Shown in pieces: positions 1 to 64,000 of a stretch of DNA of 64,000 bases (within the stretch, counting starts at the first letter, position 1; every line of letters begins with the position of its first letter). The position numbers and the translations under genes were made by a program. The stretch is from an uncultured Acidobacteriota bacterium (GTDB taxonomy: Bacteria > Acidobacteriota > JAAYUB01). The DNA is taken from assembly GCA_964436005.1 (NCBI GenBank), contig CAYTBK010000006.1:2212-66211 (forward strand), in the 5' to 3' direction. The notes beneath the pieces are model-generated. The model was not told where the DNA came from, ran no database searches, and was given only the letters and a program-made list of their open reading frames with translations.

Positions 1-1532
1 ACGCGGATCAGGGTGGTTTTGCCCGCCCCGTTGGGCCCCAGGAGGCCGACGATGCTGCCCCGCGGGACGCACAGGTCGACGCCGTCCAGCGCGGTGATGC
101 GGCCGAACTTTTTCGTCAGGTTGCTCACCCGGATCGCCGGTTCCGGGGCCGGTCCGCCGGCCGAGGGGCCTCGCCCCCGCCCCGGCGGCTCCGCCCCGCC
201 GCCGGGGGGACGGGGTTCTTCTTCCCGATAGCAGGAGCGCAGGGTGTCCAGGGTCAGGACCGGCAGGCCGTCGTGCAGCAAACCCCATCCCGGCCGCCGG
301 CCGGTGAGGAGAAGCCCCTCGTCGCTCACGCCGGCCCGGGCGGCCAGTTCCCGTTTCCGGCGCCGGAGGAGGGCCGGCAGGGCCCCGAGAAACCGCAGAT
401 ACCCCCGCAGGTAGGCGGCGGACAGGGCGAAGTTTCCCCGGCGGAGAAGGTGCCGCAGGGCGGCGGCGTCCTCGCGCAGGTAGTTGCCCAGGGCCCGCTT
501 CAGCGTTGTCCGCTCCAGGTTCTTGCAGGCGAAGTACAGGCGGTTGCCCACCACGAAGCGGAGCTTGAAACCCTCCGCCCGGCGGCCCATGGAGGCACCG
601 CCCTTGTGGTAGACCACGGCGGCGGGGGCGGCGTGGACCGGGAACCCCCGGAACTGCGCCCGGTAGCACCAGTCCATGTCCTCGTAGTAGAAGCGGTAGA
701 ACTCGTCCAGGCCCCCGATCCGCGCGACGGTGCCCCGGTTGAGCAGGGCGGCGGCGAAGCAGGCCGAAGGGGAGTTTTTCACACCGTCGAACTGGTTCAG
801 GTCCAGAAAGCCGAAAAAGTTGTCGGCGCCCCAGTCGTGGTCCCGGACAGCGTTGCCGATGGAGTTGATAAAGCAAGGGTTATCATGGTACAGGATCTTC
901 GGTGCGATGGCGGACCACCGCTCGTACTGCCCGGCCGCCCGGACCAGCTCGAGCAGCGCGTTCCGGTCCAGGACCGTGTCGTTGTTGAGCAGCAGGACGA
1001 ACTCCCCCCGCGCCCGGGCCAACCCTGCGTTCACCGCGGCGGCGAACCCGGCGTTCCGTTTCATCTCCACCAACCGCACGCCCGCCGCCCGGCTGCGCAG
1101 GAGGGGGCGGGAGCCGTCGCGCGAATCGTTGTCCACCACCACGACTTCGCGGTCGGGGTAGCTCTGGCGTTCCAGCGAGTCGAGCAGTTCCGGCAGATGC
1201 TCTTCCCCGTTGTAGTTGACGACGAGGATGGAGACCAGCGGCGTGCGGGAAAGGGGGGCGGCCTCGGCGCCGGCCCGGTCCGGGGCCTCCGCCGGCGGTT
1301 CTGCCTCGAGGGCCCCGAGACGAACCATGGCCAGCAGAAAGACCGCCAGGAGCGGGCGGTCGAGGGCGCTCTTCTCCGCGATCTCCTCCTCCGTGTGGTG
1401 GTCGATGCTCTCGAGGAGGCGCCGGGTGAGTTCGTCGATGAGTACGCGGCCCCTCCCGGCCCGCTCGAGAACGATGTGCGGGCCGGTTTCCCGGATTTCC
1501 CACTGGCTGGACCTGGTGTACCGCTGGATCAT
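1..1532 (-). CDS. Multidomain protein, N-terminal ~510 aa in window: PqqD/RRE-like N-terminal segment + family-2 glycosyltransferase (GT-A) domain + Pro/Gly-rich linker + ABC transporter ATP-binding domain; C-terminus lies beyond window start
   Basis: Own translation of minus-strand frame from ATG 1532..1530 ([75 protein letters not shown]...[41 protein letters not shown]...GFAAAVNAG...[17 protein letters not shown]...[74 protein letters not shown]). No stop codon down to nt 1. Absent from ORF track only because the frame is open at the window edge (no other minus-strand ORF >=60 aa in this frame). In-frame upstream stop TAG at 1604..1602. GT2 motifs and Walker A are unambiguous; the PqqD-like assignment is by eye. 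Confidence 0.6.
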
Positions 1533-1639
1533 GCTGCGCCCTTGTCGCGCGGTCCGCTCACCCGCCGGGCCGGCCCGGCGGTCGCAACTTCGCCGCCTCC
1601 ACTATACCCGACTTCCCCGGCGGACGGCGCCTTCTTCAT
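1529..1639 (-). CDS. Candidate 36-aa small [39 protein letters not shown], translationally coupled between GT4 gene and the RRE-GT2-ABC fusion gene (possible precursor peptide or coupling ORF)
   Basis: ATG at 1639..1637 overlaps GT4 stop TGA (1638..1636) as ATGA. Its stop TGA 1531..1529 overlaps the ATG 1532..1530 of the downstream gene as ATGA. Ser/Thr/Gly-rich. Open frames are common by chance in high-GC DNA, hence low confidence. Confidence 0.2.
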
Positions 1640-2997
1640 CGAATGGGCCGGCGGGTAATTTTCTGCTTCAGGACTCGCCCGACCCGGCGAAGAAGGCGGC
1701 GGAGCAGATCGAGGCTGCGCATGTTTTCTTCGGAGAAGCGGATTTCTCCCGCCTGGCGGAGCATGTCCAGCAGGGAAGGGAGCAACTCCGCCGCCGGGGC
1801 GCGGGCTGGCTGGGGGCCTTTCGCCAGCACACGCCTGTGGAGGTCTTCGAAGCGTCGGACCGCCTGGGCGGCGGAGAAGCGTTCCCGGGCCTGCTGCCTG
1901 GCCGTCTCCCCCATCGCCTTGCGCAGGTCGGGGGATTCCCACAGCGCGCGGAGTCGCCCGGCCATGCCGGCGACGTCGCCGCAGGGCACCAGGTAGCCGG
2001 TCACACCGTCCTCGACGACTTCTTCCGGGCCGCCGCACCGGGTGGCCACGACGGGTTTGCCCGCCGCCATGGCCTCGATGCAGACCAGGCTCAGGTTTTC
2101 GTTGTGGGAGGGGTGCAAGAGCACGTCGAGGCTGCCGAGCGATTCGGCCGTGGACGGTTGAAAGCCTACGAAGTGGACGCGGTCGGAGACACCGAGGCGT
2201 TCCGCCTGTCGCCGGGCGGCCTCGGCCGCCCACGGTTCGGTGACGTTTCCGATCCAGGCGAACATCACGTCGGCACCGGAGGCGACGAGGCGGGCGGCCA
2301 CTTCGACGAAGCCTTCGGGGTTCTTGCGCAGCCCGAGGGACCCGACCGCTCCCACCAGCATGGTGCCCTCCCGGCAGCCCAGGGCCCGCCGCAGGGTCGG
2401 AGATCTTTCCGCGGGCGCCCCGGCGAAGTCCTCGACCGGGATCCCGCCGATTATCGTTTCCACTTTTTCGCCGCCGATGAAGCCCCTCACCCGTCTGCCC
2501 AGGTAGCCGGAAACGGCCGCCACCCCGTCGGAGAGCAGGTCCACCAGGGCGAAGACGGCCGGCACGGAGAGATAGGAGCTCAAGGTCTCGTTTTCCAGGA
2601 GGTTTTCGGTGACGTGCCAGACGTGGGGCCTCTTCGCCCGGGCGGCGGCCAGGGCCCCGTCGACGACGACGACGGTGTTGGTCTGGACCAGGTCTACCTC
2701 CTCCCGCTCGATGATGCGGGCGATGGTTTCCACGTTTTCCGGCAGGCCCCGCAGCAGCCGGCAGAGGTGCCGTTCGCTTTTCCAGCGCACCCCCGGCACC
2801 CACCATTCCATGGGCACCGACACGGTGCGCACGCCCAACGCTTCGATGCGGTCCTGCAGAACGCCTTCGCCCGGCAGCACGACCAGGGGATCCCACCGAT
2901 CGCGGTCCAGGAAGCGGAGGTGGTTCAGCAGGCACATCTCGGCGCCGCCCATGGCCGAAGAGTGGGAAACGAAAAGGACCCGGCTCTTACCCGTCAT
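1636..2997 (-). CDS. Glycosyltransferase family 1 / GT4 (GT-B fold)
   Basis: C-terminal 453 aa of track ORF 1636..4938 starting MTGKSRVLFVSHSSAMGGAEMCLLNH...; GT4 core EAMAAGKPVVATRCGGPEEVVEDGVTGYLV. The N-terminal 647 aa of the track ORF is read-through antisense junk. ATG 2997 overlaps upstream gene stop (ATGA). Confidence 0.8.
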   Translation of the reverse strand: MTGKSRVLFVSHSSAMGGAEMCLLNHLRFLDRDRWDPLVVLPGEGVLQDRIEALGVRTVSVPMEWWVPGVRWKSERHLCRLLRGLPENVETIARIIEREEVDLVQTNTVVVVDGALAAARAKRPHVWHVTENLLENETLSSYLSVPAVFALVDLLSDGVAAVSGYLGRRVRGFIGGEKVETIIGGIPVEDFAGAPAERSPTLRRALGCREGTMLVGAVGSLGLRKNPEGFVEVAARLVASGADVMFAWIGNVTEPWAAEAARRQAERLGVSDRVHFVGFQPSTAESLGSLDVLLHPSHNENLSLVCIEAMAAGKPVVATRCGGPEEVVEDGVTGYLVPCGDVAGMAGRLRALWESPDLRKAMGETARQQARERFSAAQAVRRFEDLHRRVLAKGPQPARAPAAELLPSLLDMLRQAGEIRFSEENMRSLDLLRRLLRRVGRVLKQKITRRPIR

Positions 2998-5222
2998 CTT
3001 CCCGCTCCTTCGTGCCGGAGTATCCTCGCCAGTTCGAGCGGCAGGCGCCAGAGCCTTCGCGGGTGCGCCAGGGCGAAGCGGACCGCGCTCCGGAGCCGGC
3101 AGACCCGGGCCTCTTTCCAGTCCACCAGGCGGGACCGCCACGGCCGCGCCCCGTACTGGTAGTTCTGCACCAGGAAGGCGTAGATTTCTTCGCCGAAGAG
3201 GTGGTAGAGCGGCCCGTGGCGCCTGGCGATGTCGGCCAGGGCGATCCTGTGCCCGTCGCCGGTGGCCGAGTGGTAACGGGACCGGCGCTGAATCCGGTAG
3301 TCGTACACGGTTTCGGGCAGGTTGACGCCCAACCAACCCTGCTCGACCATGGACATGAACGCGTCGTAATCCTCCCCCACCGACGGCAGGGTCTGCCCCG
3401 GCCAGGCGCGGCGGCGGATCAGGCTGGGGCCCATGGCCTGGTTCCGCAGCAGGAACATGGGCAGGTCCACGTCGGTAATGACCCAGGTGAAGGATTTCCC
3501 GCCGAAGGCTTCGACCCAGCCTCCGACGAAGCCAACGTTGGCATACCGTTTCAGCACGGCCGCCGCGTGTTCGAAATAGGACGGCCGGACCCGGTCGTCG
3601 GCGTCCACGAAGCAGAGGAACTCCGCGTCCGACGACCGCCCCCACCGGTTGCGGATGGCCACCGGGCCCTGGTTGCGCGGCTCCCGGACCCAGTGAACCT
3701 CCCAGCCTTTGTCGGAAACGGTCTCCTTCTGCAGGGCCGCGAATTCCTCCCGCGAACGCGGGTCTGTGGATGCGTCGTCGACCACCGTGAGGCGGATCGG
3801 CCGGTAGGTCGAGTTCCGGATGCTGTCCAGGGCCTCCCGGAGGAACCGGCCGTGATTGAAGCAGGGCATGACGACGTGGATCAGGCCGGCCACGGTCTCT
3901 CCGCCCCGGCTTTCGGTCGGCGGCGCCGGCACGGCGGCGAAACGGCGCCGGTCGGCGAAGGGGGAGGCGGGAAAGGTCCCGGGGCCTTCGGAGTGGCTGC
4001 GCTCCACGGTTTCCCGGCAGATTCGCTCGTAGACCGGCAGGGCGTTTTTTACGGATACCAGGCGGCACACCCGCCGGTTGGCGCTGTCGCCCCATTCGGC
4101 CAACTCTGCCGGCGAGGCGGCGAGGACCCGTTTGAGGGCCTGGGCGAGCCCCCGTTCGTCCTCGTACAGGAAACCGGAAGACCCGGGCTCGACCAGTTCG
4201 GTGTGCCCGCCCCGGTCGGAAGCGATGACGGGCCGGCCGTACGACATGGCCTCGATGCAGGTGTGTGACAGCGATTCCATCAGGGTGGGCAGGACCACGG
4301 CCCGGCTCTGGGCCAGGGCGTTCCGGACGGTCTCGAAATCCTCGGCGTGCGGTAGGATGCGGAGCAGTCCCCGGCGGATGTACCTTCCGTACTCTGTCCG
4401 GATGTGGGTGGCCATGTCCGTTCCCCGCGGCGGATACCACTGGCTCGCGCCCTGCAGCTTGAGCACGAAGGAGAGCCCTTCGTCCCAAAGCCCGGCGCAG
4501 GTCTGCAGCAGGGTCAGGATCCCCTTCAGGTAGCTGAGTTGGCCGAAGTACAGCAGTTCGTCGTTGTCGCAGGGGGGGAGACGGTTTTCCGGCACGGCGT
4601 GGGCCGAGCAGGTGTAGTAGACCGGCGGCCGGGGGAGGTGGAACCGCTCGCTGATCCGGTCCGCCATGAACTGGGAGACGGCGAACCGGTTGTCCGAGCC
4701 GACCAGCTGGTACGCCTGGCGCTGCCGGAGCAGCATGCGGGGCCAGGAGAAGGCCAGGTCTCGGTCCTGCTCGTACATGGCGAACTGGTTGGAGTGGCAC
4801 GAGGTGAGGATGGGCGCCGCGGCTTCGGGGTACCCGAGCCGCCGGTGCTGCACGAAGAAATAGCCCAGCGCCTTGAAATCGTGCGCGTCGATGATGTCCG
4901 GCACGAATCCCCCGGCCGCGAGGTGGGCGTACTCGCACCAGTACTGGTAGAGCTCGGCCAGCGGGGCGTCGGCATTCAGGAAAACCTGGTGGGCCCTTTC
5001 GCCGTAGGGGTGGCGCGGGCCGAAGCGGAGGTCGCCCAGGGCGAACTCATGGCAGACCACGCTGGCCCGGACGCTCGTCCGGCGGTGCCCCGTCAGGCAC
5101 AGGACGTGGACTTCGTGACCCTTCCCGGCCAGGGCCGAGGCCGTGTGGGAAATCGCCGTGCCCAGCCCGTACCCCTTGGGCGAGAGGCCGGGGTAAGCGG
5201 TGGTCAGGAACAGGATCTTCAT
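2994..5222 (-). CDS. Two-domain glycosyltransferase: N-terminal GT4 (MKILFLTTAYPGLSPKGYGLGTA...) fused to C-terminal GT2 (HVVMPCFNHGRFLREALDSIRNSTYRPIRLTVVDDASTD)
   Basis: Track ORF 2994..5900; real start MKILF at 5222 (residue 227), preceded by GGAGG RBS at 5224-5228 (minus sense). ATGA overlap with the next gene upstream. Confidence 0.8.
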   Translation of the reverse strand: MKILFLTTAYPGLSPKGYGLGTAISHTASALAGKGHEVHVLCLTGHRRTSVRASVVCHEFALGDLRFGPRHPYGERAHQVFLNADAPLAELYQYWCEYAHLAAGGFVPDIIDAHDFKALGYFFVQHRRLGYPEAAAPILTSCHSNQFAMYEQDRDLAFSWPRMLLRQRQAYQLVGSDNRFAVSQFMADRISERFHLPRPPVYYTCSAHAVPENRLPPCDNDELLYFGQLSYLKGILTLLQTCAGLWDEGLSFVLKLQGASQWYPPRGTDMATHIRTEYGRYIRRGLLRILPHAEDFETVRNALAQSRAVVLPTLMESLSHTCIEAMSYGRPVIASDRGGHTELVEPGSSGFLYEDERGLAQALKRVLAASPAELAEWGDSANRRVCRLVSVKNALPVYERICRETVERSHSEGPGTFPASPFADRRRFAAVPAPPTESRGGETVAGLIHVVMPCFNHGRFLREALDSIRNSTYRPIRLTVVDDASTDPRSREEFAALQKETVSDKGWEVHWVREPRNQGPVAIRNRWGRSSDAEFLCFVDADDRVRPSYFEHAAAVLKRYANVGFVGGWVEAFGGKSFTWVITDVDLPMFLLRNQAMGPSLIRRRAWPGQTLPSVGEDYDAFMSMVEQGWLGVNLPETVYDYRIQRRSRYHSATGDGHRIALADIARRHGPLYHLFGEEIYAFLVQNYQYGARPWRSRLVDWKEARVCRLRSAVRFALAHPRRLWRLPLELARILRHEGAGR

Positions 5223-6208
5223 GCCTCCCCTCCCATGGCGGCGGCCCCGGGGGAGCCGGGTTCCGGCCTGCTTCCGTCCCTGGCCAGGAAGGCCCGGGCC
5301 AGCGGCCTGGCCACCCGCACCAGGAGGGGCACGGCCACGGCCCGCGGGCCGAACAGGTGGTTGAGGAGGAAGGAAGCCTTCAGTTTGTCCATGGTTTCGA
5401 GCCAATCCTTTGCCAGGGCTTTGTCCAGGTCGCTGGCGGGGAGGCCGCGCAGCACCTCGGCCACCGGGAACCCGCAGAGGTCGATCCGGTAGCGGGCGGC
5501 CAGCGCCGCCAGACCGCGGTGTCCTCCCGGCCCGCCAGCCGGGAGGGGGAGCGGGACGGTTTCTCCCGCGACCCGGTGGCGGTCGACAAGGCAAGAAAAC
5601 AGGGCGGGCGAGCGGTCGGCGAGCACGGCGCGCACGCCACCCGCCGGCGGGAGCGGGGGGGACTTGCGTACGGCCTGCCAGGGGGCCCCCGGTTCGGGGC
5701 GGCGGGCGAACACTCTTCGGCGGCATCCTATCACCACGGGGGCGATGGAGGACCGGGCCCGGAGCACGAGTCGCTCCAGGGCGCGGTGGTACAGCGCGTC
5801 GCGGTGGGTGTGGCAGAAGAGGTAGCGGCCTTCGGCCTGCCGGAGGCCCTCCGCCGCCAGGGGGACCGTTTCCTCTTCGCCGTGTCCAGCTTCGCCCCAC
5901 ACGACGCGGTGCCGCCCCACCTCCAGGACGGCCGTGCCTTCGTGGACGGGCCGGACGGGGTGGGGTGAGGACGGGGGGGCCGGAAAGGGCTGCCGTCGGA
6001 TGATCCCGGCGATTTCTTCGGCCAGCCCCGCCGTCCCGTTCCGGACCACGACCACCGCCTGCAGGGAGGCCAGGGAACAGGTGGCCAGGCCGAAGAGGGC
6101 CCTGTTTAGGAGTTCCGCGTCGTCCTGAACGGAGAATACGACGACGGCGCTGACCCCCTCAGCGGTCCCTTCCTGGGTTTTCGCCTGGCCGGGGCGGGGG
6201 TTCACCAT
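5219..6208 (-). CDS. Glycosyltransferase-like protein (GT-A/GT2-like; VVVFSVQDD...VVVVRNGTAGLAEE)
   Basis: C-terminal 329 aa of track ORF 5219..7099 starting MVNPRPGQAKTQEG at 6208; weak GT2-like motifs, family assignment tentative. Confidence 0.5.
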   Translation of the reverse strand: MVNPRPGQAKTQEGTAEGVSAVVVFSVQDDAELLNRALFGLATCSLASLQAVVVVRNGTAGLAEEIAGIIRRQPFPAPPSSPHPVRPVHEGTAVLEVGRHRVVWGEAGHGEEETVPLAAEGLRQAEGRYLFCHTHRDALYHRALERLVLRARSSIAPVVIGCRRRVFARRPEPGAPWQAVRKSPPLPPAGGVRAVLADRSPALFSCLVDRHRVAGETVPLPLPAGGPGGHRGLAALAARYRIDLCGFPVAEVLRGLPASDLDKALAKDWLETMDKLKASFLLNHLFGPRAVAVPLLVRVARPLARAFLARDGSRPEPGSPGAAAMGGEA

Positions 6209-7038
6209 CGGCAGCCCGCAAAGGCGAAATTTCGGTCGAACCGGGCCACCCGGGCCGCCGCGGCCGGCGGGATCCTTCCCTCGTCGGCGGGAAGCGCGGG
6301 AAGTTCTTGCGGTGATCGGAAGAATTTCCGGGAGAGGAGAAGCTTTTCGCAGTGGAGCTGGAATTCTTCCATGTGCCACTTCCAGGCCAGGCGCCGCCCG
6401 GACTCCAGTTGGCGCCGCTCCACCAGCGGGTCGCCTCCGCGGTCCCGGACGTCGTGCGCGAAGAGCGCCGCCGGGCACACTTTGGTGGAGAACCCGCCCA
6501 GGCGCGCCCGCCACGAGAAATCCACGTCCTCCATGTACAGGAAAAAACCGGGGTCGAAAGGCCCGATGGCCTCGTAAACGGCCCGCGGGACGAGCAGGCA
6601 GCACGCCGAGCACCAGGGGGTGTCGAACTGGAGGGGGTCGTACTCCTTGGGGTGTTCTTCCGGGAACTGCAGGGCTTCGATCAGGGCGGTCGGGAATCGC
6701 CGGTTGAATTCGAGGAGCGCCGCCAGGGCCCGGTGGTGGAAGGCGCCGTCGGGGTTGGCGCAAAGGAAGGCCTGGGCGTGGAGGTCTTCGAAAGCGTGCC
6801 GCATGAGCCGATTGGTGGACACGGCGAACCCGACGTTCCCCTGCGGTTCCAGCACGGTTGCCGCGGGGGTGCAAAGGGCGAGGCCCGGGTCGCCGTGATT
6901 GTCGACGCAGGCGAGGGCGATTTCGCATTCGGCGGGCAACTCGGCGGCGGCGAGGCGGCAGGAGCGGGCCAACCGCTCCAGCTGGTCCGGTGGGTTGGCG
7001 TACGTCGTAACTCCCACAACGATTGTTGTTCCTCGCAT
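6202..7038 (-). CDS. Glycosyltransferase family 2 (rhamnosyltransferase-like motifs)
   Basis: Track ORF 6202..7386, real start MRGTTIVVGVTTYANP at 7038; motifs GNVGFAVSTNR and FFLYMEDVDFSWRARLGGF. Confidence 0.7.
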   Translation of the reverse strand: MRGTTIVVGVTTYANPPDQLERLARSCRLAAAELPAECEIALACVDNHGDPGLALCTPAATVLEPQGNVGFAVSTNRLMRHAFEDLHAQAFLCANPDGAFHHRALAALLEFNRRFPTALIEALQFPEEHPKEYDPLQFDTPWCSACCLLVPRAVYEAIGPFDPGFFLYMEDVDFSWRARLGGFSTKVCPAALFAHDVRDRGGDPLVERRQLESGRRLAWKWHMEEFQLHCEKLLLSRKFFRSPQELPALPADEGRIPPAAAARVARFDRNFAFAGCRW

Positions 7039-7099
7039 TCCTGGTCCTTCCCGGTGGCCTGGCTTGGATAGCCTGTTGCCGTCTGTGGCCCTGCCGCAA

Positions 7100-8098
7100 T
7101 CAACCCAACGCGTCGGTCGGGTCGGCCGGCCTCGCCTCCGCCGCCGGCCGGGAGAGGGGAGCCAGATTCCCCCGGTGGCAGGGCAGGCCTTTTCTTGCCT
7201 CGTGGAAAAAAGACCGGGACCAGATGGCGGCGCCGGCCAGGTAGAGCGGCCAGCGCAGGCACAGGACCCCCAGGGAACGGCGGTCGTGCCGGAACAGCCA
7301 GCGGGCGGCCTTCGCGAGGCGGACAAAGGGCATGGTGAACGCCAGCGGCGGGAAGCGGATGGCCGTGTGGACGGGCAATCCGGCACGGTTGCGCGCCCGG
7401 GCCGACCACTCGCCCAGGTCGCGCTGGTAGGCCAGCATTTCGCCCAGCCGGGCGTGCTTGCAGTGCAGCACCTCGATGGCCGGGTCGAACAGGATGCGCT
7501 CTCCCGCTTTGTGCAGCCCCCAGTGGAACAGGACGTCCTCGGATAACCGCATGTCGTCGTCGTATCCCCCGTGCCGCTCGAAGACCTCGCGGCGGTACAT
7601 GATGATGGCCGTGGGGACCGACGCCTCCGTCCGCCGGGGGCAGGCGGGCATGAACTCGCGGAACTCGAGGTGGTAGGCGACCCAGTCGGCCGCGCTCATG
7701 GGCGATTCCTGGCGCAGCGCCCCGCCCACCGCCGCGTACGCTCCCTCGGCGTGCCGGGCCAGCATGCGCTCGATCATGTCCGGGAAGGCGACACAGTCGG
7801 AATCCAGCATCAGGCAGAACGGGGAGCGGCTGGCGCGGACGCCGGCGTTGCGGGCCGCCCCGGCGAACGTGCGCCGGGGAAAGCGGATCAGGCGGACGGA
7901 GGGGAACTCCCGTTCCACGATCTGCGGCGTTTCGTCTTCCGAGCTGTCGACCACCAGGATCTCGAAGGGGACGGCCGTGTCCTGGCGCAACAGGGACTGG
8001 AGACAGGCCCGGATGGTCCGGGCCGAGTTGTAGCAGGGTACGATAACCGTGACCAGCGGGTCTGTTTCCGGTGCGGAACGTACTTCTCGCGACGCCAT
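7100..8098 (-). CDS. Glycosyltransferase family 2
   Basis: Track ORF 7100..8185; start MASREVRSAPETDPLVTVIVPCYNSARTIRACLQSLLRQ at 8098; classic GT2 N-terminal motif and DSD. Confidence 0.8.
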   Translation of the reverse strand: MASREVRSAPETDPLVTVIVPCYNSARTIRACLQSLLRQDTAVPFEILVVDSSEDETPQIVEREFPSVRLIRFPRRTFAGAARNAGVRASRSPFCLMLDSDCVAFPDMIERMLARHAEGAYAAVGGALRQESPMSAADWVAYHLEFREFMPACPRRTEASVPTAIIMYRREVFERHGGYDDDMRLSEDVLFHWGLHKAGERILFDPAIEVLHCKHARLGEMLAYQRDLGEWSARARNRAGLPVHTAIRFPPLAFTMPFVRLAKAARWLFRHDRRSLGVLCLRWPLYLAGAAIWSRSFFHEARKGLPCHRGNLAPLSRPAAEARPADPTDALG

Positions 8099-8245
8099 GG
8101 CGCTGCCGACCCCCTTCTGCTCTGTCCGGCACTGTAACGTGCTGCTGAAAGCGGGCATTGTAGAAGAGGCCCGGCCGGATTGCAAGGGCCCATTGGCCGG
8201 GGCGCGCAGGTGCTGAAGCGGGGGCGGCGCGCCCCAGAACGTTTC

Positions 8246-9037
8246 TCAACCGTTGGATTCGGCCACGATGTACTCCTTCCGGCGGAAGATCCATGCACCC
8301 AGCAGCAGGGCCACGGCGCCCGTCAGCAGGGGCACCAGGATGGAAACGACCGTTCCGGAGGCCTCGAGGTGGAAGGTCATGGGCCCGCGGGCCTGGTCGA
8401 TCTGGGGCAGGAGGGACTTGAGGTAGTGGATGATCGTCAGCTTCTGGGTGACGCCCGGCATGAACTGGATGATGCTTTCCCAGCCGAAGACGAAGATGAG
8501 GCCGGTGAGGATGGGCCGCTTCAGGAAAGCTCCCAGCAGGGCGAAGAGGGCTGTGTAGGCGAAGACGGCCAGCAGGCCGACGAAGAAGGTGCAGTAGAAG
8601 CGCCCCCAGCGGTCGGCGGAGGCGAGGCCGGCCGGGTCCGCGGCCAGGAAGGCGGCGAACAGGCTGAAGGCCGCGATGAGCGCGGCCACCCCGCTGTAGG
8701 CCAGGGCCTTGCCCAGGAAGATGCCGCAGCGTGGGGCCGGGCGGGTGATGAGGTAGACCAGCGTCTTGTCCTCGATCTCGTCGGAGACGACGGTGGAGCC
8801 GTAGAAGAGCGCCAGCACGGGGATCAGCAGCTGGAAGAAGAACGACGGCAGCGGACCGGTGAAGAAGGTCTCGGCGGGGATGTCGGTGGCGTGGGACAGG
8901 GTGGCCACCAGCCGGATGACGCCGAGTATCGCCGCCGGGATCACCCCGATGACGAAGAAGGCCCGGGTGCGCTTCGAGCGCAGGGACAGCCGGCCGAAAG
9001 CGCCGGCGGTGATGCGGATGCCGTGAGCCAGTTTCAT
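8246..9037 (-). CDS. ABC-2 type transporter permease
   Basis: 263 aa, six predicted TM helices, follows the ATPase with 2-nt gap. Confidence 0.7.
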   Translation of the reverse strand: MKLAHGIRITAGAFGRLSLRSKRTRAFFVIGVIPAAILGVIRLVATLSHATDIPAETFFTGPLPSFFFQLLIPVLALFYGSTVVSDEIEDKTLVYLITRPAPRCGIFLGKALAYSGVAALIAAFSLFAAFLAADPAGLASADRWGRFYCTFFVGLLAVFAYTALFALLGAFLKRPILTGLIFVFGWESIIQFMPGVTQKLTIIHYLKSLLPQIDQARGPMTFHLEASGTVVSILVPLLTGAVALLLGAWIFRRKEYIVAESNG

Positions 9038-9039
9038 GG

Positions 9040-9963
9040 TTACCTCCCCACCAGGTAGTCGAAGATGGCCTGGAGGTTGTCGTCGGGGGAGGTGAGTTCC
9101 TCCACCGCGAGGTCCTGTTCGGCGATGGCCTGCGTGAGTGCTTCGAAGCAGGGGTCCTGCCGGTCCGTGGACAGGGTGAGCCCGTTCTCCCCGTCCAGGG
9201 AGACGCTCCGGACGGCCGGGTGCCCGATCATCCGCTCGGCCAGCAGGCGCGCTCGGTCACAGCGGACGAATATCTGGTGCGGGTGGTCGTCGAGGAGGTT
9301 GCGGATAGTGTGGATGTCCCCCTGGGCGAAAACTTTGCCCTGGTGGATGAGGACGATCTCCTCGGTCAACCCCTCCACTTCCGGGAGGATGTGGGAGGAC
9401 ACCACCACTGTCTTCCCTTCGGCTTCCAGTTCCTTGAGCATCTTCGATATGCGGATGCGCCAGAGCGGGTCGATGCCGCGGAGCGGTTCGTCCAGCAGCA
9501 GCACCTCGGGGTCGTGCACGAGGCAGGCGGCCAGACGCAGGCGCTGCCGCATGCCGAAGCTGTAGGCCTTGACCTGCCGGTGGGCGTTGTCCTGCAGCCC
9601 GACCTTCTCGAGCGCCTCGCCGGCCCGTGTTTTGGCCTGGCCGCCTTCGAAGCCATGCAGGTGGGCCATGAAGAGGGTGAATTCCCCCCCGGTCATGTCG
9701 GGGTAGAAGCTGTCCGCCTCCGGGCAGACGCCGATGCGGGAGAAGACGTCCGGGTTGGCGAAGACGTCCTCGCCGAGCACCCGGATTTTGCCGATGCTGG
9801 GCTTGAGCTGGCCGGAAACCAGTTTCAGGAAGGTGGACTTGCCGGCGCCGTTGGGCCCCAGGAGGCCTTTGATGCCAGGGCGGATCTCCAGGTTGATCTC
9901 GCTGACGCCCAGGATGTGCCCGTACCACTTGGAAAGGTTTTCGGCGGTGATGACAGCGTTCAT
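9040..9963 (-). CDS. ABC transporter ATP-binding protein
   Basis: MNAVITAENLSKWYG...[12 protein letters not shown]...LLLDEP; start at 9963 (C-terminal 307 aa of track ORF 9040..10785); ATGA overlap with upstream permease. Confidence 0.85.
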   Translation of the reverse strand: MNAVITAENLSKWYGHILGVSEINLEIRPGIKGLLGPNGAGKSTFLKLVSGQLKPSIGKIRVLGEDVFANPDVFSRIGVCPEADSFYPDMTGGEFTLFMAHLHGFEGGQAKTRAGEALEKVGLQDNAHRQVKAYSFGMRQRLRLAACLVHDPEVLLLDEPLRGIDPLWRIRISKMLKELEAEGKTVVVSSHILPEVEGLTEEIVLIHQGKVFAQGDIHTIRNLLDDHPHQIFVRCDRARLLAERMIGHPAVRSVSLDGENGLTLSTDRQDPCFEALTQAIAEQDLAVEELTSPDDNLQAIFDYLVGR

Positions 9964-10814
9964 GCCGTGGCCTCCGCGCGCCGGATGCGCAGGTAGAGAA
10001 ACAGGATCGCCAGCAGCGCCGCCGCGGCGAGGATGACGACGGAGTACGCGGGATCCACCGCGAACTCCCTTTCCTGACCGAAGAAAAAAGCCCCGGTGTG
10101 GTTGATGTTGCGGTTGACGGAGAGCAGGTGCCAGCCCTCCATGTGGGTGATCTCGGTGAGGATGGCCGCCACGGCGTCCGAGAAGAAGAACACGGCCACC
10201 AATATGATGCGGACGAAGTTGAGCCGTTCGCTCAAGGTCGAGAGGAAGAGGGTCATGGCGGCCAGGAAGAGACCGACCAGCAACGGGAAGGCCACCATGG
10301 CCAGCCAGAGGTCTGGTTTCAGGATCAGGCTGCCGGAGAAGACCATCTTCAGGATGAAGAGGACAATTCCCGGGACGAGGGTGAAGAGCAGCAGGTAGAA
10401 GAGCACGGTGGACAGCTTGCCGGCGAGGTAGCCGGTACGGGAGAGGGGCCGCGAGAAGTATAGCGGCAGGGCCCGCAGGCGGAGGTCCCCCGAGATCAGC
10501 CCCGCCCCGCTGAAGATGCACAGCACCACCAGGATGAAAATCAGGAAGTTGTTGGTGTAGAACATGTGGAAGATGGAGGCGTCCGACTGGAGGCTGCGCA
10601 CCAGGCGGGAGAACATCTTCAGTTCCGGCTTGGCCACCGCGTAGATGACGGCCAGGAAGAACAGGAAGGGCGTGGCGCCAAGGAAGAAGACGAGCCCCGC
10701 GTACTTCTGCCTGGCCACCCGCCGGATGCCGTTGCGCAGGATCGGGAGCCAGCGCATCCCCGGGCGGGTGACTTCGCCTTCCCACCCCATGTAACCTTTC
10801 TGCCTAATTCCCAT
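9960..10814 (-). CDS. ABC transporter permease (ABC-2-like)
   Basis: 284 aa polytopic membrane protein; overlaps neighbours on both sides. Confidence 0.7.
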   Translation of the reverse strand: MGIRQKGYMGWEGEVTRPGMRWLPILRNGIRRVARQKYAGLVFFLGATPFLFFLAVIYAVAKPELKMFSRLVRSLQSDASIFHMFYTNNFLIFILVVLCIFSGAGLISGDLRLRALPLYFSRPLSRTGYLAGKLSTVLFYLLLFTLVPGIVLFILKMVFSGSLILKPDLWLAMVAFPLLVGLFLAAMTLFLSTLSERLNFVRIILVAVFFFSDAVAAILTEITHMEGWHLLSVNRNINHTGAFFFGQEREFAVDPAYSVVILAAAALLAILFLYLRIRRAEATA

Positions 10815-11727
10815 GATTTTCCTCCACGGCCTGGATGAAGGCCTCCTCCAGGGTGATGCGGCTGCGCTGCAGGCGACGGATCTGCACGCCGCACCGGCGG
10901 GCCGCCCGGAACAGGGTCCGGGTGGTCTCCCCCGGGGGGAGTTCGACGCGGTAGTTTTCCCGTTCCTTCTCCTCCAGGCGGCAGCGGGCCTCCTCCAGTT
11001 CAGCCCGGAACGGCCCCGCCTCCCCCTTGAAAGCCAGGTCGAACACCTCGCCCATGGCGGGGTGCAGGTCGCCCACGGGCTTTTCCGCCACCACCCGGCC
11101 GTTGTCCATTATCACAACATCTTTGCATGTCGACTCTAGGTCCGGCAGCAGGTGGGTGGAGAGGATGATGTTCTTCCCCTCGGTGGCGGCGATGTCGCGG
11201 ATCAGTTCCAGCATGGCCTGGCGCCCGGCCGGGTCCATACCGGAGGTGGGTTCGTCGAGGAGCAGCATGCCGGGATCGTGGACGATGGCCTGGGCCAGCT
11301 TCAGGCGTTGCCGCATGCCGGTGGAGTAGGTCTCCACCAGCCGGTAGCGGGCCTCCTCCAGCCCCACGTAGTAGAGGACGTCGTGGGCCCGCTTGATGGC
11401 CTCCCGGCGCGGCATGCCGCTCAGTTCGCCGAGGTAGGCGGTGAATTCCACCGCGTCCATGCCCGGCAGCAGGGAGTCGCTCTCCGGCATGTAGCCGACG
11501 TTGCGGCGGAATTCCCGGAGGTCGCCCCCCAGGCCCTGGCCGAACACCGAGCCGGTGCCGGACGAGGGCCGCAGGAAGCCCAGCAGGATCTTCATGAGGG
11601 TCGTCTTGCCGGCGCCGTTGGGGCCCAGCAGCCCGTGGATGCCCCCGCCGATGCGCAGGCGGACGCCGTCCAGGGCGGTCACGTCGCCGTAGCGGAAGCG
11701 GATGTCGTCGAGGATGATCATTTCCAT
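10804..11727 (-). CDS. ABC transporter ATP-binding protein
   Basis: MEMIILDDIRFRYGD...[15 protein letters not shown]...LLLDEPTSGMD; start at 11727 (or MIILDD at 11721). Confidence 0.85.
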   Translation of the reverse strand: MEMIILDDIRFRYGDVTALDGVRLRIGGGIHGLLGPNGAGKTTLMKILLGFLRPSSGTGSVFGQGLGGDLREFRRNVGYMPESDSLLPGMDAVEFTAYLGELSGMPRREAIKRAHDVLYYVGLEEARYRLVETYSTGMRQRLKLAQAIVHDPGMLLLDEPTSGMDPAGRQAMLELIRDIAATEGKNIILSTHLLPDLESTCKDVVIMDNGRVVAEKPVGDLHPAMGEVFDLAFKGEAGPFRAELEEARCRLEEKERENYRVELPPGETTRTLFRAARRCGVQIRRLQRSRITLEEAFIQAVEENHGN

Positions 11728-12009
11728 GTGGGGTCGTCCTTGCCCGGCCGGGTGATTTCCGGCGCCCTTCCGGCTCCCCGTGGCTACCTTTCGCTGGTGG
11801 GCCGCGTGGCGGCCCGGGCGCCGGATCCGTCTTGACCGACCGGAAACACAGACTACGATGCGGCGGGGGGAAAAAGTTCCCGGAACACGTTGCATTCACG
11901 GTTTTCAGGGAGGACCAGGCACAGGCGCCCAGCCGCCCGAATGCGGGATGAACCATTGACCCCAATGAGGGGAACAGGCGGCCGTCCTGGTTTTCCTGCC
12001 CTGTTCGCC

Positions 12010-12095
12010 GGGTGTCCATGAATTTTGTTGGGTGTCCATGATTTTGCCCCCGAGTATGGTTGGGTGTCCATCACCGTTCGGCTGGGTGTCCATGA
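12010..12095. repeat. Four direct copies of 12-mer GGGTGTCCATGA (12010-12021, 12030-12041, 12062-12073 as GGGTGTCCATCA, 12084-12095), spacing 20/32/22 bp, in the divergent promoter region
   Basis: Read directly from sequence; the track shows it as repeated MDTQ in small minus-strand ORFs. Confidence 0.8.
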
Positions 12096-12258
12096 AGGGA
12101 AGAACAGGAACCGCGGAGGGGCGCGGAGAAGCGCGGAGGGGGATTGAAAAAGTCTCGTTGGCAGCCCTCGGCGGCTTTCCGTGTGCCTCTGCGGTTAACT
12201 CTCTTTAGAATCTATACATCGCCGGATTGGGGATTGCCCGATTTGCCTGATCGATGTC

Positions 12259-12293
12259 GGCTGTCCATGAAAATAATGATTGGGTGTCCACGA
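12259..12293. repeat. Two further copies of the same motif (GGCTGTCCATGA 12259-12270; GGGTGTCCACGA 12282-12293), same orientation
   Basis: Read directly from sequence. Confidence 0.7.
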
Positions 12294-12445
12294 AACCAGT
12301 TATAATTCATCCAATTGATTCGTCAAATAGTTGGGCTTTATTGAAAAGCATGGTGGAAAAACGATCTCCGGCCTTTGGGGTTTTCCGGGTGTCTTCGGGG
12401 ATCCTTGGGTCGAAGCCCTTTCGCAGAAGAACCAGGAGGTTCGAC

Positions 12446-13924
12446 ATGTTCCTGCCGATCAAGGCGGTGGTGTGCTGGCTGATTTTACTCGACTTCTCCG
12501 GGGAGGCCATGCGGGCCCAGGCGGTCGGGCCTGCTCCCGACCCCGAACTGGCCGCCATCGGGAAAACCATCGACGACGCCATCGGGTGGTTCCGGACCAA
12601 GGATTTCGCCCGGCTCTTCGAAATCTTCGACAGCGGGGCCGAACTGTTCATCTACCATCCGGATTCCGGCACCACGATCCGGGGCTTCGAAGCTTTCCGC
12701 AAGAACGCAGGCGCCTTTGCGGACCCCGACTTCGTTTACGCCGGCCACGCTTTGCGCGACCTGCAGGTGCACCGTTCCGCGGGCGGCGACACGGCCTGGT
12801 TCTCCGCCCTTCTGGAAGACTGCTGGTCGTACCGGGGGAAGAAGGGATGCTGGAAGGACTGCCGCTGGACGGGCGTCCTGTGCCGGCGGAACGGGAAGTG
12901 GGTGATTGCCCAGCTGCATTTTTCCTTCGCCCGGGACACCCTGCTGGCGGAAACCCCCTTCTTCGAGGAAAAATTCCAGGGGCCGGGTGGACTGGTCGGC
13001 CCTGCCCGGACCGCGGAGTACCTGGTGCGTGACGGCGGTCCGGTCCTTCGACTGGAAGGACTCCTGTTCCTGAAGGAGTTGCGGCGGGAGGACTTCCGCC
13101 TGGAGGTGGAAATCCTGGCCGAGGGCCCGTGCTACCCCGGTGTCGCCTTTCACGCCCGGGACGGGTCCGACTACGAGCTGGCCTACCCCGTTCCCCATGC
13201 CAGCGGCCAGCCCGACGCCATCCAGTACGATCCCGTCTTCCGCGGCGGGAATTCCTGGCAACTGTTCAACGGCCCGCCGTACCAGAAAAGTGCGGTCGTT
13301 CCGTTGCGGGAGTGGTTCACCCTGCGCCTGAACGTGCATCGCGGACGGGTTTCCGTGCAGGTGAACGACCAGGATCCCCTGGTGGTGGAGCGGCTGGCGC
13401 ACGGTGCCGGGCCCGGCGGCATCGGGCTGTGGAGCTATCGCCCGGCCTTCTTCCGCAACCTGCGGGTGTTCCCCGCGAGACCCATCCCCGAGACCGGGGT
13501 CAGGGCCACGGCGCCGGCGGACGCGGTTTCCTCGTGGCGGGCCCCGGACGGTTCCCGGTTGCGGGCGGGCGACAACGGCGTGGTGGACGCCGGTGCCGCG
13601 CTGGATCCGGCGACTCGCCAGGCGGTGCTTTCCCGTTCCTTCACCCTGGCGGAAGAGGCCGACGTGACTTTCGGCTTGGGTTTCAGCGATGCCGTCGTGC
13701 TGCGGGTGGATGGCGAGGAGCTCTTCCGGGGTGAGAACCGCTTCCGCGGTTTTGCCGACCTGCCCTCCCGCGGGTGGGTGACGCCGAATGCGCAGACGGT
13801 TCGGAAAAGCCTGTCGGCCGGGACGCACGTCGTGCAGGTGGAACTGTCGGCCCTGGAGCCCTTCGGCTGCGGATTCGTGCTCACGGCGGCGGGCCGGGGC
13901 CTCTCCTTTCCGGACTCGCCCTGA
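12446..13924 (+). CDS. Secreted hypothetical protein; NTF2/SnoaL-like N-terminal domain and a DUF1080-like (laminin-G/3-keto-disaccharide hydrolase-like) central domain
   Basis: Start MFLPIKAVVCWLILL (signal/TM) at 12446 with AGGAGG RBS 12433-12438; motif GGIGLWSYRPAFFRNLRVF resembles DUF1080; domain calls tentative. Confidence 0.6.
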   Translation: MFLPIKAVVCWLILLDFSGEAMRAQAVGPAPDPELAAIGKTIDDAIGWFRTKDFARLFEIFDSGAELFIYHPDSGTTIRGFEAFRKNAGAFADPDFVYAGHALRDLQVHRSAGGDTAWFSALLEDCWSYRGKKGCWKDCRWTGVLCRRNGKWVIAQLHFSFARDTLLAETPFFEEKFQGPGGLVGPARTAEYLVRDGGPVLRLEGLLFLKELRREDFRLEVEILAEGPCYPGVAFHARDGSDYELAYPVPHASGQPDAIQYDPVFRGGNSWQLFNGPPYQKSAVVPLREWFTLRLNVHRGRVSVQVNDQDPLVVERLAHGAGPGGIGLWSYRPAFFRNLRVFPARPIPETGVRATAPADAVSSWRAPDGSRLRAGDNGVVDAGAALDPATRQAVLSRSFTLAEEADVTFGLGFSDAVVLRVDGEELFRGENRFRGFADLPSRGWVTPNAQTVRKSLSAGTHVVQVELSALEPFGCGFVLTAAGRGLSFPDSP

Positions 13925-14022
13925 AGGTGCCGCTGTCGTGAACGGGTGTCACGCGGGATCGCCATCCGCGCTGCCGTTGGAATAACACGCCCCAAGGCCG
14001 TGCCTGGGGGGGAGGTGACCCG

Positions 14023-16170
14023 ATGAAGTGGTGGACGAAGAATGTTTTCCGGCCGGCGAGGCTGCTCCTGCCGTTTTTCCTGTTCCTTTCCGGCGCCCCA
14101 GCGGCCGCCACCCTCCCCACGGCGGCTGTTGGCCCGGCCGGGGCGACCGCCGCACCCCCGCCCTGCCCGGGGGGGCAGCCCAAGGATGGCCCGCCGATCT
14201 ACTACGGGCCCTCCTACGAGTACGAGTTCACCCAGGACACCCTGGCCATGTCCGACGGCGTCCGCCTGGCCGTCAGCTACTGGAAGCCCGTGCCCCGCTG
14301 CGCCTGCGAGAAGTTCTCCGTCGTGCTGGAGATGCTCCCCTACCGCAAGGACGACAGCTCCTACAGGTCCGAGTACTCCCAGAACGCCTACCTCGCCCGT
14401 CGGGGCCTCGCAGCGGCCCAGGTCGACGTCCGCGGCACGGGGTCCTCCGAGGGCCGGCTGGTGGAGCGGGAGTACTCGAACGCGGAACTGCAGGACATCC
14501 AGGAAGTCATCGAGCTGCTGGCCCACCAGCCCTGGTGCAATGGCCGGGTGGGCATGATCGGCATGTCCTGGAGCGCCTTCAACGGCATCATGACCGCCAT
14601 GCGCCGGCCCCCGCACCTGGGCGCCCTCTACGCGATGCACGGCTCCGAGGACATCTACGGCAACGACATCCACTACATCGACGGCGCCATGCACCTGGAC
14701 ATGTACTCCATCGAGATGGAGACGGAAAACCCCGCTCCCCGGGCCCCGGACTACCGGCTGGACGAGGCCTATTTCCGCGACCGCTTCGACGCCGAGCCCT
14801 GGATCTTCACCTACATCCGCCACCAGCGGGACAGCGGGTGGTGGGAGGACGGGCGCTCGCTGGACACCGACTACGCGGCCATCGACATCCCCGTCTTCGT
14901 CGTGGGCGGGCTGCTGGACGGCTACCGAGACTTCGTCCCCCACATGCTGGAGAACATGGGCGTGCCCATGCGGGGCGAGATCGGCACCTGGAATCACGAC
15001 TGGCCCGTGGGCGGTTCGCCCGGGCCCAACTACGAGAGCCGCCAGACGGCCGTGCGCTGGTTTCACCACTGGCTGAGCGGCCATCGCAACGGCGTCATGG
15101 ACGAGCCCCGCTTCACCGTGTTCGTCCGGGGCAGCGTGCCCGCCTCCACCGAGATCGCCACCACCCCCGGCGAGTTCCGGGCGGGGGACTGGCCCTTCCC
15201 GGGCAGCCATGTCGTCCGGTACTTCCCGCAGGGGGACCGCTCTCTCCAGCCGGCCCCCGGCCCTTCCGCGCGTCACGTCCTCGCCTACCAACCCGGGACG
15301 GGCACAGAGGTGGGGAACTGGTGGGGGGAGGTGACGGGCGACATGCAGGGCGCCGATGCGGCCGCGCTGGCGTACGACTCGCCGGAAATGGAGGCGAGCC
15401 AGGTGCTGGTGGGCATTCCGCGCGTCCGGCTGACGGTCTCCAGCGACGCGACCCTGGCCCACTGGATGGTGCGGCTGGAGGACGTCCACCCCGACGGAAG
15501 CGTCTCCCTGGTCACCGGCGGGCTGATCAACGGCGCGCAGCGCCGCTCCCGCCGCGAACCGGAAGCGCTGGTCCCGGGCCAGGAGGTGGAACTCCTCATC
15601 CCCCTCCACTTCACCACCTGGACCTTCGAGAAGGGGCACCGCATCCGGCTGGCCGTCACCAACGCCCAGTTCCCCATGATCTGGCCCACGCCCTACGCCA
15701 TGACCACCACCCTGGTCCTGGGCGGCGGGGCCTCGGAACTGGAGCTCCCCTTCGTCGACGCCGCGGCCCGCCCGCGCATGCCCGTCCTCCTGATCCCCGA
15801 GCCGGAGGAGGAGGCCCCGGACGCCCGCTACATCGATTCCGGCAGTTCCACCCGGACGCTGGTGCGGGACAACTTCACCACCGTGACCAGTGGGGAGAAT
15901 CACGAGTACGAGGTGCACGGCCGGCGGTACCGCACCTCGGAGCAGCTGGTCTACCGCACCTGCGCCGACAATCCCGCCGACTCCTCCTTCCGCGGGGAAG
16001 GGGAGTGGAAGATGACGGCGGGCGGCCGGGTGGTCCAGGTGAAGGCGGAGGTGGACGTCCGCTCAGACGCAACGGTCTTCCGTGTGAGGGTGAAACGCCG
16101 GGTTTACGAGAACGGGGCCCTGGTTCGCGAAAAGGAGTGGCGGGAGGACATCCCCCGGGATTTCCAGTAA
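14023..16170 (+). CDS. CocE/NonD family hydrolase (S15 X-Pro dipeptidyl-peptidase-like), secreted
   Basis: Signal peptide; LPYRKDD...YLARRGLAAAQVDVRGTGSSEG...GMIGMSWSAF serine nucleophile elbow; GGGAGG RBS upstream. Confidence 0.8.
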   Translation: MKWWTKNVFRPARLLLPFFLFLSGAPAAATLPTAAVGPAGATAAPPPCPGGQPKDGPPIYYGPSYEYEFTQDTLAMSDGVRLAVSYWKPVPRCACEKFSVVLEMLPYRKDDSSYRSEYSQNAYLARRGLAAAQVDVRGTGSSEGRLVEREYSNAELQDIQEVIELLAHQPWCNGRVGMIGMSWSAFNGIMTAMRRPPHLGALYAMHGSEDIYGNDIHYIDGAMHLDMYSIEMETENPAPRAPDYRLDEAYFRDRFDAEPWIFTYIRHQRDSGWWEDGRSLDTDYAAIDIPVFVVGGLLDGYRDFVPHMLENMGVPMRGEIGTWNHDWPVGGSPGPNYESRQTAVRWFHHWLSGHRNGVMDEPRFTVFVRGSVPASTEIATTPGEFRAGDWPFPGSHVVRYFPQGDRSLQPAPGPSARHVLAYQPGTGTEVGNWWGEVTGDMQGADAAALAYDSPEMEASQVLVGIPRVRLTVSSDATLAHWMVRLEDVHPDGSVSLVTGGLINGAQRRSRREPEALVPGQEVELLIPLHFTTWTFEKGHRIRLAVTNAQFPMIWPTPYAMTTTLVLGGGASELELPFVDAAARPRMPVLLIPEPEEEAPDARYIDSGSSTRTLVRDNFTTVTSGENHEYEVHGRRYRTSEQLVYRTCADNPADSSFRGEGEWKMTAGGRVVQVKAEVDVRSDATVFRVRVKRRVYENGALVREKEWREDIPRDFQ

Positions 16171-16356
16171 AAATGCGAAAGCTGCCACCAGGACACAAAT
16201 GAGACGAAAGCCTTTCCGAAATTCGGGCTGTGTCATCGGGGCCGGTTTTTGACACTTTTTTCGTCTCCGGATGGGGAAGTCGGGCCATTTGCATTACCCT
16301 TGCGCTGGATTGTCGAAGCCGTGGTATACTGCGTCCTTATTAAATGCGGGGCGGGA

Positions 16357-18726
16357 ATGGCGGAATCGAACGAAGACAAGCTGAAGCGAGACTGCGAAGA
16401 GCGGTTGCGCTTCGAATCCCTGGTCACCGAACTGTCGGCCTCGTTCATCATCCGGCCCTCCGAGCAGGTCGACGCGGAGATCGTGGACACCCTCCGCCGG
16501 ATCTGCGAGGGACTCGCTATCGACGGGTGCGCCATATGGATGTGGTCGCCGGAGGCCCCGGAAAGCCTCGCCCTGACCCACTACTTCCGCCTGGTGGACG
16601 GACCGATCCCGCCGGAACCCATGCGCGCTCGGGAGTATTATCCCTGGTGCATGCAAGAATTGTCGGCGGGAAGGACCGTCGTCGTCCCATCCCTGGACGA
16701 CCTCCCGCCCGAGGCGGCCCGCGACCGGGAATCCTGGCGCCACTTCGGCATCCAGTCGGCCCTGGTGTTCCCGCTGTCGGCGGGGGGGCGCCCCCCGATC
16801 GGGGTGCTGTCCTTCAACGCCATGCGGGAGGCGCGCCCCTGGCCGGAACATACGGTCAAGCGGCTTCACCTGGTGGCGGGGATCTTCGCCAACGCTCTCT
16901 ACCGGAAGAATTCGGACCGGGCCCTTCGGGAGAGCGAGGCGCGGCTGAGCCTGGCCGCGGCGTCGGCGAACGCAGGCCTGTGGAGCCTGGACCTGGAGAC
17001 CGGCCAGTTCTGGGTCACGGCCAAAGCCAAGGAGCTGTTCCACTTCGCACCGGACTTGGACGTCACCTTGGACCGCTTCTTCGACGTCGTCCACCCTGAG
17101 GACCGCGACCGGGTCCGGCAAGCGGTGGACGACGCGGTCCGGGAGCGGGGTGAAATCCGCGTCGAGTACCGCATCGTGTTCCCGGATGGCGAAACCCGGT
17201 GGATCGTCTCCCGGGGAATGACCCAGGCAAGCGAATCCGGGAAGCCGGACCACCTGGCGGGCGTCTCGCTGGACGTTTCCGAGCGCAAGCGGCACGAGCG
17301 CTCCCTCCTGGAGCACAAGGCGCGGCTCGAGGCCGCCATCGAAGCGGCGGACCTCGGCTTCTACGAAATGCGCACCCCTCCGATGTTCGTGTTCCTGGAC
17401 GCGCGCGTCCAGAAACTGTTCGGCCTCCCGCCCGGGAATGAGCACCAGGCACGGGACTTCTTCCTGGAACACGTCCACTCCGAGGACCGCGGAAAGGTGA
17501 TCGACTTGAGCCGGGAGATGCTGACGGGAAAGCTGAACCGGGCACGGCTCGTTTACCGCTACCTGCACCCGGACCGGGGAGAGCTTTGGTTCAGCCACTC
17601 GGCCCGGGTCACGGGGCGTGACGAGGACGGCCGGGCCCTGGGAACCGTGGGCGCCATCCGGGACATCACGGAGGAAAAACGCTACGAAACGTCGCTGCAG
17701 ACGGCTCTCGAAGAGATCCGGGAACTGAAGGACCGGCTGCAGCAGGAGAACGTCTACCTTCGCGAGGAGATCACCCACGGGTACGAGCAGGGCAGCATCA
17801 TCGGGCACGGCGCAGCCATCCAGAAGACGCTGCAAATGGTCAACCAGGTGGCCCCGACCCTGTCCACCGTGCTCATCCAGGGGGAGACCGGCACGGGGAA
17901 GGAGCTCATCGCCCATCTCATCCACCAGCTCAGCCCGAGGGCCGACCGGCTGATGATCACGGTCAACTGTTCCGCCCTGCCCGAGACGCTCGTCGAGAGC
18001 GAGCTGTTCGGGCGGGAGAAGGGGGCCTTCACGGGTGCGCTGACGCGGCAGGCCGGCCGTTTCGAACTCGCCGACGGATCGACGATCTTCCTCGACGAGA
18101 TCGGCGAACTGACGCCCGTCGTCCAGGTCCGGCTGCTCCGCGTCCTCCAGGAGGGCTGCCTGGAGCGCCTGGGAAGTTCGAAGACCATCTCCGTGAACGT
18201 GCGCATCATCGCCGCCACCAACCGGGACCTGGCGGCCGAGGTCCGCCGGGGCACCTTCCGGCAGGACCTGTACTACCGCCTCAACGTGTTTCCCATCCAG
18301 GTTCCCCCCTTGCGGGAGCGCCCCGACGACATCCCGCTCCTGGTCCGGTCCTTCGCCGAGGAGTTCTCCAAGCGGATGGGCCGGAGCGTCCTACAGGTGC
18401 CGCGCCGGGTCATGGAGGCGCTCCAGCTCTACCACTGGCCCGGGAACGTCCGCGAGCTTCGCAACGTCATCGAGCGGGCGGTGATCGTCTCCACCGGCCA
18501 CACCCTCCAGGTCGACCTCCCGGTGGCGGCCGCGGACGCCGCCGCCATCCCCGTCTCCCTCGCCGATGCCGAGGCGGAGCTCATCCGCAAGACCCTGAAG
18601 CGGACCGGCGGGAGGATCAAGGGGCCCGGCGGCGCCGCTGCCCAGCTCGGGATGAAACCCTCGACGCTGTATTCCCGCATGAACAAGCTCGGCATCTCCC
18701 CCCGTCGGGACGAGCCGGAGCCTTGA
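16357..18726 (+). CDS. Sigma-54-dependent transcriptional activator with GAF and two PAS domains (Fis-type HTH)
   Basis: GETGTGKE, GAFTGA motif, C-terminal HTH; start MAESNEDK at 16357. Confidence 0.85.
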   Translation: MAESNEDKLKRDCEERLRFESLVTELSASFIIRPSEQVDAEIVDTLRRICEGLAIDGCAIWMWSPEAPESLALTHYFRLVDGPIPPEPMRAREYYPWCMQELSAGRTVVVPSLDDLPPEAARDRESWRHFGIQSALVFPLSAGGRPPIGVLSFNAMREARPWPEHTVKRLHLVAGIFANALYRKNSDRALRESEARLSLAAASANAGLWSLDLETGQFWVTAKAKELFHFAPDLDVTLDRFFDVVHPEDRDRVRQAVDDAVRERGEIRVEYRIVFPDGETRWIVSRGMTQASESGKPDHLAGVSLDVSERKRHERSLLEHKARLEAAIEAADLGFYEMRTPPMFVFLDARVQKLFGLPPGNEHQARDFFLEHVHSEDRGKVIDLSREMLTGKLNRARLVYRYLHPDRGELWFSHSARVTGRDEDGRALGTVGAIRDITEEKRYETSLQTALEEIRELKDRLQQENVYLREEITHGYEQGSIIGHGAAIQKTLQMVNQVAPTLSTVLIQGETGTGKELIAHLIHQLSPRADRLMITVNCSALPETLVESELFGREKGAFTGALTRQAGRFELADGSTIFLDEIGELTPVVQVRLLRVLQEGCLERLGSSKTISVNVRIIAATNRDLAAEVRRGTFRQDLYYRLNVFPIQVPPLRERPDDIPLLVRSFAEEFSKRMGRSVLQVPRRVMEALQLYHWPGNVRELRNVIERAVIVSTGHTLQVDLPVAAADAAAIPVSLADAEAELIRKTLKRTGGRIKGPGGAAAQLGMKPSTLYSRMNKLGISPRRDEPEP

Positions 18727-19013
18727 CCCGCGAAGTGCGCGAAGGCGGTTCGGGGCGAATGACACCTGTTCTGACAAAAAGATAACATAAATAATTGCAA
18801 TAAAATATCAACTGATTAGCGGCGCTCGCGGCAAAGACGGGACAGGTCCTTGCACAGCCGGCGGTGGGATCGGTGCAAAGTCGGAATGCCGTCCCGAAGT
18901 CGGGATGTCGACCATTCCGATTCCTCTCCCTTCCCGGTCACTTGCCGGGCGGCATGAGCCATCTCTTGCCCTTGCAAGGGTTAAATGGAAATCGCCCCGC
19001 ACCGGCCTCGGAC

Positions 19014-19029
19014 TGGCACAGGTCATGCA
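19014..19029 (+). promoter_or_regulatory. Candidate sigma-54 promoter TGGCACaggtcaTGCA (-24 GG / -12 GC, 12-nt spacing)
   Basis: 10/12 match to TGGCACG-N4-TTGCA; near-identical element precedes the paralogous ABM gene at 36765; sigma-54 activator gene immediately upstream. Confidence 0.45.
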
Positions 19030-19039
19030 ACAGCGAAGC

Positions 19040-19426
19040 ATGATGATGGTGACCATCCTGAAAATAGTGCCGTTGAGCGGGAAACGGGGAGCCGTGTTGG
19101 GGATCCTCCGGTCCGTCGAGAGCCTGTTGTCCGGATGCGCGGGGTGTGTGGACTGCGCCGTCTTCGAGCAGCCGGGGAAAGACAAGGCGGTCGTTTATTT
19201 CGACCGGTGGCGCACGAGAGATGACCTCCGCCTTTTCATCCAGTCCAGCCTCTACCATCGGCTGCTGCTGGCCATGGAACTCGGGGCGCGGGCCCCGGAA
19301 CTCGGTTTCTACGAGGTGACGGAAACCGGCGGGCTGGGCTGGATCCAGGAACAGCGGACGGAAAAGGCGGACCCGGACGGGGGGGATGCGCCTGCGAGAC
19401 AGGCGCAGACAGGAAAGACGGAATGA
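19040..19426 (+). CDS. ABM-domain (antibiotic biosynthesis monooxygenase-like, dimeric alpha+beta barrel) protein
   Basis: MMMVTILKIVPLSGKRGAVLGILRSVESLLSGCAGCVDCAVFEQPGKDKAVVYFDRWRT...; paralog of 36794..37123 (MTMITVLKIVPAGGKK...GCLDCLILER...LYLDRWST...AMEL...FYEV.ET). Start chosen by alignment with the paralog. Confidence 0.6.
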   Translation: MMMVTILKIVPLSGKRGAVLGILRSVESLLSGCAGCVDCAVFEQPGKDKAVVYFDRWRTRDDLRLFIQSSLYHRLLLAMELGARAPELGFYEVTETGGLGWIQEQRTEKADPDGGDAPARQAQTGKTE

Positions 19427-19509
19427 AACGGCAGGAGGCCCGCCCGGGAAATTTCCGGCGAGGAGCGAGAATGGAAAATGCCGATGGACGTGACCACAGG
19501 AGGAAGAAA

Positions 19510-21942
19510 ATGCGGATCCGATTGATTGTCATGTTTTTATGCGCCGTGCTGATGCCGGCAGCGATTCTGGCAGAAGGTCCGGCGTCGCAACCCTGGACCA
19601 GAATGAAAACGGCGCCGGATGGGACCCAGGTCATTCTGTACCAGCCCCAGGTGGACGACTGGGCGTCCCATGCTCGTCTGGACTACCGCCTGGCCGCGGA
19701 AATCCTGCCGCCGGGGGCGAAGCGATCCATCCCGGCGGCATTGCAAATGACCGCCGAGACGAACACCGATCTTTCCACCCGGACGGTGGTGCTCTACAAC
19801 CAGAAAATCGTGAACGTTTCTTTCCCTTCGGCAGACGAAGCCACTGCCCAGAAGCTGACCACACTCCTGACGCAGCTTGTGCCCTCCGGGCCCCTGAAGA
19901 TGTCGGTCGACCTGATCCTGTCCTATGAAGGAGATGCGGAGGCTTCCCATCGGACGGCGCCGGAAGGACCGGTGCAACCTGTCCCGGCGGCGCCGGAAGC
20001 GCCGGTGATCCTCTGCCGCACGACACCGGCGGTTCTGGTGATCTTCGACGGCGAACCGGTGTTCGCCCCGGTCGAAGGAACCGCCTTGCAGTTCGCCCTG
20101 AACACCAATTGGCTGGTGTTGCGGGAGGCGGGGAAAACCGAGTGTTACCTGTTGAACGAGACTTTCTGGCTGAAGGGCGCAGGGATCACGGGGCCCTGGG
20201 CGCCGGCCGGCAAACTGCCCCGGTCCTTCTGGGCGCTCCCCAAGGAGGAGCAGTGGGCGGACGCCCGTGCCCACCTGCCGGGGAAATCCGTCTCCGCCGC
20301 CAAGGCGCCGAAAGTCCTCGTGAGCTTCAAGCCGGCGGAGCTGATCCTGCTCAAGGGCGCCCCCGCCCGGGCGGCCATTCCCGGCACCGGCCTCTCCTGG
20401 GTGAAAAACACGGAAAGCGACCTTTTCTGGAACAAGGCCGACCAGAGCTTCTATTTCCTGGTTTCCGGCCGCTGGTTCCGCTCCCTGAAACCGGAAGGGC
20501 CGTGGGCCGCCGTCGCCGGCGACGCCCTGCCCGCGGACTTTGCCCGGATCCCCGCCGACCACGCCAAGGGGAAGGTCCGGGTCTCCGTGCCCGGCACGCC
20601 GGAGGCGAAGGAGGCGGCGATGCTGGCCCAGGTCCCGCACAAGGCCGAGGTGAAGCGCAGCGAGGTCACGGTGGACGTCAAGTACTCGGGCGACCCCGAG
20701 TTCAAGCCGGTGGAGGGCACGACCCTGGCCTACGCCGTCAACACCGCCTTCGACGTCATCAAGTTCAAGGAAAAGTACTACTGCTGCCACCAGGCCGTCT
20801 GGTTCGTGGCGGTCTCGCCCGCCGGACCGTGGGCCGTGGCCGACAGCGTGCCGAAGGAAATCTACACCATTCCACCGAGCAACCCCAAATACAATGTGAC
20901 GTACGTCACGGTGTACGAGTCCACGCCGAGCACGGTCACCACGGGCTACACGGCGGGCTACCTGGGCGCGTTCGTGATCGGCGCCTGCGTGGTGTACGGT
21001 TCGGGCTACTACTACCCGCCCTACTGGTACTACCCCCCGGGAATCCACTATCCGGTGTACTATCCTCGCCCTTACTCGTACGGGTGCGCGGCCGCCTACA
21101 ACCCCTACACGGGCACCTTCGCCCGCGGGGCCGTGGCCTACGGCCCTTACGGCGGCTGTGGTCACGCCGCGGCCTACAACCCTTACACCGGCACCTACGC
21201 CCGCGGGGCGGCCGCCTGGGGCCCCTACGGCGGGCGTGGCTACGCCGAGGCCTACAACCCGTACACCGGCGCCTGGGGCCAGAAAGCGGCCGCTTACGGG
21301 CCCGGCGGGCAGGCGGCCTACGCCGCCCGGGGCTACAACCCTTCCACCGGGCGTGGGGGGGCCACCTACCAGCGGTCTTCCCCCTACGCCAACTGGGGGC
21401 AGTCCGTGGTGACCAAGGGGGACGAGTGGGCCCGGACCGCCCACTATTCCGACTCCCGGGGAACCATGGCCGGCTACGAGACCTCCCAGGGGGGGAAGGG
21501 GGTGGGGATTTCCACGGACCACGGCACCACCACCGTGCGGAAGACCCACGACGACGACCTCTACGCCACCCACGACGGGAACGTCTACAAGAAGTCCGAC
21601 GACGGGTCCTGGCAGAAATACGAGGACGGGTCGTGGAACTCGGTGAACAAGCCGACCCCCCAGGAAAAATCGGCCAGCCGGACATCGGCCACGGCCAACA
21701 CCCAGCAGGCGAAATCGGCCGGCACGGGGACGGTCTCCGCTGACCGGGTCCAGGCGACGGCAACCGGGAGCGGGTCGGCGCGGTCGTCGGCGTCCGACTC
21801 CTGGAACCGGGATTCCCGGCAGCTTCAGCGCGACCATCAGGCCCGGTCCGATTCCGCCCGGCGGCAGAGGAGTTTCGATTCCTGGCGCAGCGGGTCCGGC
21901 GGCAGCTCTGGCGGCGGCCGCGCCAGGGGCCGGCGGCGGTGA
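19510..21942 (+). CDS. Large secreted hypothetical protein with C-terminal Tyr/Gly/Pro-rich tandem repeats (AAYNPYTGTxARG x4) and Ser/Arg-rich tail
   Basis: Signal peptide MRIRLIVMFLCAVLMPAAILA at 19510 with GGAGGAAG RBS; track ORF 19423..21942. Confidence 0.65.
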   Translation: MRIRLIVMFLCAVLMPAAILAEGPASQPWTRMKTAPDGTQVILYQPQVDDWASHARLDYRLAAEILPPGAKRSIPAALQMTAETNTDLSTRTVVLYNQKIVNVSFPSADEATAQKLTTLLTQLVPSGPLKMSVDLILSYEGDAEASHRTAPEGPVQPVPAAPEAPVILCRTTPAVLVIFDGEPVFAPVEGTALQFALNTNWLVLREAGKTECYLLNETFWLKGAGITGPWAPAGKLPRSFWALPKEEQWADARAHLPGKSVSAAKAPKVLVSFKPAELILLKGAPARAAIPGTGLSWVKNTESDLFWNKADQSFYFLVSGRWFRSLKPEGPWAAVAGDALPADFARIPADHAKGKVRVSVPGTPEAKEAAMLAQVPHKAEVKRSEVTVDVKYSGDPEFKPVEGTTLAYAVNTAFDVIKFKEKYYCCHQAVWFVAVSPAGPWAVADSVPKEIYTIPPSNPKYNVTYVTVYESTPSTVTTGYTAGYLGAFVIGACVVYGSGYYYPPYWYYPPGIHYPVYYPRPYSYGCAAAYNPYTGTFARGAVAYGPYGGCGHAAAYNPYTGTYARGAAAWGPYGGRGYAEAYNPYTGAWGQKAAAYGPGGQAAYAARGYNPSTGRGGATYQRSSPYANWGQSVVTKGDEWARTAHYSDSRGTMAGYETSQGGKGVGISTDHGTTTVRKTHDDDLYATHDGNVYKKSDDGSWQKYEDGSWNSVNKPTPQEKSASRTSATANTQQAKSAGTGTVSADRVQATATGSGSARSSASDSWNRDSRQLQRDHQARSDSARRQRSFDSWRSGSGGSSGGGRARGRRR

Positions 21943-22182
21943 ACCTGGAAAAACGGTGCAAACGGATGCGAGCGCGAAAGGTACGGAAAACAGGGAAATC
22001 GGAGAGCAGCGGGGCGCGGTGGTCGCTGCGCCTCCAGATGACCCTGATGTTTCCGGCGGGGGGGAAGAAATGAGGGAATCGCCCTTCGCCCACCGAGCGA
22101 CCGGGCGGTTCCGGAAAGGTCGGACAGAGCGGCGGACGATCGCGAAATTCGGAGATCAACTTTTGGGTACAGGGAGGATGTT

Positions 22183-23424
22183 ATGCGGAAATATGGACGG
22201 ATGATGCTCCTGCTGGCCTTGATGGCGGCGACGTGTCTGTGTGCTGCGGCTCAGGAAGCAGGGAAGGGCAAGGCCGCCGAGGCGGCCGGGAAGCAGGGCG
22301 CTCCGTTGCCGGCACTGACTTACGCCGGCGGGACGAAGGCAATCACCCAGACGCCGGTTGTCGGCACGCCGAAGCGGGAATACCCGGAGGTGTTCGTCCC
22401 GGGCGAGGAGCAGCTCGCGGACGGCGAGCTGCGCGTGACGGTGCTCGGCAGCGGCAATCCATGGCCGACGCGCGCCCAGGCCTCGGCCAGCGTCATGGTC
22501 GAAGTCGGCAATCCCGAGCGCGACGTTCTGGTCTTCGACCTCGGGACCGGCGCCCTCGTCAACTATGCCAGCCTGAAGCTGCCCGTGAACAAGATCGACA
22601 AGGTGTTCATCTCGCACCTGCACGCCGACCACATGGGCGACCTCCTCACGCTGAGCGGCAGCTTCGCCAAGGTGGGGCGGGCGGATGGGCCGGTCTACGT
22701 ATGGGGACCCAGCGGGACGGAGCCCCGCCTGGGCACGAAGCACTTCTGCGAAGCGATGGAGGACGTGCTGGCGTGGGACACCGAGGCCGGAAAGGGGCCC
22801 ATCAATCCGGAAAGCATGAGGATCGTGGGGTCGGAGTTCGACTACAGCAAGACCCAGATCGTCTACGAGAAGAACGGCGTGAAGGTGACGGCTTTTCCCG
22901 TCGTTCACTGCATCAGCGGCGCCGTGGGCTATCGCATCGACTTCGCCGGCGTGTCGTTGGGCTTTTCCGGCGACACCCGCCCGTGCTGGCCGCTCGTGAA
23001 AGCCTGCCAGGGCGTCGACGTGCTCATCCACGAGTGCTTCCCGCCGGCGGCGGCGCTGGCGGCGGCATCGGGCCTCTCGATCGAGCGGGCGACGATTGCG
23101 CTGAATGCCGCTCATACCTCGCCCAAGGCTGCCGGCAAGGTGTTTGGCCTGGTGAAGCCCCGCGTGGCCGTACTCTGGCACACCCTGCTGTCGCCGCAGG
23201 TGGTCCCGATGGTCTTCTCGGATCTCCGCGAGGTGTACAAAGGCCCGGTCGTCCAGGCCGAAGACCTGACAGTTTTCAACATCACCAGGGAAGCCGTCGT
23301 CTCCCGGCAGGCGAAGGTGCTTGCCCAGCTGCCGCCGATCCCGGGCATGCAGCGCGCGGAATTCACGCCCACCCAGGTGCCGCCTCCCGCATGGTGGGCC
23401 GAGGCGCTCATTCCGCTCGATTGA
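22183..23424 (+). CDS. MBL-fold metallo-hydrolase, secreted
   Basis: HLHADHMGD motif; signal peptide; AGGGAGG RBS. Confidence 0.8.
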   Translation: MRKYGRMMLLLALMAATCLCAAAQEAGKGKAAEAAGKQGAPLPALTYAGGTKAITQTPVVGTPKREYPEVFVPGEEQLADGELRVTVLGSGNPWPTRAQASASVMVEVGNPERDVLVFDLGTGALVNYASLKLPVNKIDKVFISHLHADHMGDLLTLSGSFAKVGRADGPVYVWGPSGTEPRLGTKHFCEAMEDVLAWDTEAGKGPINPESMRIVGSEFDYSKTQIVYEKNGVKVTAFPVVHCISGAVGYRIDFAGVSLGFSGDTRPCWPLVKACQGVDVLIHECFPPAAALAAASGLSIERATIALNAAHTSPKAAGKVFGLVKPRVAVLWHTLLSPQVVPMVFSDLREVYKGPVVQAEDLTVFNITREAVVSRQAKVLAQLPPIPGMQRAEFTPTQVPPPAWWAEALIPLD

Positions 23425-23465
23425 GCATTAGAAATGAACTGCCCCATTTCGGAGGGAATGTGCCC

Positions 23466-23948
23466 ATGGAAACGCAACAAGCCGAGAATCCGAACCTGGT
23501 CGCCGACGGGACCGACCAGACCAACGAGGGTCCGAACCTGGCCACCCGGTTGGCGGTGGGCCGCACCAGGCTGGCCGACGACCGCACGAAGATGGCCGTC
23601 TACCGGACGCACCTCGCCCTCGAACGCACGACCCTGGCCTGGGTTCGGACCGCCTTGACCATGGCTTCCTTCGGCTTCGGCATGGTCGCCTTCTTCCGCT
23701 CCCTGCGGCAGTCCCGGCAGAGTCTGGAAACGGCCCGGGTGCACCAGGTGGCCATCTGGTTCGGCGTGGCGCTGGTGGTGGTCGGGATCGTGTCCATGGC
23801 TCTTGCCGGGTTGTCGCACTGGCGCACCCTGCGCCGTCTCCGACGGGGCGAAACCCCGGTCCCGTCGCGCTGGCCGCTCAGCGTCACCGTCGCCGCGCTG
23901 CTCGCGGTCGGCGGGCTGTGGGGGCTGTTTTCCCTTCTGGCCCGCTGA
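23466..23948 (+). CDS. DUF202/YidH-family small membrane protein
   Basis: Repeated RTxLAxxRT motifs (RLADDRTKMAVYRTHLALERTTLAWVRTAL), 3 TM; GGAGGGA RBS. Confidence 0.7.
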   Translation: METQQAENPNLVADGTDQTNEGPNLATRLAVGRTRLADDRTKMAVYRTHLALERTTLAWVRTALTMASFGFGMVAFFRSLRQSRQSLETARVHQVAIWFGVALVVVGIVSMALAGLSHWRTLRRLRRGETPVPSRWPLSVTVAALLAVGGLWGLFSLLAR

Positions 23949-23961
23949 GAGGAGGAGGTCC

Positions 23962-25044
23962 ATGTCCAAACGAAAAGCCCTGGGGACAGTCGCAAGTACC
24001 TTGGCGATCCTTCTGGCGCTGGCCGGGTGCCGGGCCATCGGCCCGCCCACCATCCCGCGGGACCGTTTCGACTACAGCCGAACCATCGCCGATTCCTGGA
24101 AACAGCAGACCCTGCTCAACATCGTCAAAGTGCGGTACATCGACTTGCCCATCTTCCTGGATGTGGCCTCCATCGTCAGCGGCTACCAGTTCCACTCTTC
24201 CGCTTCCGTGGGGGGGACGGTCTATTCCAAGAACTCGATGCCCGGCACCGGCTTGACCCTCGGCGTCAGCGGGACCTACGTCGACCAGCCCACCATCACC
24301 TACGCCCCGAAGACCGGGGACAAGTTCCTGGAAAGCCTCGTCAAACCCATCTCCCCCGCCCGGATTTTCAGGATGGTCCAGGCCGGATACGCCATCGATT
24401 TCATCCTGGAACTTACCCTCGAATCCATATGTGGCGTACGGAACCGGGCCTCGATTCCCACCGGGCTCCGGCAAGCGGACCTGACCTTCTTCGAGGTGCT
24501 GACCCTGCTTCGGGAAGCCCAGGAAGCCGACGGTTTCGGTATGCGGATCGACTCGGAAGGCAAGGAGAGCCAGCTGGCCACCGCCCTGTTCTTCCGCCGA
24601 CAGGGGATGAGCCCGGAGGCCCTGGAAAAACTCAAAAAAATCAAGGAACTACTCAAGCTGCCCCCGGAGCGGGACACGTTCCGGCTGTTGCAATCCCCCA
24701 TCCGCGGGGAAGGCGATGAATTCACGGTGGCCCCCCGGTCCATGCTCCAGATTCTGATGGCCCTCGGCCAGGGCGTCGACATTCCGCAGGTGCACGCCGA
24801 CCGGAAACTCACCCCCCCCAAGGTGGCCGACGAGAACCGCCCAAAACCACTCCTGCACATCTACAGCGGCACCGAGAAACCGAAGAACGCCTATGCCGCC
24901 GTGCCTTACGAGGGGGCCTGGTTCTGGATCGCCCCCGACGACTGGGTCTCGAAGCGGTCTTTTGTCGCCATCATGTTTCTCTTCACGATGATGGAATCCG
25001 GGCAGCCGGAGATGCTGCCTGTCGTCACCATCCCGGCACGGTGA
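23962..25044 (+). CDS. Lipoprotein of unknown function
   Basis: MSKRKALGTVASTLAILLALAGC lipobox; GAGGAGGAGG RBS. Confidence 0.65.
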   Translation: MSKRKALGTVASTLAILLALAGCRAIGPPTIPRDRFDYSRTIADSWKQQTLLNIVKVRYIDLPIFLDVASIVSGYQFHSSASVGGTVYSKNSMPGTGLTLGVSGTYVDQPTITYAPKTGDKFLESLVKPISPARIFRMVQAGYAIDFILELTLESICGVRNRASIPTGLRQADLTFFEVLTLLREAQEADGFGMRIDSEGKESQLATALFFRRQGMSPEALEKLKKIKELLKLPPERDTFRLLQSPIRGEGDEFTVAPRSMLQILMALGQGVDIPQVHADRKLTPPKVADENRPKPLLHIYSGTEKPKNAYAAVPYEGAWFWIAPDDWVSKRSFVAIMFLFTMMESGQPEMLPVVTIPAR

Positions 25045-25065
25045 AGTCAAAACGGATAGAGTGCC

Positions 25066-26157
25066 ATGGCAAAGAACCCTAAGCCGCTGATCGTCCTTCT
25101 GGGGCTCCTGCTCGCCGCGGGGTCGGGCCTGCGGGCCGACGAACTGTATACCCGCGGCGGTGAACACCTGTCGGGAACGGTCGTCTCGGAGTCGGCGGAG
25201 ATTGTCGAGTTCAACTCCAGCGCTTTCGGCGTGCTGAGAGTGCCTCGCTCCGCCATCGCCCGCCTGGAACGGGGGGCCATCCCGGAGACGACGGGGTCGA
25301 CAGCCGCAAAACCGCCTGCGGACGGCCTGTCGGTAGCGCAGGAGCCTCGTCCCGGGTCGCTGTCGGCGGGCGCCGCCATGGCCGGGGGGACGGCGTCAGC
25401 GGCGCCGGTCGGGGACGATTCCGGGGCAGACGCCGGTGATTCGGCCCGTACGCGGTCGATGGAAAACGCACTTCTGAAAATCCTTCAGCCCTTTCCGGGG
25501 TGGAAGACCGATTTCCGTTTCGGCCTGGTGCTGCGTCGGGGACGGGACAGCGATGCCACGCTCGACCTGGGCTACCGCACTGAAAAAACGGTCCCCGGAA
25601 ACCGGGAATACCTGCTCACGTTCAATTATTACCGGAAGGACGACGTTTCCGAAGATGGTACGCGAAAGGCCAAGGACAACATCCTGGACGGCGGAATCCG
25701 CTTCCGACAGTACTTCCGGCCGCGGTGGTTCCTGCAGACCAACGCCAACTATTACCGGGACCCCATCGTCAACCTGCTCAACGAAGCCTACCAGGTCTTC
25801 GGGGTGGGGTACTGGCTGCTGAAGGGAAAGCGCGCCCAGCTTTCCGTCGGACCTGTCGCCGGTGTCCAGTACGTCGAGTACACTACGAGCCGGGGCTGGC
25901 ACTTCGTCGCCGGAATCTTCCAGGACCTGCATTGCCAGTTGCCTTTCGCGTTCAAACTTCGGGAGGTTTTCTTCTACCTCCAGGATTTTAAGAACTCGGC
26001 CAACCACATGCTCCGGTTCAACCTGGAGATCAGCCAGCCGCTCAGCCGGGTGGTTTCCCTTGGTTTCGTCTGGGATTACACCTTCGCGGGGGAGTCCGGC
26101 GGGAACATCGCGAAGAATCAGCACCGGGTGGGGCTCAACCTGGGCGTCCACTTCTGA
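25066..26157 (+). CDS. Secreted protein, probable outer-membrane beta-barrel (DUF481/YdiY-like)
   Basis: Signal peptide; alternating amphipathic beta pattern; C-terminal LGLNLGVHF; family call tentative. Confidence 0.5.
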   Translation: MAKNPKPLIVLLGLLLAAGSGLRADELYTRGGEHLSGTVVSESAEIVEFNSSAFGVLRVPRSAIARLERGAIPETTGSTAAKPPADGLSVAQEPRPGSLSAGAAMAGGTASAAPVGDDSGADAGDSARTRSMENALLKILQPFPGWKTDFRFGLVLRRGRDSDATLDLGYRTEKTVPGNREYLLTFNYYRKDDVSEDGTRKAKDNILDGGIRFRQYFRPRWFLQTNANYYRDPIVNLLNEAYQVFGVGYWLLKGKRAQLSVGPVAGVQYVEYTTSRGWHFVAGIFQDLHCQLPFAFKLREVFFYLQDFKNSANHMLRFNLEISQPLSRVVSLGFVWDYTFAGESGGNIAKNQHRVGLNLGVHF

Positions 26158-26243
26158 TTCGTCTTGCTTGCGTTATTAGCAGGGGAAAATGGAGACACGG
26201 GGTACTGTCAGTCCGAATATAAAGGCCAGACCGGGAGTTTATC

Positions 26244-27671
26244 ATGAAAAAGAAACAGGTTCAAAACTGTCCGGAACAGGAGAGCACCGGGAGTGCCTTG
26301 TCGTTTACCCGTCACCTGTCCCGGGCCGAGCGACTCGCTATGGGCAAGCGCCTCCGGGAATCCTGCCCGCGAAGTTCGCACGCGAAATGGGCGGCGCCCG
26401 CCGGGCGGCCCGACCCGGTGGACCTGGTGCTGGCGGCCGAAGAGGGGCGGCTCCCGGTGCTGCTCCCTCTCCGCCACGGGCGGATGGCCCGTACGGCCTT
26501 CACCTTCTACCGGGGGGCGGCCCTCCACATGGCCACAGATTTGGCGAATACGCCGAACTCGGGTATCCGCGTGCAGTGCGGCGGGGACTCGCACCTGTGC
26601 AATTTCGGCGCGTTCGCCACGCCGGAACGGCAGGTCATCTTCTCCATCAACGACCTCGACGAGACCCTCCCGGCGCCCTGGGAATGGGACGTCAAGCGGC
26701 TGGCGGCCAGTTTCGTGGTGGGCTGCCGGGACAACGGCCTGCCGGAGGCGGCGGCCCGGGAGGCGGCCCGCCGGTGTGTGCGCTCCTACCGCGAGCACAT
26801 GGCCGAGTTCAGCGCGATGCGCGTGCTGGACCTCTGGTACCTGACCCTGGATTCGGCCACCCTGATCGCCTCCCACACGGAAGACTGTGTGCGGCGCCGG
26901 GCCATCCGGCGACTGGAGAAGGAGCGCGGGAAAACCATCGCCGAAAACGTCTTTCCCAAGTTGGTCAACGCAGACGGAAAGACGCCGCTCATCCGGGACC
27001 AGCGCCCGACGATCTTTCATTGGGAGACTCACAAACCGGGAGAGATCGACCCGGTCCTCGCGGAGACCTTCGCCCGGTACCGGGACACCCTGGCGCCGGC
27101 CTGCCAGGTGCTGCTCGACAGCTTCGAGATCAGGGACGTTGCCATCAAGGTGGTGGGCGTGGGGAGCGTGGGCACCGCCTGCTGGATCGTCCTGCTGCAG
27201 GCCAACGAGGGGGATCCCCTCATCCTCCAGGTGAAGGAGGCGCGCACTTCGGTGCTGGAGGCCTTCGCCGGCCCGAGCGTCTACCCCAACCACGGCCAGC
27301 GGGTGGTGAACGGCCAGCGCCTCATGCAGCCCGCCAGCGACATCTTCCTCGGATGGATGGAGGGGCCCACCGGGCGGCACTACTACGTCCGCCAACTGCG
27401 GGACTGCAAGATCAGTTTCGCCGTGGAGACCTTCGGGAAGGCGGAGATGTACCAGTACGCCCTGTGGTGCGGCTGGGCCCTGGCGCTCTGCCACGCGCGG
27501 GGCAGCGACCCCGCGCTGATCAGCGGCTATTTGGGGCGCGGCGACGCTTTCGACGAGGCGGTCGCCGAATTTTCCGTGGCGTACGCCGACCAGAACGAAA
27601 AGGACCACGCCGCCCTGCAGAAGGCAATCCGCCTGGGGAAAATCGAGGCACTCACCGAGGAGGAGGGCTGA
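26244..27671 (+). CDS. DUF2252 domain protein
   Basis: 475 aa; RMARTAFTFYRGAA... typical of DUF2252; GGGAG RBS. Confidence 0.7.
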   Translation: MKKKQVQNCPEQESTGSALSFTRHLSRAERLAMGKRLRESCPRSSHAKWAAPAGRPDPVDLVLAAEEGRLPVLLPLRHGRMARTAFTFYRGAALHMATDLANTPNSGIRVQCGGDSHLCNFGAFATPERQVIFSINDLDETLPAPWEWDVKRLAASFVVGCRDNGLPEAAAREAARRCVRSYREHMAEFSAMRVLDLWYLTLDSATLIASHTEDCVRRRAIRRLEKERGKTIAENVFPKLVNADGKTPLIRDQRPTIFHWETHKPGEIDPVLAETFARYRDTLAPACQVLLDSFEIRDVAIKVVGVGSVGTACWIVLLQANEGDPLILQVKEARTSVLEAFAGPSVYPNHGQRVVNGQRLMQPASDIFLGWMEGPTGRHYYVRQLRDCKISFAVETFGKAEMYQYALWCGWALALCHARGSDPALISGYLGRGDAFDEAVAEFSVAYADQNEKDHAALQKAIRLGKIEALTEEEG

Positions 27672-27710
27672 TCCATTCTGATGTCGATTTAACTGATCAA
27701 GGAGGTTGAA

Positions 27711-28298
27711 ATGAGTTTTGCGCGACGTGTTTTTCTGCCACTGGCATCGCTTTTTTTTGCCGGGCTTCTGCTGACAGGGAGCTTCACCGTCTTCGCCAAG
27801 GAGAAGTTCGAGCGCATCGAAGCCGTCGCCATGGGCGAGGGCACCCAGCAGGGCAGGCATTCCAGAGTCACCATCATCATCTACGCGTTCAGCACAGCCG
27901 ACGACCAGAAAAACCTGTTCGAAGCCTTCCAGGCCGGCGGGCCGCAAGGCCTCCACAACGCCGTGAGCAAATTGCAATCCCACGGCCATATCGCCATCAC
28001 CGGCACCCTCGGCTTCGACATCAAGTACATCCGGGAATTCAAAATGCCGGACGGCGGCCGGAAAATTCGCATGGTGACCGACCGGCCCATCCGGTTCGGC
28101 GAGGTGTGGTCGGACAGCCGCTCCGCGGACTACAACCTGTCGGCCTTCGAGATCATCCTGAGCCCCCAGAAGGGCAAGAGCACGGGCATCCTGCTGCCGG
28201 TCATGCAGCTGAAAGTCGACGACAAAACCGGGGATATCGAGCTGGAGGCGTTTCAGAACCCATGGAAGTTGACCAACATCATCGATTACCTGCCATGA
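27711..28298 (+). CDS. Secreted hypothetical protein
   Basis: Signal peptide; AAGGAGG RBS; stop overlaps next start (ATGA). Confidence 0.6.
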   Translation: MSFARRVFLPLASLFFAGLLLTGSFTVFAKEKFERIEAVAMGEGTQQGRHSRVTIIIYAFSTADDQKNLFEAFQAGGPQGLHNAVSKLQSHGHIAITGTLGFDIKYIREFKMPDGGRKIRMVTDRPIRFGEVWSDSRSADYNLSAFEIILSPQKGKSTGILLPVMQLKVDDKTGDIELEAFQNPWKLTNIIDYLP

Positions 28299-30028
28299 AG
28301 CCGCACCGGGTCCGGATGACCGGCCTTGGATGGCTGGTTCTGATGCTCCTGGTGGTGTGGGGTCAGGCTCAGCCGCCCGCCGTTTCGACGGCGATGGCCT
28401 CTGCCCCGACCTCCGATGCCCCGACAGCGGCTGCCCCGGCCCCGGCGCTGTCGGTGCTCCGGGCCCTCCCGGGGAAAGACGAACCGGCCGCCGTGGTGGT
28501 GGCCAACCGGACCGTGGCGGTACTTCGGGCGGAGTGGAACGGCTATTCGCCCGCAAGTCGCGCCAACAGCGCCATGGACCGCATCCGGCAGGTGGTCGAA
28601 CTGAACATCACCGGACCCGTACGGGCCGAAAGGATCGGGGAAAGTTACCGGATTCTCATCAAGGACCGGCCCGTATTCCACATCTACGACGCAGACGTCG
28701 ACCTTCTCGCGGAGGAGACCACCGCGCAGGTCGGTGCAGAAACCGTGCGCAAACTCCAGGAAGCCCTGACGGCCATTCAGGAGCAACGCCGGCCCGCCGT
28801 CATCCTCCAGGGAGTGCTTTGGGCCCTCCTGTCCACCGTGATCCTGGGGATCCTGGTCTGGTTGTGCCTGCGGATCCACCACCGACTGAGGTCCAGCCTC
28901 GGGCAACTCGCCCAAGGACGGTTGAAGGACCTGGACGCGGAAACGGTCCGGATGCTGACCCGCCCGTTCCGGATGATTCTGAAAGGGGTCACCCGGTTGG
29001 CCCTTGTCTTCGCCGTCGTCTTCCTGGTTTACGTGTGGATAACCTCCATTCTGAGCCACTTCCCGCTGACCCGACCCTGGGGGGACGGCCTGCGGCACAG
29101 TGCCCTGGGCGTGATCACAACTGTCGGCAGCGGCATCCTTTCTGCCCTGCCGGGGTTGGGTATTGTCGCGATCGCCCTGTTTATCGCCTGGGGCCTCTCG
29201 CGGGGCGTCCGGCTTTTCTTCGCCGTGGTGGAGCAGCGGCAGGTCTGCATCCCCTGGCTCAACCTTTATCCCGACACCGCAACGCCCATGCGGCGCCTTA
29301 CCCTGATTGCCCTCTGGGGATTCACCGTGGTGCTCATCTACCCCTACCTGCCCGGGAGCGAGACGGAGGTTTTCAAAGCACTGGGGATCTTTTTCGGCGT
29401 CGTCATTTCGTTGGGTTCATCGGGACTGGTCTCCCAGCTGATCAGTGGCTTCATCCTGATCTTCTCTCGCTTCTTCTCGGTGGGTGACTATGTTCGAGTC
29501 GGCGAGGTGGAGGGGACCGTGAAGTCCATCGGCGCGGTGTCCACCAAGGTCCACACCATCCGGCGAGAGGAGGTCAACATCCCCAACAACGTGCTGTTGA
29601 ACGGCACGTCCCTGAACTTCTCCCGGCTGGCCGGTGACCATGGGGTCGCCGTGCACTCCAGCGTCACCATCGGCTACGACACCCCCTGGCGACAGATCCA
29701 CGCCATGCTGCGGACGGCGGCCGACCGCACAGCCGGGCTGAAGAAGGAGCCGGCCCCTTTCGTCATCCAGACCGCCCTGGGGGATTTCTACGTGGAATAC
29801 CAGGTGAACGCCTACCTGGAGGAGGCCGACCAGCGCGTCTTCGTCCTGGCGGAGTTGCACGCCAACATCCAGGACGCGTTCAACGAGAACGGCGTCCAGA
29901 TCATGTCGCCCCACTATCGAACCGACCCCCCCGTCCCCAAGGTCGTTCCCAAGTCGGACTGGCACATCCCGCCGGCTCCTCCCGCGGGGGAGGAGCGGCA
30001 TCCCAGGCTGTTGAAGGATTCGCTGTGA
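28295..30028 (+). CDS. Mechanosensitive ion channel family protein (MscS-like) with periplasmic N-terminal domain
   Basis: MscS core LISGFILIFSRFFSVGDYVRVGEVEGTVKSIGAVSTKVHT; start MKPHRVRM at 28295. Confidence 0.85.
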   Translation: MKPHRVRMTGLGWLVLMLLVVWGQAQPPAVSTAMASAPTSDAPTAAAPAPALSVLRALPGKDEPAAVVVANRTVAVLRAEWNGYSPASRANSAMDRIRQVVELNITGPVRAERIGESYRILIKDRPVFHIYDADVDLLAEETTAQVGAETVRKLQEALTAIQEQRRPAVILQGVLWALLSTVILGILVWLCLRIHHRLRSSLGQLAQGRLKDLDAETVRMLTRPFRMILKGVTRLALVFAVVFLVYVWITSILSHFPLTRPWGDGLRHSALGVITTVGSGILSALPGLGIVAIALFIAWGLSRGVRLFFAVVEQRQVCIPWLNLYPDTATPMRRLTLIALWGFTVVLIYPYLPGSETEVFKALGIFFGVVISLGSSGLVSQLISGFILIFSRFFSVGDYVRVGEVEGTVKSIGAVSTKVHTIRREEVNIPNNVLLNGTSLNFSRLAGDHGVAVHSSVTIGYDTPWRQIHAMLRTAADRTAGLKKEPAPFVIQTALGDFYVEYQVNAYLEEADQRVFVLAELHANIQDAFNENGVQIMSPHYRTDPPVPKVVPKSDWHIPPAPPAGEERHPRLLKDSL

Positions 30029-30159
30029 CAAAACTTCCAGAAAGAGATGATGTTGGAATTTACATATCGACGACCGCCGCAGCGACCGAGGAAGAAACAC
30101 CGCCGGCATGGCGGGGGTACGGAAGCCCAGCTGGCGCGGCCTTTCCCGGGCGCTCTGCC

Positions 30160-31065
30160 GTGAACCCCGTCATCCGCGTTTTCGCAGCGGCCGTCCTGTT
30201 TCTGGTCGCTGTGGCGGCCGCGGGGGCCCAGGAGTTGGAACCGCGCGCCTACCTGACCCTCCCCACGGGGATGAACATCTTCACCTGCGGCTACACCTGG
30301 TCCCGCGGCGGCGTGCTGTCGGACCCCAACCTGCCCCTGCAGGACGTCCAGGCGGACGTGCACTCCCTGGTCCTCGGGTACATGCGCTCCTTCTCCCTCG
30401 CCGGCCGCTCGGCGAGCGTAAGCCTCGTCGTCCCCTGCGTCTTCGGGTCCGCCGAGGGCCTGGTCTCGGGCGAGTTCGCCAAAACCCGGCGCGACGGCCT
30501 GGCGGACCCGCGGGTCCGTTTCGCCGTGAACCTCCTGGGGGGGCCGGCGCTGCCGCCGAAGGAGTTTCGGAACTACCGGCAGAAAACCAACCTGGGGGTC
30601 AGCCTGACGGTCTCGGCGCCGTTGGGGCAGTACAACCCGGCCCTGCTCATCAACCTCGGGGCCAACCGCTGGGCCTTCAAGCCGGAAGTGGGCGTTTCCC
30701 ACGCCCGGGGCAAGTGGCTGCTGGAAGGGTACGTCGGGGTCTGGCTGTTCACCGCCAACCACGACTTCTTCGGGGGAAAAGTGCGGGAACAGCGCCCGGT
30801 CACCAACATCCAGGGCCACATCGGATACGCGTTCCGGAAGGGGTGGATGGCGATGCTCAACGCCAATTACTACATCGGCGGCCAGATCGTCGTCGATGGC
30901 GTCCGTCAGACGGACCTGCAGAGCAACTCGCGCATCGGGGGCACGCTGTTCATCCCGCTGGCCCCGGCGCACGCGCTGAAGATCAGCGTGGCCAGCGGCG
31001 CCTACACCGCGGTGGGGTCGGATTTCACGACCCTGACCGTGACGTACCAGTACCGGTGGTTCTGA
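30160..31065 (+). CDS. Outer-membrane beta-barrel protein (MetA-pathway/transporter family-like); start uncertain (GTG 30160 gives canonical signal peptide; track start GTG 30025)
   Basis: Ends ...TVTYQYRWF; VIRVFAAAVLFLVAVAAAGAQE signal peptide. Confidence 0.6.
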   Translation: MNPVIRVFAAAVLFLVAVAAAGAQELEPRAYLTLPTGMNIFTCGYTWSRGGVLSDPNLPLQDVQADVHSLVLGYMRSFSLAGRSASVSLVVPCVFGSAEGLVSGEFAKTRRDGLADPRVRFAVNLLGGPALPPKEFRNYRQKTNLGVSLTVSAPLGQYNPALLINLGANRWAFKPEVGVSHARGKWLLEGYVGVWLFTANHDFFGGKVREQRPVTNIQGHIGYAFRKGWMAMLNANYYIGGQIVVDGVRQTDLQSNSRIGGTLFIPLAPAHALKISVASGAYTAVGSDFTTLTVTYQYRWF

Positions 31066-31117
31066 GACGGAGCGGAAACCGCGAACCGCAGGTGAAGCAC
31101 GAGAAGCGGAGGACAAG

Positions 31118-33856
31118 ATGGAAGACACAATCAACGCGGAAAAAATCCGGTTGGAGGAAGCGAGGGAAGGCAGGCTGCCCTGGAAGAAGTGGGGGCCCTA
31201 CCTGAGCGAGCGCCAATGGGGGACCGTCCGGGAGGACTTCAGCGAGGACGGCGACGCCTGGAACGACTTCACCCACGACCACGCCCGCTCCCGGGCCTAC
31301 CGCTGGGGCGAGGACGGCCTGGCCGGGATCTCCGACGACCGGCAGGGACTCTGCTTCGCCCTGGCGCTGTGGAACGGCCGGGACCCCATCCTCAAGGAGC
31401 GCCTCTTCGGACTCACCAACAGCGAGGGGAACCACGGCGAGGACGTGAAGGAGTACTACTTCTACCTGGACAGCACCCCGACCCACTCCTACATGAAGTT
31501 CCTGTACAAGTACCCCCAAACGGCCTACCCCTATGAAGACCTGTTGGAAACCAACCGGCGTCGAACCCGCGATCAATTCGAGTACGAGCTGCTGGACACG
31601 GGGGTCTTCGACGAGGACCGCTATTTCGACGTCTTCGTGGAGTACGCCAAGGCGGGACCGGAGGATCTCCTGGCGAAGGTCACGGTCGTCAACCGGGGAC
31701 CGGAGGCGGCCGATCTGCACGTGCTGCCGACGCTCTGGTTCCGAAACGACTGGGCGGCGTGGATCGCCGAACCGGCCGGCAAGCCGCTGCTCCGACAGGT
31801 GAAGGGGCCCGGCGGTACCGGGGCCTTGGAAGCGTTCCACCCGATCCTGGGCGCTTTCGACTTCTACTGCGAGGGCGACGTCCCGCTGCTGTTCACCGAA
31901 AACGAGACCAACACCGGTCGACTTTTTCCCGACCGACCGGTCACCGGGCAGTTCTTCAAGGACGGTATCAACGATGCCGTGGTGCACGGTCGGGCCGGGG
32001 CGGTGAACCCGGCGAAAAACGGGACCAAGGCTTCGGCGCATTGCCGGCTGAGGGTGGGGCCCGGAGAGGCCGCGACGGTGCGGGTGCGCCTCGTCGGGCG
32101 GTCTGACGCCGTCGGGATCGAGAAAGCCGCCCCCTTCGGACCGGGGTTCGAGACGGTATTGGCCGCCCGACTGGCGGAGGCGGACGCCTTCTACCGCTCC
32201 GTGACGCCGCCCTCCGTCTCCCCCGATGCGGCCGACGTCATGCGCCAGGCCCTGGCGGGCATGCTCTGGTCCAAGCAATACTACCTTTTCGAGGCCACCG
32301 CCTGGCTGCGGGAGCACCGTGCCCACCCGCTGCTTTCCGGAAGCCGGCAGTTCCGGAACAGCGAGTGGTTCCACATGGTCAACGACGATGTCATCTCCAT
32401 GCCCGACAAATGGGAGTATCCCTGGTACGCGGCCTGGGACCTCGCCTTCCACACCCTCCCCCTCTCCGTCGTGGACCCCGATTTCGCCAAGGAGCAGATG
32501 AAGCTGATGCTCCGCAACGTGTACCTGCACCCCAGCGGACAGCTCCCCGCCTACGAGTGGAACTTCAGCGACGTCAACCCGCCGGTTCACGCCTGGGCGA
32601 CCCTGTTCCTGCACCGGACCGGACAGGCCCAGCGAGGCGAGGCGGACCTCGAGTTCCTCCAGGCGGCCTTCAGCAAGCTTCTGCTGAACTTCACCTGGTG
32701 GGTGAACCGCAAGGACCGCTTTGGCAAGAACGTCTTCGAGGGCGGTTTCCTCGGGCTGGACAACATCGGCGTCTTCGACCGAAGCGCCCCGCTGCCCACC
32801 GGCGGTTACCTGGAGCAGGCGGACGGAACGGCCTGGATGGCCCTTTTCACCCAGAACATGCTGGAAATGGCCGGCGAGTTGACCGCCGTGGACAACGTCT
32901 ACAAGGACCTGGTGTTGAAGTTCGTCGAGCATTTCCTCTACATCGCCGCGGCCATGAATAAGCCTGGGCCGGAAGGCATGTGGGACGAGGAGGACGGGTT
33001 CTACTACGACCTGTTGCGGACCCCCGACGGCGGCGCCACGCGGCTCAAAGTGCGCTCCATGGTGGGACTCCTCCCCCTGGCCGCCACGACGGTGATCGAG
33101 AAATGGCAGCGGGACCTCGTCCCGGAGACGGTGGCGGCCATCCTGGCCCGGGTGAAGCAGATGCCGGGTCTCCTGGATTCCATACACCCCACGGGGCCGG
33201 GTCATCAGGGGGTGGCCGAGCGGGGGATCTTCGCCCTGGTCACTCCGGAGCGGCTCCGGCGGATCCTCGAAAAAATGCTGGACGAAAACGAGTTCTTCGG
33301 CCCCTACGGCATCCGTTCCCTCTCCCGGTACCATGAGCTCCACCCCTACGTCTTTCCGGTGAACGGACAGGAGTACCGGGTGGACTACCTGCCGGCCGAG
33401 TCCAACACCGGCATGTTCGGCGGCAACTCCAACTGGCGAGGACCCGTCTGGATGCCCGTCAACGCCATACTCATCCGCGCGCTCCTGCAGTTCTACCTGT
33501 ACTACGGGGACGCATTCCAGGTCGAGTGCCCAACCGGTTCGGGCCGCCGGATGAACCTCTTCGAGGTGGCACGGGAAATCGCGGACCGCCTGACCCGGAT
33601 TTTCCTGCGGGACGGGTGCGGCCGCCGGCCTGTGTACGGCGGTACGGAAAAGTTCCACAGCGATCCCTGCTGGCGCGACCACATCCTCTTTTTCGAGTAC
33701 TTCCACGGCGACAACGGCGCTGGCCTGGGCGCCTCGCACCAGACGGGCTGGACCGGCCTGGTGGCCAAATTGATCCAGTTGTTCGGGCTGCTCGACCCCG
33801 AGAAAATCCTGGCGGCCGGCGAACGGGGCGGTTCCGGCAAGGGAAAGCGACCGTGA
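31118..33856 (+). CDS. GH63-like glucosidase / mannosylglycerate-hydrolase-like (MGH1-like) glycoside hydrolase
   Basis: 912 aa; typical (alpha/alpha)6 GH63 C-terminal region (GYLEQADGTAWMA, WEYPWYAAWD); GGAGGA RBS. Confidence 0.75.
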   Translation: MEDTINAEKIRLEEAREGRLPWKKWGPYLSERQWGTVREDFSEDGDAWNDFTHDHARSRAYRWGEDGLAGISDDRQGLCFALALWNGRDPILKERLFGLTNSEGNHGEDVKEYYFYLDSTPTHSYMKFLYKYPQTAYPYEDLLETNRRRTRDQFEYELLDTGVFDEDRYFDVFVEYAKAGPEDLLAKVTVVNRGPEAADLHVLPTLWFRNDWAAWIAEPAGKPLLRQVKGPGGTGALEAFHPILGAFDFYCEGDVPLLFTENETNTGRLFPDRPVTGQFFKDGINDAVVHGRAGAVNPAKNGTKASAHCRLRVGPGEAATVRVRLVGRSDAVGIEKAAPFGPGFETVLAARLAEADAFYRSVTPPSVSPDAADVMRQALAGMLWSKQYYLFEATAWLREHRAHPLLSGSRQFRNSEWFHMVNDDVISMPDKWEYPWYAAWDLAFHTLPLSVVDPDFAKEQMKLMLRNVYLHPSGQLPAYEWNFSDVNPPVHAWATLFLHRTGQAQRGEADLEFLQAAFSKLLLNFTWWVNRKDRFGKNVFEGGFLGLDNIGVFDRSAPLPTGGYLEQADGTAWMALFTQNMLEMAGELTAVDNVYKDLVLKFVEHFLYIAAAMNKPGPEGMWDEEDGFYYDLLRTPDGGATRLKVRSMVGLLPLAATTVIEKWQRDLVPETVAAILARVKQMPGLLDSIHPTGPGHQGVAERGIFALVTPERLRRILEKMLDENEFFGPYGIRSLSRYHELHPYVFPVNGQEYRVDYLPAESNTGMFGGNSNWRGPVWMPVNAILIRALLQFYLYYGDAFQVECPTGSGRRMNLFEVAREIADRLTRIFLRDGCGRRPVYGGTEKFHSDPCWRDHILFFEYFHGDNGAGLGASHQTGWTGLVAKLIQLFGLLDPEKILAAGERGGSGKGKRP

Positions 33857-33889
33857 ACATTACAAGATATAGAATTAAAAGGAGATCGG

Positions 33890-34831
33890 ATGATGAGTGA
33901 AAACAAGATCCGCAGATTCGGCGCAATCGGAACCCTTCTGGTTCTCCTGGGGGTGTTGGCCGGTACGGCCGTCCAGGCCGGGACCGTCAAGGTCGAGGGC
34001 CTGATCAAGCAACGCAGCGACAAGACCCTGACGATCCAGACGCCCGAGAATACGGAGGTGGTCGTATTGCTGACGAAGAAGACGCTGGTGGCCCAGAACC
34101 TGGGCGCCCTGAAGGTGCGCAAGAAGGCCATGCCGGTGTCCTGCCTCGTCACTGGATTGCCGGTCCAGGTGGAAGGGGTCTACGACGGCAAACAGCAGCT
34201 GGTGGCGAAATCGGTCCGGTTCAACGGAGACGACCTGGAGAGGGCCCAATCCATCCAGGCCGGCCTGCACGAAACCCAGGAACAAGCCCGCAAGAACCAG
34301 GAAGAGCTGGAGAAACAGAACGCGGAACTGAAGGCGCAGAACGAGGAATTGCAACGGCAGCAGGAGGAGTTGGCCGAACAGCAGCGCAGGATCGAGGAGA
34401 ACAAGGCCGCCATCGCCGCTACCGTCGCGCGCTTCGGCCAGTTGGCCGAATTCTACATCTGGGATGAAGTGACGGTCTACTTCGGCAACAACAAGACCAA
34501 CGTCGATCCTTCGTACGTTCCCCAACTGCTGGCCCTGGCGCAGAAGGCCAAGAACGTCAAGGGCTACCGGATCGCGGTGAAGGGGTTCGCCTCGCCGGTC
34601 GGCAACGCCGCCCGAAACCAGAAACTGAGCGAGCAGCGGGCCGAAAACGTCACGGCCCTCCTTCTCCAGCAGGGGGGAATCCCGGCGGTCTGCCTGTTGG
34701 CGCCCGCTGCCATGGGCGAATGGCCGGAACGTGCGCCGGCCGCCAACGACAGGACTCCCGAAGGGCAGGCCAAGGCCCGCCGGGTGGTGGTCAGGGTTCT
34801 CCAGAACAAGGGCATCGCCGGGATCGAGTGA
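33890..34831 (+). CDS. OmpA-family protein with coiled-coil segment
   Basis: C-terminal OmpA-like domain (YRIAVKGFASPVGNAARNQKLSEQRAENV); signal peptide; AAGGAG RBS. Confidence 0.8.
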   Translation: MMSENKIRRFGAIGTLLVLLGVLAGTAVQAGTVKVEGLIKQRSDKTLTIQTPENTEVVVLLTKKTLVAQNLGALKVRKKAMPVSCLVTGLPVQVEGVYDGKQQLVAKSVRFNGDDLERAQSIQAGLHETQEQARKNQEELEKQNAELKAQNEELQRQQEELAEQQRRIEENKAAIAATVARFGQLAEFYIWDEVTVYFGNNKTNVDPSYVPQLLALAQKAKNVKGYRIAVKGFASPVGNAARNQKLSEQRAENVTALLLQQGGIPAVCLLAPAAMGEWPERAPAANDRTPEGQAKARRVVVRVLQNKGIAGIE

Positions 34832-34989
34832 GCATGGGCGGAAGACCGGAGGCTGCCGTGCGGCCTGGACAGGCGGGCGCCTCCCGGTCTTGCCGCCGTT
34901 GTGAATGTTTGGTATGCATCATCCAGGAAGCGCTTGGAAAACGCCCGGTTTTCCCCTTGCCTTTCTTGGTGCCCACCGCGAGGGGAGCC

Positions 34990-35362
34990 GAACCAGCCGA
35001 ATAGCAATTCGCAAGGAAAACACAATTTTTGTGGCTGGTGCCTACTCGCGGAACAAGACCTGCGCGGCTACTCCTTTGGCAAGTACCAGGATCGGCTGTT
35101 GATGGAAGCCCAGGTGGAATACCGGCGGGATGTCTGGTGGCGCCTGGGCCTGAAGGCTTTCGCCGGGGTGGGCGGGGTGGGGAAGAGGATCTCCGACCTG
35201 GATTCGCGGGGGGGCCTCTTCCGTTTGGCGGTGGGCGCCGGGTTGAAGCGTCGAGACAGGGTTCCCCTCGTCGCCCGCCGGCGAGACATGTCCTCCGGAC
35301 GCAGCGCAGCGCCGGGGGGCGAGTCAGAGGCCCCGACGGCGCTGCGGAACGGTTGGGGGTGA
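34990..35362 (+). pseudogene. Remnant of the C-terminal ~90 aa of an Omp85/bacterial-surface-antigen beta-barrel protein
   Basis: LLAEQDLRGYSFGKYQDRLLMEAQVEYRRDVWWRLGLKAFAGVGGVGKRISDLDSRGGLFRLAVGAGLKR matches the Omp85 C-terminal consensus; no POTRA/barrel upstream; tail frame-shifted. Confidence 0.3.
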
Positions 35363-35415
35363 AGCGGCCCACCCCCTTTTCCTTCGGATGAAGAAACCGG
35401 TGGTTCAGATCCCCC

Positions 35416-36366
35416 TCAAAACACGAACGCCAGTTTTCCGAAGACGGAGTTTCCCTTCAGGCGGTTTTTCACGTTGAGTTCCGGAAGCCACTTGACTTCG
35501 GCAGCTATCAGCGCCTTTTTCGTGTGCTTGATGAAGGACAGGGCCGGCCCGACGCCGAAGGACCGCCCCTTGAAATCGCCCAGCTTGGCCCCGGAGCCGC
35601 TGTCGCCGGTGATCTGTTGATAGTAATAGATGTTCGCGCCGATTCCCCATATGGCGTGCGACTTGGTCATCCAGTGTTTCGCCACGGTCCCCTCGACATG
35701 CCATTGGGTTCCGGTTTTGTAGTCGGTCTCGTCGTTGGTGGTGTTGAAGTCGACCCCGGTGAAGAGGCTGACTTCCACCATGTTCTGATGGCCCATGTAG
35801 CTCATGTAGAAGGTCGGTTCGAAGGTCCAGTAGTTCTTCCCCAGGTTGGCCAGGTTCGTCCTTTCGTATTTGCCTGTCGGTGCGTAGAAGCCCATGAGCG
35901 TGCCGATGTTGAAGTCCTTGACCTTCCATCCGATCGTGAAGGGGGCGAAGAACATGTCGCCCAGTCCGCTGGTGGTCTGGCTGCGGTGAACCAATCCGTT
36001 GGGGGTTTCCAGGTCGGCTTCCACGGTGAGGTGGGCAACGGGAAGGCTGGCGAGGGCGGCGCACTGGCCGCCAAGGACCTTGGGCTTGAAGGTGTACACC
36101 ACGAGCATGCAGTCGGCGTACGCAGTTCCCTTGAGGTTCAGGCTCACGCTGCCGATGATCGGGATTTCTTTCCCGACGCCCGCCTCGCCCTTGTAGAAGG
36201 AAAAGATGTTTACGAGAGTGAAACCCGGCTTCAGGGGCAGGGCGTCGACGCAGTCCGACAACGCTCCCGGCATGTAATGCCCGCTCGCCGCTTCTTCGGC
36301 CAGGGTGGGGACGATCGCTGACGCGACCAGGATCAACAGAATGAGTGATAAGGCAAGTTTTTTCAT
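35416..36366 (-). CDS. Outer-membrane beta-barrel protein (MetA-pathway/transporter family-like)
   Basis: Start MKKLALSLILLILVASAIVPTLA at 36366 with AGGAGG RBS; ends GKLAFVF. Confidence 0.7.
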   Translation of the reverse strand: MKKLALSLILLILVASAIVPTLAEEAASGHYMPGALSDCVDALPLKPGFTLVNIFSFYKGEAGVGKEIPIIGSVSLNLKGTAYADCMLVVYTFKPKVLGGQCAALASLPVAHLTVEADLETPNGLVHRSQTTSGLGDMFFAPFTIGWKVKDFNIGTLMGFYAPTGKYERTNLANLGKNYWTFEPTFYMSYMGHQNMVEVSLFTGVDFNTTNDETDYKTGTQWHVEGTVAKHWMTKSHAIWGIGANIYYYQQITGDSGSGAKLGDFKGRSFGVGPALSFIKHTKKALIAAEVKWLPELNVKNRLKGNSVFGKLAFVF

Positions 36367-36764
36367 CGGTCCTCCTGAATATCTTTCCGAATGTCGTTCG
36401 TTTCGTTGCTGATCGCTCCCAGGGGCATCCTGTCGATGCCCAAGGGATCCGGGATGTCGGTTCAGACGGTTGCCGCCACGATCCGGCCAGATGCCATGGA
36501 CTGTCACGGAGGCTTTTTGCACGATCGATGCCAAATCCGGGCTTCCCAACCGAAAATTGCTATGTTGTGATCTGTGAAGTTGTTGGAGAATCAATTGCTC
36601 CAACGGTCACGACGGCCCGCCTCGATGGCGGTCGACATTTCGCCCGCGGGACGGCATTTCGTCTGATTCGGCGACCGAGGGCAACTCCTCCCTGGGGAAA
36701 AGTCCTTGTGTATCTGATTCCAAAGTAGAAAGATGCACGCGGTGGTGCCGCCTGCCGCGGGAGA

Positions 36765-36780
36765 ATGGCACCGGTCGTGC
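36765..36780 (+). promoter_or_regulatory. Candidate sigma-54 promoter TGGCACcggtcgTGCA
   Basis: Same GG-N10-GC geometry and near-identical sequence to the element at 19014. Confidence 0.45.
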
Positions 36781-36793
36781 ATCAATATTCGGT

Positions 36794-37123
36794 ATGACCA
36801 TGATTACCGTCCTCAAGATCGTACCCGCCGGCGGCAAAAAGGATGCAGCTCTGGAGTTGCTCAGAGCCCTCGAGCGGCAGGCCAAAGGAGAGGCGGGGTG
36901 CCTGGACTGCCTGATCCTTGAACGCTCCGGGGGAGACAGGACGATCCTGTATCTCGACCGATGGAGCACCCTGGAAGACCTTTGCCGGCACGTCCAGTCT
37001 CCGGTGTATCGTGAGGTTCTGCAGGCCATGGAACTGAGCGCGAAGACCCCGGAGATCAGTTTCTACGAGGTTTCCGAAACCAAAGGCATGGAGTGGGTGG
37101 AGAAAGTGCGTTTGCAATCATGA
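36794..37123 (+). CDS. ABM-domain protein (paralog of 19040..19426)
   Basis: EAGCLDCLILERSGGDRTILYLDRWSTLEDLCRHVQSPVYREVLQAM ABM pattern. Confidence 0.65.
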   Translation: MTMITVLKIVPAGGKKDAALELLRALERQAKGEAGCLDCLILERSGGDRTILYLDRWSTLEDLCRHVQSPVYREVLQAMELSAKTPEISFYEVSETKGMEWVEKVRLQS

Positions 37124-37178
37124 CGGCCCCGCGGTTTTCGGCGCGAGTTTCGCCCTGCGCGGGGAAAAGAGGCGACCC

Positions 37179-37847
37179 ATGACCCGACCCGACCCGATTC
37201 CCGAACCCCGGTACGAGCCCCGCTGGCCCGCCGCCGTCGCCGTTTCCCTCGTCGTCGCCGTCCTGCTGATGATGCCATCCCGCCTGCGCCTTCTCCCCAC
37301 CTGGTACGTCTGCACGGTCGTCTCGACTCTTGTCCTCCCCATGCTGCTGGCCGATCTCCCGTCCACTCGCCGTTGGTTCCAGCCCGTGGAGAGGGTGACG
37401 ACAATTCTGTGCGCCGGCCTGGTGATGCTGGCCACCATGCTGACCTTGCGGTATCTGATTATCTCTATGCTGAGCCGGACGTCGGGGATGAGCGGCCTTC
37501 AACTACTCACCTCCAGCGTGGGCGCCTGGACGACCAACTTCATCGCTTTCTCCCTGGTTTACTGGCAGATGGACCGCGGTGGGCCCGCCGCGCGGGCGAA
37601 AGGCGCAGACTTGCTGCCGGACTGGATTTTTCCGGCGGAAACGGCCCCCCCGGGGACCGTGAAACCGGATTGGCAGCCCACCTTCATCGATTACCTGTTC
37701 CTGGGGTATTCCACGGCGACGGCCTTCAGCGCCACCGACACCCTGCCGCTGACCACCCGGGCCAAGATGCTGATGATGTTCGAAAGCTCCGTCTCCCTGA
37801 TCATGGTCCTGGTGGTCGCGTCGCGGGCCATCAACATTCTCCGGTGA
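37179..37847 (+). CDS. DUF1345-like membrane protein
   Basis: 222 aa, 4-5 TM helices; family call tentative. Confidence 0.5.
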   Translation: MTRPDPIPEPRYEPRWPAAVAVSLVVAVLLMMPSRLRLLPTWYVCTVVSTLVLPMLLADLPSTRRWFQPVERVTTILCAGLVMLATMLTLRYLIISMLSRTSGMSGLQLLTSSVGAWTTNFIAFSLVYWQMDRGGPAARAKGADLLPDWIFPAETAPPGTVKPDWQPTFIDYLFLGYSTATAFSATDTLPLTTRAKMLMMFESSVSLIMVLVVASRAINILR

Positions 37848-38070
37848 GAAAAGGCCAGTCGCCCACAGGCGGGGTCGGGAAGCGAGAATGAAAAGGGGAA
37901 AACGACCGGCAACCGTGGTCCCCGGGGGCCGTTCCCGCGGTGTCCACGTGGCGGTTTTGTCATCGCGAAGCGATCGAGTGCCTGCAGCCGCCGTATCTCG
38001 CGACCCGGCTTCCCGGAGGATGGGGAATACCGGTCCCTTTCCCTCCGCGCGTTGTCCGGGGGAACTTCAT

Positions 38071-38925
38071 TTATGGCTTTTCCGGGGAGGTCCGCGCCGG
38101 GGCGGGCGGGAGCAGGAGCGGTTCCGACCGCAGCACGCGCAGGGCCGGTCTCCCCACCAGCACGCGCAGCAGCGGCGTTCCCCCTTGCGAACAGAACACG
38201 ACGGTTTCGCCCTCTGGTCCGCTGTCGCGGTGCAGGGTCACCCCGTCGCGCACCCCCTGCAGCCAGTCCTCGAAGGCGATGCGGGCGTACTCCTCGGCGT
38301 CCCGCCCCTCGTAGGGGAAACGCGGGTTGCCCACGGTGAAGTCTGTGCCCTCCGGCACCTTCCCCTCGATGCGGATCTCGCTCACGGAAAGGTTGTAGCC
38401 GTCGAACACCAGGCGCACCTGGCCCACCCCGGCGAGGGGGTCGCGGAAGGCCAGCGCCTTCCCGTCGCTCTCGGCCCGGTGCAACTCCTTCCCCCCGGGG
38501 GCGCTGAGGATGGCCTGGAAGGGGACCGGGCCCTTCCGGCCGGACGGGTCGGCGGGCTTTCCCTCGTCCGGACCCGTCGGGGGTGCGTCCGCGGCCCGGA
38601 GGACGGACGGCACCGCCCGCTCCCCCGACATCGTCACGATGATCCGGTGGACGGTCACCGGCACGTCGAAGCACACCTCCACCCAGGCGCCGGGTTCCGG
38701 GTCGGGCGACCAGTCGGAGTAGTTGATCCCCCGGAGGACGTGGCTGCCCCCGTCGAAGGCGTTGACCACGCCGTGGTAGGGGTTGCCCTGCCCCCGGCCC
38801 CCGTTCACGGAGGAGGCGCGGACGAAGGCCAGCGACGTGCGGCCCAGGTCGGTCGGCGCCTCCTCGCCCGGGAGGGGGCCGAGGCAGGTGACGGCGGCCA
38901 GCAGGAGGAAAGCGCAGCGGGGCAT
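38071..38925 (-). CDS. Secreted protein with discoidin (F5/8 type C)-like domain
   Basis: Signal peptide; NAFDGGSHVLRGINYSDWSPDPEPGAWVEVCFDVPVTVHRIIV. Confidence 0.6.
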   Translation of the reverse strand: MPRCAFLLLAAVTCLGPLPGEEAPTDLGRTSLAFVRASSVNGGRGQGNPYHGVVNAFDGGSHVLRGINYSDWSPDPEPGAWVEVCFDVPVTVHRIIVTMSGERAVPSVLRAADAPPTGPDEGKPADPSGRKGPVPFQAILSAPGGKELHRAESDGKALAFRDPLAGVGQVRLVFDGYNLSVSEIRIEGKVPEGTDFTVGNPRFPYEGRDAEEYARIAFEDWLQGVRDGVTLHRDSGPEGETVVFCSQGGTPLLRVLVGRPALRVLRSEPLLLPPAPARTSPEKP

Positions 38926-39427
38926 GTCGGTCGACCTCCGGTTTGACGGTATCGCGGTGCGGCGAAGCGGTTTGTCCCCAGATTAGGCATCGGCCGGGAA
39001 ATAGTCAATGGTTTTGACGCCCGCCCCGGGCCGGAGGCCGGCGAGGGCCGGCGACGCGGCCGCCGGGCGGATTTCCCTTGCCGGCCACCCCGCCGGCAGG
39101 GCACACTGAGCCTGGACGGATCCCCCGGTTTCCGCATTTTGGGGAGAGGAGAACGACCCGATGCCGAACGAGAGCCCCGGGTTCCTCCTCCGCGGCAGCG
39201 GATGGGACCGGGCCAGCGTACTTCGCTCCGACGGTGAGAAAATCGGCGGCCCCTTCTCTTCGGGCGTCTCACCGGACGGCAATCGAACACGGGCACGAAG
39301 CCCACGAACTTCCTTGTCCCATTGGGAAACGGGCGCCCCGCGGCGTTTCTGCGGCACAGCGGAAGAGGCGCCGGCGCGCCGCCTCTTCACGGGACATTCT
39401 GATTGTCTGGGGAATTGTTGGAAAAAA

Positions 39428-39516
39428 TGGTGCCGAAGGAGGGAATCGAACCCTCACGAGCATCGCTGCCCGCCGGATTTTGAGTCCGGTGCGTCTGCCA
39501 GTTCCGCCACTTCGGC
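39428..39516 (-). tRNA. tRNA-Leu (anticodon CAA), 89 nt with long variable arm and encoded CCA
   Basis: Minus-strand sequence GCCGAAGTGGCGGAACTGGCAGACGCACCGGACTCAAAATCCGGCGGGCAGCGATGCTCGTGAGGGTTCGATTCCCTCCTTCGGCACCA; 7-bp acceptor stem, anticodon loop CUCAAAA. Confidence 0.85.
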
Positions 39517-39645
39517 CAAAATTATAAAAAAACTGTAATAAATCAAAAAATTTTGAAAACCCGCTTCCCAAATGAACGCGCCGATGATATCCTGCCCGGC
39601 ATTTGATTGCAAGCACTATCGGAGGGGAAACACGATGGGGGGAAT

Positions 39646-40482
39646 ATGTCGGAAAACGGGAAGGTCAACACCAATAGCCATCCGATAACCGAAAAGACGA
39701 AGAAAGCCGGGCCGCTGGAAGTCTGCCGGCGATTCCTGGACCGCTCGGCGGCCCGGGACGCGAGCCTCGTGGCGTTGCTCAGTGAACACGCGACGATGGT
39801 AGGCGTGTCTGCCGACCGTCTCGGGTTCAACCCGGAGGAGACGCGGAACAGCCTCCTGACGGGGTTAGAGAAGTCGCCCTTGCCGCTGGAGTACGAGATC
39901 CTGCGCTGCAGCGAGGACCGCCCGAACGACCGGACGGCGGTGGTGCTGTTCGTCCTCCGCTACTGCTGGCCCGGCATGCCGCCCATCTTGCGGAACTGGC
40001 CGACGCGGGCTTCTTTCACAGTCGTCAGGGAGCAGCGCGAATGGCGGATCGCCCATCTCCACTTCTCGACGGGCAACCCCAACCTGGAGGCGGGGGAAAG
40101 ATTCCCGCACATGGCCAGCCGGCTGCTGCAGACCGGAGAGCCTGACTCCCTGCAGGAGAAACTGCTTTCGCTGCAGTCCGCCAACCGGCTGCAGGAGGAG
40201 CGGATCGCAGCGCTTCAGGCCCAGGTGGCCGATGCCCGCCGCCTGGAGGGCTACGTCACGGTGTGCGCGGGTTGCCACAAGGTGCGCGAGGAAAGCGGAC
40301 AGCTGGTGGAGCTGGAGGAGTACATCGAGGCCCGGTGCGGCGTGCGCTTCACGCACACGCTCTGCCGGGAGTGCCAGAAAGTGTATTTCCCGGGGTGCTC
40401 CCGGACGGCCTTGCGCAGTGTCCCGGCTTCCCCCGGCCCGGACGCCGGGAGCGAACCGCTTCCCCCGGCGGACGGCTGCTGA
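39646..40482 (+). CDS. Hypothetical protein: NTF2-like domain + coiled coil + C-terminal Cys4 zinc-ribbon
   Basis: ATG 39646 in frame; track start 39607 is TTG; CAGCHK...CRECQK. Confidence 0.55.
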   Translation: MSENGKVNTNSHPITEKTKKAGPLEVCRRFLDRSAARDASLVALLSEHATMVGVSADRLGFNPEETRNSLLTGLEKSPLPLEYEILRCSEDRPNDRTAVVLFVLRYCWPGMPPILRNWPTRASFTVVREQREWRIAHLHFSTGNPNLEAGERFPHMASRLLQTGEPDSLQEKLLSLQSANRLQEERIAALQAQVADARRLEGYVTVCAGCHKVREESGQLVELEEYIEARCGVRFTHTLCRECQKVYFPGCSRTALRSVPASPGPDAGSEPLPPADGC

Positions 40483-40598
40483 CTCGACCGGATTCCTGTG
40501 CCTCCTCGCTGAGTGCGGTTGACTTTTTCCGCAAGAGGATGGCCGAGGGGGCAAGGATGGGACTACAAAAACAGAGAATCGGCAAAGAGGAATGAAAA

Positions 40599-40640
40599 GC
40601 GGAGGCGGCCGGGTGGCCGCCTCCGCGCTGGTTTTCAAAA
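40599..40640. terminator. Bidirectional rho-independent terminator GCGGAGGCGGCC-GGGT-GGCCGCCTCCGC followed by GCTGGTTTTCAAAAAA (T-rich on both strands)
   Basis: Perfect 12-bp stem, 4-nt loop, read from sequence; lies between convergent genes. Confidence 0.65.
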
Positions 40641-40652
40641 AATTCGCAGGGT

Positions 40653-42860
40653 TTAGAGGTGCTTCTTGACCACCTCGATCACTTCGGGCAGGTCCATGCC
40701 GATCTTCTGCAGGTGCTCGATGGTGGGGATGCCGTTCGGGGTCCAGCCGCGGCGCTTGTAGACGGCGTCCAGCAGCAGGTCGTACTGCTTCACGCGGTAC
40801 TCGCGCATGATCTTCACCTTCTCGGCGGAGGTCAGGCCGGCGGGTTCGATGCCGACTTTCTCCCGAAGCTGCTTGTCGTAGCGCTCCGCCCGGGACTCGT
40901 ATTCCTCCACGGTCACCGGGCCCTGGGAGCGGTAGGGCGGGATGTCGTGCTCGCGCTTGCCCTTGCCGAGGCGTAGGCAGAGGGTCTTCTGGAAGTTGTA
41001 CACCCGCTCGGACTGCCGGATGATCTCGTCCTTGGCGATGTTGGCCCCGGTGATGGCGTTGAAGATGTCCACGTAGTTCTGCACGTGCTCGGGGACCTTG
41101 GCCGGCTCGGAGGTCTGGGCGTTGTCGGGCGGCTCGATGTCGTTCCAGGGCAGCTTGCACAGGCCCTGCAGGCCGAACCAGGTGCGGAACATGGGGAAGT
41201 AGTGGAGGGCTTCCGCCTTGGCCTCGAAGGTGGGGATGTGGTTGTTGACCATGTCCATGAAGATCAGCCAGGCCTCGTCGTGCTGGGGCCCTTTCAGGGC
41301 CATGGCGTAGCCGCCCTGCTGGGCCAGGGATTCCTTGGAGACGTACTCGGAGTACTCCAGGCCCTTGCACTCCATGCCGATGTCCTGCAGGAAGGCCGGG
41401 TCGGCGCCGAAGTGCTCGGCGAAGTATTTCTTCATGTAGCGGATGCCCTTGCCGGCGATGAGGCCGAAGCCCTCGCCCCGGGAGATCCGGTGCAGGAGCT
41501 CCAGCCCGGCCTCGTGGTTGCCCCAGGTGAAGTCCAGCCCGCCGGTGCGCTCCGGGTTGAGGATGCCGTTCTCCCAGCACTCCATGACGAAGGCCAGCAG
41601 GGTGCCGAAGGAGATGGTGTCCAGGCCGTAGGTGTCGCAGTAGAAGTTGATCTCCATGACGGCCCGGGCGTCGAAGATGGCGGGCATGGACCCGCAGCCG
41701 GCCACGGTCTCGTACTCGGGGCCGTCGATGGTCACCCGGTGGCCCTTGTAGGGGCCGGAGCTGAGTTCGAAGCCGTCGGCGGCCTTGGCGCAGGCCATGG
41801 TGCAGCCGAACCAGCAGCCGTCGGGCAACCCGTGGGTGACCAGTTTGACGAATTCGGCCGACGCGAGGCGGGGCGCGTCGGGGTGGGACCCGTACTTGTG
41901 GTTCTTGGTGGGCAGCAGGTCGTACTCGTCCATGATCTCGGTGAGGTGGGCCGTGCCGATCTCGCGCATGCGGCACTGCTGGTCGTCGTAGCTGATGATC
42001 TCCTTGTGCAGGCGCAGGCCGGTCTTCTGCAGCTTGGCCAGGTCGCTGGGGTTGTTGGAGCTGGCGGTCATGCCGGAGTACTTCACCACCAGGGCCTTGA
42101 TCTTCTTGTCGCGGAAGACGGTGCCCGTGCCGCCGCGGCCGGCCTGCTTGAGGCGGGCCACCTTGCGGCGCTTGTCGTAGAAGGAGAAGTTCAGGCAGCC
42201 GATCCAGGCGTGGTTGGCCCCGGTGCCGGCCGACACGGAAGAGATGAACTGCTTGCCGGCCTCGTTCTCGGCGAACATCTCCACCATCTGCTCGGCCAGG
42301 ACGTGGCTGTCCACCGCCTCGCCGGGCGCCTCGAAGATCTGGATCAGGCCCTTGTCGCCGTCGACGAAGATGATGACCTCCCCGTCGGCCTTGCCGGTCA
42401 GGGCCAGGGCGTCGAAACCGGAAAATTTCAAATAGGGTCCGAAATAACCACCCACGTTGCAGTCGACGGGAATTCCGGTCTGCGGGGAAATGGTGGTGAC
42501 GATGGTCTTGCCCGAGCCGGGGTAGTTGGTGTTGCCGCAGAGGGGCCCGAAACCCATGGAGAGCACGTTCTCGGGGCTGTCCCAGCGGGTGTTCTCGGTG
42601 GTGCCGTCCCACAGCATCCGCAGGGCGAAGCCCTTGCCGCCGATGAACTTTTCCTTCGTCTGTTCGGAGACGGGAAGTTCCGAGATCCGGTTGGCGCCGA
42701 GGTCGATGTGCAGGGAGCGCATGTTGTAGCCGCGGCTCAGCGGGCGCAGTTCGTAGGAGTATTCGGCCAGCAGCCGGTGGGCGGCCTTCATGCCGGCGAT
42801 GTCGAAGTGGAGGCGGGTGTTTTCGGGTATGGTGACGGGAGTGGCGCAGGTCATGGTCAT
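40653..42860 (-). CDS. Aldehyde:ferredoxin oxidoreductase family protein (tungsten/molybdopterin AOR)
   Basis: GNTNYPGSGK, FGPYLKFSGFDALALTGKA, AOR C-terminal domains; start MTMTC at 42860 overlaps ferredoxin stop (ATGA); internal starts at 42791 or 42722 are possible. Confidence 0.9.
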   Translation of the reverse strand: MTMTCATPVTIPENTRLHFDIAGMKAAHRLLAEYSYELRPLSRGYNMRSLHIDLGANRISELPVSEQTKEKFIGGKGFALRMLWDGTTENTRWDSPENVLSMGFGPLCGNTNYPGSGKTIVTTISPQTGIPVDCNVGGYFGPYLKFSGFDALALTGKADGEVIIFVDGDKGLIQIFEAPGEAVDSHVLAEQMVEMFAENEAGKQFISSVSAGTGANHAWIGCLNFSFYDKRRKVARLKQAGRGGTGTVFRDKKIKALVVKYSGMTASSNNPSDLAKLQKTGLRLHKEIISYDDQQCRMREIGTAHLTEIMDEYDLLPTKNHKYGSHPDAPRLASAEFVKLVTHGLPDGCWFGCTMACAKAADGFELSSGPYKGHRVTIDGPEYETVAGCGSMPAIFDARAVMEINFYCDTYGLDTISFGTLLAFVMECWENGILNPERTGGLDFTWGNHEAGLELLHRISRGEGFGLIAGKGIRYMKKYFAEHFGADPAFLQDIGMECKGLEYSEYVSKESLAQQGGYAMALKGPQHDEAWLIFMDMVNNHIPTFEAKAEALHYFPMFRTWFGLQGLCKLPWNDIEPPDNAQTSEPAKVPEHVQNYVDIFNAITGANIAKDEIIRQSERVYNFQKTLCLRLGKGKREHDIPPYRSQGPVTVEEYESRAERYDKQLREKVGIEPAGLTSAEKVKIMREYRVKQYDLLLDAVYKRRGWTPNGIPTIEHLQKIGMDLPEVIEVVKKHL

Positions 42861-43252
42861 TCCTCCTCGGTGACGATTTCGAGCGCCCCGGCCGGGCACT
42901 TCTTGGCGCAGGCGCCGCAGGCGATGCACTTGAACGGGTTTTCCAGGCCGTCGTCGTGCATCATGGCGCCGATGGGGCAGACCGCCACGCAAGCCAGGCA
43001 GCCCACGCAGGTCTTCTTGGAGAGGAGGGGAACGCCCTGTTTGCTCACGGTGAGCGCCACCACGGGGCACTCCGCCACGCAGAGGCGGCACTTCTGGTCG
43101 CATACGGTCATCTTCCAGCCGTCGCCTTCGGCGGTGATGCGGATGGCCGAACGCTGGGGGGAATCCACCTTGAAGAAGGTGGTGGAGCACACGGTCATGC
43201 AGGCGCCGCAACCGGTGCATTTCTCGGGATAGGTTTTCAAACGTTTTACCAC
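42857..43252 (-). CDS. 4Fe-4S dicluster ferredoxin (partner of AOR)
   Basis: Four CxxCxxCxxxCP motifs; GTG start 43252 preceded by GGAGGAGG at 43268..43261; track TTG start at 43270 lies inside the SD. Confidence 0.8.
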   Translation of the reverse strand: MVKRLKTYPEKCTGCGACMTVCSTTFFKVDSPQRSAIRITAEGDGWKMTVCDQKCRLCVAECPVVALTVSKQGVPLLSKKTCVGCLACVAVCPIGAMMHDDGLENPFKCIACGACAKKCPAGALEIVTEEE

Positions 43253-43474
43253 AGCGGAGTCCTCCTCCAAAAAGTCGGCCGATTATAGATGACGAGACCG
43301 TGAAATGTCAAAGAAACCGGGGGGTGGGCGAAGGAAATGACGTGATCGTCAATCGCAAGAAAAAAAGGGAGATCGATGATCAGTCGGTCAGATGGACATT
43401 CGCGGGAGCATTTTTTGGCGATCTCCCCGCCGGAAAACGAAAACCGATGCAGCCGGACCCCTTTCCTCGGGAGG

Positions 43475-44449
43475 CTATCGAGCCTTGGCCGATGGGGGGA
43501 AAGAACGGTGGCGGGAAAAGGAGAGCACCCGCTGCACGGTGGCGAAGCCCGCGCGCTCGTACCAGTCGCGGGCCTTCTGGTTGGCGACGGTCACGGAAAG
43601 GCCGATGTGGTCGTCGGGCCGGTTGTGGCGGACCGATTCCATGGCCCGGGCGAGCAGGGCTTTGCCGATGCCCAGGGACTGGAAACCGGGCGCCACGGCG
43701 ATCTGCGGGATGAAGGACGAGGCCGGGGAGATCCGGGTCACCAGGGCCATCCCGGCCACGTCGTCTCCGGCCCAGGCCGTCCAGGAACACTCCGGCTGCA
43801 CGCTGCCGCAGCCGGCGGTCAGGACCAGTTGCTGGAGGAGCTTTCCGCAGCCCTCCGCCGACAGGTAGAGCGCGGAGACGTCGCGGTCGGGGTGGCCGAC
43901 GTAGCTGGCCGCCAGGGCGCGGGCGAGAGCGTTTTCATGGGCGAGGTCGAAGGGAAGTAGGCGGATGCCGGGCGGCAGGGGGGGGGCGGCCGGCGGGACG
44001 ACGGGGGCGGCGCGCATGAACACCCTTTCCACGACGGCGAAGCCCCGGGCGCGCAGGGTTTCCTCCACCGCCGCGGAAGGTTCGGGCGGGAAGAGCATCT
44101 GCCCCTCCACGGCGGGGGACAGGTCCACCGTCGGGTCTTCCAGCAGGCGCGACAGGAGCTGCGCGGGCCCGTCGGCGGCGCGGGCGGCGGGGGAGAAGTA
44201 CAGGAGCAGCAGGCGCCTTTCCTCGGCGGCGACGTGAACACCGTAGCCTTCGCAGGACAGGCCCGACATCAGGCTGAAACCCTGTAGCAGGGCCGTCGTG
44301 AAGAGGTAGAAGAAGATGTCGCGGCAAGGACCGAAATCCCATTCCAGCCGGGTTTCCCACTCGCGGGCCTCTTCGTCGAGCAGTTGGCTGAACGCCCGGA
44401 GCGAGATGGACGGCAGGGGCTGGATGTGGGGCGGGGCCAGGAAAGTCAT
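43475..44449 (-). CDS. GNAT family N-acetyltransferase (C-terminal acetyltransferase domain)
   Basis: GIGKALLARAMESV...WYERAGF. Confidence 0.7.
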   Translation of the reverse strand: MTFLAPPHIQPLPSISLRAFSQLLDEEAREWETRLEWDFGPCRDIFFYLFTTALLQGFSLMSGLSCEGYGVHVAAEERRLLLLYFSPAARAADGPAQLLSRLLEDPTVDLSPAVEGQMLFPPEPSAAVEETLRARGFAVVERVFMRAAPVVPPAAPPLPPGIRLLPFDLAHENALARALAASYVGHPDRDVSALYLSAEGCGKLLQQLVLTAGCGSVQPECSWTAWAGDDVAGMALVTRISPASSFIPQIAVAPGFQSLGIGKALLARAMESVRHNRPDDHIGLSVTVANQKARDWYERAGFATVQRVLSFSRHRSFPPSAKAR

Positions 44450-44835
44450 TCTTCCTGGAAGGCTTCGGCCAGGTAATTCAGGATGGCGTCCTGGAACTTG
44501 GCGTCGAGACCGAGGAACTGGACACCGATGCGGTACGTTCCGTCGGCGGCATTCTTAACGCAATGCATGACTTCGCCGAGGATCTTGAGCGGCTTCCCCT
44601 CGAAGCAGGCGGAATCCGGGCTGTTCATGTAGCGGGCCCAGTCCTTGAGCTCGATCTGCAGCTTGAGCACTGTGCCCTGGGGAATGCTCTTCGGGCTTTC
44701 GAACTGGATCCCCCCGGGGGACATGTCGCGGGCCTGGGCGGAATTCTCGGCGAAAAGGTCCTTCGGTATGGCCATCTCCCGATAGCGAAGCGTATCCCGG
44801 GTGGGGACGCGCAGGAACTTGCGTCTCTCTTTCAC
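44446..44835 (-). CDS. PilZ domain protein (c-di-GMP binding)
   Basis: RKFLRVPTRD and DMSPGGIQF motifs. Confidence 0.7.
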   Translation of the reverse strand: MKERRKFLRVPTRDTLRYREMAIPKDLFAENSAQARDMSPGGIQFESPKSIPQGTVLKLQIELKDWARYMNSPDSACFEGKPLKILGEVMHCVKNAADGTYRIGVQFLGLDAKFQDAILNYLAEAFQEE

Positions 44836-45083
44836 GGTCCTCTCCTAACGGAAAAAATCTGCACATTGCTACTACGTGACGATGACGGTACGGTTTTCCT
44901 CTTGGAATAAGCGATATTCTAGCCGAGCCCCACCGACCATGCAAGTTTTATTGGGGGGCTCTCATCTTCCGCGGCCATTCCCCGGCGGGTGGCATTCTTT
45001 AGCTTAATGACAGGAAAGTCAATGGAAATATAATAAAGTTCCGCAGCATGAGGGCCGGGTTGCGACGCGGATCAAGTCGTGTC

Positions 45084-45112
45084 TTGACTTTTTCCGCTTC
45101 GTCTTCTACGAT
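45084..45112 (+). promoter_or_regulatory. Near-consensus sigma-70 promoter TTGACT-N17-TACGAT
   Basis: Read from sequence; 27 nt upstream of the small ORF's RBS. Confidence 0.4.
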
Positions 45113-45139
45113 TCGGGAAAATTCCTTTGGAGGTAGACA

Positions 45140-45244
45140 ATGGGAGAGAAAGCCCTTCCGAAGAAAGAAACGAAGAAGCCGGCCCAGAAATCCTTGAAGG
45201 ACAAGAGAAAGGAAAAACAGGAAAAGAAAAAGGAAAAGAAGTGA
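45140..45244 (+). CDS. Candidate small ORF, 34-aa lysine-rich peptide MGEKALPKKETKKPAQKSLKDKRKEKQEKKKEKK
   Basis: GGAGGT RBS 45129-45134, 6-nt spacer, ATG; not in track (below 60 aa). Confidence 0.3.
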   Translation: MGEKALPKKETKKPAQKSLKDKRKEKQEKKKEKK

Positions 45245-45298
45245 ATTGACCGGGCGGGTTTTCCGGCCGCGCGCGGAAGGCCCGCCGACACACCTGTT

Positions 45299-46075
45299 TC
45301 AGGAGAGACCTTCTCCCGAGGGGCGAGCAGGCTCCGAGGGGGTGGAAGTTCCTTCCTCCTGCTCAGCCTCCAGGCTGGCGATGGCAGCCCGGGCCGCCAA
45401 CTGCTGCGCCTCCTTCTTGGAGTTGCCCGTTCCTTCTCCCCGTTTTCGCTGCTCCACCCAGACCTCGACGGAGAACCGCTTGGCGTGCGGGGGCCCTTCC
45501 TCCTGCACGACGAGGTACTTCGGCATGTCCAGCCGCAGCCTGGCCGTCAGCTCCTGCAGGCCGGTCTTGGCGTCTTTGCGCTGGGGGGTGTTGATCTCGC
45601 GGTCGGCGAAGCTCTCCTGGAACAGGCTCACCACGAAGGATTTCGCGGCTTCCAGCCCGCCGTCCAGGTAGACGGCGGCGATCAGGGATTCCAGGGCGTC
45701 GCACAGGATGTTCTTCTTCGCCGTGCCGCCCGTTTTCACCTCGCCCCGCCCGAGCAGGAGGAAGCGGCCCAGGTCCAACCTTTCGGCCAGGGGCAGCAGG
45801 TGGTCGGCACTGACCAGCCGGCTGCGCATGCGGGACAGGTCCCCCTCCGTGCTGCCCGGGAAACGGTCGAACAGCTGGGTGCTGATGATGAAGTTGAGCA
45901 CGGAGTCCCCGAGGAACTCCAGCGCCTCGTTGTGCGCCAGCCCCAGGTGCTGGTGCTCGTTGGCGAAGGAGCAATGGGTCAGGGCCCGGCGCAGGATGGC
46001 CAGGTCGCGGAATTCGTGCCCGGTGCGCCGGACGAGTTCCTGAAGGTGTTGGCGGTATTCGTTGGAGTTCAACAT
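45299..46075 (-). CDS. rnc: Ribonuclease III
   Basis: RNase III signature ERLEFLGDSVL and C-terminal dsRBD. Confidence 0.9.
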   Translation of the reverse strand: MLNSNEYRQHLQELVRRTGHEFRDLAILRRALTHCSFANEHQHLGLAHNEALEFLGDSVLNFIISTQLFDRFPGSTEGDLSRMRSRLVSADHLLPLAERLDLGRFLLLGRGEVKTGGTAKKNILCDALESLIAAVYLDGGLEAAKSFVVSLFQESFADREINTPQRKDAKTGLQELTARLRLDMPKYLVVQEEGPPHAKRFSVEVWVEQRKRGEGTGNSKKEAQQLAARAAIASLEAEQEEGTSTPSEPARPSGEGLS

Positions 46076-46141
46076 GGCGAAAAAAACAGGCGGGTTGCGG
46101 TGTGCACCGGAACCCGCCCGAATTCTCCCGATCGAAGGGGG

Positions 46142-47023
46142 TTACTGGATGCCCAGCTCCGTCTTCGCGTCGGCGACGAGGGAATCGATGGTCAGCGCCC
46201 CGGCCTTGTTGGCCTTCTGGAGCGCGCCGTAGACGATGTCCATCTTCTGCTTGGCGGACTCGGCCATCTGGCCGTTCAGGACGAAGGCCTTCGCGAAGGC
46301 GCGCAGGCTGTTCTCGTAGTCTTCGGTCTGCGCCAGGGCGTTGCCGAGGATCAGGTAGGAGTAGTCGTCCTTGGGGTTGATCTTGTTCGCTGCCTGGATG
46401 TCGGCGATGCACTGCTTGAGCATGTTCACCCGCTCTTCGTGCTGGCGGTCGCGGTCGAACTTCATGGCCATCTTGTAGTGGATGTCGCCCAGGCCGGCGA
46501 AGATCTGCCAGTTCATCTGGCCGATGAACAGGTCCCACTTGGTCTGGTCGGTGGTCTCGGGCTTGACGACGCCGGGCATGAAGCCCTTGGCCTTTTCATA
46601 CATGTCGACGGCTTTCTGCAGTTCGTTCTTCTGATAGTACTTTTCCGCCAGGGTGATGGCGAACATGGGCACCTGATGGTCCGTCGGCGGCAGCTTTTCG
46701 ATGGCCTTCAGGGAGTGCTCCTCGAATTTTTCGAAGTTTTCGAGCTTCTGGTAGACGGCGATGCCGACCAGGTGAACCTTGGGCACTTCGGCAGAATCCG
46801 CGTATTTCACCAGGTAGTCCTCGACGAGAACGGCCACGTCCTGGGCCGAACCCTGGTTTTGCTGAATCTGCAGGTAGCCCTGCTGGATCTTCTGCAGCAT
46901 TTCGATGCGCGGATCGATCTGGGGCTGGGCGGGGGCTTTGGCGTCTTTTTTCTTGTCCGCGGCCAGGGCCGGAAGAACGAAGGCGAGGCAAAGCACGAGG
47001 GAGAGAAGAAGCAGTCTTTTCAT
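46142..47023 (-). CDS. Secreted hypothetical protein (TPR-like helical repeats)
   Basis: Start MKRLLLLSLVLCLAFVLPALA at 47023. Confidence 0.6.
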   Translation of the reverse strand: MKRLLLLSLVLCLAFVLPALAADKKKDAKAPAQPQIDPRIEMLQKIQQGYLQIQQNQGSAQDVAVLVEDYLVKYADSAEVPKVHLVGIAVYQKLENFEKFEEHSLKAIEKLPPTDHQVPMFAITLAEKYYQKNELQKAVDMYEKAKGFMPGVVKPETTDQTKWDLFIGQMNWQIFAGLGDIHYKMAMKFDRDRQHEERVNMLKQCIADIQAANKINPKDDYSYLILGNALAQTEDYENSLRAFAKAFVLNGQMAESAKQKMDIVYGALQKANKAGALTIDSLVADAKTELGIQ

Positions 47024-47206
47024 GGGTCCTCCAGGGGAGCAAATTAGGGGCCGGGGCGCATGGAATCGACATCTGTCAGGTAAGTCGCGACCAGCTTGCC
47101 CAGTCATAAAGAGTAAAGTATAGGGCAGGGGTTTCATTCATTCAAGCGAAAATTGGAACAAAGCTTTGGCGTTGACTTCCATCGGCAGATGCTCAAGAAT
47201 GGGGCC

Positions 47207-48643
47207 ATGACAAACGTCAAGCTCAGCATTCTCATGCCGGTTTACAACGAGGAAGGCACCGTCGACACCGTGGCCGATCTCGTTTTCGAGGCGCCCTTGC
47301 CGGAGGGGATGGAGCGGGAGCTCGTCATCGTCGACGACGGCTCTCGCGACAGAACGGCGGCGGTGCTCTCCGAGATCGAGGCCCGCTACGCCCCCCGCTG
47401 CCGGGTCATCCGGCTGCAGGGCAACCGGGGCAAGGGGGCCGCCCTGGCGGCGGCGGTGGAGGCCGCGACGGGCGACATCTGCGTCATCCAGGACGCCGAC
47501 CTCGAATACGAGCCCCGCGAGTACGCCCGGTTGCTGCGGCCCATCCTGCAGGGCGACGCCGACGCCGTCTTCGGATCCCGTTTCACCCCTTCCGAGTACC
47601 GCCGGGTGATCTACTATTGGCACGCCCTGGGCAACCGGTTCCTGACTTCGCTGTCGAACATGTGCACGAACCTGAACCTGACCGATGCGGCCACCTGCTA
47701 CAAGGTCGTCAAGTCTTCCTTGCTGAAATCCATCCCTATCCGCTCGAAGGGGTTCGCGGTGGAGATGGAGCTGACGGCCAAGCTGGCCAAGCGGGGCTGC
47801 GCCATCTACGAGGTCCCCATCTCCTACCGCGGCCGGACCTATGCGGAAGGGAAGAAGGCCGGCTGGTGGGACGGGATCAAGTCGCTGCTCACCATATTGA
47901 AGTATAAAGTGCTGGACGACGCCTACTCGGAAAAGTGGGGAGAGTCCATCCTGCACCGGCTCGAGCAGACGAGGCGCTTCAACGGTTGGATGTTCGGCCG
48001 CATCCGCCGCTGGGTGGGGGAACGGGTGCTGGAAACCGGCAGCGGGATCGGCAACCTGACCCGCTTCTTCGTCGGGCGCCGCTCCCTCTGCGCCACGGAC
48101 GTCGACCCGCACTACATCGAGGTGCTGCGCAACCGTTTCGGGGCCCGGCGCAACGTCCGGGTCGAGCGGCTCGACATCACCCGGGCCGAAGACTTCCATT
48201 TCGTGGAGGCCGCCTGCGACACGGTCATCTGCCTGAACGTGCTGGAACACGTGGACGACGACCTGGCGGCGCTGCGGAACATCCGCAGCGCCCTGGCGCC
48301 CGGGGGGCGGCTGATCCTCCTGGTCCCGCGGGGGGAGTGGCTCTACGGTTCCCTGGACCGGGTTCTGGAGCACCGCCGCCGCTACTCGCCCGCCCAGGTC
48401 CGGGAACTCCTGGCCAAGGCCGGAATGAAATTAATCCGTACCATTTCCTTCAACAAGATCGGGGTGCCGGCCTGGTTCTTCAACGGCCGGGTGATCCGGC
48501 GGACGAGGTTCGGCAAGTACCAGTTGAAGATCTTCGATTCCCTGATCTGGCTCTGGCGGTTGGTGGACTGCATCCCGGGCCTGCCCGGCCTCTCCGTCAT
48601 CGCCGTGGCGGAGCGGGACGACCGGCCGGGCGGCGCCGACTGA
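47207..48643 (+). CDS. Bifunctional glycosyltransferase family 2 (DPM1-like) / class I SAM-dependent methyltransferase
   Basis: [14 protein letters not shown]...[11 protein letters not shown]; C-terminal [11 protein letters not shown] methyltransferase motif I. Confidence 0.75.
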
Positions 48644-48657
48644 CGCCCGAACGGGCT

Positions 48658-49425
48658 TCAGAAAAGAGCCCCGACAATTTCCCAGAGCGCGCCGCGGATG
48701 CGCAGCGCTTCGCCCTCCGAGGGGAGGAGGCCTTCGAAGAAGTTGCCTCCCCCGTCCCCCCAGAAGTCGCAGGGCGCCGGGATGACGGCCATCCCCTGGT
48801 TGCGGAAGGCCAGGACGGACCGGCGCATGTGGATGGCCGAAGTGACCAGGACCGGCCGGCGCCAGGCGTTTCGCTTCATCAGGGCCACGCACCGGGTTGC
48901 GTTTTCCGCCGTGTTCCGGCTTTCGGTTTCCCGGACGATGCGCGACGGGTCCACCCCGAGGGCGGCCAGGTAGGAAGCCAGGGCTTCGGCTTCCACCGTG
49001 TTGCCGGCGAAGACGGCGCCGCCCGAGACGATGACGGGCAGGGGCCGGGCCCGGTACAGCTTGGCGGCCTCCGCCGCCCGGGCGGCGGAGATGGTCGAGG
49101 GTTCCCCCTTCGTTGTGGCCAGGCTCATCCGGGAATCGTGGTTGACACCTGCCAACAACAGCACGTAGCAGTCGCCTTGCTGCAGCTGGTCGGGCGTGAC
49201 GGCCCGGAAGGAGGATTCCACCCGGGCGCAGAGGAAGGTGCGGACGGGACGGGTGGACAGGAGGTACGTCAGGCCGGCGAAACAGAACAGCGCGACGGCC
49301 AGGCGCTTCCGGAAACGGTCGCCGGGCCGGCGGAGGCAAAGGATCCCCAACCCCGCCAGCAGGGTGACGTAGAGCCCGGGCGGGAAGACGAAGGCGGCGA
49401 CTGTTTTCTGCAGGTAAAACAACAT
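48658..49425 (-). CDS. YdcF/DUF218 family protein
   Basis: ESRNTAENA motif. Confidence 0.7.
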   Translation of the reverse strand: MLFYLQKTVAAFVFPPGLYVTLLAGLGILCLRRPGDRFRKRLAVALFCFAGLTYLLSTRPVRTFLCARVESSFRAVTPDQLQQGDCYVLLLAGVNHDSRMSLATTKGEPSTISAARAAEAAKLYRARPLPVIVSGGAVFAGNTVEAEALASYLAALGVDPSRIVRETESRNTAENATRCVALMKRNAWRRPVLVTSAIHMRRSVLAFRNQGMAVIPAPCDFWGDGGGNFFEGLLPSEGEALRIRGALWEIVGALF

Positions 49426-49489
49426 GGCGGTCGCGGGGCGCCCGGCGGACCTTGCTCCGCCAGGCCGGGGGAACGGCCGGGGTTGCCGT

Positions 49490-50197
49490 TCAGCTTCTGG
49501 ATTCCATCATCTTCTTGCGCATCTGCTCGCGCTTCTGTTCCCGGTCGGCTTCGAATTTCTGCCACTGTTCGGGCGTGAAGATCTTCTTCAGCTCGGCCTC
49601 GGTTTCGTCCACCGACGCTTTCGCCTCGCGCAACCGGCGCAGTCCGCCCCGCCGGAAGCCGCGCTGGCCGTCGGCCTCCTGCTTTTCCTGGGCGGCCTGC
49701 TGGAAAGCGTCCATCAGGAACCCGACTTCCTTGGCGATGACCGGTCGGCAGGCCTTGGCCTGGTCGTCGCTGAGCCCGTACTTCTCCTGCATCCGGCCGG
49801 CGATGCGGGTGGCCGCGAGGTCCTGCGCCAGGTTCTGGGACTCCTCGCGGATCTTTTCCCACTCCCCTTTCTGCGCCGGCGTCAGGATGGCCTGGAAGGA
49901 TTCCTGGAACTTCTGCAGGGCCTCCATCATTTCCTTCGCGGTCTCGCGCTTGCTCTCCCTGTCGCTGGCCTCCATCTTTTCGGCCAGCGGTTCGAACTTG
50001 TCGGCCAACTGGTCGACGAGGCCCTTCACGGACGTCTTCTGGGCGTCGGTCAGATTGAGGCGGGTTTTCCAGCCCTCGACCTGGGCCAGCAGTTCGGGCG
50101 GAATTTTGGGGATGGGCCTGGCCTGGGCGAAGGCGGGGATCGCGACGAACGCCATCGTGGCCGCCACCAGGGCGAATCTGGCAAGACTCCTGTTCAT
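49490..50197 (-). CDS. Periplasmic LTXXQ-motif protein (Spy/CpxP-like)
   Basis: Signal peptide; LNLTDAQK, LTPAQK; AAGGAGG RBS. Confidence 0.6.
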   Translation of the reverse strand: MNRSLARFALVAATMAFVAIPAFAQARPIPKIPPELLAQVEGWKTRLNLTDAQKTSVKGLVDQLADKFEPLAEKMEASDRESKRETAKEMMEALQKFQESFQAILTPAQKGEWEKIREESQNLAQDLAATRIAGRMQEKYGLSDDQAKACRPVIAKEVGFLMDAFQQAAQEKQEADGQRGFRRGGLRRLREAKASVDETEAELKKIFTPEQWQKFEADREQKREQMRKKMMESRS

Positions 50198-50360
50198 AGG
50201 GCTACCTCCTTCAAGGCTGGAGTGTTGATGCTGCAGGGTAAAGGAAGGCGGATGCCCTTGTCAATGGCGGGGAGAGCGCCGGCGGGGAAATGGCCGGGGA
50301 TTCGTCCGGGGAGGCGGAAGGGGAGGCGGCGCTCCCCGGGGGAGCGCCGCCCCGCGTTGG

Positions 50361-52232
50361 TCACTGCTTCTTTTCGACGGGGGCGGCGGCCTGCGGCGCG
50401 GCGCTCTTCTCCATCGGAACGGGGGCCTTTTCCACTGGCTGCTTGGCCATCAGGTACTCGTGCATGCCGGTGAAGACCATGGCCATGATTCCTTCGAGGG
50501 TGGAGGCGGGCATCTCGCCGATGGAGACGAAGCCCGCCGGGCCGGCGTAGGAGACGCCGAAGCCCTGGCCGGGGGCGAAGAAGCCCTTGGCCTTCAGCGC
50601 GTCAACCTTGGCGGCGATTCCGGGGATGGGGAAGTGAACCGACAAATCCGCGCCGTAGCGGGAGTAGGAGAAGCCCTTGGCCGCTTCCTTCCGGGCGCTT
50701 TCCCACCGGGCCTTCACTTCGGGGTTCTCGACCAGGAACTTCTTGGATATGAGACCGTTCCGGATGACGGCGATGGCGTCGGCCGACGGGGAGACGAAGA
50801 ACACGTCCCGCGCCAGCAGGCCGTGGACGACGACGTCCTTGTCGCCCTTGAAGACGAAGGTGTAGCGCTTTCCTTCGGCGACGGGGTCCACCAGGACCTG
50901 CGCGCCGAACTGTTTGGTGAGGGCGGCGCCGATCCGGTCGATGGCGGTCGGGTCCTTGGGCACGCAGAAGGCCGTGTTGAAGGGCAGCAACTGGAGCATC
51001 GGAATGTCCAGTTTGTCCTTGCCGGCCTGCAGGAAACCGAGTTCGCTGCCGCAGGTGGCGAAGATGTCGCCCTGGAGGGAGAGCCCGGTCTGAGCTGTCA
51101 ATCCAGACTCGAAAATTCCGATCATGGTGGCGATCCCCGCGCCGAAGGACTTGACGATCTCGTCCTTGACCATGGTGTACAGGCCGCCGATGTCGACGAT
51201 CATGTCGGCGCCCATGGAAGTGTCGGCCGGGAAGAGGTCGGCGGCCTTGAGCGTGGTCCCTTCCAGCGTCCGGGTGTAGCGGTTGATCATGCCCTGGCCG
51301 TCGGCCAGGCCCAGGGAGACGATGGATTTGCAGACGCCGTCCTTCTCGCAGAGGACCATCTGGATGTCCCGGATGGAGTCCAGGCCGATCCCGGCGATGA
51401 ACTGGCGGATTTTCTCGGGCGGGAACATGGCCTTGAGGGCGGCCTGGGCCGCCTGGGCGGCGGCTTCTTCCCCGCCTTCGGGCCGGGCGGCGGCGTCATC
51501 GCTTTCCGGGGCCGGGGCTTCCTTCTTGTTGTCCAGATTTTTCAGGATCATGTCGGTCACGGCGCCGACCCACTCGCCGAACTGGCCGCCCCGGACGAGC
51601 AGGCGGATCTTGACGTCCTGATTCTCGACGTGCACGTTCTTGCAGGCGGGGCCGGGCCACTCGAAGCAGCCGGCGCTGGCCCGCAGGGCGGCGATCATCT
51701 CGGGCAGTTCGTACTGGTAGGCGAAAATCAGCAGGCCTTCCCCGACGGCGATGTACTTGTTCTCGGCCGGGCGGGTCTCGCTGGCCGGTGTCTTGTCGGC
51801 GATCAGGGAGAAGGGGCCGAGCTTGGTGGCCTTTTCCAGTTCCGGCTTCAGCAGGGCCTGGACGGCGTTCTCGAGCTTCGGGCTGCCGATGTGGAGAACC
51901 AGCACGCCCCTGGGGGCGATGGCCCGGGTGGCCGGGTCGTAGAACCGGACGGCGGCCTGGATGTTCGACTTGGCCAGGTCGTCGACGTCGGCCGCCGTCA
52001 GGGTGAAGGCGGGGTCTTTCAGGGCCTTGGCCAGGGCGGGGCCGCCGTGGGTGACGAACAGTTCCTGGTAGCCGAGGGCCTTCATGACGTCGTTGAACAT
52101 GGTGAGGTCCCTGACCTGCAACACGATCTGGGCGTCCTGCGGGATGAAGTAGCGCAGGTCGGCCGGGAGGGCCGCCAGGCAGCTTACGGTGAGCAGAAAG
52201 AGCAAAAGCAGGAAAATACCTTTTCTTTTCAT
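50361..52232 (-). CDS. Secreted hypothetical protein (623 aa)
   Basis: Signal peptide MKRKGIFLLLLFLLTVSCLA; AAGGAG RBS. Confidence 0.6.
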   Translation of the reverse strand: MKRKGIFLLLLFLLTVSCLAALPADLRYFIPQDAQIVLQVRDLTMFNDVMKALGYQELFVTHGGPALAKALKDPAFTLTAADVDDLAKSNIQAAVRFYDPATRAIAPRGVLVLHIGSPKLENAVQALLKPELEKATKLGPFSLIADKTPASETRPAENKYIAVGEGLLIFAYQYELPEMIAALRASAGCFEWPGPACKNVHVENQDVKIRLLVRGGQFGEWVGAVTDMILKNLDNKKEAPAPESDDAAARPEGGEEAAAQAAQAALKAMFPPEKIRQFIAGIGLDSIRDIQMVLCEKDGVCKSIVSLGLADGQGMINRYTRTLEGTTLKAADLFPADTSMGADMIVDIGGLYTMVKDEIVKSFGAGIATMIGIFESGLTAQTGLSLQGDIFATCGSELGFLQAGKDKLDIPMLQLLPFNTAFCVPKDPTAIDRIGAALTKQFGAQVLVDPVAEGKRYTFVFKGDKDVVVHGLLARDVFFVSPSADAIAVIRNGLISKKFLVENPEVKARWESARKEAAKGFSYSRYGADLSVHFPIPGIAAKVDALKAKGFFAPGQGFGVSYAGPAGFVSIGEMPASTLEGIMAMVFTGMHEYLMAKQPVEKAPVPMEKSAAPQAAAPVEKKQ

Positions 52233-52313
52233 ATAATTACTCCTTAAGATGATAGGGTCGGGGCCGATTTGGCATAATGTACCAGAAAGAGACGAAAAAC
52301 GGGCGGGGAAAGT

Positions 52314-53813
52314 TCACTCCGCGGTGAGGCCGAACCGTTTCAGCCGGTCGAGGAACGAGGGCCGGGTGATCCCGAGCAGCGCGGCGGCCCGGGTTCGGTT
52401 GCCTCCGGTCCTGTCCAGGGCGGCGCGCACCAACTGCTCTTCCAGGGCGTCCACGTTCCGGCGCAGGTCCAGGTCTTCCGGCGGGGCGGCGTTTTCCCGG
52501 GCCGGGGGCTCCGGGACGTCGCCGTCGCTTCCGCCTTCGACCGGCTCCTCGGCCAGGTTGGTGCCCTCGGTCAGGTAGCGGGACAGGCAGGCGGGGCCGA
52601 TGGGGGCCCCCGGTTCGGCCATGAGGGCCATGCGTTCCGCCTCGTTTTCCAGTTGGCGGACGTTGCCCGGCCAGGGGAGGCGTTCGAGGACCCGGTACGT
52701 CGCCTCGGCCACGGGAACGGGCCGGCAGCCGGACCGCTTCCAGGCCCGGTCGAGGAAGAACTCGGCCAGGGCCCGGATGTCGGCGGGGCGCTCCCGCAGG
52801 GGCGGCACCTCGAGCACAAACACGCTGAGGCGGAAGAACAGGTCCTCCCGGAAATTCCCCTTCTCCACTTCCGTGGCGAGGTCGCGGTTCGTGGAGGCGA
52901 TGATGCGCACGTCCACATTGACCGCGTGCTCCGCCCCCACGGGCCAGATCTCCCGGTTCTGCAAGGCCCGCAGCAGTTTGACCTGCAGTTCCAGGGGTGC
53001 CTCGCCGATCTCGTCCAGGAAGAGGGTCCCCCCCTCGGCCAGCTGGAAATAGCCCTTCCGGTTGGCGTGCGCCCCCGAAAAGGCGCCCTTCTGCCAACCG
53101 AAGAATTCGCTCTCCACCAGTTCGCGGGGGATGGCGCCGCAGTTCACCGCCACGAAGGGCCCTTTCCGCCGCGGGCTTCCCTGGTGGATCCGCCGGGCCA
53201 CCAGTTCCTTGCCGGTGCCCGTCTCGCCGGTCACGAGGACGGTGGACTCGGACCCGGCGATCTTGTCGGCCGAGCGAACCACGCTATCCATGGCCGGGCT
53301 CCGGAAGATGAAGTTGTCGGCGTCCATGAAGCGCTTGACGTCGTTCTTGAGGGCCCGGTTCTGGGCCTTGAGCTTCTCGTTGGCCTCGCGCAGCTCCTCG
53401 GCCAGGCGCCGGTTCTCCCGTTCCAGGTCCCGCTTCTCCAGGGCCTGGCGGACCACGATGCGCATCTCCTCGGGCTCCCAGGGCTTGGTGATGTAGCGGT
53501 AGACGTGGCCCTCGTTGATGGCGTCGATGAGGTCCTCGGTGTCAGTGTAGCCGGTGAGGATGATCCGCATGGCGTCCGGCCTGATGCGCAGAAAGCGCTT
53601 GAGCAGCTCCACGCCGCTCATGCGGGGCATGCGCTGGTCGGAGATGACCAGGTCGACATCGATCTTTTTGGCCAGGTCCAGGGCCTCCTCGGCCGAGGTG
53701 GCCTCGTAGACGCGGTAACGGCCCAGGAAGGTCCGCTTGAGCTTCTGCAGGTTGGCCGGCTCGTCGTCGACGACCAGCAGGGTGTGCCGGATTTCCGTTC
53801 CGTTTCCCGTCAT
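52314..53813 (-). CDS. Sigma-54-dependent response regulator (NtrC family: REC + AAA+ + HTH)
   Basis: C-terminal 499 aa of track ORF 52314..55430 from MTGNGTEIRHTLLVVDDEP; GETGTGKE, GAFSGA. Confidence 0.9.
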   Translation of the reverse strand: MTGNGTEIRHTLLVVDDEPANLQKLKRTFLGRYRVYEATSAEEALDLAKKIDVDLVISDQRMPRMSGVELLKRFLRIRPDAMRIILTGYTDTEDLIDAINEGHVYRYITKPWEPEEMRIVVRQALEKRDLERENRRLAEELREANEKLKAQNRALKNDVKRFMDADNFIFRSPAMDSVVRSADKIAGSESTVLVTGETGTGKELVARRIHQGSPRRKGPFVAVNCGAIPRELVESEFFGWQKGAFSGAHANRKGYFQLAEGGTLFLDEIGEAPLELQVKLLRALQNREIWPVGAEHAVNVDVRIIASTNRDLATEVEKGNFREDLFFRLSVFVLEVPPLRERPADIRALAEFFLDRAWKRSGCRPVPVAEATYRVLERLPWPGNVRQLENEAERMALMAEPGAPIGPACLSRYLTEGTNLAEEPVEGGSDGDVPEPPARENAAPPEDLDLRRNVDALEEQLVRAALDRTGGNRTRAAALLGITRPSFLDRLKRFGLTAE

Positions 53814-55966
53814 GATTCCGTTTCTCCTGTTTCGCCCGGCGGCGGGTCGTCCGACAGCGGCAGCTCGACGCGGAACACGGCACCGCCGCCCGGCTTGTTC
53901 CGCACCGTCAGGGCGCCTCCGTGCTGGCGGACGATGTTGTACGAAATGCTCAGGCCCAGGCCGGTGCCCTTGCCCACTTCCTTGGTCGTGAAGAAAGGTT
54001 CGAACACCCGCTGCAGGAGGTGTTCGGGGATGCCGGGGCCCGAATCGGCGATTTCCACGACCACGCGGTCCCCGCTGCACTCGGTCTTCACGCCGATCTC
54101 CCCCTCCCCCTCGATGGCCTGGACGGCATTCGTGAGCAGGTTCAGAAACACCTGCTCGATCTTGCCGGCGTGGGCCGAGACAGGCGGCAGGTCGGCGTAC
54201 GCCCGGGACACCCGGATGCGCTGCTTGTACTGGTTGCGCAGCAGGTTCAGGCACATGTCCAGCACCTTGCGCACGTCGATGGGCTGACGTGAGCCGGTGG
54301 GGGCCCGGGAGAAGGAGCGCAGGTCGTCCACGATGGCCCGGATCCTTTCGGCGCCTTCGTTCACGTTGTGCGCGATGGTCTTGAGGTCCTCGAGGATGAA
54401 GGGGATGTTGTGCTCCTCGGCGTAGGCGGCGAGGGCCTCCGCCGCGTCCGCCCGCCCGGCGCACTCGCCGGTGAAGCGGGTGTAGGCGGACACGGCGTCC
54501 ACGTACTCCTTCAGGAAGCCCGTGTTGCCGTAGATGAAGTTCAGGGGGTTCTTGATCTCGTGGGCGATGCCGGCCACCAGGCGGCCGAGGGAGGCCAGCT
54601 TCTCGCTGCGCACCAGGCTGTCCTGGGCCTCGCGCAGGTTCTTGAGCGCCGTGCGCAGGTCCATGTTGCTCTCTTCCAGTGCGTGGGTCCGCTCGAGCAC
54701 CTTCTCCTCGAGACGGCGGTTGGCCTCCTCCAGTTCCCGCTGCCGCTCCTCGATGGTCTCCGCCATGGCGTTGAACGCCTGGGCCAACTCGCCCAGCTCC
54801 CCGCCGGAGCGAACCTCCGCGCGCAGGTCGTGCTCTCCCTGGGAGAGCTTCCGGGCGAACATGGTCAGGTTCTTCATGGGCCGGCTGATGTTTCGGATGA
54901 GCAGGAAGGCCGTCAGGGCGATGAGGCTCAGCGTCGCCGCCCCGATGAGGGTGAAGGTGTAGTTCAGGCGGCCGATGGGGGCGAAGATCTCGGCGGCGCT
55001 CAGGGAAACCACTAGGATCCAGGCGGTTTCCGGCAGGCTGGCCCGGGCGATGCCGGCGAAGCGCCGGGTTCCCCTGACCTGGAATTCCATGGTGTCGGTG
55101 CGGTCGCGCAGGGCGGCCCGCACGGCGGCGGCCAGGTCGGCGGGGAGTTCCGTGCCCTCGGGCGGGGCGGGCGAGGGCACGCCCTTGCGGTTCTTGCGGG
55201 CCGGCGAGGCCATCACCTTCCGGGCGTCCCGGTCCAGCAGCAGGGCGTAGCCGGATTTCAGCCCCAGCTTGGCGAAGTCCGATTCCACCAGGTCCAGATT
55301 CCCCTGGACGAACTCCCAGTTCATGAAGGCCAGCAGCACGCCGGCCGCCTCGGGGTTGCCGTTTCGCCGGATGACGTGGGCGAAGGCCATCTGGGAGGCC
55401 ATGCTCTGGTCCCGCCGGTCGAAATCGCACAGGGCCCGGACGAGGGGGAAGGACGACACGGGGCCGGTGGCGGACCCTGCGGCCATGGCCCGGGCGACGA
55501 CGGCGGCCTCTTCGGGGAAGCGGCCGGCCAGGTCGGCCCCGGAAAGGGAGTCGCAGATTTTCTCGTCGAAGGGCGCTCCGAAACGGTTGACCGTGTTGAA
55601 GGCGGCGATGCGGCCGTGGGCGTCTACCAGCACCAGGAGGTCATACACTTCCTGGGTCCGGACCTTGTCGTTCAGGACCGCTTCCATGGGACCCAGGGGG
55701 ATCGAACCCTCTGCCGGGGCGAAAAGTTCGGCGAAACGCTGGTCCAGGGAGAGGGCCGCCGTCTCGGCCCGCCGCTCGGTGATCAGCAGGTCGATCTTGT
55801 CCGAGGCCTGCTGGGAAATGTGCCGGAGGTAGATCTCCACGCGGTCGTCCACGATGATCTGCCTGGACTGAAAATAGTACAGTGTGGATGAAACGAGCCA
55901 GGGCAGGGCGCTGGCCGCGGCCAGCGCCAGCAGAATCTTGACCCTCATGCTGCCGAAAATCCGCAT
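53810..55966 (-). CDS. Sensor histidine kinase (periplasmic sensing domain, HAMP, HisKA, HATPase_c)
   Basis: AHEIKNPLNFI H-box, GLGLSI G2 box; ATGA overlap with the regulator. Confidence 0.85.
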   Translation of the reverse strand: MRIFGSMRVKILLALAAASALPWLVSSTLYYFQSRQIIVDDRVEIYLRHISQQASDKIDLLITERRAETAALSLDQRFAELFAPAEGSIPLGPMEAVLNDKVRTQEVYDLLVLVDAHGRIAAFNTVNRFGAPFDEKICDSLSGADLAGRFPEEAAVVARAMAAGSATGPVSSFPLVRALCDFDRRDQSMASQMAFAHVIRRNGNPEAAGVLLAFMNWEFVQGNLDLVESDFAKLGLKSGYALLLDRDARKVMASPARKNRKGVPSPAPPEGTELPADLAAAVRAALRDRTDTMEFQVRGTRRFAGIARASLPETAWILVVSLSAAEIFAPIGRLNYTFTLIGAATLSLIALTAFLLIRNISRPMKNLTMFARKLSQGEHDLRAEVRSGGELGELAQAFNAMAETIEERQRELEEANRRLEEKVLERTHALEESNMDLRTALKNLREAQDSLVRSEKLASLGRLVAGIAHEIKNPLNFIYGNTGFLKEYVDAVSAYTRFTGECAGRADAAEALAAYAEEHNIPFILEDLKTIAHNVNEGAERIRAIVDDLRSFSRAPTGSRQPIDVRKVLDMCLNLLRNQYKQRIRVSRAYADLPPVSAHAGKIEQVFLNLLTNAVQAIEGEGEIGVKTECSGDRVVVEIADSGPGIPEHLLQRVFEPFFTTKEVGKGTGLGLSISYNIVRQHGGALTVRNKPGGGAVFRVELPLSDDPPPGETGETES

Positions 55967-55978
55967 GCGGAACGCTCC

Positions 55979-56737
55979 TCACGGTTCCACGACGCAGCTG
56001 TCGAAAGAAGGCAGGGCGGTGCGGAACTGGACGATCTCCGTCTTGTCGGATGTCTCGAACTCCTCGAAGGTTCCGTGAAAGCTGATCCGGCAGTCCTCGA
56101 TGAAGGCGACGCGGTCGGCCACCGTCCGGGCACAGGAGAGGTCGTGGGTGACGACGATGGACGTGATGCCGAGATCCTGCTGGAGGCTCCGGATCGTTTT
56201 GCTGATCATGCGGCCGGTGATGGGGTCGACGCCGGTGGTGGGCTCGTCGTAGAAGATGGCCAGGGGGTTGGCCGCGATGGCGCGGGCCATGGCCACCCGC
56301 TTCTTCATGCCGGTGCTGATCTCCTGGGGCATGAGGTCGGCGATGTCCTCGATTTCCAGACGGCGGAGGATCTCCATGACGCGCTCGGCGATCCTCTCTT
56401 CGTTCAACTCCGGGTTGTCCTCGATCGGGAAGGCCACGTTGTCGAAAACGCTGAGCGAGTCGAAGAGGGCGCCGGACTGGAAAACGTAGGAGAACCGCTT
56501 CCGCAGGCGGATGAGTTCACCCTCCGGCAGGCCGGCGATGTCCTGCCCGTTGATGAAGACTTCGCCCTCGTCAGGCTGGATGAGACCCGTGGCGATGAGG
56601 AGCGTGACGCTCTTGCCGATGCCGCTGCGGCCCATCAGGGCCAGGGTCTCCCCCTCCTCCACGGCGAGGTTGAATCCTTTCAGCACCTGGTTGTCGTCGA
56701 ATCTCTTGGCTACGTCGCGCAACTCGATCAGCGGCAT
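55979..56737 (-). CDS. ABC transporter ATP-binding protein (MlaF/Ttg2A-like), no adjacent permease
   Basis: MPLIELRDV...GRSGIGKSV...ISTGMKKRVAMARAIA...IFYDEPTTGVD; start at 56737. Confidence 0.8.
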   Translation of the reverse strand: MPLIELRDVAKRFDDNQVLKGFNLAVEEGETLALMGRSGIGKSVTLLIATGLIQPDEGEVFINGQDIAGLPEGELIRLRKRFSYVFQSGALFDSLSVFDNVAFPIEDNPELNEERIAERVMEILRRLEIEDIADLMPQEISTGMKKRVAMARAIAANPLAIFYDEPTTGVDPITGRMISKTIRSLQQDLGITSIVVTHDLSCARTVADRVAFIEDCRISFHGTFEEFETSDKTEIVQFRTALPSFDSCVVEP

Positions 56738-56794
56738 CCGTTCCTGCCTTTGCCCGGTGATAGTGGCAGGGCCATGGTAACACCTCGCCGCACC

Positions 56795-57199
56795 GGGTTC
56801 AAGCCGCACCTCGCGTTGCCTGTAGGCGCCTTGCGCTGCAAGGCGCACTCCCGTTCCGCACGGTTGCGCAAGGATTGTCGTGCGCCGGGGGGCTGCCCGA
56901 AGGTGCGCCTTCCGGCGGAAGGCGCCTCCGGCAGAGCGCCCGTTCCGCACGGCGGCGACGAAGCCGCAGGCCTTGGAGCGGCGCGGTCGAGGCCGGGGTA
57001 GCCCGCCCCTCGCCGAGGGGCGGGCCCTTCCATCGTTGCTTCCCTGTTTTCCGTTGCATTCCCCGGAGCCGCCTCTCGGCGAGAGGCGGCGTACCGAGCT
57101 CCGCCGGCATCCTGCCGGCATCTGCACCAGAGAACGTCGCTTTGCCCTGGGCCGGCTGGAAGCCGGCGGTCCCCGGGTGCGCCTGACGGCGGAACGCGC
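56795..57199. repeat. GC-rich mosaic of palindromic stem-loop repeats (block A); bounds approximate
   Basis: Stem-loops GCGCCTTGCGCTGCAAGGCGC, GGCGCCTTCCGGCGGAAGGCGCC, GCCGGCATCCTGCCGGC, GCCGGCTGGAAGCCGGC; segments 56822-56934 and 57101-57183 recur ~90% identical in block B. Confidence 0.7.
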
Positions 57200-59287
57200 C
57201 TACGGCACCGGCGTGCGCTCCGCCGGCGTCAGGGTCTTTTCCATGGTCACCGCCTTCTCGGCGGCGTGCAGGTCCTTTTCCAGCTGGGCCGCCTCGGTTT
57301 GCAGGGTCTTGCGTTCCTTGTCGAGCAGGTCGAGCTTCCCCTCGATGACGTCCAGCTTGGCCACGTAGCGCTGGACTAGGGGCTTGGCCTCGGCCGACTC
57401 GGCCACTTCCTTGACGCCGTCCTGCAGCTTTTCCCGCTCGTTGTCCAGCTCCTGCCGTTCCCCCTCCAGGACTTCGAGCCGAAGGCGGATGGTTTCCTGG
57501 CGGGCCTTGACCTCCACGATCCGCTCCAGTGCCCGCCGGGTGGCTTCGTCGATGTAATTCTTGGAGAGAAAGAATTTGATGTCGTCGGAAGTGACGTCGG
57601 AGATCTTGTAGACGTCCATCATGGGGCCGCTCACCGGGACCAGCAGTTCCGTCTTCTGACGGGGGGCCAGCTCAAGCCGGAAGAGGAAGGCCGCGGGGGC
57701 GACGGTGACCGGGGTGGCGGCGCCCGGGCCCAGCACCCAGCTCGTCCCTTTCCGGGGGTGGCTGACGTAGACGACGCGGGGGCGGTCGGTGGGGTTTTCC
57801 AGGGCGTAGGTCCACCGCTCGGCCCGGTTGTAGTAGACCTTGACCTCCCCTTCGAGGGCCTTGGCCAGGAACGCCGGCTCGTTGGAGTCCTTCATGGTGG
57901 AAGAGACCAGGGTGGTGGGGTCCTGGGAGAAAAAGAGGAAGATCCTGTCGTCGGGGTTGAATTTGGCCATGGCGGTCTCCCCGGCGAAGGCGTCGCCCTC
58001 GTAGACGACCACGGTGCCCCCCTCCAGCGGCACGGAGGTGGTGTTGCGCACCCGGAGCCCTGAGGCGGGATGGCCGTTGACGCCCGGGCCGGCAATGGAC
58101 ACCCGTTCGCCTTCCAGCGCGGCCTGGAAGACGGGGATCTGGGCGGTCTGCCGCGGCCCGATGCGCACCGGGTGGTCCATGCGGTACTCGTAGAGGTCGC
58201 CCAACTGGCCGGTGCGGGTGTTGGCGCTCACCCCGGCCTCCCCGCCGGCCACGGCGTCGCTGACGGTGGTTTCCTTCGTGTCTGCCGCCACCGCCGGGGA
58301 GGCCGCCCGGACGCCGATGGCGGACGAAAAGTTCGAGGCGTTGGAAACCCCGTCCAGCTGGAATTCCCTTCCCCGCGACCGGGCGGGCTGGGCCCGCGAG
58401 GGCAGCGGCTGGACGGAATTGGCGGGCGAGCCGGAAACCAGGGTGACCCAGACGCTGTCCCAGGACTCGTCGGTGTGGTTTTCCACGGCGGCCCAACCCT
58501 GCAGGAACGGCTTGCCCTCCCCGTCCAGGGCCAGCCGGTAGTTGGTGCTCCAGACCGGCGCGGCGGCGATGTAGCTCACCACCAGTTCCCGGGTCCCGCT
58601 TCCCTCGGAGCTGACCACCACGGTGCGCAGGTCCTGGCTGACGTCCTTGCGCCGCAGGATGGACTTGGCCTTGGCGAATTGCCGGATGTCCGAGCGGACC
58701 CCCTCGTCCAGCACCTTCAGGGACTGGATGGCCGGGAGCTCCACCGAGGCCATCTCTCCGTCGTCCCCGGCGACGACCACCTTCTGGACGACGCGGGTCT
58801 CCTCCTTGCTGGTCAGGGTGTTCTGCTCGACGCAGAGCAGCACGCCCGTCACCGTCCGCCCGGCGCCGACCAGCGACACCCGCGCGCCCTGGAGCTGGGC
58901 GAGGATCCCCAGCAGACCGCCGGCGGGCTCGTTCCGCCCGATGCCTTCCGGGATGGAGAGGGGCAGCCCGTTCGGGCCGGCCGTGGCCGTTTCCGCCATG
59001 TCGCGGCTCACGGCGCCGATGCGGCCCTGGCCGAGGTCGAGGACCAGCAGGGAGCGCATGACGTCCTGGACCTGGAATTCCGGGACCTGCAGACGGATCT
59101 CGGCGTTGCCCGTCACCTGGCCGCGCCGTTCGAAGTAGCCGACGCCGTTGCGGTACAGCACCACGCGGTGCATGGGGAGGGCCTGGACGGTCCAGCCCGC
59201 CGCGGGCGCCGCCGCCGGCTGGGCGGGGGTGGCGGAGCACAAGGCGGCCAGCAGGGCGATGGCGCCGGGGAGGAATGCTCTTTTCAT
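57200..59287 (-). CDS. Secreted DUF4139/DUF4140-like (mucoidy-inhibitor MuiA-like) protein with C-terminal coiled coil
   Basis: Signal peptide; N-terminal VVLYRNGVGYFERRG; family call tentative. Confidence 0.5.
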   Translation of the reverse strand: MKRAFLPGAIALLAALCSATPAQPAAAPAAGWTVQALPMHRVVLYRNGVGYFERRGQVTGNAEIRLQVPEFQVQDVMRSLLVLDLGQGRIGAVSRDMAETATAGPNGLPLSIPEGIGRNEPAGGLLGILAQLQGARVSLVGAGRTVTGVLLCVEQNTLTSKEETRVVQKVVVAGDDGEMASVELPAIQSLKVLDEGVRSDIRQFAKAKSILRRKDVSQDLRTVVVSSEGSGTRELVVSYIAAAPVWSTNYRLALDGEGKPFLQGWAAVENHTDESWDSVWVTLVSGSPANSVQPLPSRAQPARSRGREFQLDGVSNASNFSSAIGVRAASPAVAADTKETTVSDAVAGGEAGVSANTRTGQLGDLYEYRMDHPVRIGPRQTAQIPVFQAALEGERVSIAGPGVNGHPASGLRVRNTTSVPLEGGTVVVYEGDAFAGETAMAKFNPDDRIFLFFSQDPTTLVSSTMKDSNEPAFLAKALEGEVKVYYNRAERWTYALENPTDRPRVVYVSHPRKGTSWVLGPGAATPVTVAPAAFLFRLELAPRQKTELLVPVSGPMMDVYKISDVTSDDIKFFLSKNYIDEATRRALERIVEVKARQETIRLRLEVLEGERQELDNEREKLQDGVKEVAESAEAKPLVQRYVAKLDVIEGKLDLLDKERKTLQTEAAQLEKDLHAAEKAVTMEKTLTPAERTPVP

Positions 59288-59399
59288 GACGGACCTCTCT
59301 GCGGAAGGATGCGGGGATGGGCGCGGGCGCCGGACCCGTGGCGATGGAAATCGGGAAACGATACCTTCTGCCGGCCTGGATTGTCAAAACAATGTTGCG

Positions 59400-59800
59400 A
59401 ATAACGCCGGGCGTCGGGACGCGCCGCGCCTCCGGCAGGGCGCCCGTAGGCGCCGGGCGCCGCCCGGCGCACCCGCGTTCCGTGCCGTCGCGCCGAAGCC
59501 GCAGGCCAGGAGTGCGGCGCGCAGCATCGCTGCGGCCCCCGGGCCGCCGGCATCTTGCCGGCATCCGCACCAGAGAACGTCGCTTGGCCTTGGGCCGGCT
59601 GGAAGCCGGCGGTCCGCGGGTGCGCTTTCCGGCGGAAGGCGCCTCCGGCAGACTTCGTAGGCGCCTTGCGCGGCAAGGCGCACCCCCGTTCCGCGTTGTT
59701 GCGCAAGGTGAGCTGTGCGCCGGGGGGGCTGCCCGAAGGTGCGCCTTCCGGCGGAAGGCGCCTCCGGCAGACTTCGCCGGGCGCCGCCCGCCCTGCCCGC
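59400..59800. repeat. GC-rich palindromic repeat block B, related to block A; bounds approximate
   Basis: Segments 59543-59624 and 59656-59770 match block A; extra copy of GGCGCCTTCCGGCGGAAGGCGCC hairpin at ~59617-59650. Confidence 0.7.
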
Positions 59801-59873
59801 CGTCTCTCACGTCCGCATTAAATATAATGAATTCAGTGAGTAATAAATTCATCAGGCGGGGTGAAAAAAGTTC

Positions 59874-59902
59874 TTGACTACGAAATATATTTGGCCATAA
59901 TG
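59874..59902 (+). promoter_or_regulatory. Sigma-70-like promoter TTGACT-N16/17-cATAATg
   Basis: Read from sequence, 20 nt upstream of ArsR RBS. Confidence 0.45.
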
Positions 59903-59908
59903 CCAAAT
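59889..59908. promoter_or_regulatory. Inverted repeat ATTTGGC-cataat-GCCAAAT overlapping the -10 element; candidate ArsR/SmtB operator
   Basis: Perfect 7-bp arms; typical autoregulatory geometry for ArsR-family repressors. Confidence 0.45.
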
Positions 59909-59922
59909 TGTTGGAGGTCGCG

Positions 59923-60219
59923 ATGCCGGACAATTTCTCGTACCAGTCGAAAGCAGCCGTTCTGAAAGCCATGGCCCACCCCAGCCGCCTGATGATGATC
60001 GACGCCCTGGCCAACGGCGAACGGTGCGTCTGCGAACTGCAGAAGGTGGTGGGGGCCGACATGTCCACCGTCTCCAAGCACCTGACGGTCATGAAATCGG
60101 CCGGCCTGGTGACCGACCGGAAAGTCGGCCTGCAGGTGTTCTACCGCCTGCGCTGCCCCTGCATCCTGAAGTTTTTCGGCTGCGTGGAGGCCGTGCTCGA
60201 GGAAGACTCCCGCAAGTGA
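59923..60219 (+). CDS. ArsR/SmtB family transcriptional repressor with As(III)-type CVC motif
   Basis: HPSRLMMIDALANGERCVCELQKVVGADMSTVSKHLTVMKSAGLV; GGAGG RBS 59913-59917; track start 59908 is TTG. Confidence 0.8.
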   Translation: MPDNFSYQSKAAVLKAMAHPSRLMMIDALANGERCVCELQKVVGADMSTVSKHLTVMKSAGLVTDRKVGLQVFYRLRCPCILKFFGCVEAVLEEDSRK

Positions 60220-60310
60220 GGGGTCTTTTTTTTCGCCTATAAATTGGCAATTTGGGAATATAGACAATAATAACCTGATCAGGGTGTTGAACAATAAAAG
60301 GAGAAATGAC

Positions 60311-60568
60311 ATGGATGAGAAAACCAAGGAATTGATCGCCGTCGGCGTGTCGGTGGGCGTGCACTGCCAGCCGTGCCTGGAATACCACGTGAACAAGGCC
60401 CGGGAACTCGGGAACTCGGACGGGGAAATCCGGGAGGCCATCGAAGTGGGCCACCAGGTGGAAAAGGGTGCGGCGGCGGCCATCCAGAAGCTCGAGAGCA
60501 AGCTCCTGGCGCCGACCTGCCAGGCGGGCTCGTGCTGCACCACGAGCAAGGCCTCCTGCTGCTCGTAA
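60311..60568 (+). CDS. AhpD-core/carboxymuconolactone-decarboxylase-family small protein with C-terminal Cys-rich tail (CCTTSKASCCS)
   Basis: CxxCxxxH core HCQPCLEYH; AGGAG RBS; start MDEKTKEL. Confidence 0.6.
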   Translation: MDEKTKELIAVGVSVGVHCQPCLEYHVNKARELGNSDGEIREAIEVGHQVEKGAAAAIQKLESKLLAPTCQAGSCCTTSKASCCS

Positions 60569-60683
60569 AGACGACCGGATCCGCCCGGCGGCGCCGCTGC
60601 CGGGCGGACCCTATCGGTGACGGAGGGAAAAGGCTGCTGTTCGTTTCGGCGCCCTCGATCCGCAAACCGGAAAGGAGATAAAA

Positions 60684-60929
60684 ATGGAAATACTCGTTTT
60701 AGGAACCGGCTGCGCCAGGTGCGACACGCTGCTGGCCAACGTCCAGGCGGCGGTGGCGCTGTCGGGCGTCGCGGCGACCGTGAGGAAAATCAGCGACATC
60801 AAGGAGATCGTGAAATTCCGGATCCTGATGACTCCGGGCCTGGTCGTCGACGGGGTCGTGAAGGCCGCCGGGCGGGTCCCGAAACCGGAAGAGATCGGCC
60901 AGTTCATCGCCGAAGCGGGAGGTCGCTGA
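60684..60929 (+). CDS. Small thioredoxin-fold protein (redox-active disulfide protein 2-like, CxxC)
   Basis: MEILVLGTGCARCDTL; AAAGGAGA RBS. Confidence 0.7.
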   Translation: MEILVLGTGCARCDTLLANVQAAVALSGVAATVRKISDIKEIVKFRILMTPGLVVDGVVKAAGRVPKPEEIGQFIAEAGGR

Positions 60930-60930
60930 C

Positions 60931-61308
60931 ATGGGGGAAAAACAACCGGGACTCATCATGTGCGTCTGCACGGGGAAGTGCCCTGGCTTCTCCAAGATGG
61001 ACATCTGGGATTTCGTCAACCGGGTGCGCGTGGAACTGCCCGTGGCGTACGCCTTCATCCACCCGCAGCTGTGCGAGGAGGACGGCGATCGCTTCCTGGC
61101 CGACCTGCTCCGGGCCGGGCGCCCGGTGGTCATCGCCGGCTGCGCCCCCAACATGCAGATCAAGCTGTTCCGGGACGCCTTCGCCGGGGCCGGCCTGGAC
61201 GTGAAGACGGACCTGACCCCGCTGGACGTCCGGGACATGACCACCGACGAGGCTTTCCGGAAGGTTTCGGAGGCCCTGGAGAAAATCGGGGAGGCGGACC
61301 ATGCCTGA
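60931..61308 (+). CDS. Cys-rich protein resembling MvhD/FlpD-type iron-sulfur subunit (tentative)
   Basis: GLIMCVCTGKCPGF...AGCAPN; starts 2 nt after previous stop. Confidence 0.4.
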   Translation: MGEKQPGLIMCVCTGKCPGFSKMDIWDFVNRVRVELPVAYAFIHPQLCEEDGDRFLADLLRAGRPVVIAGCAPNMQIKLFRDAFAGAGLDVKTDLTPLDVRDMTTDEAFRKVSEALEKIGEADHA

Positions 61309-61591
61309 CGACACCTTCATGGGGGTCAAGCGGGAGAAGATCCCCTGGTACCCCACCATCGACTACGACAAGTGCGACTTCTGCATGGAGTGCGACAAGT
61401 TCTGCCCGCACCGGGTGTTCGAGCGCCGGGAGGGGCCACGGAAACTGGTGGTGGCCAACCCCAACAACTGCGTCGTTTTCTGCCGGGCCTGCGCCAAGAC
61501 CTGCGGGCCCGAGGCCCTGTCCTTCCCCGTGAAGGCGGAGACCATCGCCCGCATCAAGAAAATCCGCGAGGAAGAAGAGGAGGAGGCATGA
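61301..61591 (+). CDS. 4Fe-4S ferredoxin-type protein
   Basis: CDFCMECDKFCP and CVVFCRACAKTCGPE cluster motifs; poly-Glu tail. Confidence 0.7.
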   Translation: MPDDTFMGVKREKIPWYPTIDYDKCDFCMECDKFCPHRVFERREGPRKLVVANPNNCVVFCRACAKTCGPEALSFPVKAETIARIKKIREEEEEEA

Positions 61592-62436
61592 AGCCGGCCA
61601 TCCTGCCCTGCAACGGTCTGGACAAGCCCCTGGGGCCGCTCGCGCGCGAGCTCGCCCTGGCCCTGGCGGCGGAGACGGGCGGCGAGCTCGTCTGCCCGGT
61701 CCTGCTCAACCAAGCCCCCGACCGGTACCGGGAAATCCTGGCCGCCTCGCCGCTGACCGTGGTGGACGGCTGCGCCACCCGCTGCGCTTCCAAACTGGCG
61801 GCCCGGCTCGGCTGCAAACCGGACCGCAAGGTCTTCCTGCCGGACCGGCTGAAGGAAGCGGGGGAGGCGCCGGAACGAGGCCTGACGCCCGGCCCCCGGG
61901 CCCTGGCGTTCGCCCTCCAGGAGGCTCGCCGGCTGGCGGCCGAACCCCTGGCCTCCGCTGCCGCCCGGGAAGAAGTCGCTTTCCCGGCCCCGGCGGAGTT
62001 TCGGCAGGTCGAGGAGGGCAAGTACGTCTTCCGTTTCCCCGCCGCGGGCTTCCTGTTCAACGAGAACGACTGCTGGGCCCAGGTGGTGGGTGGACGGGCC
62101 CGCGTGGGCGTTTCCGATTTTGTCCAGCAGAACCTTACGGACATCCTGTACTTCGACCCGCCGGAGGCGGGCGCCGTCGTCGAGCAGTTCGGCGAGCTGG
62201 GGACGGTGGAGTCCTCCAAGGCGGTCCTGGAGATCGTCTCGCCCGTGAGCGGGCGGGTGGTCGCCGTCAACGGGGAACTCAAGGACAAGCCGGAACTGGT
62301 CAACGAGGACCCGTACGGGAAGGGGTGGATCGCCGAGCTCGAGTTGACGGCCTTTGCGGAGGACCGTACGTTCCTGCTGGAAGCGGAGGCCTACGCCAGC
62401 CTCGTCCAGGGCAAGGCGGCGGCTGCGGCGAAGTAG
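61588..62436 (+). CDS. DGC-domain (putative Zn-binding) protein fused to GcvH-like lipoyl-binding (glycine-cleavage H) domain
   Basis: Start MKPAILPCNG at 61588 (ATGA overlap with ferredoxin stop); TVVDGCATRCA DGC motif; C-terminus VGVSDFVQQNLTDILYFDPPEAGAVVEQFGELGTVESSKAVLEIVSPVSGRVVAVNGELKDKPELVNEDPYGKGWIAELE matches GcvH including the lipoyl-Lys position. Confidence 0.7.
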   Translation: MKPAILPCNGLDKPLGPLARELALALAAETGGELVCPVLLNQAPDRYREILAASPLTVVDGCATRCASKLAARLGCKPDRKVFLPDRLKEAGEAPERGLTPGPRALAFALQEARRLAAEPLASAAAREEVAFPAPAEFRQVEEGKYVFRFPAAGFLFNENDCWAQVVGGRARVGVSDFVQQNLTDILYFDPPEAGAVVEQFGELGTVESSKAVLEIVSPVSGRVVAVNGELKDKPELVNEDPYGKGWIAELELTAFAEDRTFLLEAEAYASLVQGKAAAAAK

Positions 62437-62550
62437 GCGCCCGCCGGAAGGGGGAAGGATTCCTCGCACGGAGGCACAGGGGCACAGCGGGAGAACGGGA
62501 CCGGGCTGGAAATGCAGGAAGAAAACTAAAGATGTAAAAAGGTGTTCGCA

Positions 62551-62949
62551 ATGGAAGACAGACCGAAAACACTGGTGGTACCCTGCAGCGGCATCGGCAA
62601 GGTGCAGGGTCTGCTCAGCCGCGAAGTCGCCTTCGAACTCGCCGGGCGGCGCGGCCCGGAGGCGTTCGAGACCCTCTGCCTGGCCCTCCTGGTCACGGGC
62701 GACGGGGAGGCGCGGGAGAAGGTCCAAAACTCGCCCTGCGTCACGGTGGACGGATGCCCCAAGCTCTGCGCCTGCCGGAACGTGGAGCTGGCGGGCGGCC
62801 GGGTCGAACGGGCGGTGAAGGTGGTGGACGCCATGAAGGCCCACCGCGGGATGAACGCCGGCACCGCCACGGCCCTGACGGAAGAGGGCTGGCGATTGGT
62901 GACGGAGATGGCCGACGACATCGTCGCCGCGGCGACGAAGGACCGTTGA
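62551..62949 (+). CDS. DGC-domain protein (paralog 2)
   Basis: LVVPCSGIGK...CVTVDGCPKLCA; AAGGTG RBS. Confidence 0.65.
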   Translation: MEDRPKTLVVPCSGIGKVQGLLSREVAFELAGRRGPEAFETLCLALLVTGDGEAREKVQNSPCVTVDGCPKLCACRNVELAGGRVERAVKVVDAMKAHRGMNAGTATALTEEGWRLVTEMADDIVAAATKDR

Positions 62950-62959
62950 GGGAGACGCC

Positions 62960-63646
62960 ATGGTGGAAATCCAGAGAAAAGTGGGCCTCGTCGCCTGCAG
63001 CGGGGAGGAACTCCCCGAGGGTACGGTCTCGCGCAACGCGGTCCGGCGCGTGCTGGAGCACCTGCGGCCGGGGCGGACCGTGACCATCTGCCTGCCGCTC
63101 TTCCTGGCCGGCGGCGAGGAGGAGCGGAACTTCGCCCGTAACCACCCCACCATCGCCGTGGACGGGTGCGCCAAGCGGTGCGCGCAGCGGGGCACGGAAA
63201 TGCACAGCGGGCCGGTGAGCGCGTCGCTGGTGGTGACGGACATCCTGGGCGGGCCGGCAGCCGGCTGCGCCCGGTCCTCCCGCCGGGCCGGGGAGGCCGA
63301 CACCGCGGCGGCCTGGGCGGTGGCCGACCGCATCGCCGCCGAGGTGGACGCTTTGCTGGAAGGCGCCCCGGGCGAAGCGGGGCCGGCGGGCGGCGCCGAC
63401 GCCGGCTGCGCCTGCACGCGGCCGCTGCCGGGCCTGGCGGTGAGCATAGGCGGGCGGTCGGTGACCATCGACGGGCTGAGCCTGATCTTTGGCCAGTTGG
63501 CCGAAGACGGTGTCTCGACGGACGACTCTTCGGCCGAAGCCGTCCTGGAGCGGGTGAAGATCTACCACCCCGTCCCGGCGGAAGAGAATGACGAATACCG
63601 CGGCGCCCTGCTCGGCGCCTACAGGGAATACAGGAGGAATCGATGA
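62960..63646 (+). CDS. DGC-domain protein (paralog 3) with extended Ala/Gly-rich C-terminal region
   Basis: LVACSGEEL...TIAVDGCAKRCA; GGGAGA RBS. Confidence 0.65.
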   Translation: MVEIQRKVGLVACSGEELPEGTVSRNAVRRVLEHLRPGRTVTICLPLFLAGGEEERNFARNHPTIAVDGCAKRCAQRGTEMHSGPVSASLVVTDILGGPAAGCARSSRRAGEADTAAAWAVADRIAAEVDALLEGAPGEAGPAGGADAGCACTRPLPGLAVSIGGRSVTIDGLSLIFGQLAEDGVSTDDSSAEAVLERVKIYHPVPAEENDEYRGALLGAYREYRRNR

Positions 63647-64000
63647 GGAAGAATTGGTGGAAAGTTGTCGTGGTGGTCGTTCTCGCGGCCGCGATCGGGA
63701 TCGTCGTCGCCAACAAGAACCAGGCGGTGAAGGCCGAGGAGAAGGCTTCTGCGCACGCGGCGCCCGCCCCGGCGGCCCAGGAGCGGAAACTGCCCCGGCT
63801 GGTGGATCTCGGGGCGAAAAAGTGCATTCCCTGCAAGATGATGATGCCGATCCTCGACGAACTGGCGAAGGAGTTCCAGGGGAAACTGGCGGTGGAGTTC
63901 ATCGACGTCTGGCAGAACCCCGACGCCGGGGACAAGTACGGCATCCAGAGCATCCCCACCCAGATCTTCTACGACGCCGAGGGCAAGGAATTCTTCCGCC
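63643..64000 (+). CDS. Membrane-anchored thioredoxin-like protein (TlpA/ResA-like, CIPC active site), C-terminus beyond window
   Basis: N-terminal TM helix then LPRLVDLGAKKCIPCKMMMPILDELAKEF; AGGAGG RBS; ATGA overlap with previous stop. Confidence 0.75.
   Translation, partial: MRKNWWKVVVVVVLAAAIGIVVANKNQAVKAEEKASAHAAPAPAAQERKLPRLVDLGAKKCIPCKMMMPILDELAKEFQGKLAVEFIDVWQNPDAGDKYGIQSIPTQIFYDAEGKEFFR

Follow-up and report, generated by a model that had tools for sequence, protein, structure and literature searches.

An ArsR-headed operon with a conserved Fe-S, DGC and lipoyl-domain cassette that travels with arsenic genes across phyla

Hdr-like complexes are known to work with LbpA, a GcvH-like lipoyl carrier, and with dedicated lipoate ligases (PMC6067878), and the N-terminal domain of HdrA is a cluster-binding domain (PMC9012536). 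Among arsenic loci, an operon of ArsP, ArsE and DGC genes is present in P. mercurii ND132 (bioRxiv 10.1101/2022.10.17.512643). The locus described here holds a cassette of five genes, coding for an HdrA-N-like protein, a ferredoxin, a DGC::GcvH fusion and two further DGC proteins. Nine of the related loci encode a dedicated lipoate ligase, LplA, alongside it. We found no paper that describes this cassette.

The locus lies at the end of the window, by which we mean the whole 64,000-nt stretch of DNA that was analysed, and its host is a high-GC bacterium of the anaerobe type. From position 59923 to the window end, nine genes run in one direction on the plus strand; this layout was checked, and the domain calls in all nine genes were checked with Pfam and NCBIfam. 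As a first-pass annotation of this DNA had it, the genes are tightly spaced, from a 115-nt gap to an 8-nt overlap. The arsR gene is followed after 91 nt by an ahpD-like gene, after another 115 nt by an arsE-type thioredoxin gene, and 1 nt further on by the first gene of the core, Cys125, which overlaps the ferredoxin gene by 8 nt. An ATGA overlap joins the ferredoxin gene to the DGC-GcvH fusion; DGC2 starts 114 nt after the fusion and DGC3 10 nt after DGC2, and a second ATGA overlap leads into the gene for a membrane thioredoxin. The window end cuts the operon at this point. On an identical short contig the series goes on past position 64000 with a DsbD_TM/CcdA gene directly after the membrane thioredoxin, so that the order reads arsR, ahpD-like, arsE-type trx, five-gene core, membrane Trx, CcdA.

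The first-pass annotation had seen here a stand-alone cluster lacking acr3, arsC and arsM. These genes are indeed missing from the window, but only because its edge cuts the operon, and the stand-alone view had to be given up. The nearest relative, locus L083, comes from an Acidobacteria MAG with core proteins about 70–89% identical to those of the window (Cys125 89%, DGC2 70%, DGC::GcvH 70%); it has the same gene order and continues with an ArsF-family gene, a rhodanese, ArsC, Acr3 (448 bits against a cutoff of 283) and ArsM (292 bits against 263). The window region is the 5' two-thirds of a long ArsR-controlled ars operon, whose own tail, judging by synteny with L083, would carry arsF-like, rhodanese, arsC, acr3 and arsM genes. 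The first proposal of an uncharacterised system is weakened in part by this canonical tail, but the canonical genes leave the five-gene core unexplained.

The genes on either side of the core largely bear out their first descriptions. The arsR gene (59923..60219, plus strand) encodes a 98-aa ArsR/SmtB repressor of the As(III) type (HTH_5, PF01022, 48.5 bits; NF033788, 88.2 bits against a cutoff of 55), with Cys35-Val-Cys37 within the DNA-binding region and with Cys78, Cys80 and Cys87 towards the C-terminus. Next comes an AhpD-like CxxC protein of 85 aa (60311..60568, plus strand) of the CMD family (PF02627, 46.3 bits; TIGR00778, 41 bits) with a CQPC motif and a Cys-rich C-terminal tail, which at the domain level resembles the ArsM-AhpD fusion selenoproteins. 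An alternative GTG start for this gene lies at 60284. The small cytoplasmic CxxC thioredoxin (60684..60929, plus strand, 81 aa) belongs to the MTH895/ArsE family (TIGR00412, 89 bits against a cutoff of 62; Thioredoxin_3, PF13192, 81.5 bits). The membrane-anchored thioredoxin, partial at the window end (63643..64000, plus strand), is complete at 140 aa on the identical contig, with the CcdA/DsbD_TM gene next (L001, L088). Its description as a TlpA-like protein holds for the N-terminal TM helix, the thioredoxin domain (PF00085, 47.8 bits) and the CIPC motif, but similarity to TlpA itself is weak.

The core recurs far outside this lineage. We recovered 29 full-length loci, from Bacteroidota, Clostridia, Actinomycetota, Acidobacteriota, Armatimonadota and Heimdallarchaeota, and in every one of them the five genes stand in the same order. 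Synteny in 29 of 29 loci, spread over at least six phyla with Asgard archaea among them, is far beyond chance. All predicted ligand or redox cysteines of the core proteins are invariant, as is the lipoyl lysine. Two of the hosts, Eubacterium callanderi and Clostridium frigoris, are in culture. The tie to arsenic, first proposed from the metalloid-type regulator, has become stronger: 26 of the 29 loci have ArsR or another ars gene no more than 10 kb from the core, and CVC-bearing ArsR genes adjoin it in many other phyla. Homologues of the ArsE-type thioredoxin are found in 18 loci and ArsG/CcdA in about 18; Acr3, the commonest transporter nearby, is found in 12, ArsF in 10, ArsC and ArsP in five each and ArsM in four. 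In Bacteroidota it stands right behind an arsR-arsE-arsF-arsG series (ArsG 311 bits against a cutoff of 200). As a conserved cassette, the core accompanies ars genes through bacterial and archaeal phyla alike. Because it recurs in the same order beside arsenic genes in anaerobes of so many phyla, it probably marks an undescribed step of arsenic handling in anaerobes.

Some neighbours could be read otherwise. Rhodanese genes accompany the core in seven of the 29 loci, a cysteine desulfurase adjoins it in L009, and BigR is the second-best NCBIfam model for the ArsR protein, far below threshold; moreover, a run of three paralogues, all of them small alpha/beta Cys proteins, is reminiscent of DsrEFH/TusBCD. 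The cassette might then be a general thiol, persulfide or sulfur-stress module under an ArsR/BigR-type regulator, either a DsrEFH-like sulfur relay or a repair system for disulfide stress, with the arsenic association secondary. We consider this very unlikely, as the neighbours are specifically arsenical (Acr3, ArsC, ArsM, ArsP, ArsEFG), an As(III)-type CVC motif is present in the regulators of many phyla, and no Dsr, Sox or Hdr-B/C genes were found near the core.

The first core protein, Cys125 (60931..61308, plus strand, 125 aa), had been called MvhD/FlpD-like, a description that was not confirmed. It has no Pfam or NCBIfam match at E ≤ 0.01. Profile comparison and predicted fold lead instead to the Fe-S domain at the N-terminus of HdrA: with its AF2 model (pLDDT 84.5) as the Foldseek query, HdrA chains were the best matches in the PDB (E 2.5e-5, probability 1.0), and Cys11, 13, 48 and 71 line up with HdrA cysteines. 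These four and Cys17 are the five invariant cysteines of the family. Identity across phyla is 64–78%, and the motifs MDIWDF, HPQLCEEDGDRF and CAPNMQ are invariant, so conservation is extremely strong beyond the cysteine ligands. Cys125 is predicted to be an Fe-S protein, resembling a stand-alone HdrA N-terminal domain. The ferredoxin that follows (61301..61591, plus strand, 96 aa) was correctly recognised at the outset; it is of the 2x[4Fe-4S] type, with Fer4-family matches, eight invariant cysteines in CxxCxxCxxxCP and CxxxCxxCxxxC motifs and an identity across phyla of 61–79%. Its top NCBIfam match, to an HgcB-like model, is sub-threshold.

The remaining three proteins carry DGC domains, as first annotated. 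The DGC::GcvH fusion (61588..62436, plus strand, 282 aa; PF08859 57.7 bits, PF01597 108 bits) has its lipoyl Lys211 in a VESSK motif, a lysine kept in 32 of 32 sequences, and the fusion is represented by 932 clusters at 90% identity with E ≤ 1e-20. Public annotation names it glycine cleavage system protein H, and the GcvH models fall just below their NCBIfam cutoffs (PRK01202, 114.8 against 117; TIGR00527, 102 against 116). That it is a housekeeping H protein in an accidental neighbourhood is nevertheless hardly credible, and the synteny data contradict it: the domain is always fused to DGC and always set between the same four genes, the fusion is co-regulated with ars genes, and gcvT and gcvP are neither listed within 10 kb in L083 nor seen in the examined part of the window.

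DGC2 (62551..62949, plus strand, 132 aa; PF08859 53.7 bits) is modelled by AF2 as a flavodoxin-like alpha/beta fold (pLDDT 90.2) with its invariant cysteines at the ends of beta1, beta2 and beta3 (C...C...DGCxxxC); neither fold nor sequence search gave a significant PDB match, and the model has no informative structural neighbour there. DGC3 (62960..63646, plus strand, 228 aa; PF08859 58.4 bits) is longer by a C-terminal extension of about 125 aa that is specific to its lineage. DGC-DGC fusions occur elsewhere (e.g., P0362, P0414), which implies that DGC2 and DGC3 associate, and a DGC-Thioredoxin_3 fusion exists as well (P0475). Profile comparison detected no homology between DGC and the HdrA-N-like protein. 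In databases the DGC domains bear the label "putative zinc-binding".

Four clustered cysteines are invariant in every one of the three DGC domains, and dihydrolipoyl groups are classical high-affinity ligands of As(III). One could therefore picture the cassette as an ArsD-like chaperone or sink for arsenite or organoarsenite, in which the dihydrolipoyl arm and the multi-Cys sites capture trivalent arsenicals for Acr3 or ArsP, and the Fe-S part only keeps thiols reduced or triggers release. It would fit that Acr3 is the commonest transporter, that no arsD/arsA cluster was found among the conserved neighbours, and that the N-terminus of Cys125, MCVCTGKC, presumably resembles the As(III) site of ArsD, MCCSTGVCG. 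The picture is an unlikely one, however: in fold and aligned cysteines Cys125 matches the HdrA Fe-S domain and not ArsD, an eight-Cys ferredoxin and a dihydrolipoyl dehydrogenase are hard to justify for pure binding, and a sink with one copy per operon has little stoichiometric capacity.

Our preferred reading, held tentatively at a probability of roughly 0.4, is that the core works in the cytoplasm as a dithiol redox module, built on Fe-S and lipoyl centres, in the service of thiol-based detoxification of arsenic. The lipoate-based role suggested in the first-pass annotation is backed by the invariant lysine and by the ligase LplA in the nine loci (TIGR00545, 424 bits against 280). Four Clostridia loci also encode Lpd, a bona fide dihydrolipoyl dehydrogenase (TIGR01350, 514 bits against 409), and three of them have it directly upstream of the core; from LplA and Lpd, the lipoyl chemistry appears functional. 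The five proteins would form one complex, taking in low-potential electrons through the ferredoxin and the HdrA-N-like cluster or, in Clostridia, from NADH through Lpd, and passing them by way of Cys centres in all three DGC domains to the GcvH domain, where they would reduce the lipoyl disulfide of the swinging arm. The protein-bound dithiol formed in this way may recycle the AhpD-like protein and the ArsE-type thioredoxin, both small CxxC proteins encoded in the operon, and through them serve ArsC and ArsM, with exported thioredoxin-like proteins served via CcdA/ArsG; alternatively or in addition, it may act on arsenicals directly. Domain content and gene neighbours are what suggest where the electrons go and in which direction they run. 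A precedent is AhpD of M. tuberculosis, which Bryk and co-workers (2002) reportedly found to be reduced by a lipoyl protein and Lpd; the Hdr-like complexes with LbpA are another. Such a dedicated, arsenic-induced dithiol supply would suit anoxic cells, in which arsenite poisons ordinary lipoyl and dithiol systems. Against this reading counts that Shewanella ArsEFG, as cited in PMC9144182 from Chen et al. 2019, is reported to function in E. coli with no such cassette present.

About one third of the 29 loci have no ArsE or CcdA nearby, so the core can stand with ArsR alone. Several loci have the core with ArsR only (e.g., L009, L024, L029/L030), and L016 has it with only ArsR, LplA and Lpd; the ArsR-alone loci are no less compatible with a self-contained activity than with a reductant supply. 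The cassette might then itself be an arsenical-transforming enzyme of anaerobes, in which the Fe-S chain and lipoyl arm feed electrons to a substrate at the cysteines of DGC or Cys125. As candidate reactions, it could reduce thioarsenates or pentavalent arsenicals, methylated or aromatic, carry out the six-electron nitro reduction that is ascribed to ArsE/F, or cleave C-As bonds independently of O2; we know of no enzyme identified for these reactions in anaerobes. The conservation of Cys125 beyond its ligands, as for a catalytic subunit, the adjoining arsEFG in Bacteroidota, and the link to ArsP and ArsM, which act on organoarsenicals, all point this way. Yet the case is drawn from gene context, no substrate-binding or catalytic motif in the core ties it to any such reaction, lipoyl-dependent arsenical chemistry has no known precedent, and a CVC ArsR is induced by trivalent species, which need no reduction. 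We regard an enzyme of this kind as possible but rather doubtful, and retain the dithiol supply as the working model.

The promoter scan found three sites where 0.4 were expected. One of them, TTGACT-16-CATAAT (59874..59908, plus strand), lies before arsR and is overlapped by the palindrome ATTTGGCCATAATGCCAAAT, likely an ArsR operator. A second promoter-like site, TTGGCA-16-AATAAT, in the gap downstream of arsR (60244..60271, plus strand), carries the related half-sites TTGGCAA/TGGGAATATAG. Both elements are conserved in L083, the upstream one in the block TTGGC(C/A)ATAATGCCAAATTGTTGGAGG.

From position 59923 to the end of the window, nine closely spaced genes on the plus strand encode, in order, an ArsR regulator, an AhpD-like protein, a small thioredoxin, a 125-residue cysteine protein (hereafter Cys125), a ferredoxin, a fusion of a DGC domain to a GcvH domain (DGC::GcvH), two further DGC proteins (DGC2 and DGC3) and a membrane thioredoxin. 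The gaps are 91 nt between arsR and the ahpD-like gene, 115 nt from there to the thioredoxin gene, and a single nucleotide before the Cys125 gene, which overlaps the ferredoxin gene by 8 nt. An ATGA overlap joins the ferredoxin gene to DGC::GcvH; 114 nt separate the latter from DGC2 and 10 nt separate DGC2 from DGC3, and a second ATGA overlap leads into the membrane thioredoxin gene. Pfam and NCBIfam upheld the domain calls of the first-pass annotation for most of these proteins. The regulator at the head is of the ArsR/SmtB type (NF033788, 88 bits against a curated cutoff of 55) with Cys35-Val-Cys37; the AhpD-like protein is a CMD/AhpD core with a CQPC motif and a Cys-rich tail; the small thioredoxin is a Thioredoxin_3 protein that exceeds the cutoff for TIGR00412 (“MTH895/ArsE family”, 89 bits against 62); the ferredoxin is a Fer4 protein; the DGC-GcvH protein and the two DGC proteins were recovered as such; and the last thioredoxin has an N-terminal membrane helix and a CIPC motif. 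Two sigma-70-like promoters, one before arsR and one between arsR and the next gene, were found against 0.4 expected by shuffling. TTGGC-type palindromic half-sites overlap each of them, with an operator-like palindrome at the arsR promoter, and both promoter blocks are kept in the closest relative, an Acidobacteria MAG (GCA_018001935.1, locus L083). The two promoter regions are also sharply AT-rich islands within sequence of 64–76% GC (59300–60300), and in the same stretch a run of T lies behind the stop codon of arsR, with no clear terminator hairpin.

This ArsR-headed operon is an ars operon, and the window ends inside it. Two short contigs identical to the window, L001 (3,963 bp) and L088 (2,001 bp), complete the last thioredoxin at 140 residues and show that a DsbD_TM/CcdA gene begins one base after it; they reach about 0.8 kb into the CcdA gene. 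For what may lie further on, L083 is the nearest relative retrieved, with 89% identity to the window in Cys125 and about 70% in the other core proteins. Its genes stand in exactly the order of the window, after which come DsbD_TM, an ArsF-family protein (82 bits, cutoff 60), a rhodanese, an LMWP-type (thioredoxin-type) ArsC (138 bits against 174), Acr3 (448 against 283) and ArsM (292 against 263). The first-pass annotation had described the cluster as lacking acr3, arsC and arsM. Inside the window this holds, as neither acr3 nor arsB nor an arsenate reductase was found there; as a property of the operon it does not, since the same gene order in L083 runs on into arsC, acr3 and arsM and the missing genes are thus most probably accounted for by the window end. 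By synteny, the cluster is most probably the leading part of a long ars operon with an arsC-acr3-arsM tail.

In several respects the operon resembles the canonical ars operons of anaerobes: a CVC ArsR at the head, operator-like palindromes over the promoters, a paired thioredoxin and DsbD_TM protein and, in L083, an ending in thioredoxin-type ArsC, Acr3 and ArsM. What sets it apart is an additional five-gene Fe-S/DGC/lipoyl cassette, the core, made up of two predicted Fe-S proteins, Cys125 and ferredoxin, followed by DGC::GcvH, DGC2 and DGC3. Scanning the fusion protein against one genome per species gave 29 loci with a full-length fusion, and all 29 carry the five genes in the same order and orientation. 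The hosts include Bacteroidota (Bacteroidales, Prolixibacteraceae, Draconibacterium), Clostridia, among them the isolates Clostridium frigoris DSM 14204 and Eubacterium callanderi FD, as well as Actinomycetota, Acidobacteriota, an Armatimonadota-type MAG, a MAG labelled Cyanobacteria, and two Heimdallarchaeota; protein searches added Chloroflexota and Planctomycetota names. At 90% identity, the fusion alone makes up over 900 clusters. Across phyla, Cys125 and the ferredoxin are 61–79% identical, which is unusually high, and the fusion is 38–53% identical (29 loci). Alignments of 31–32 sequences have invariant cysteines throughout: five in Cys125, eight in the ferredoxin (CxxCxxCxxxCP and CxxxCxxCxxxC), and four in each DGC domain, in the pattern C-x27-30-C-x25-DGC-x3-C. 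All 32 of 32 sequences have the lipoyl lysine, which in the window is Lys211 within a VESSK motif. No curated NCBIfam model was found for Cys125, DGC2 or DGC3, nor was a prior description of the five-gene cassette found in the searchable literature, outside which most subscription journals lie; on that literature, the cassette is an undescribed, widely conserved module within ars operons. Two variants were seen on the way. In an actinomycetotal locus (L019), extra GcvH-like paralogues flank the core at 6249–6827 and 12389–12772, and a bathyarchaeotal locus (L057, 9980–11302) has a reduced version in which three DGC-type genes, the first of them short, stand beside ArsR and Acr3 with no detectable Cys125 or ferredoxin.

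To survey the surroundings of the core, the flanking ORFs within 10 kb in the 29 loci were clustered and scanned for known families. ArsR or another ars gene is nearby in 26, the exceptions being contigs that are short or stop at the core. ArsR itself was found in 22 loci, with the CVC motif in many, an ArsE-type thioredoxin in 18, ArsG/CcdA-type DsbD_TM proteins in about 18, Acr3 in 12, ArsF-family proteins and a membrane thioredoxin in 10 each, rhodanese in seven, ArsC and ArsP in five each, and ArsM in four; an AhpD-like gene occurs in few. The arrangement in Bacteroidota is arsR, arsE, arsF and arsG (ArsG 311 bits against a cutoff of 200), followed by the core. Some loci co-encode enzymes for lipoylation and for lipoamide reduction: a lipoate-protein ligase, LplA (TIGR00545, 424 bits against 280), is present in nine of the 29, and a dihydrolipoyl dehydrogenase, Lpd (TIGR01350, 514 bits against 409), in four, all Clostridia. 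Lpd lies directly upstream of Cys125 in three of these (L005, L016, L026) and about 3 kb upstream of the core, with other genes intervening, in the fourth (L012). LplA was found neither in the window nor within 10 kb in L083. In some loci (L013, 8703–9242; L009, 6802–7320 and 7387–8544) the core adjoins a small protein that matches the corrinoid Fe-S protein (CdhE/AcsC gamma subunit) in its N-terminal Fe-S domain, and in L009 a cysteine desulfurase family gene adjoins it as well.

The protein for which the earlier annotation could not be kept is Cys125. It had been called MvhD/FlpD-like; however, it has no Pfam match at E ≤ 0.01 (the MvhD/FlpD family being PF02662) and none in NCBIfam, and both its fold and its profile point to the N-terminal domain of HdrA. 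The AlphaFold model, built with 34 homologues, has a flavodoxin-like fold (pLDDT 84.5), and its sole significant Foldseek neighbours in the PDB are HdrA chains (7bkb, 5odc, and 8rvy chain A), with E values of 2.5e-5 to 8e-4 and a probability of 1.0. A profile search of PDB sequences aligned residues 2–90 of Cys125 with residues 2–90 of HdrA (E 0.005), which places the match in the N-terminal domain, and Cys11, Cys13, Cys48 and Cys71 fall on HdrA cysteines in that alignment. In HdrA an Fe-S cluster sits in this domain, ligated by the domain's cysteines and by one more that is provided in trans (PMC9012536). The extra invariant Cys17 of Cys125 could be a replacement for the trans ligand, or it could be a reactive thiol. 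An ArsD-like chaperone, considered on account of the MCVCTGKC motif, was set aside, as no ArsD chain was among the best 50 PDB fold matches.

The three DGC proteins clear the PF08859 cutoff of 27 bits by a wide margin (57.7 for DGC::GcvH, 53.7 for DGC2, and 58.4 for DGC3). The family is small, falling into 445 clusters when grouped at 50% identity, and its database name is “putative zinc-binding protein”. The model of DGC2 (pLDDT 90.2) is a three-layer alpha/beta fold in which the invariant cysteines follow beta1, beta2 and beta3, the usual ligand-site position of such folds; no significant relative was found in the PDB by structure or by sequence. That the cassette as a whole serves as a chaperone or sink is a reading to which these cysteine sites lead one, and we consider it improbable. 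The DGC domain and Cys125 are both flavodoxin-like with cysteines after beta1, beta2 and beta3; a comparison for shared ancestry found nothing (hhalign probability 0.05). Natural fusions within the family include DGC-DGC, DGC-Thioredoxin_3 (ArsE type) and GcvH-DGC proteins (P0362, P0414, P0439, P0445, P0475, P0406). The first two kinds suggest that DGC2 may associate with DGC3 and that DGC domains may work with ArsE-type thioredoxins. Among the same fusions is one GT4 glycosyltransferase-DGC protein, maybe a gene-call chimera. DGC3 has a C-terminal extension of about 125 residues with a CxC motif (residues ~100–228; window 63260–63646) and no family match; it is present in long homologues of ~200–246 residues (L002, L004, L006, L007, and L083 with 227) and missing from the ~130–160-residue homologues of the remaining loci.

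The fusion includes a GcvH fold with the lipoyl-lysine motif (PF01597, 108 bits), and one might ask whether it is simply a housekeeping H protein. It scores below both H-protein equivalog thresholds (TIGR00527, 102.2 against 115.85; PRK01202, 114.8 against 117), and neither gcvT nor gcvP (GCV_T, GDC-P) was found between 57 and 64 kb of the window or, in L083, within 10 kb. The cassette is thus no glycine cleavage system, and a housekeeping GcvH is hardly credible.

As for DGC proteins in ars operons, the literature searched, with subscription journals largely outside its coverage, contains a single mention, made in passing: an ArsR5-ArsP-ArsE-DGC operon of Pseudodesulfovibrio mercurii ND132 that includes DND132_2314, with no function given (bioRxiv 10.1101/2022.10.17.512643). 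That operon shares the PF08859 domain and the linkage to ArsR and ArsE with ours; unlike it, the window has three DGC paralogues, one of them fused to GcvH, within a five-gene Fe-S cassette. A second comparison is with ArsEFG. The window has an ArsE-family thioredoxin above cutoff, L083 has an ArsF-family protein, and bona fide arsE-arsF-arsG precede the core in Bacteroidota. However, the DsbD_TM protein of the window lineage has only weak similarity to ArsG (47 bits for the fragment from the window strain and 50 for L083, against a cutoff of 200) and is therefore no ArsG equivalog. As described in a secondary source (PMC9144182, citing Chen, Zhang and Rosen 2019, pmid 31059239), ArsEFG from Shewanella putrefaciens works with none of the Fe-S, DGC or lipoyl partners seen here. 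A signal peptide and a thioredoxin-like CPTC motif are features of ArsF-family proteins (L008, 8058–9176; L083, 14212–14652). Judged by these sequence features, ArsE as a cytoplasmic thioredoxin, ArsG as a DsbD_TM/CcdA-type protein and ArsF as an exported thioredoxin-like protein look like a thiol-disulfide relay from cytoplasm to periplasm, a reading that departs from the published “nitroreductase/efflux” naming.

Two better known systems provide a logic for the lipoyl arm. The gathering of an HdrA-N homologue, a ferredoxin, a GcvH-like carrier and, in some loci, dedicated lipoate ligases recalls the Hdr-like complexes of the sulfur-oxidizing sHdr-LbpA system, which work with the GcvH-like LbpA and dedicated ligases (PMC6067878). 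Unlike HdrA, Cys125 is a single domain of only 125 residues with no FAD-binding thioredoxin-reductase-like body, and neither the nine proteins of the cluster nor the genes listed for L083 include HdrB/C-like CCG-domain subunits; the cassette is for these reasons no Hdr or sHdr complex. Its lipoyl carrier is fused to DGC, unlike that of sHdr-LbpA, and it sits among arsenic genes rather than sulfur-oxidation genes. A sulfur or thiol role apart from arsenic strikes us as very improbable. The other system is that of Mycobacterium tuberculosis, where, in the work of Bryk et al. in 2002, AhpD was reportedly found to be reduced by a lipoylated protein plus Lpd (the AhpC-AhpD-DlaT-Lpd relay). An AhpD-fold CxxC protein and a lipoyl carrier are shared with it, as is Lpd in some loci, so that the order NADH, Lpd, lipoyl arm, AhpD-type CxxC is mirrored. 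The cassette loci differ in having no AhpC peroxiredoxin, an AhpD-like protein in few cases, and extra Fe-S and DGC subunits.

With the support of these two precedents for lipoyl redox chemistry, we tentatively propose, at a probability of roughly 0.4, that the cassette supplies reductant, in the form of a dithiol, for thiol-based arsenic handling. The five core proteins would form a cytoplasmic redox complex tying low-potential electrons to the disulfide/dithiol couple of the lipoyl group on the GcvH domain. Electrons would enter through the ferredoxin and the HdrA-N-like cluster or, in Clostridia, alternatively from NADH through Lpd. The lipoyl dithiol would then recycle the CxxC proteins of the operon, namely the AhpD-like protein and ArsE, and would reach the exported thioredoxins by way of CcdA/ArsG; alternatively, it might act on arsenicals directly. 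The main weakness of this proposal is that about one third of the loci have no ArsE or CcdA nearby. The core is therefore able to stand with ArsR alone, which favours a self-contained activity. One candidate is a categorically new, lipoyl-arm-dependent Fe-S complex that would transform arsenicals under anoxia, for example a reductase for methylated or aromatic As(V) or for thioarsenates, or an O2-independent C-As lyase, with DGC as the arsenical-binding or redox module. We regard such an enzyme as an unlikely but serious candidate beside the supply of reductant. We know of no enzymes for the reduction of methylated or aromatic As(V), for anaerobic demethylation, or for electron supply to thiol-based detoxification, which are among the steps on which the cycling of arsenic relies where soils, sediments, paddy fields and guts are anoxic. 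If the cassette were the enzyme, an arsenical-acting complex would be shared by Bacteroidota, Clostridia and, at the far end, Asgard archaea. The cassette is abundant, phylogenetically widespread and tightly tied to ars genes, and all its proteins are uncharacterised; it would give the DGC domain its first biological context and would show that lipoylated GcvH-like proteins, whose non-canonical use in sulfur oxidation has recently been recognized, are employed in that way elsewhere too. The two cultured carriers, E. callanderi FD and C. frigoris DSM 14204, make it directly testable.

Several minor observations are worth recording. In one locus (L007, 11082–11084) an in-frame TGA falls exactly at the cysteine codon of the DGC motif (ITIDG*AKACAQ), with the frame kept downstream. 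It could be selenocysteine, a pseudogene or an error of sequencing (TGC to TGA). The idea that selenocysteine here marks a DGC cysteine as redox-active was not corroborated: the downstream RNA had no SECIS-like stability (z +1.4), and a degenerate pattern scan of a metagenome collection for further cases gave only six matches, all unrelated. In a Draconibacterium MAG (L018, 7332–7334), TGA replaces the first cysteine of the CxxC in a membrane-thioredoxin homologue, likely a UxxC selenoprotein variant. In the window itself, GC-rich, REP-like intergenic repeats with units of about 49–122 nt lie at 56822–57209 and 59446–59813, on both sides of a minus-strand gene for a 695-residue protein and just upstream of the arsR promoter. 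They contain internal palindromes such as GGCGCCTTCCGGCGGAAGGCGCC, and a 34-nt core occurs in three copies in the window against none expected. The sole tRNA of the window is tRNA-Leu(CAA), at 39428–39516 on the minus strand.
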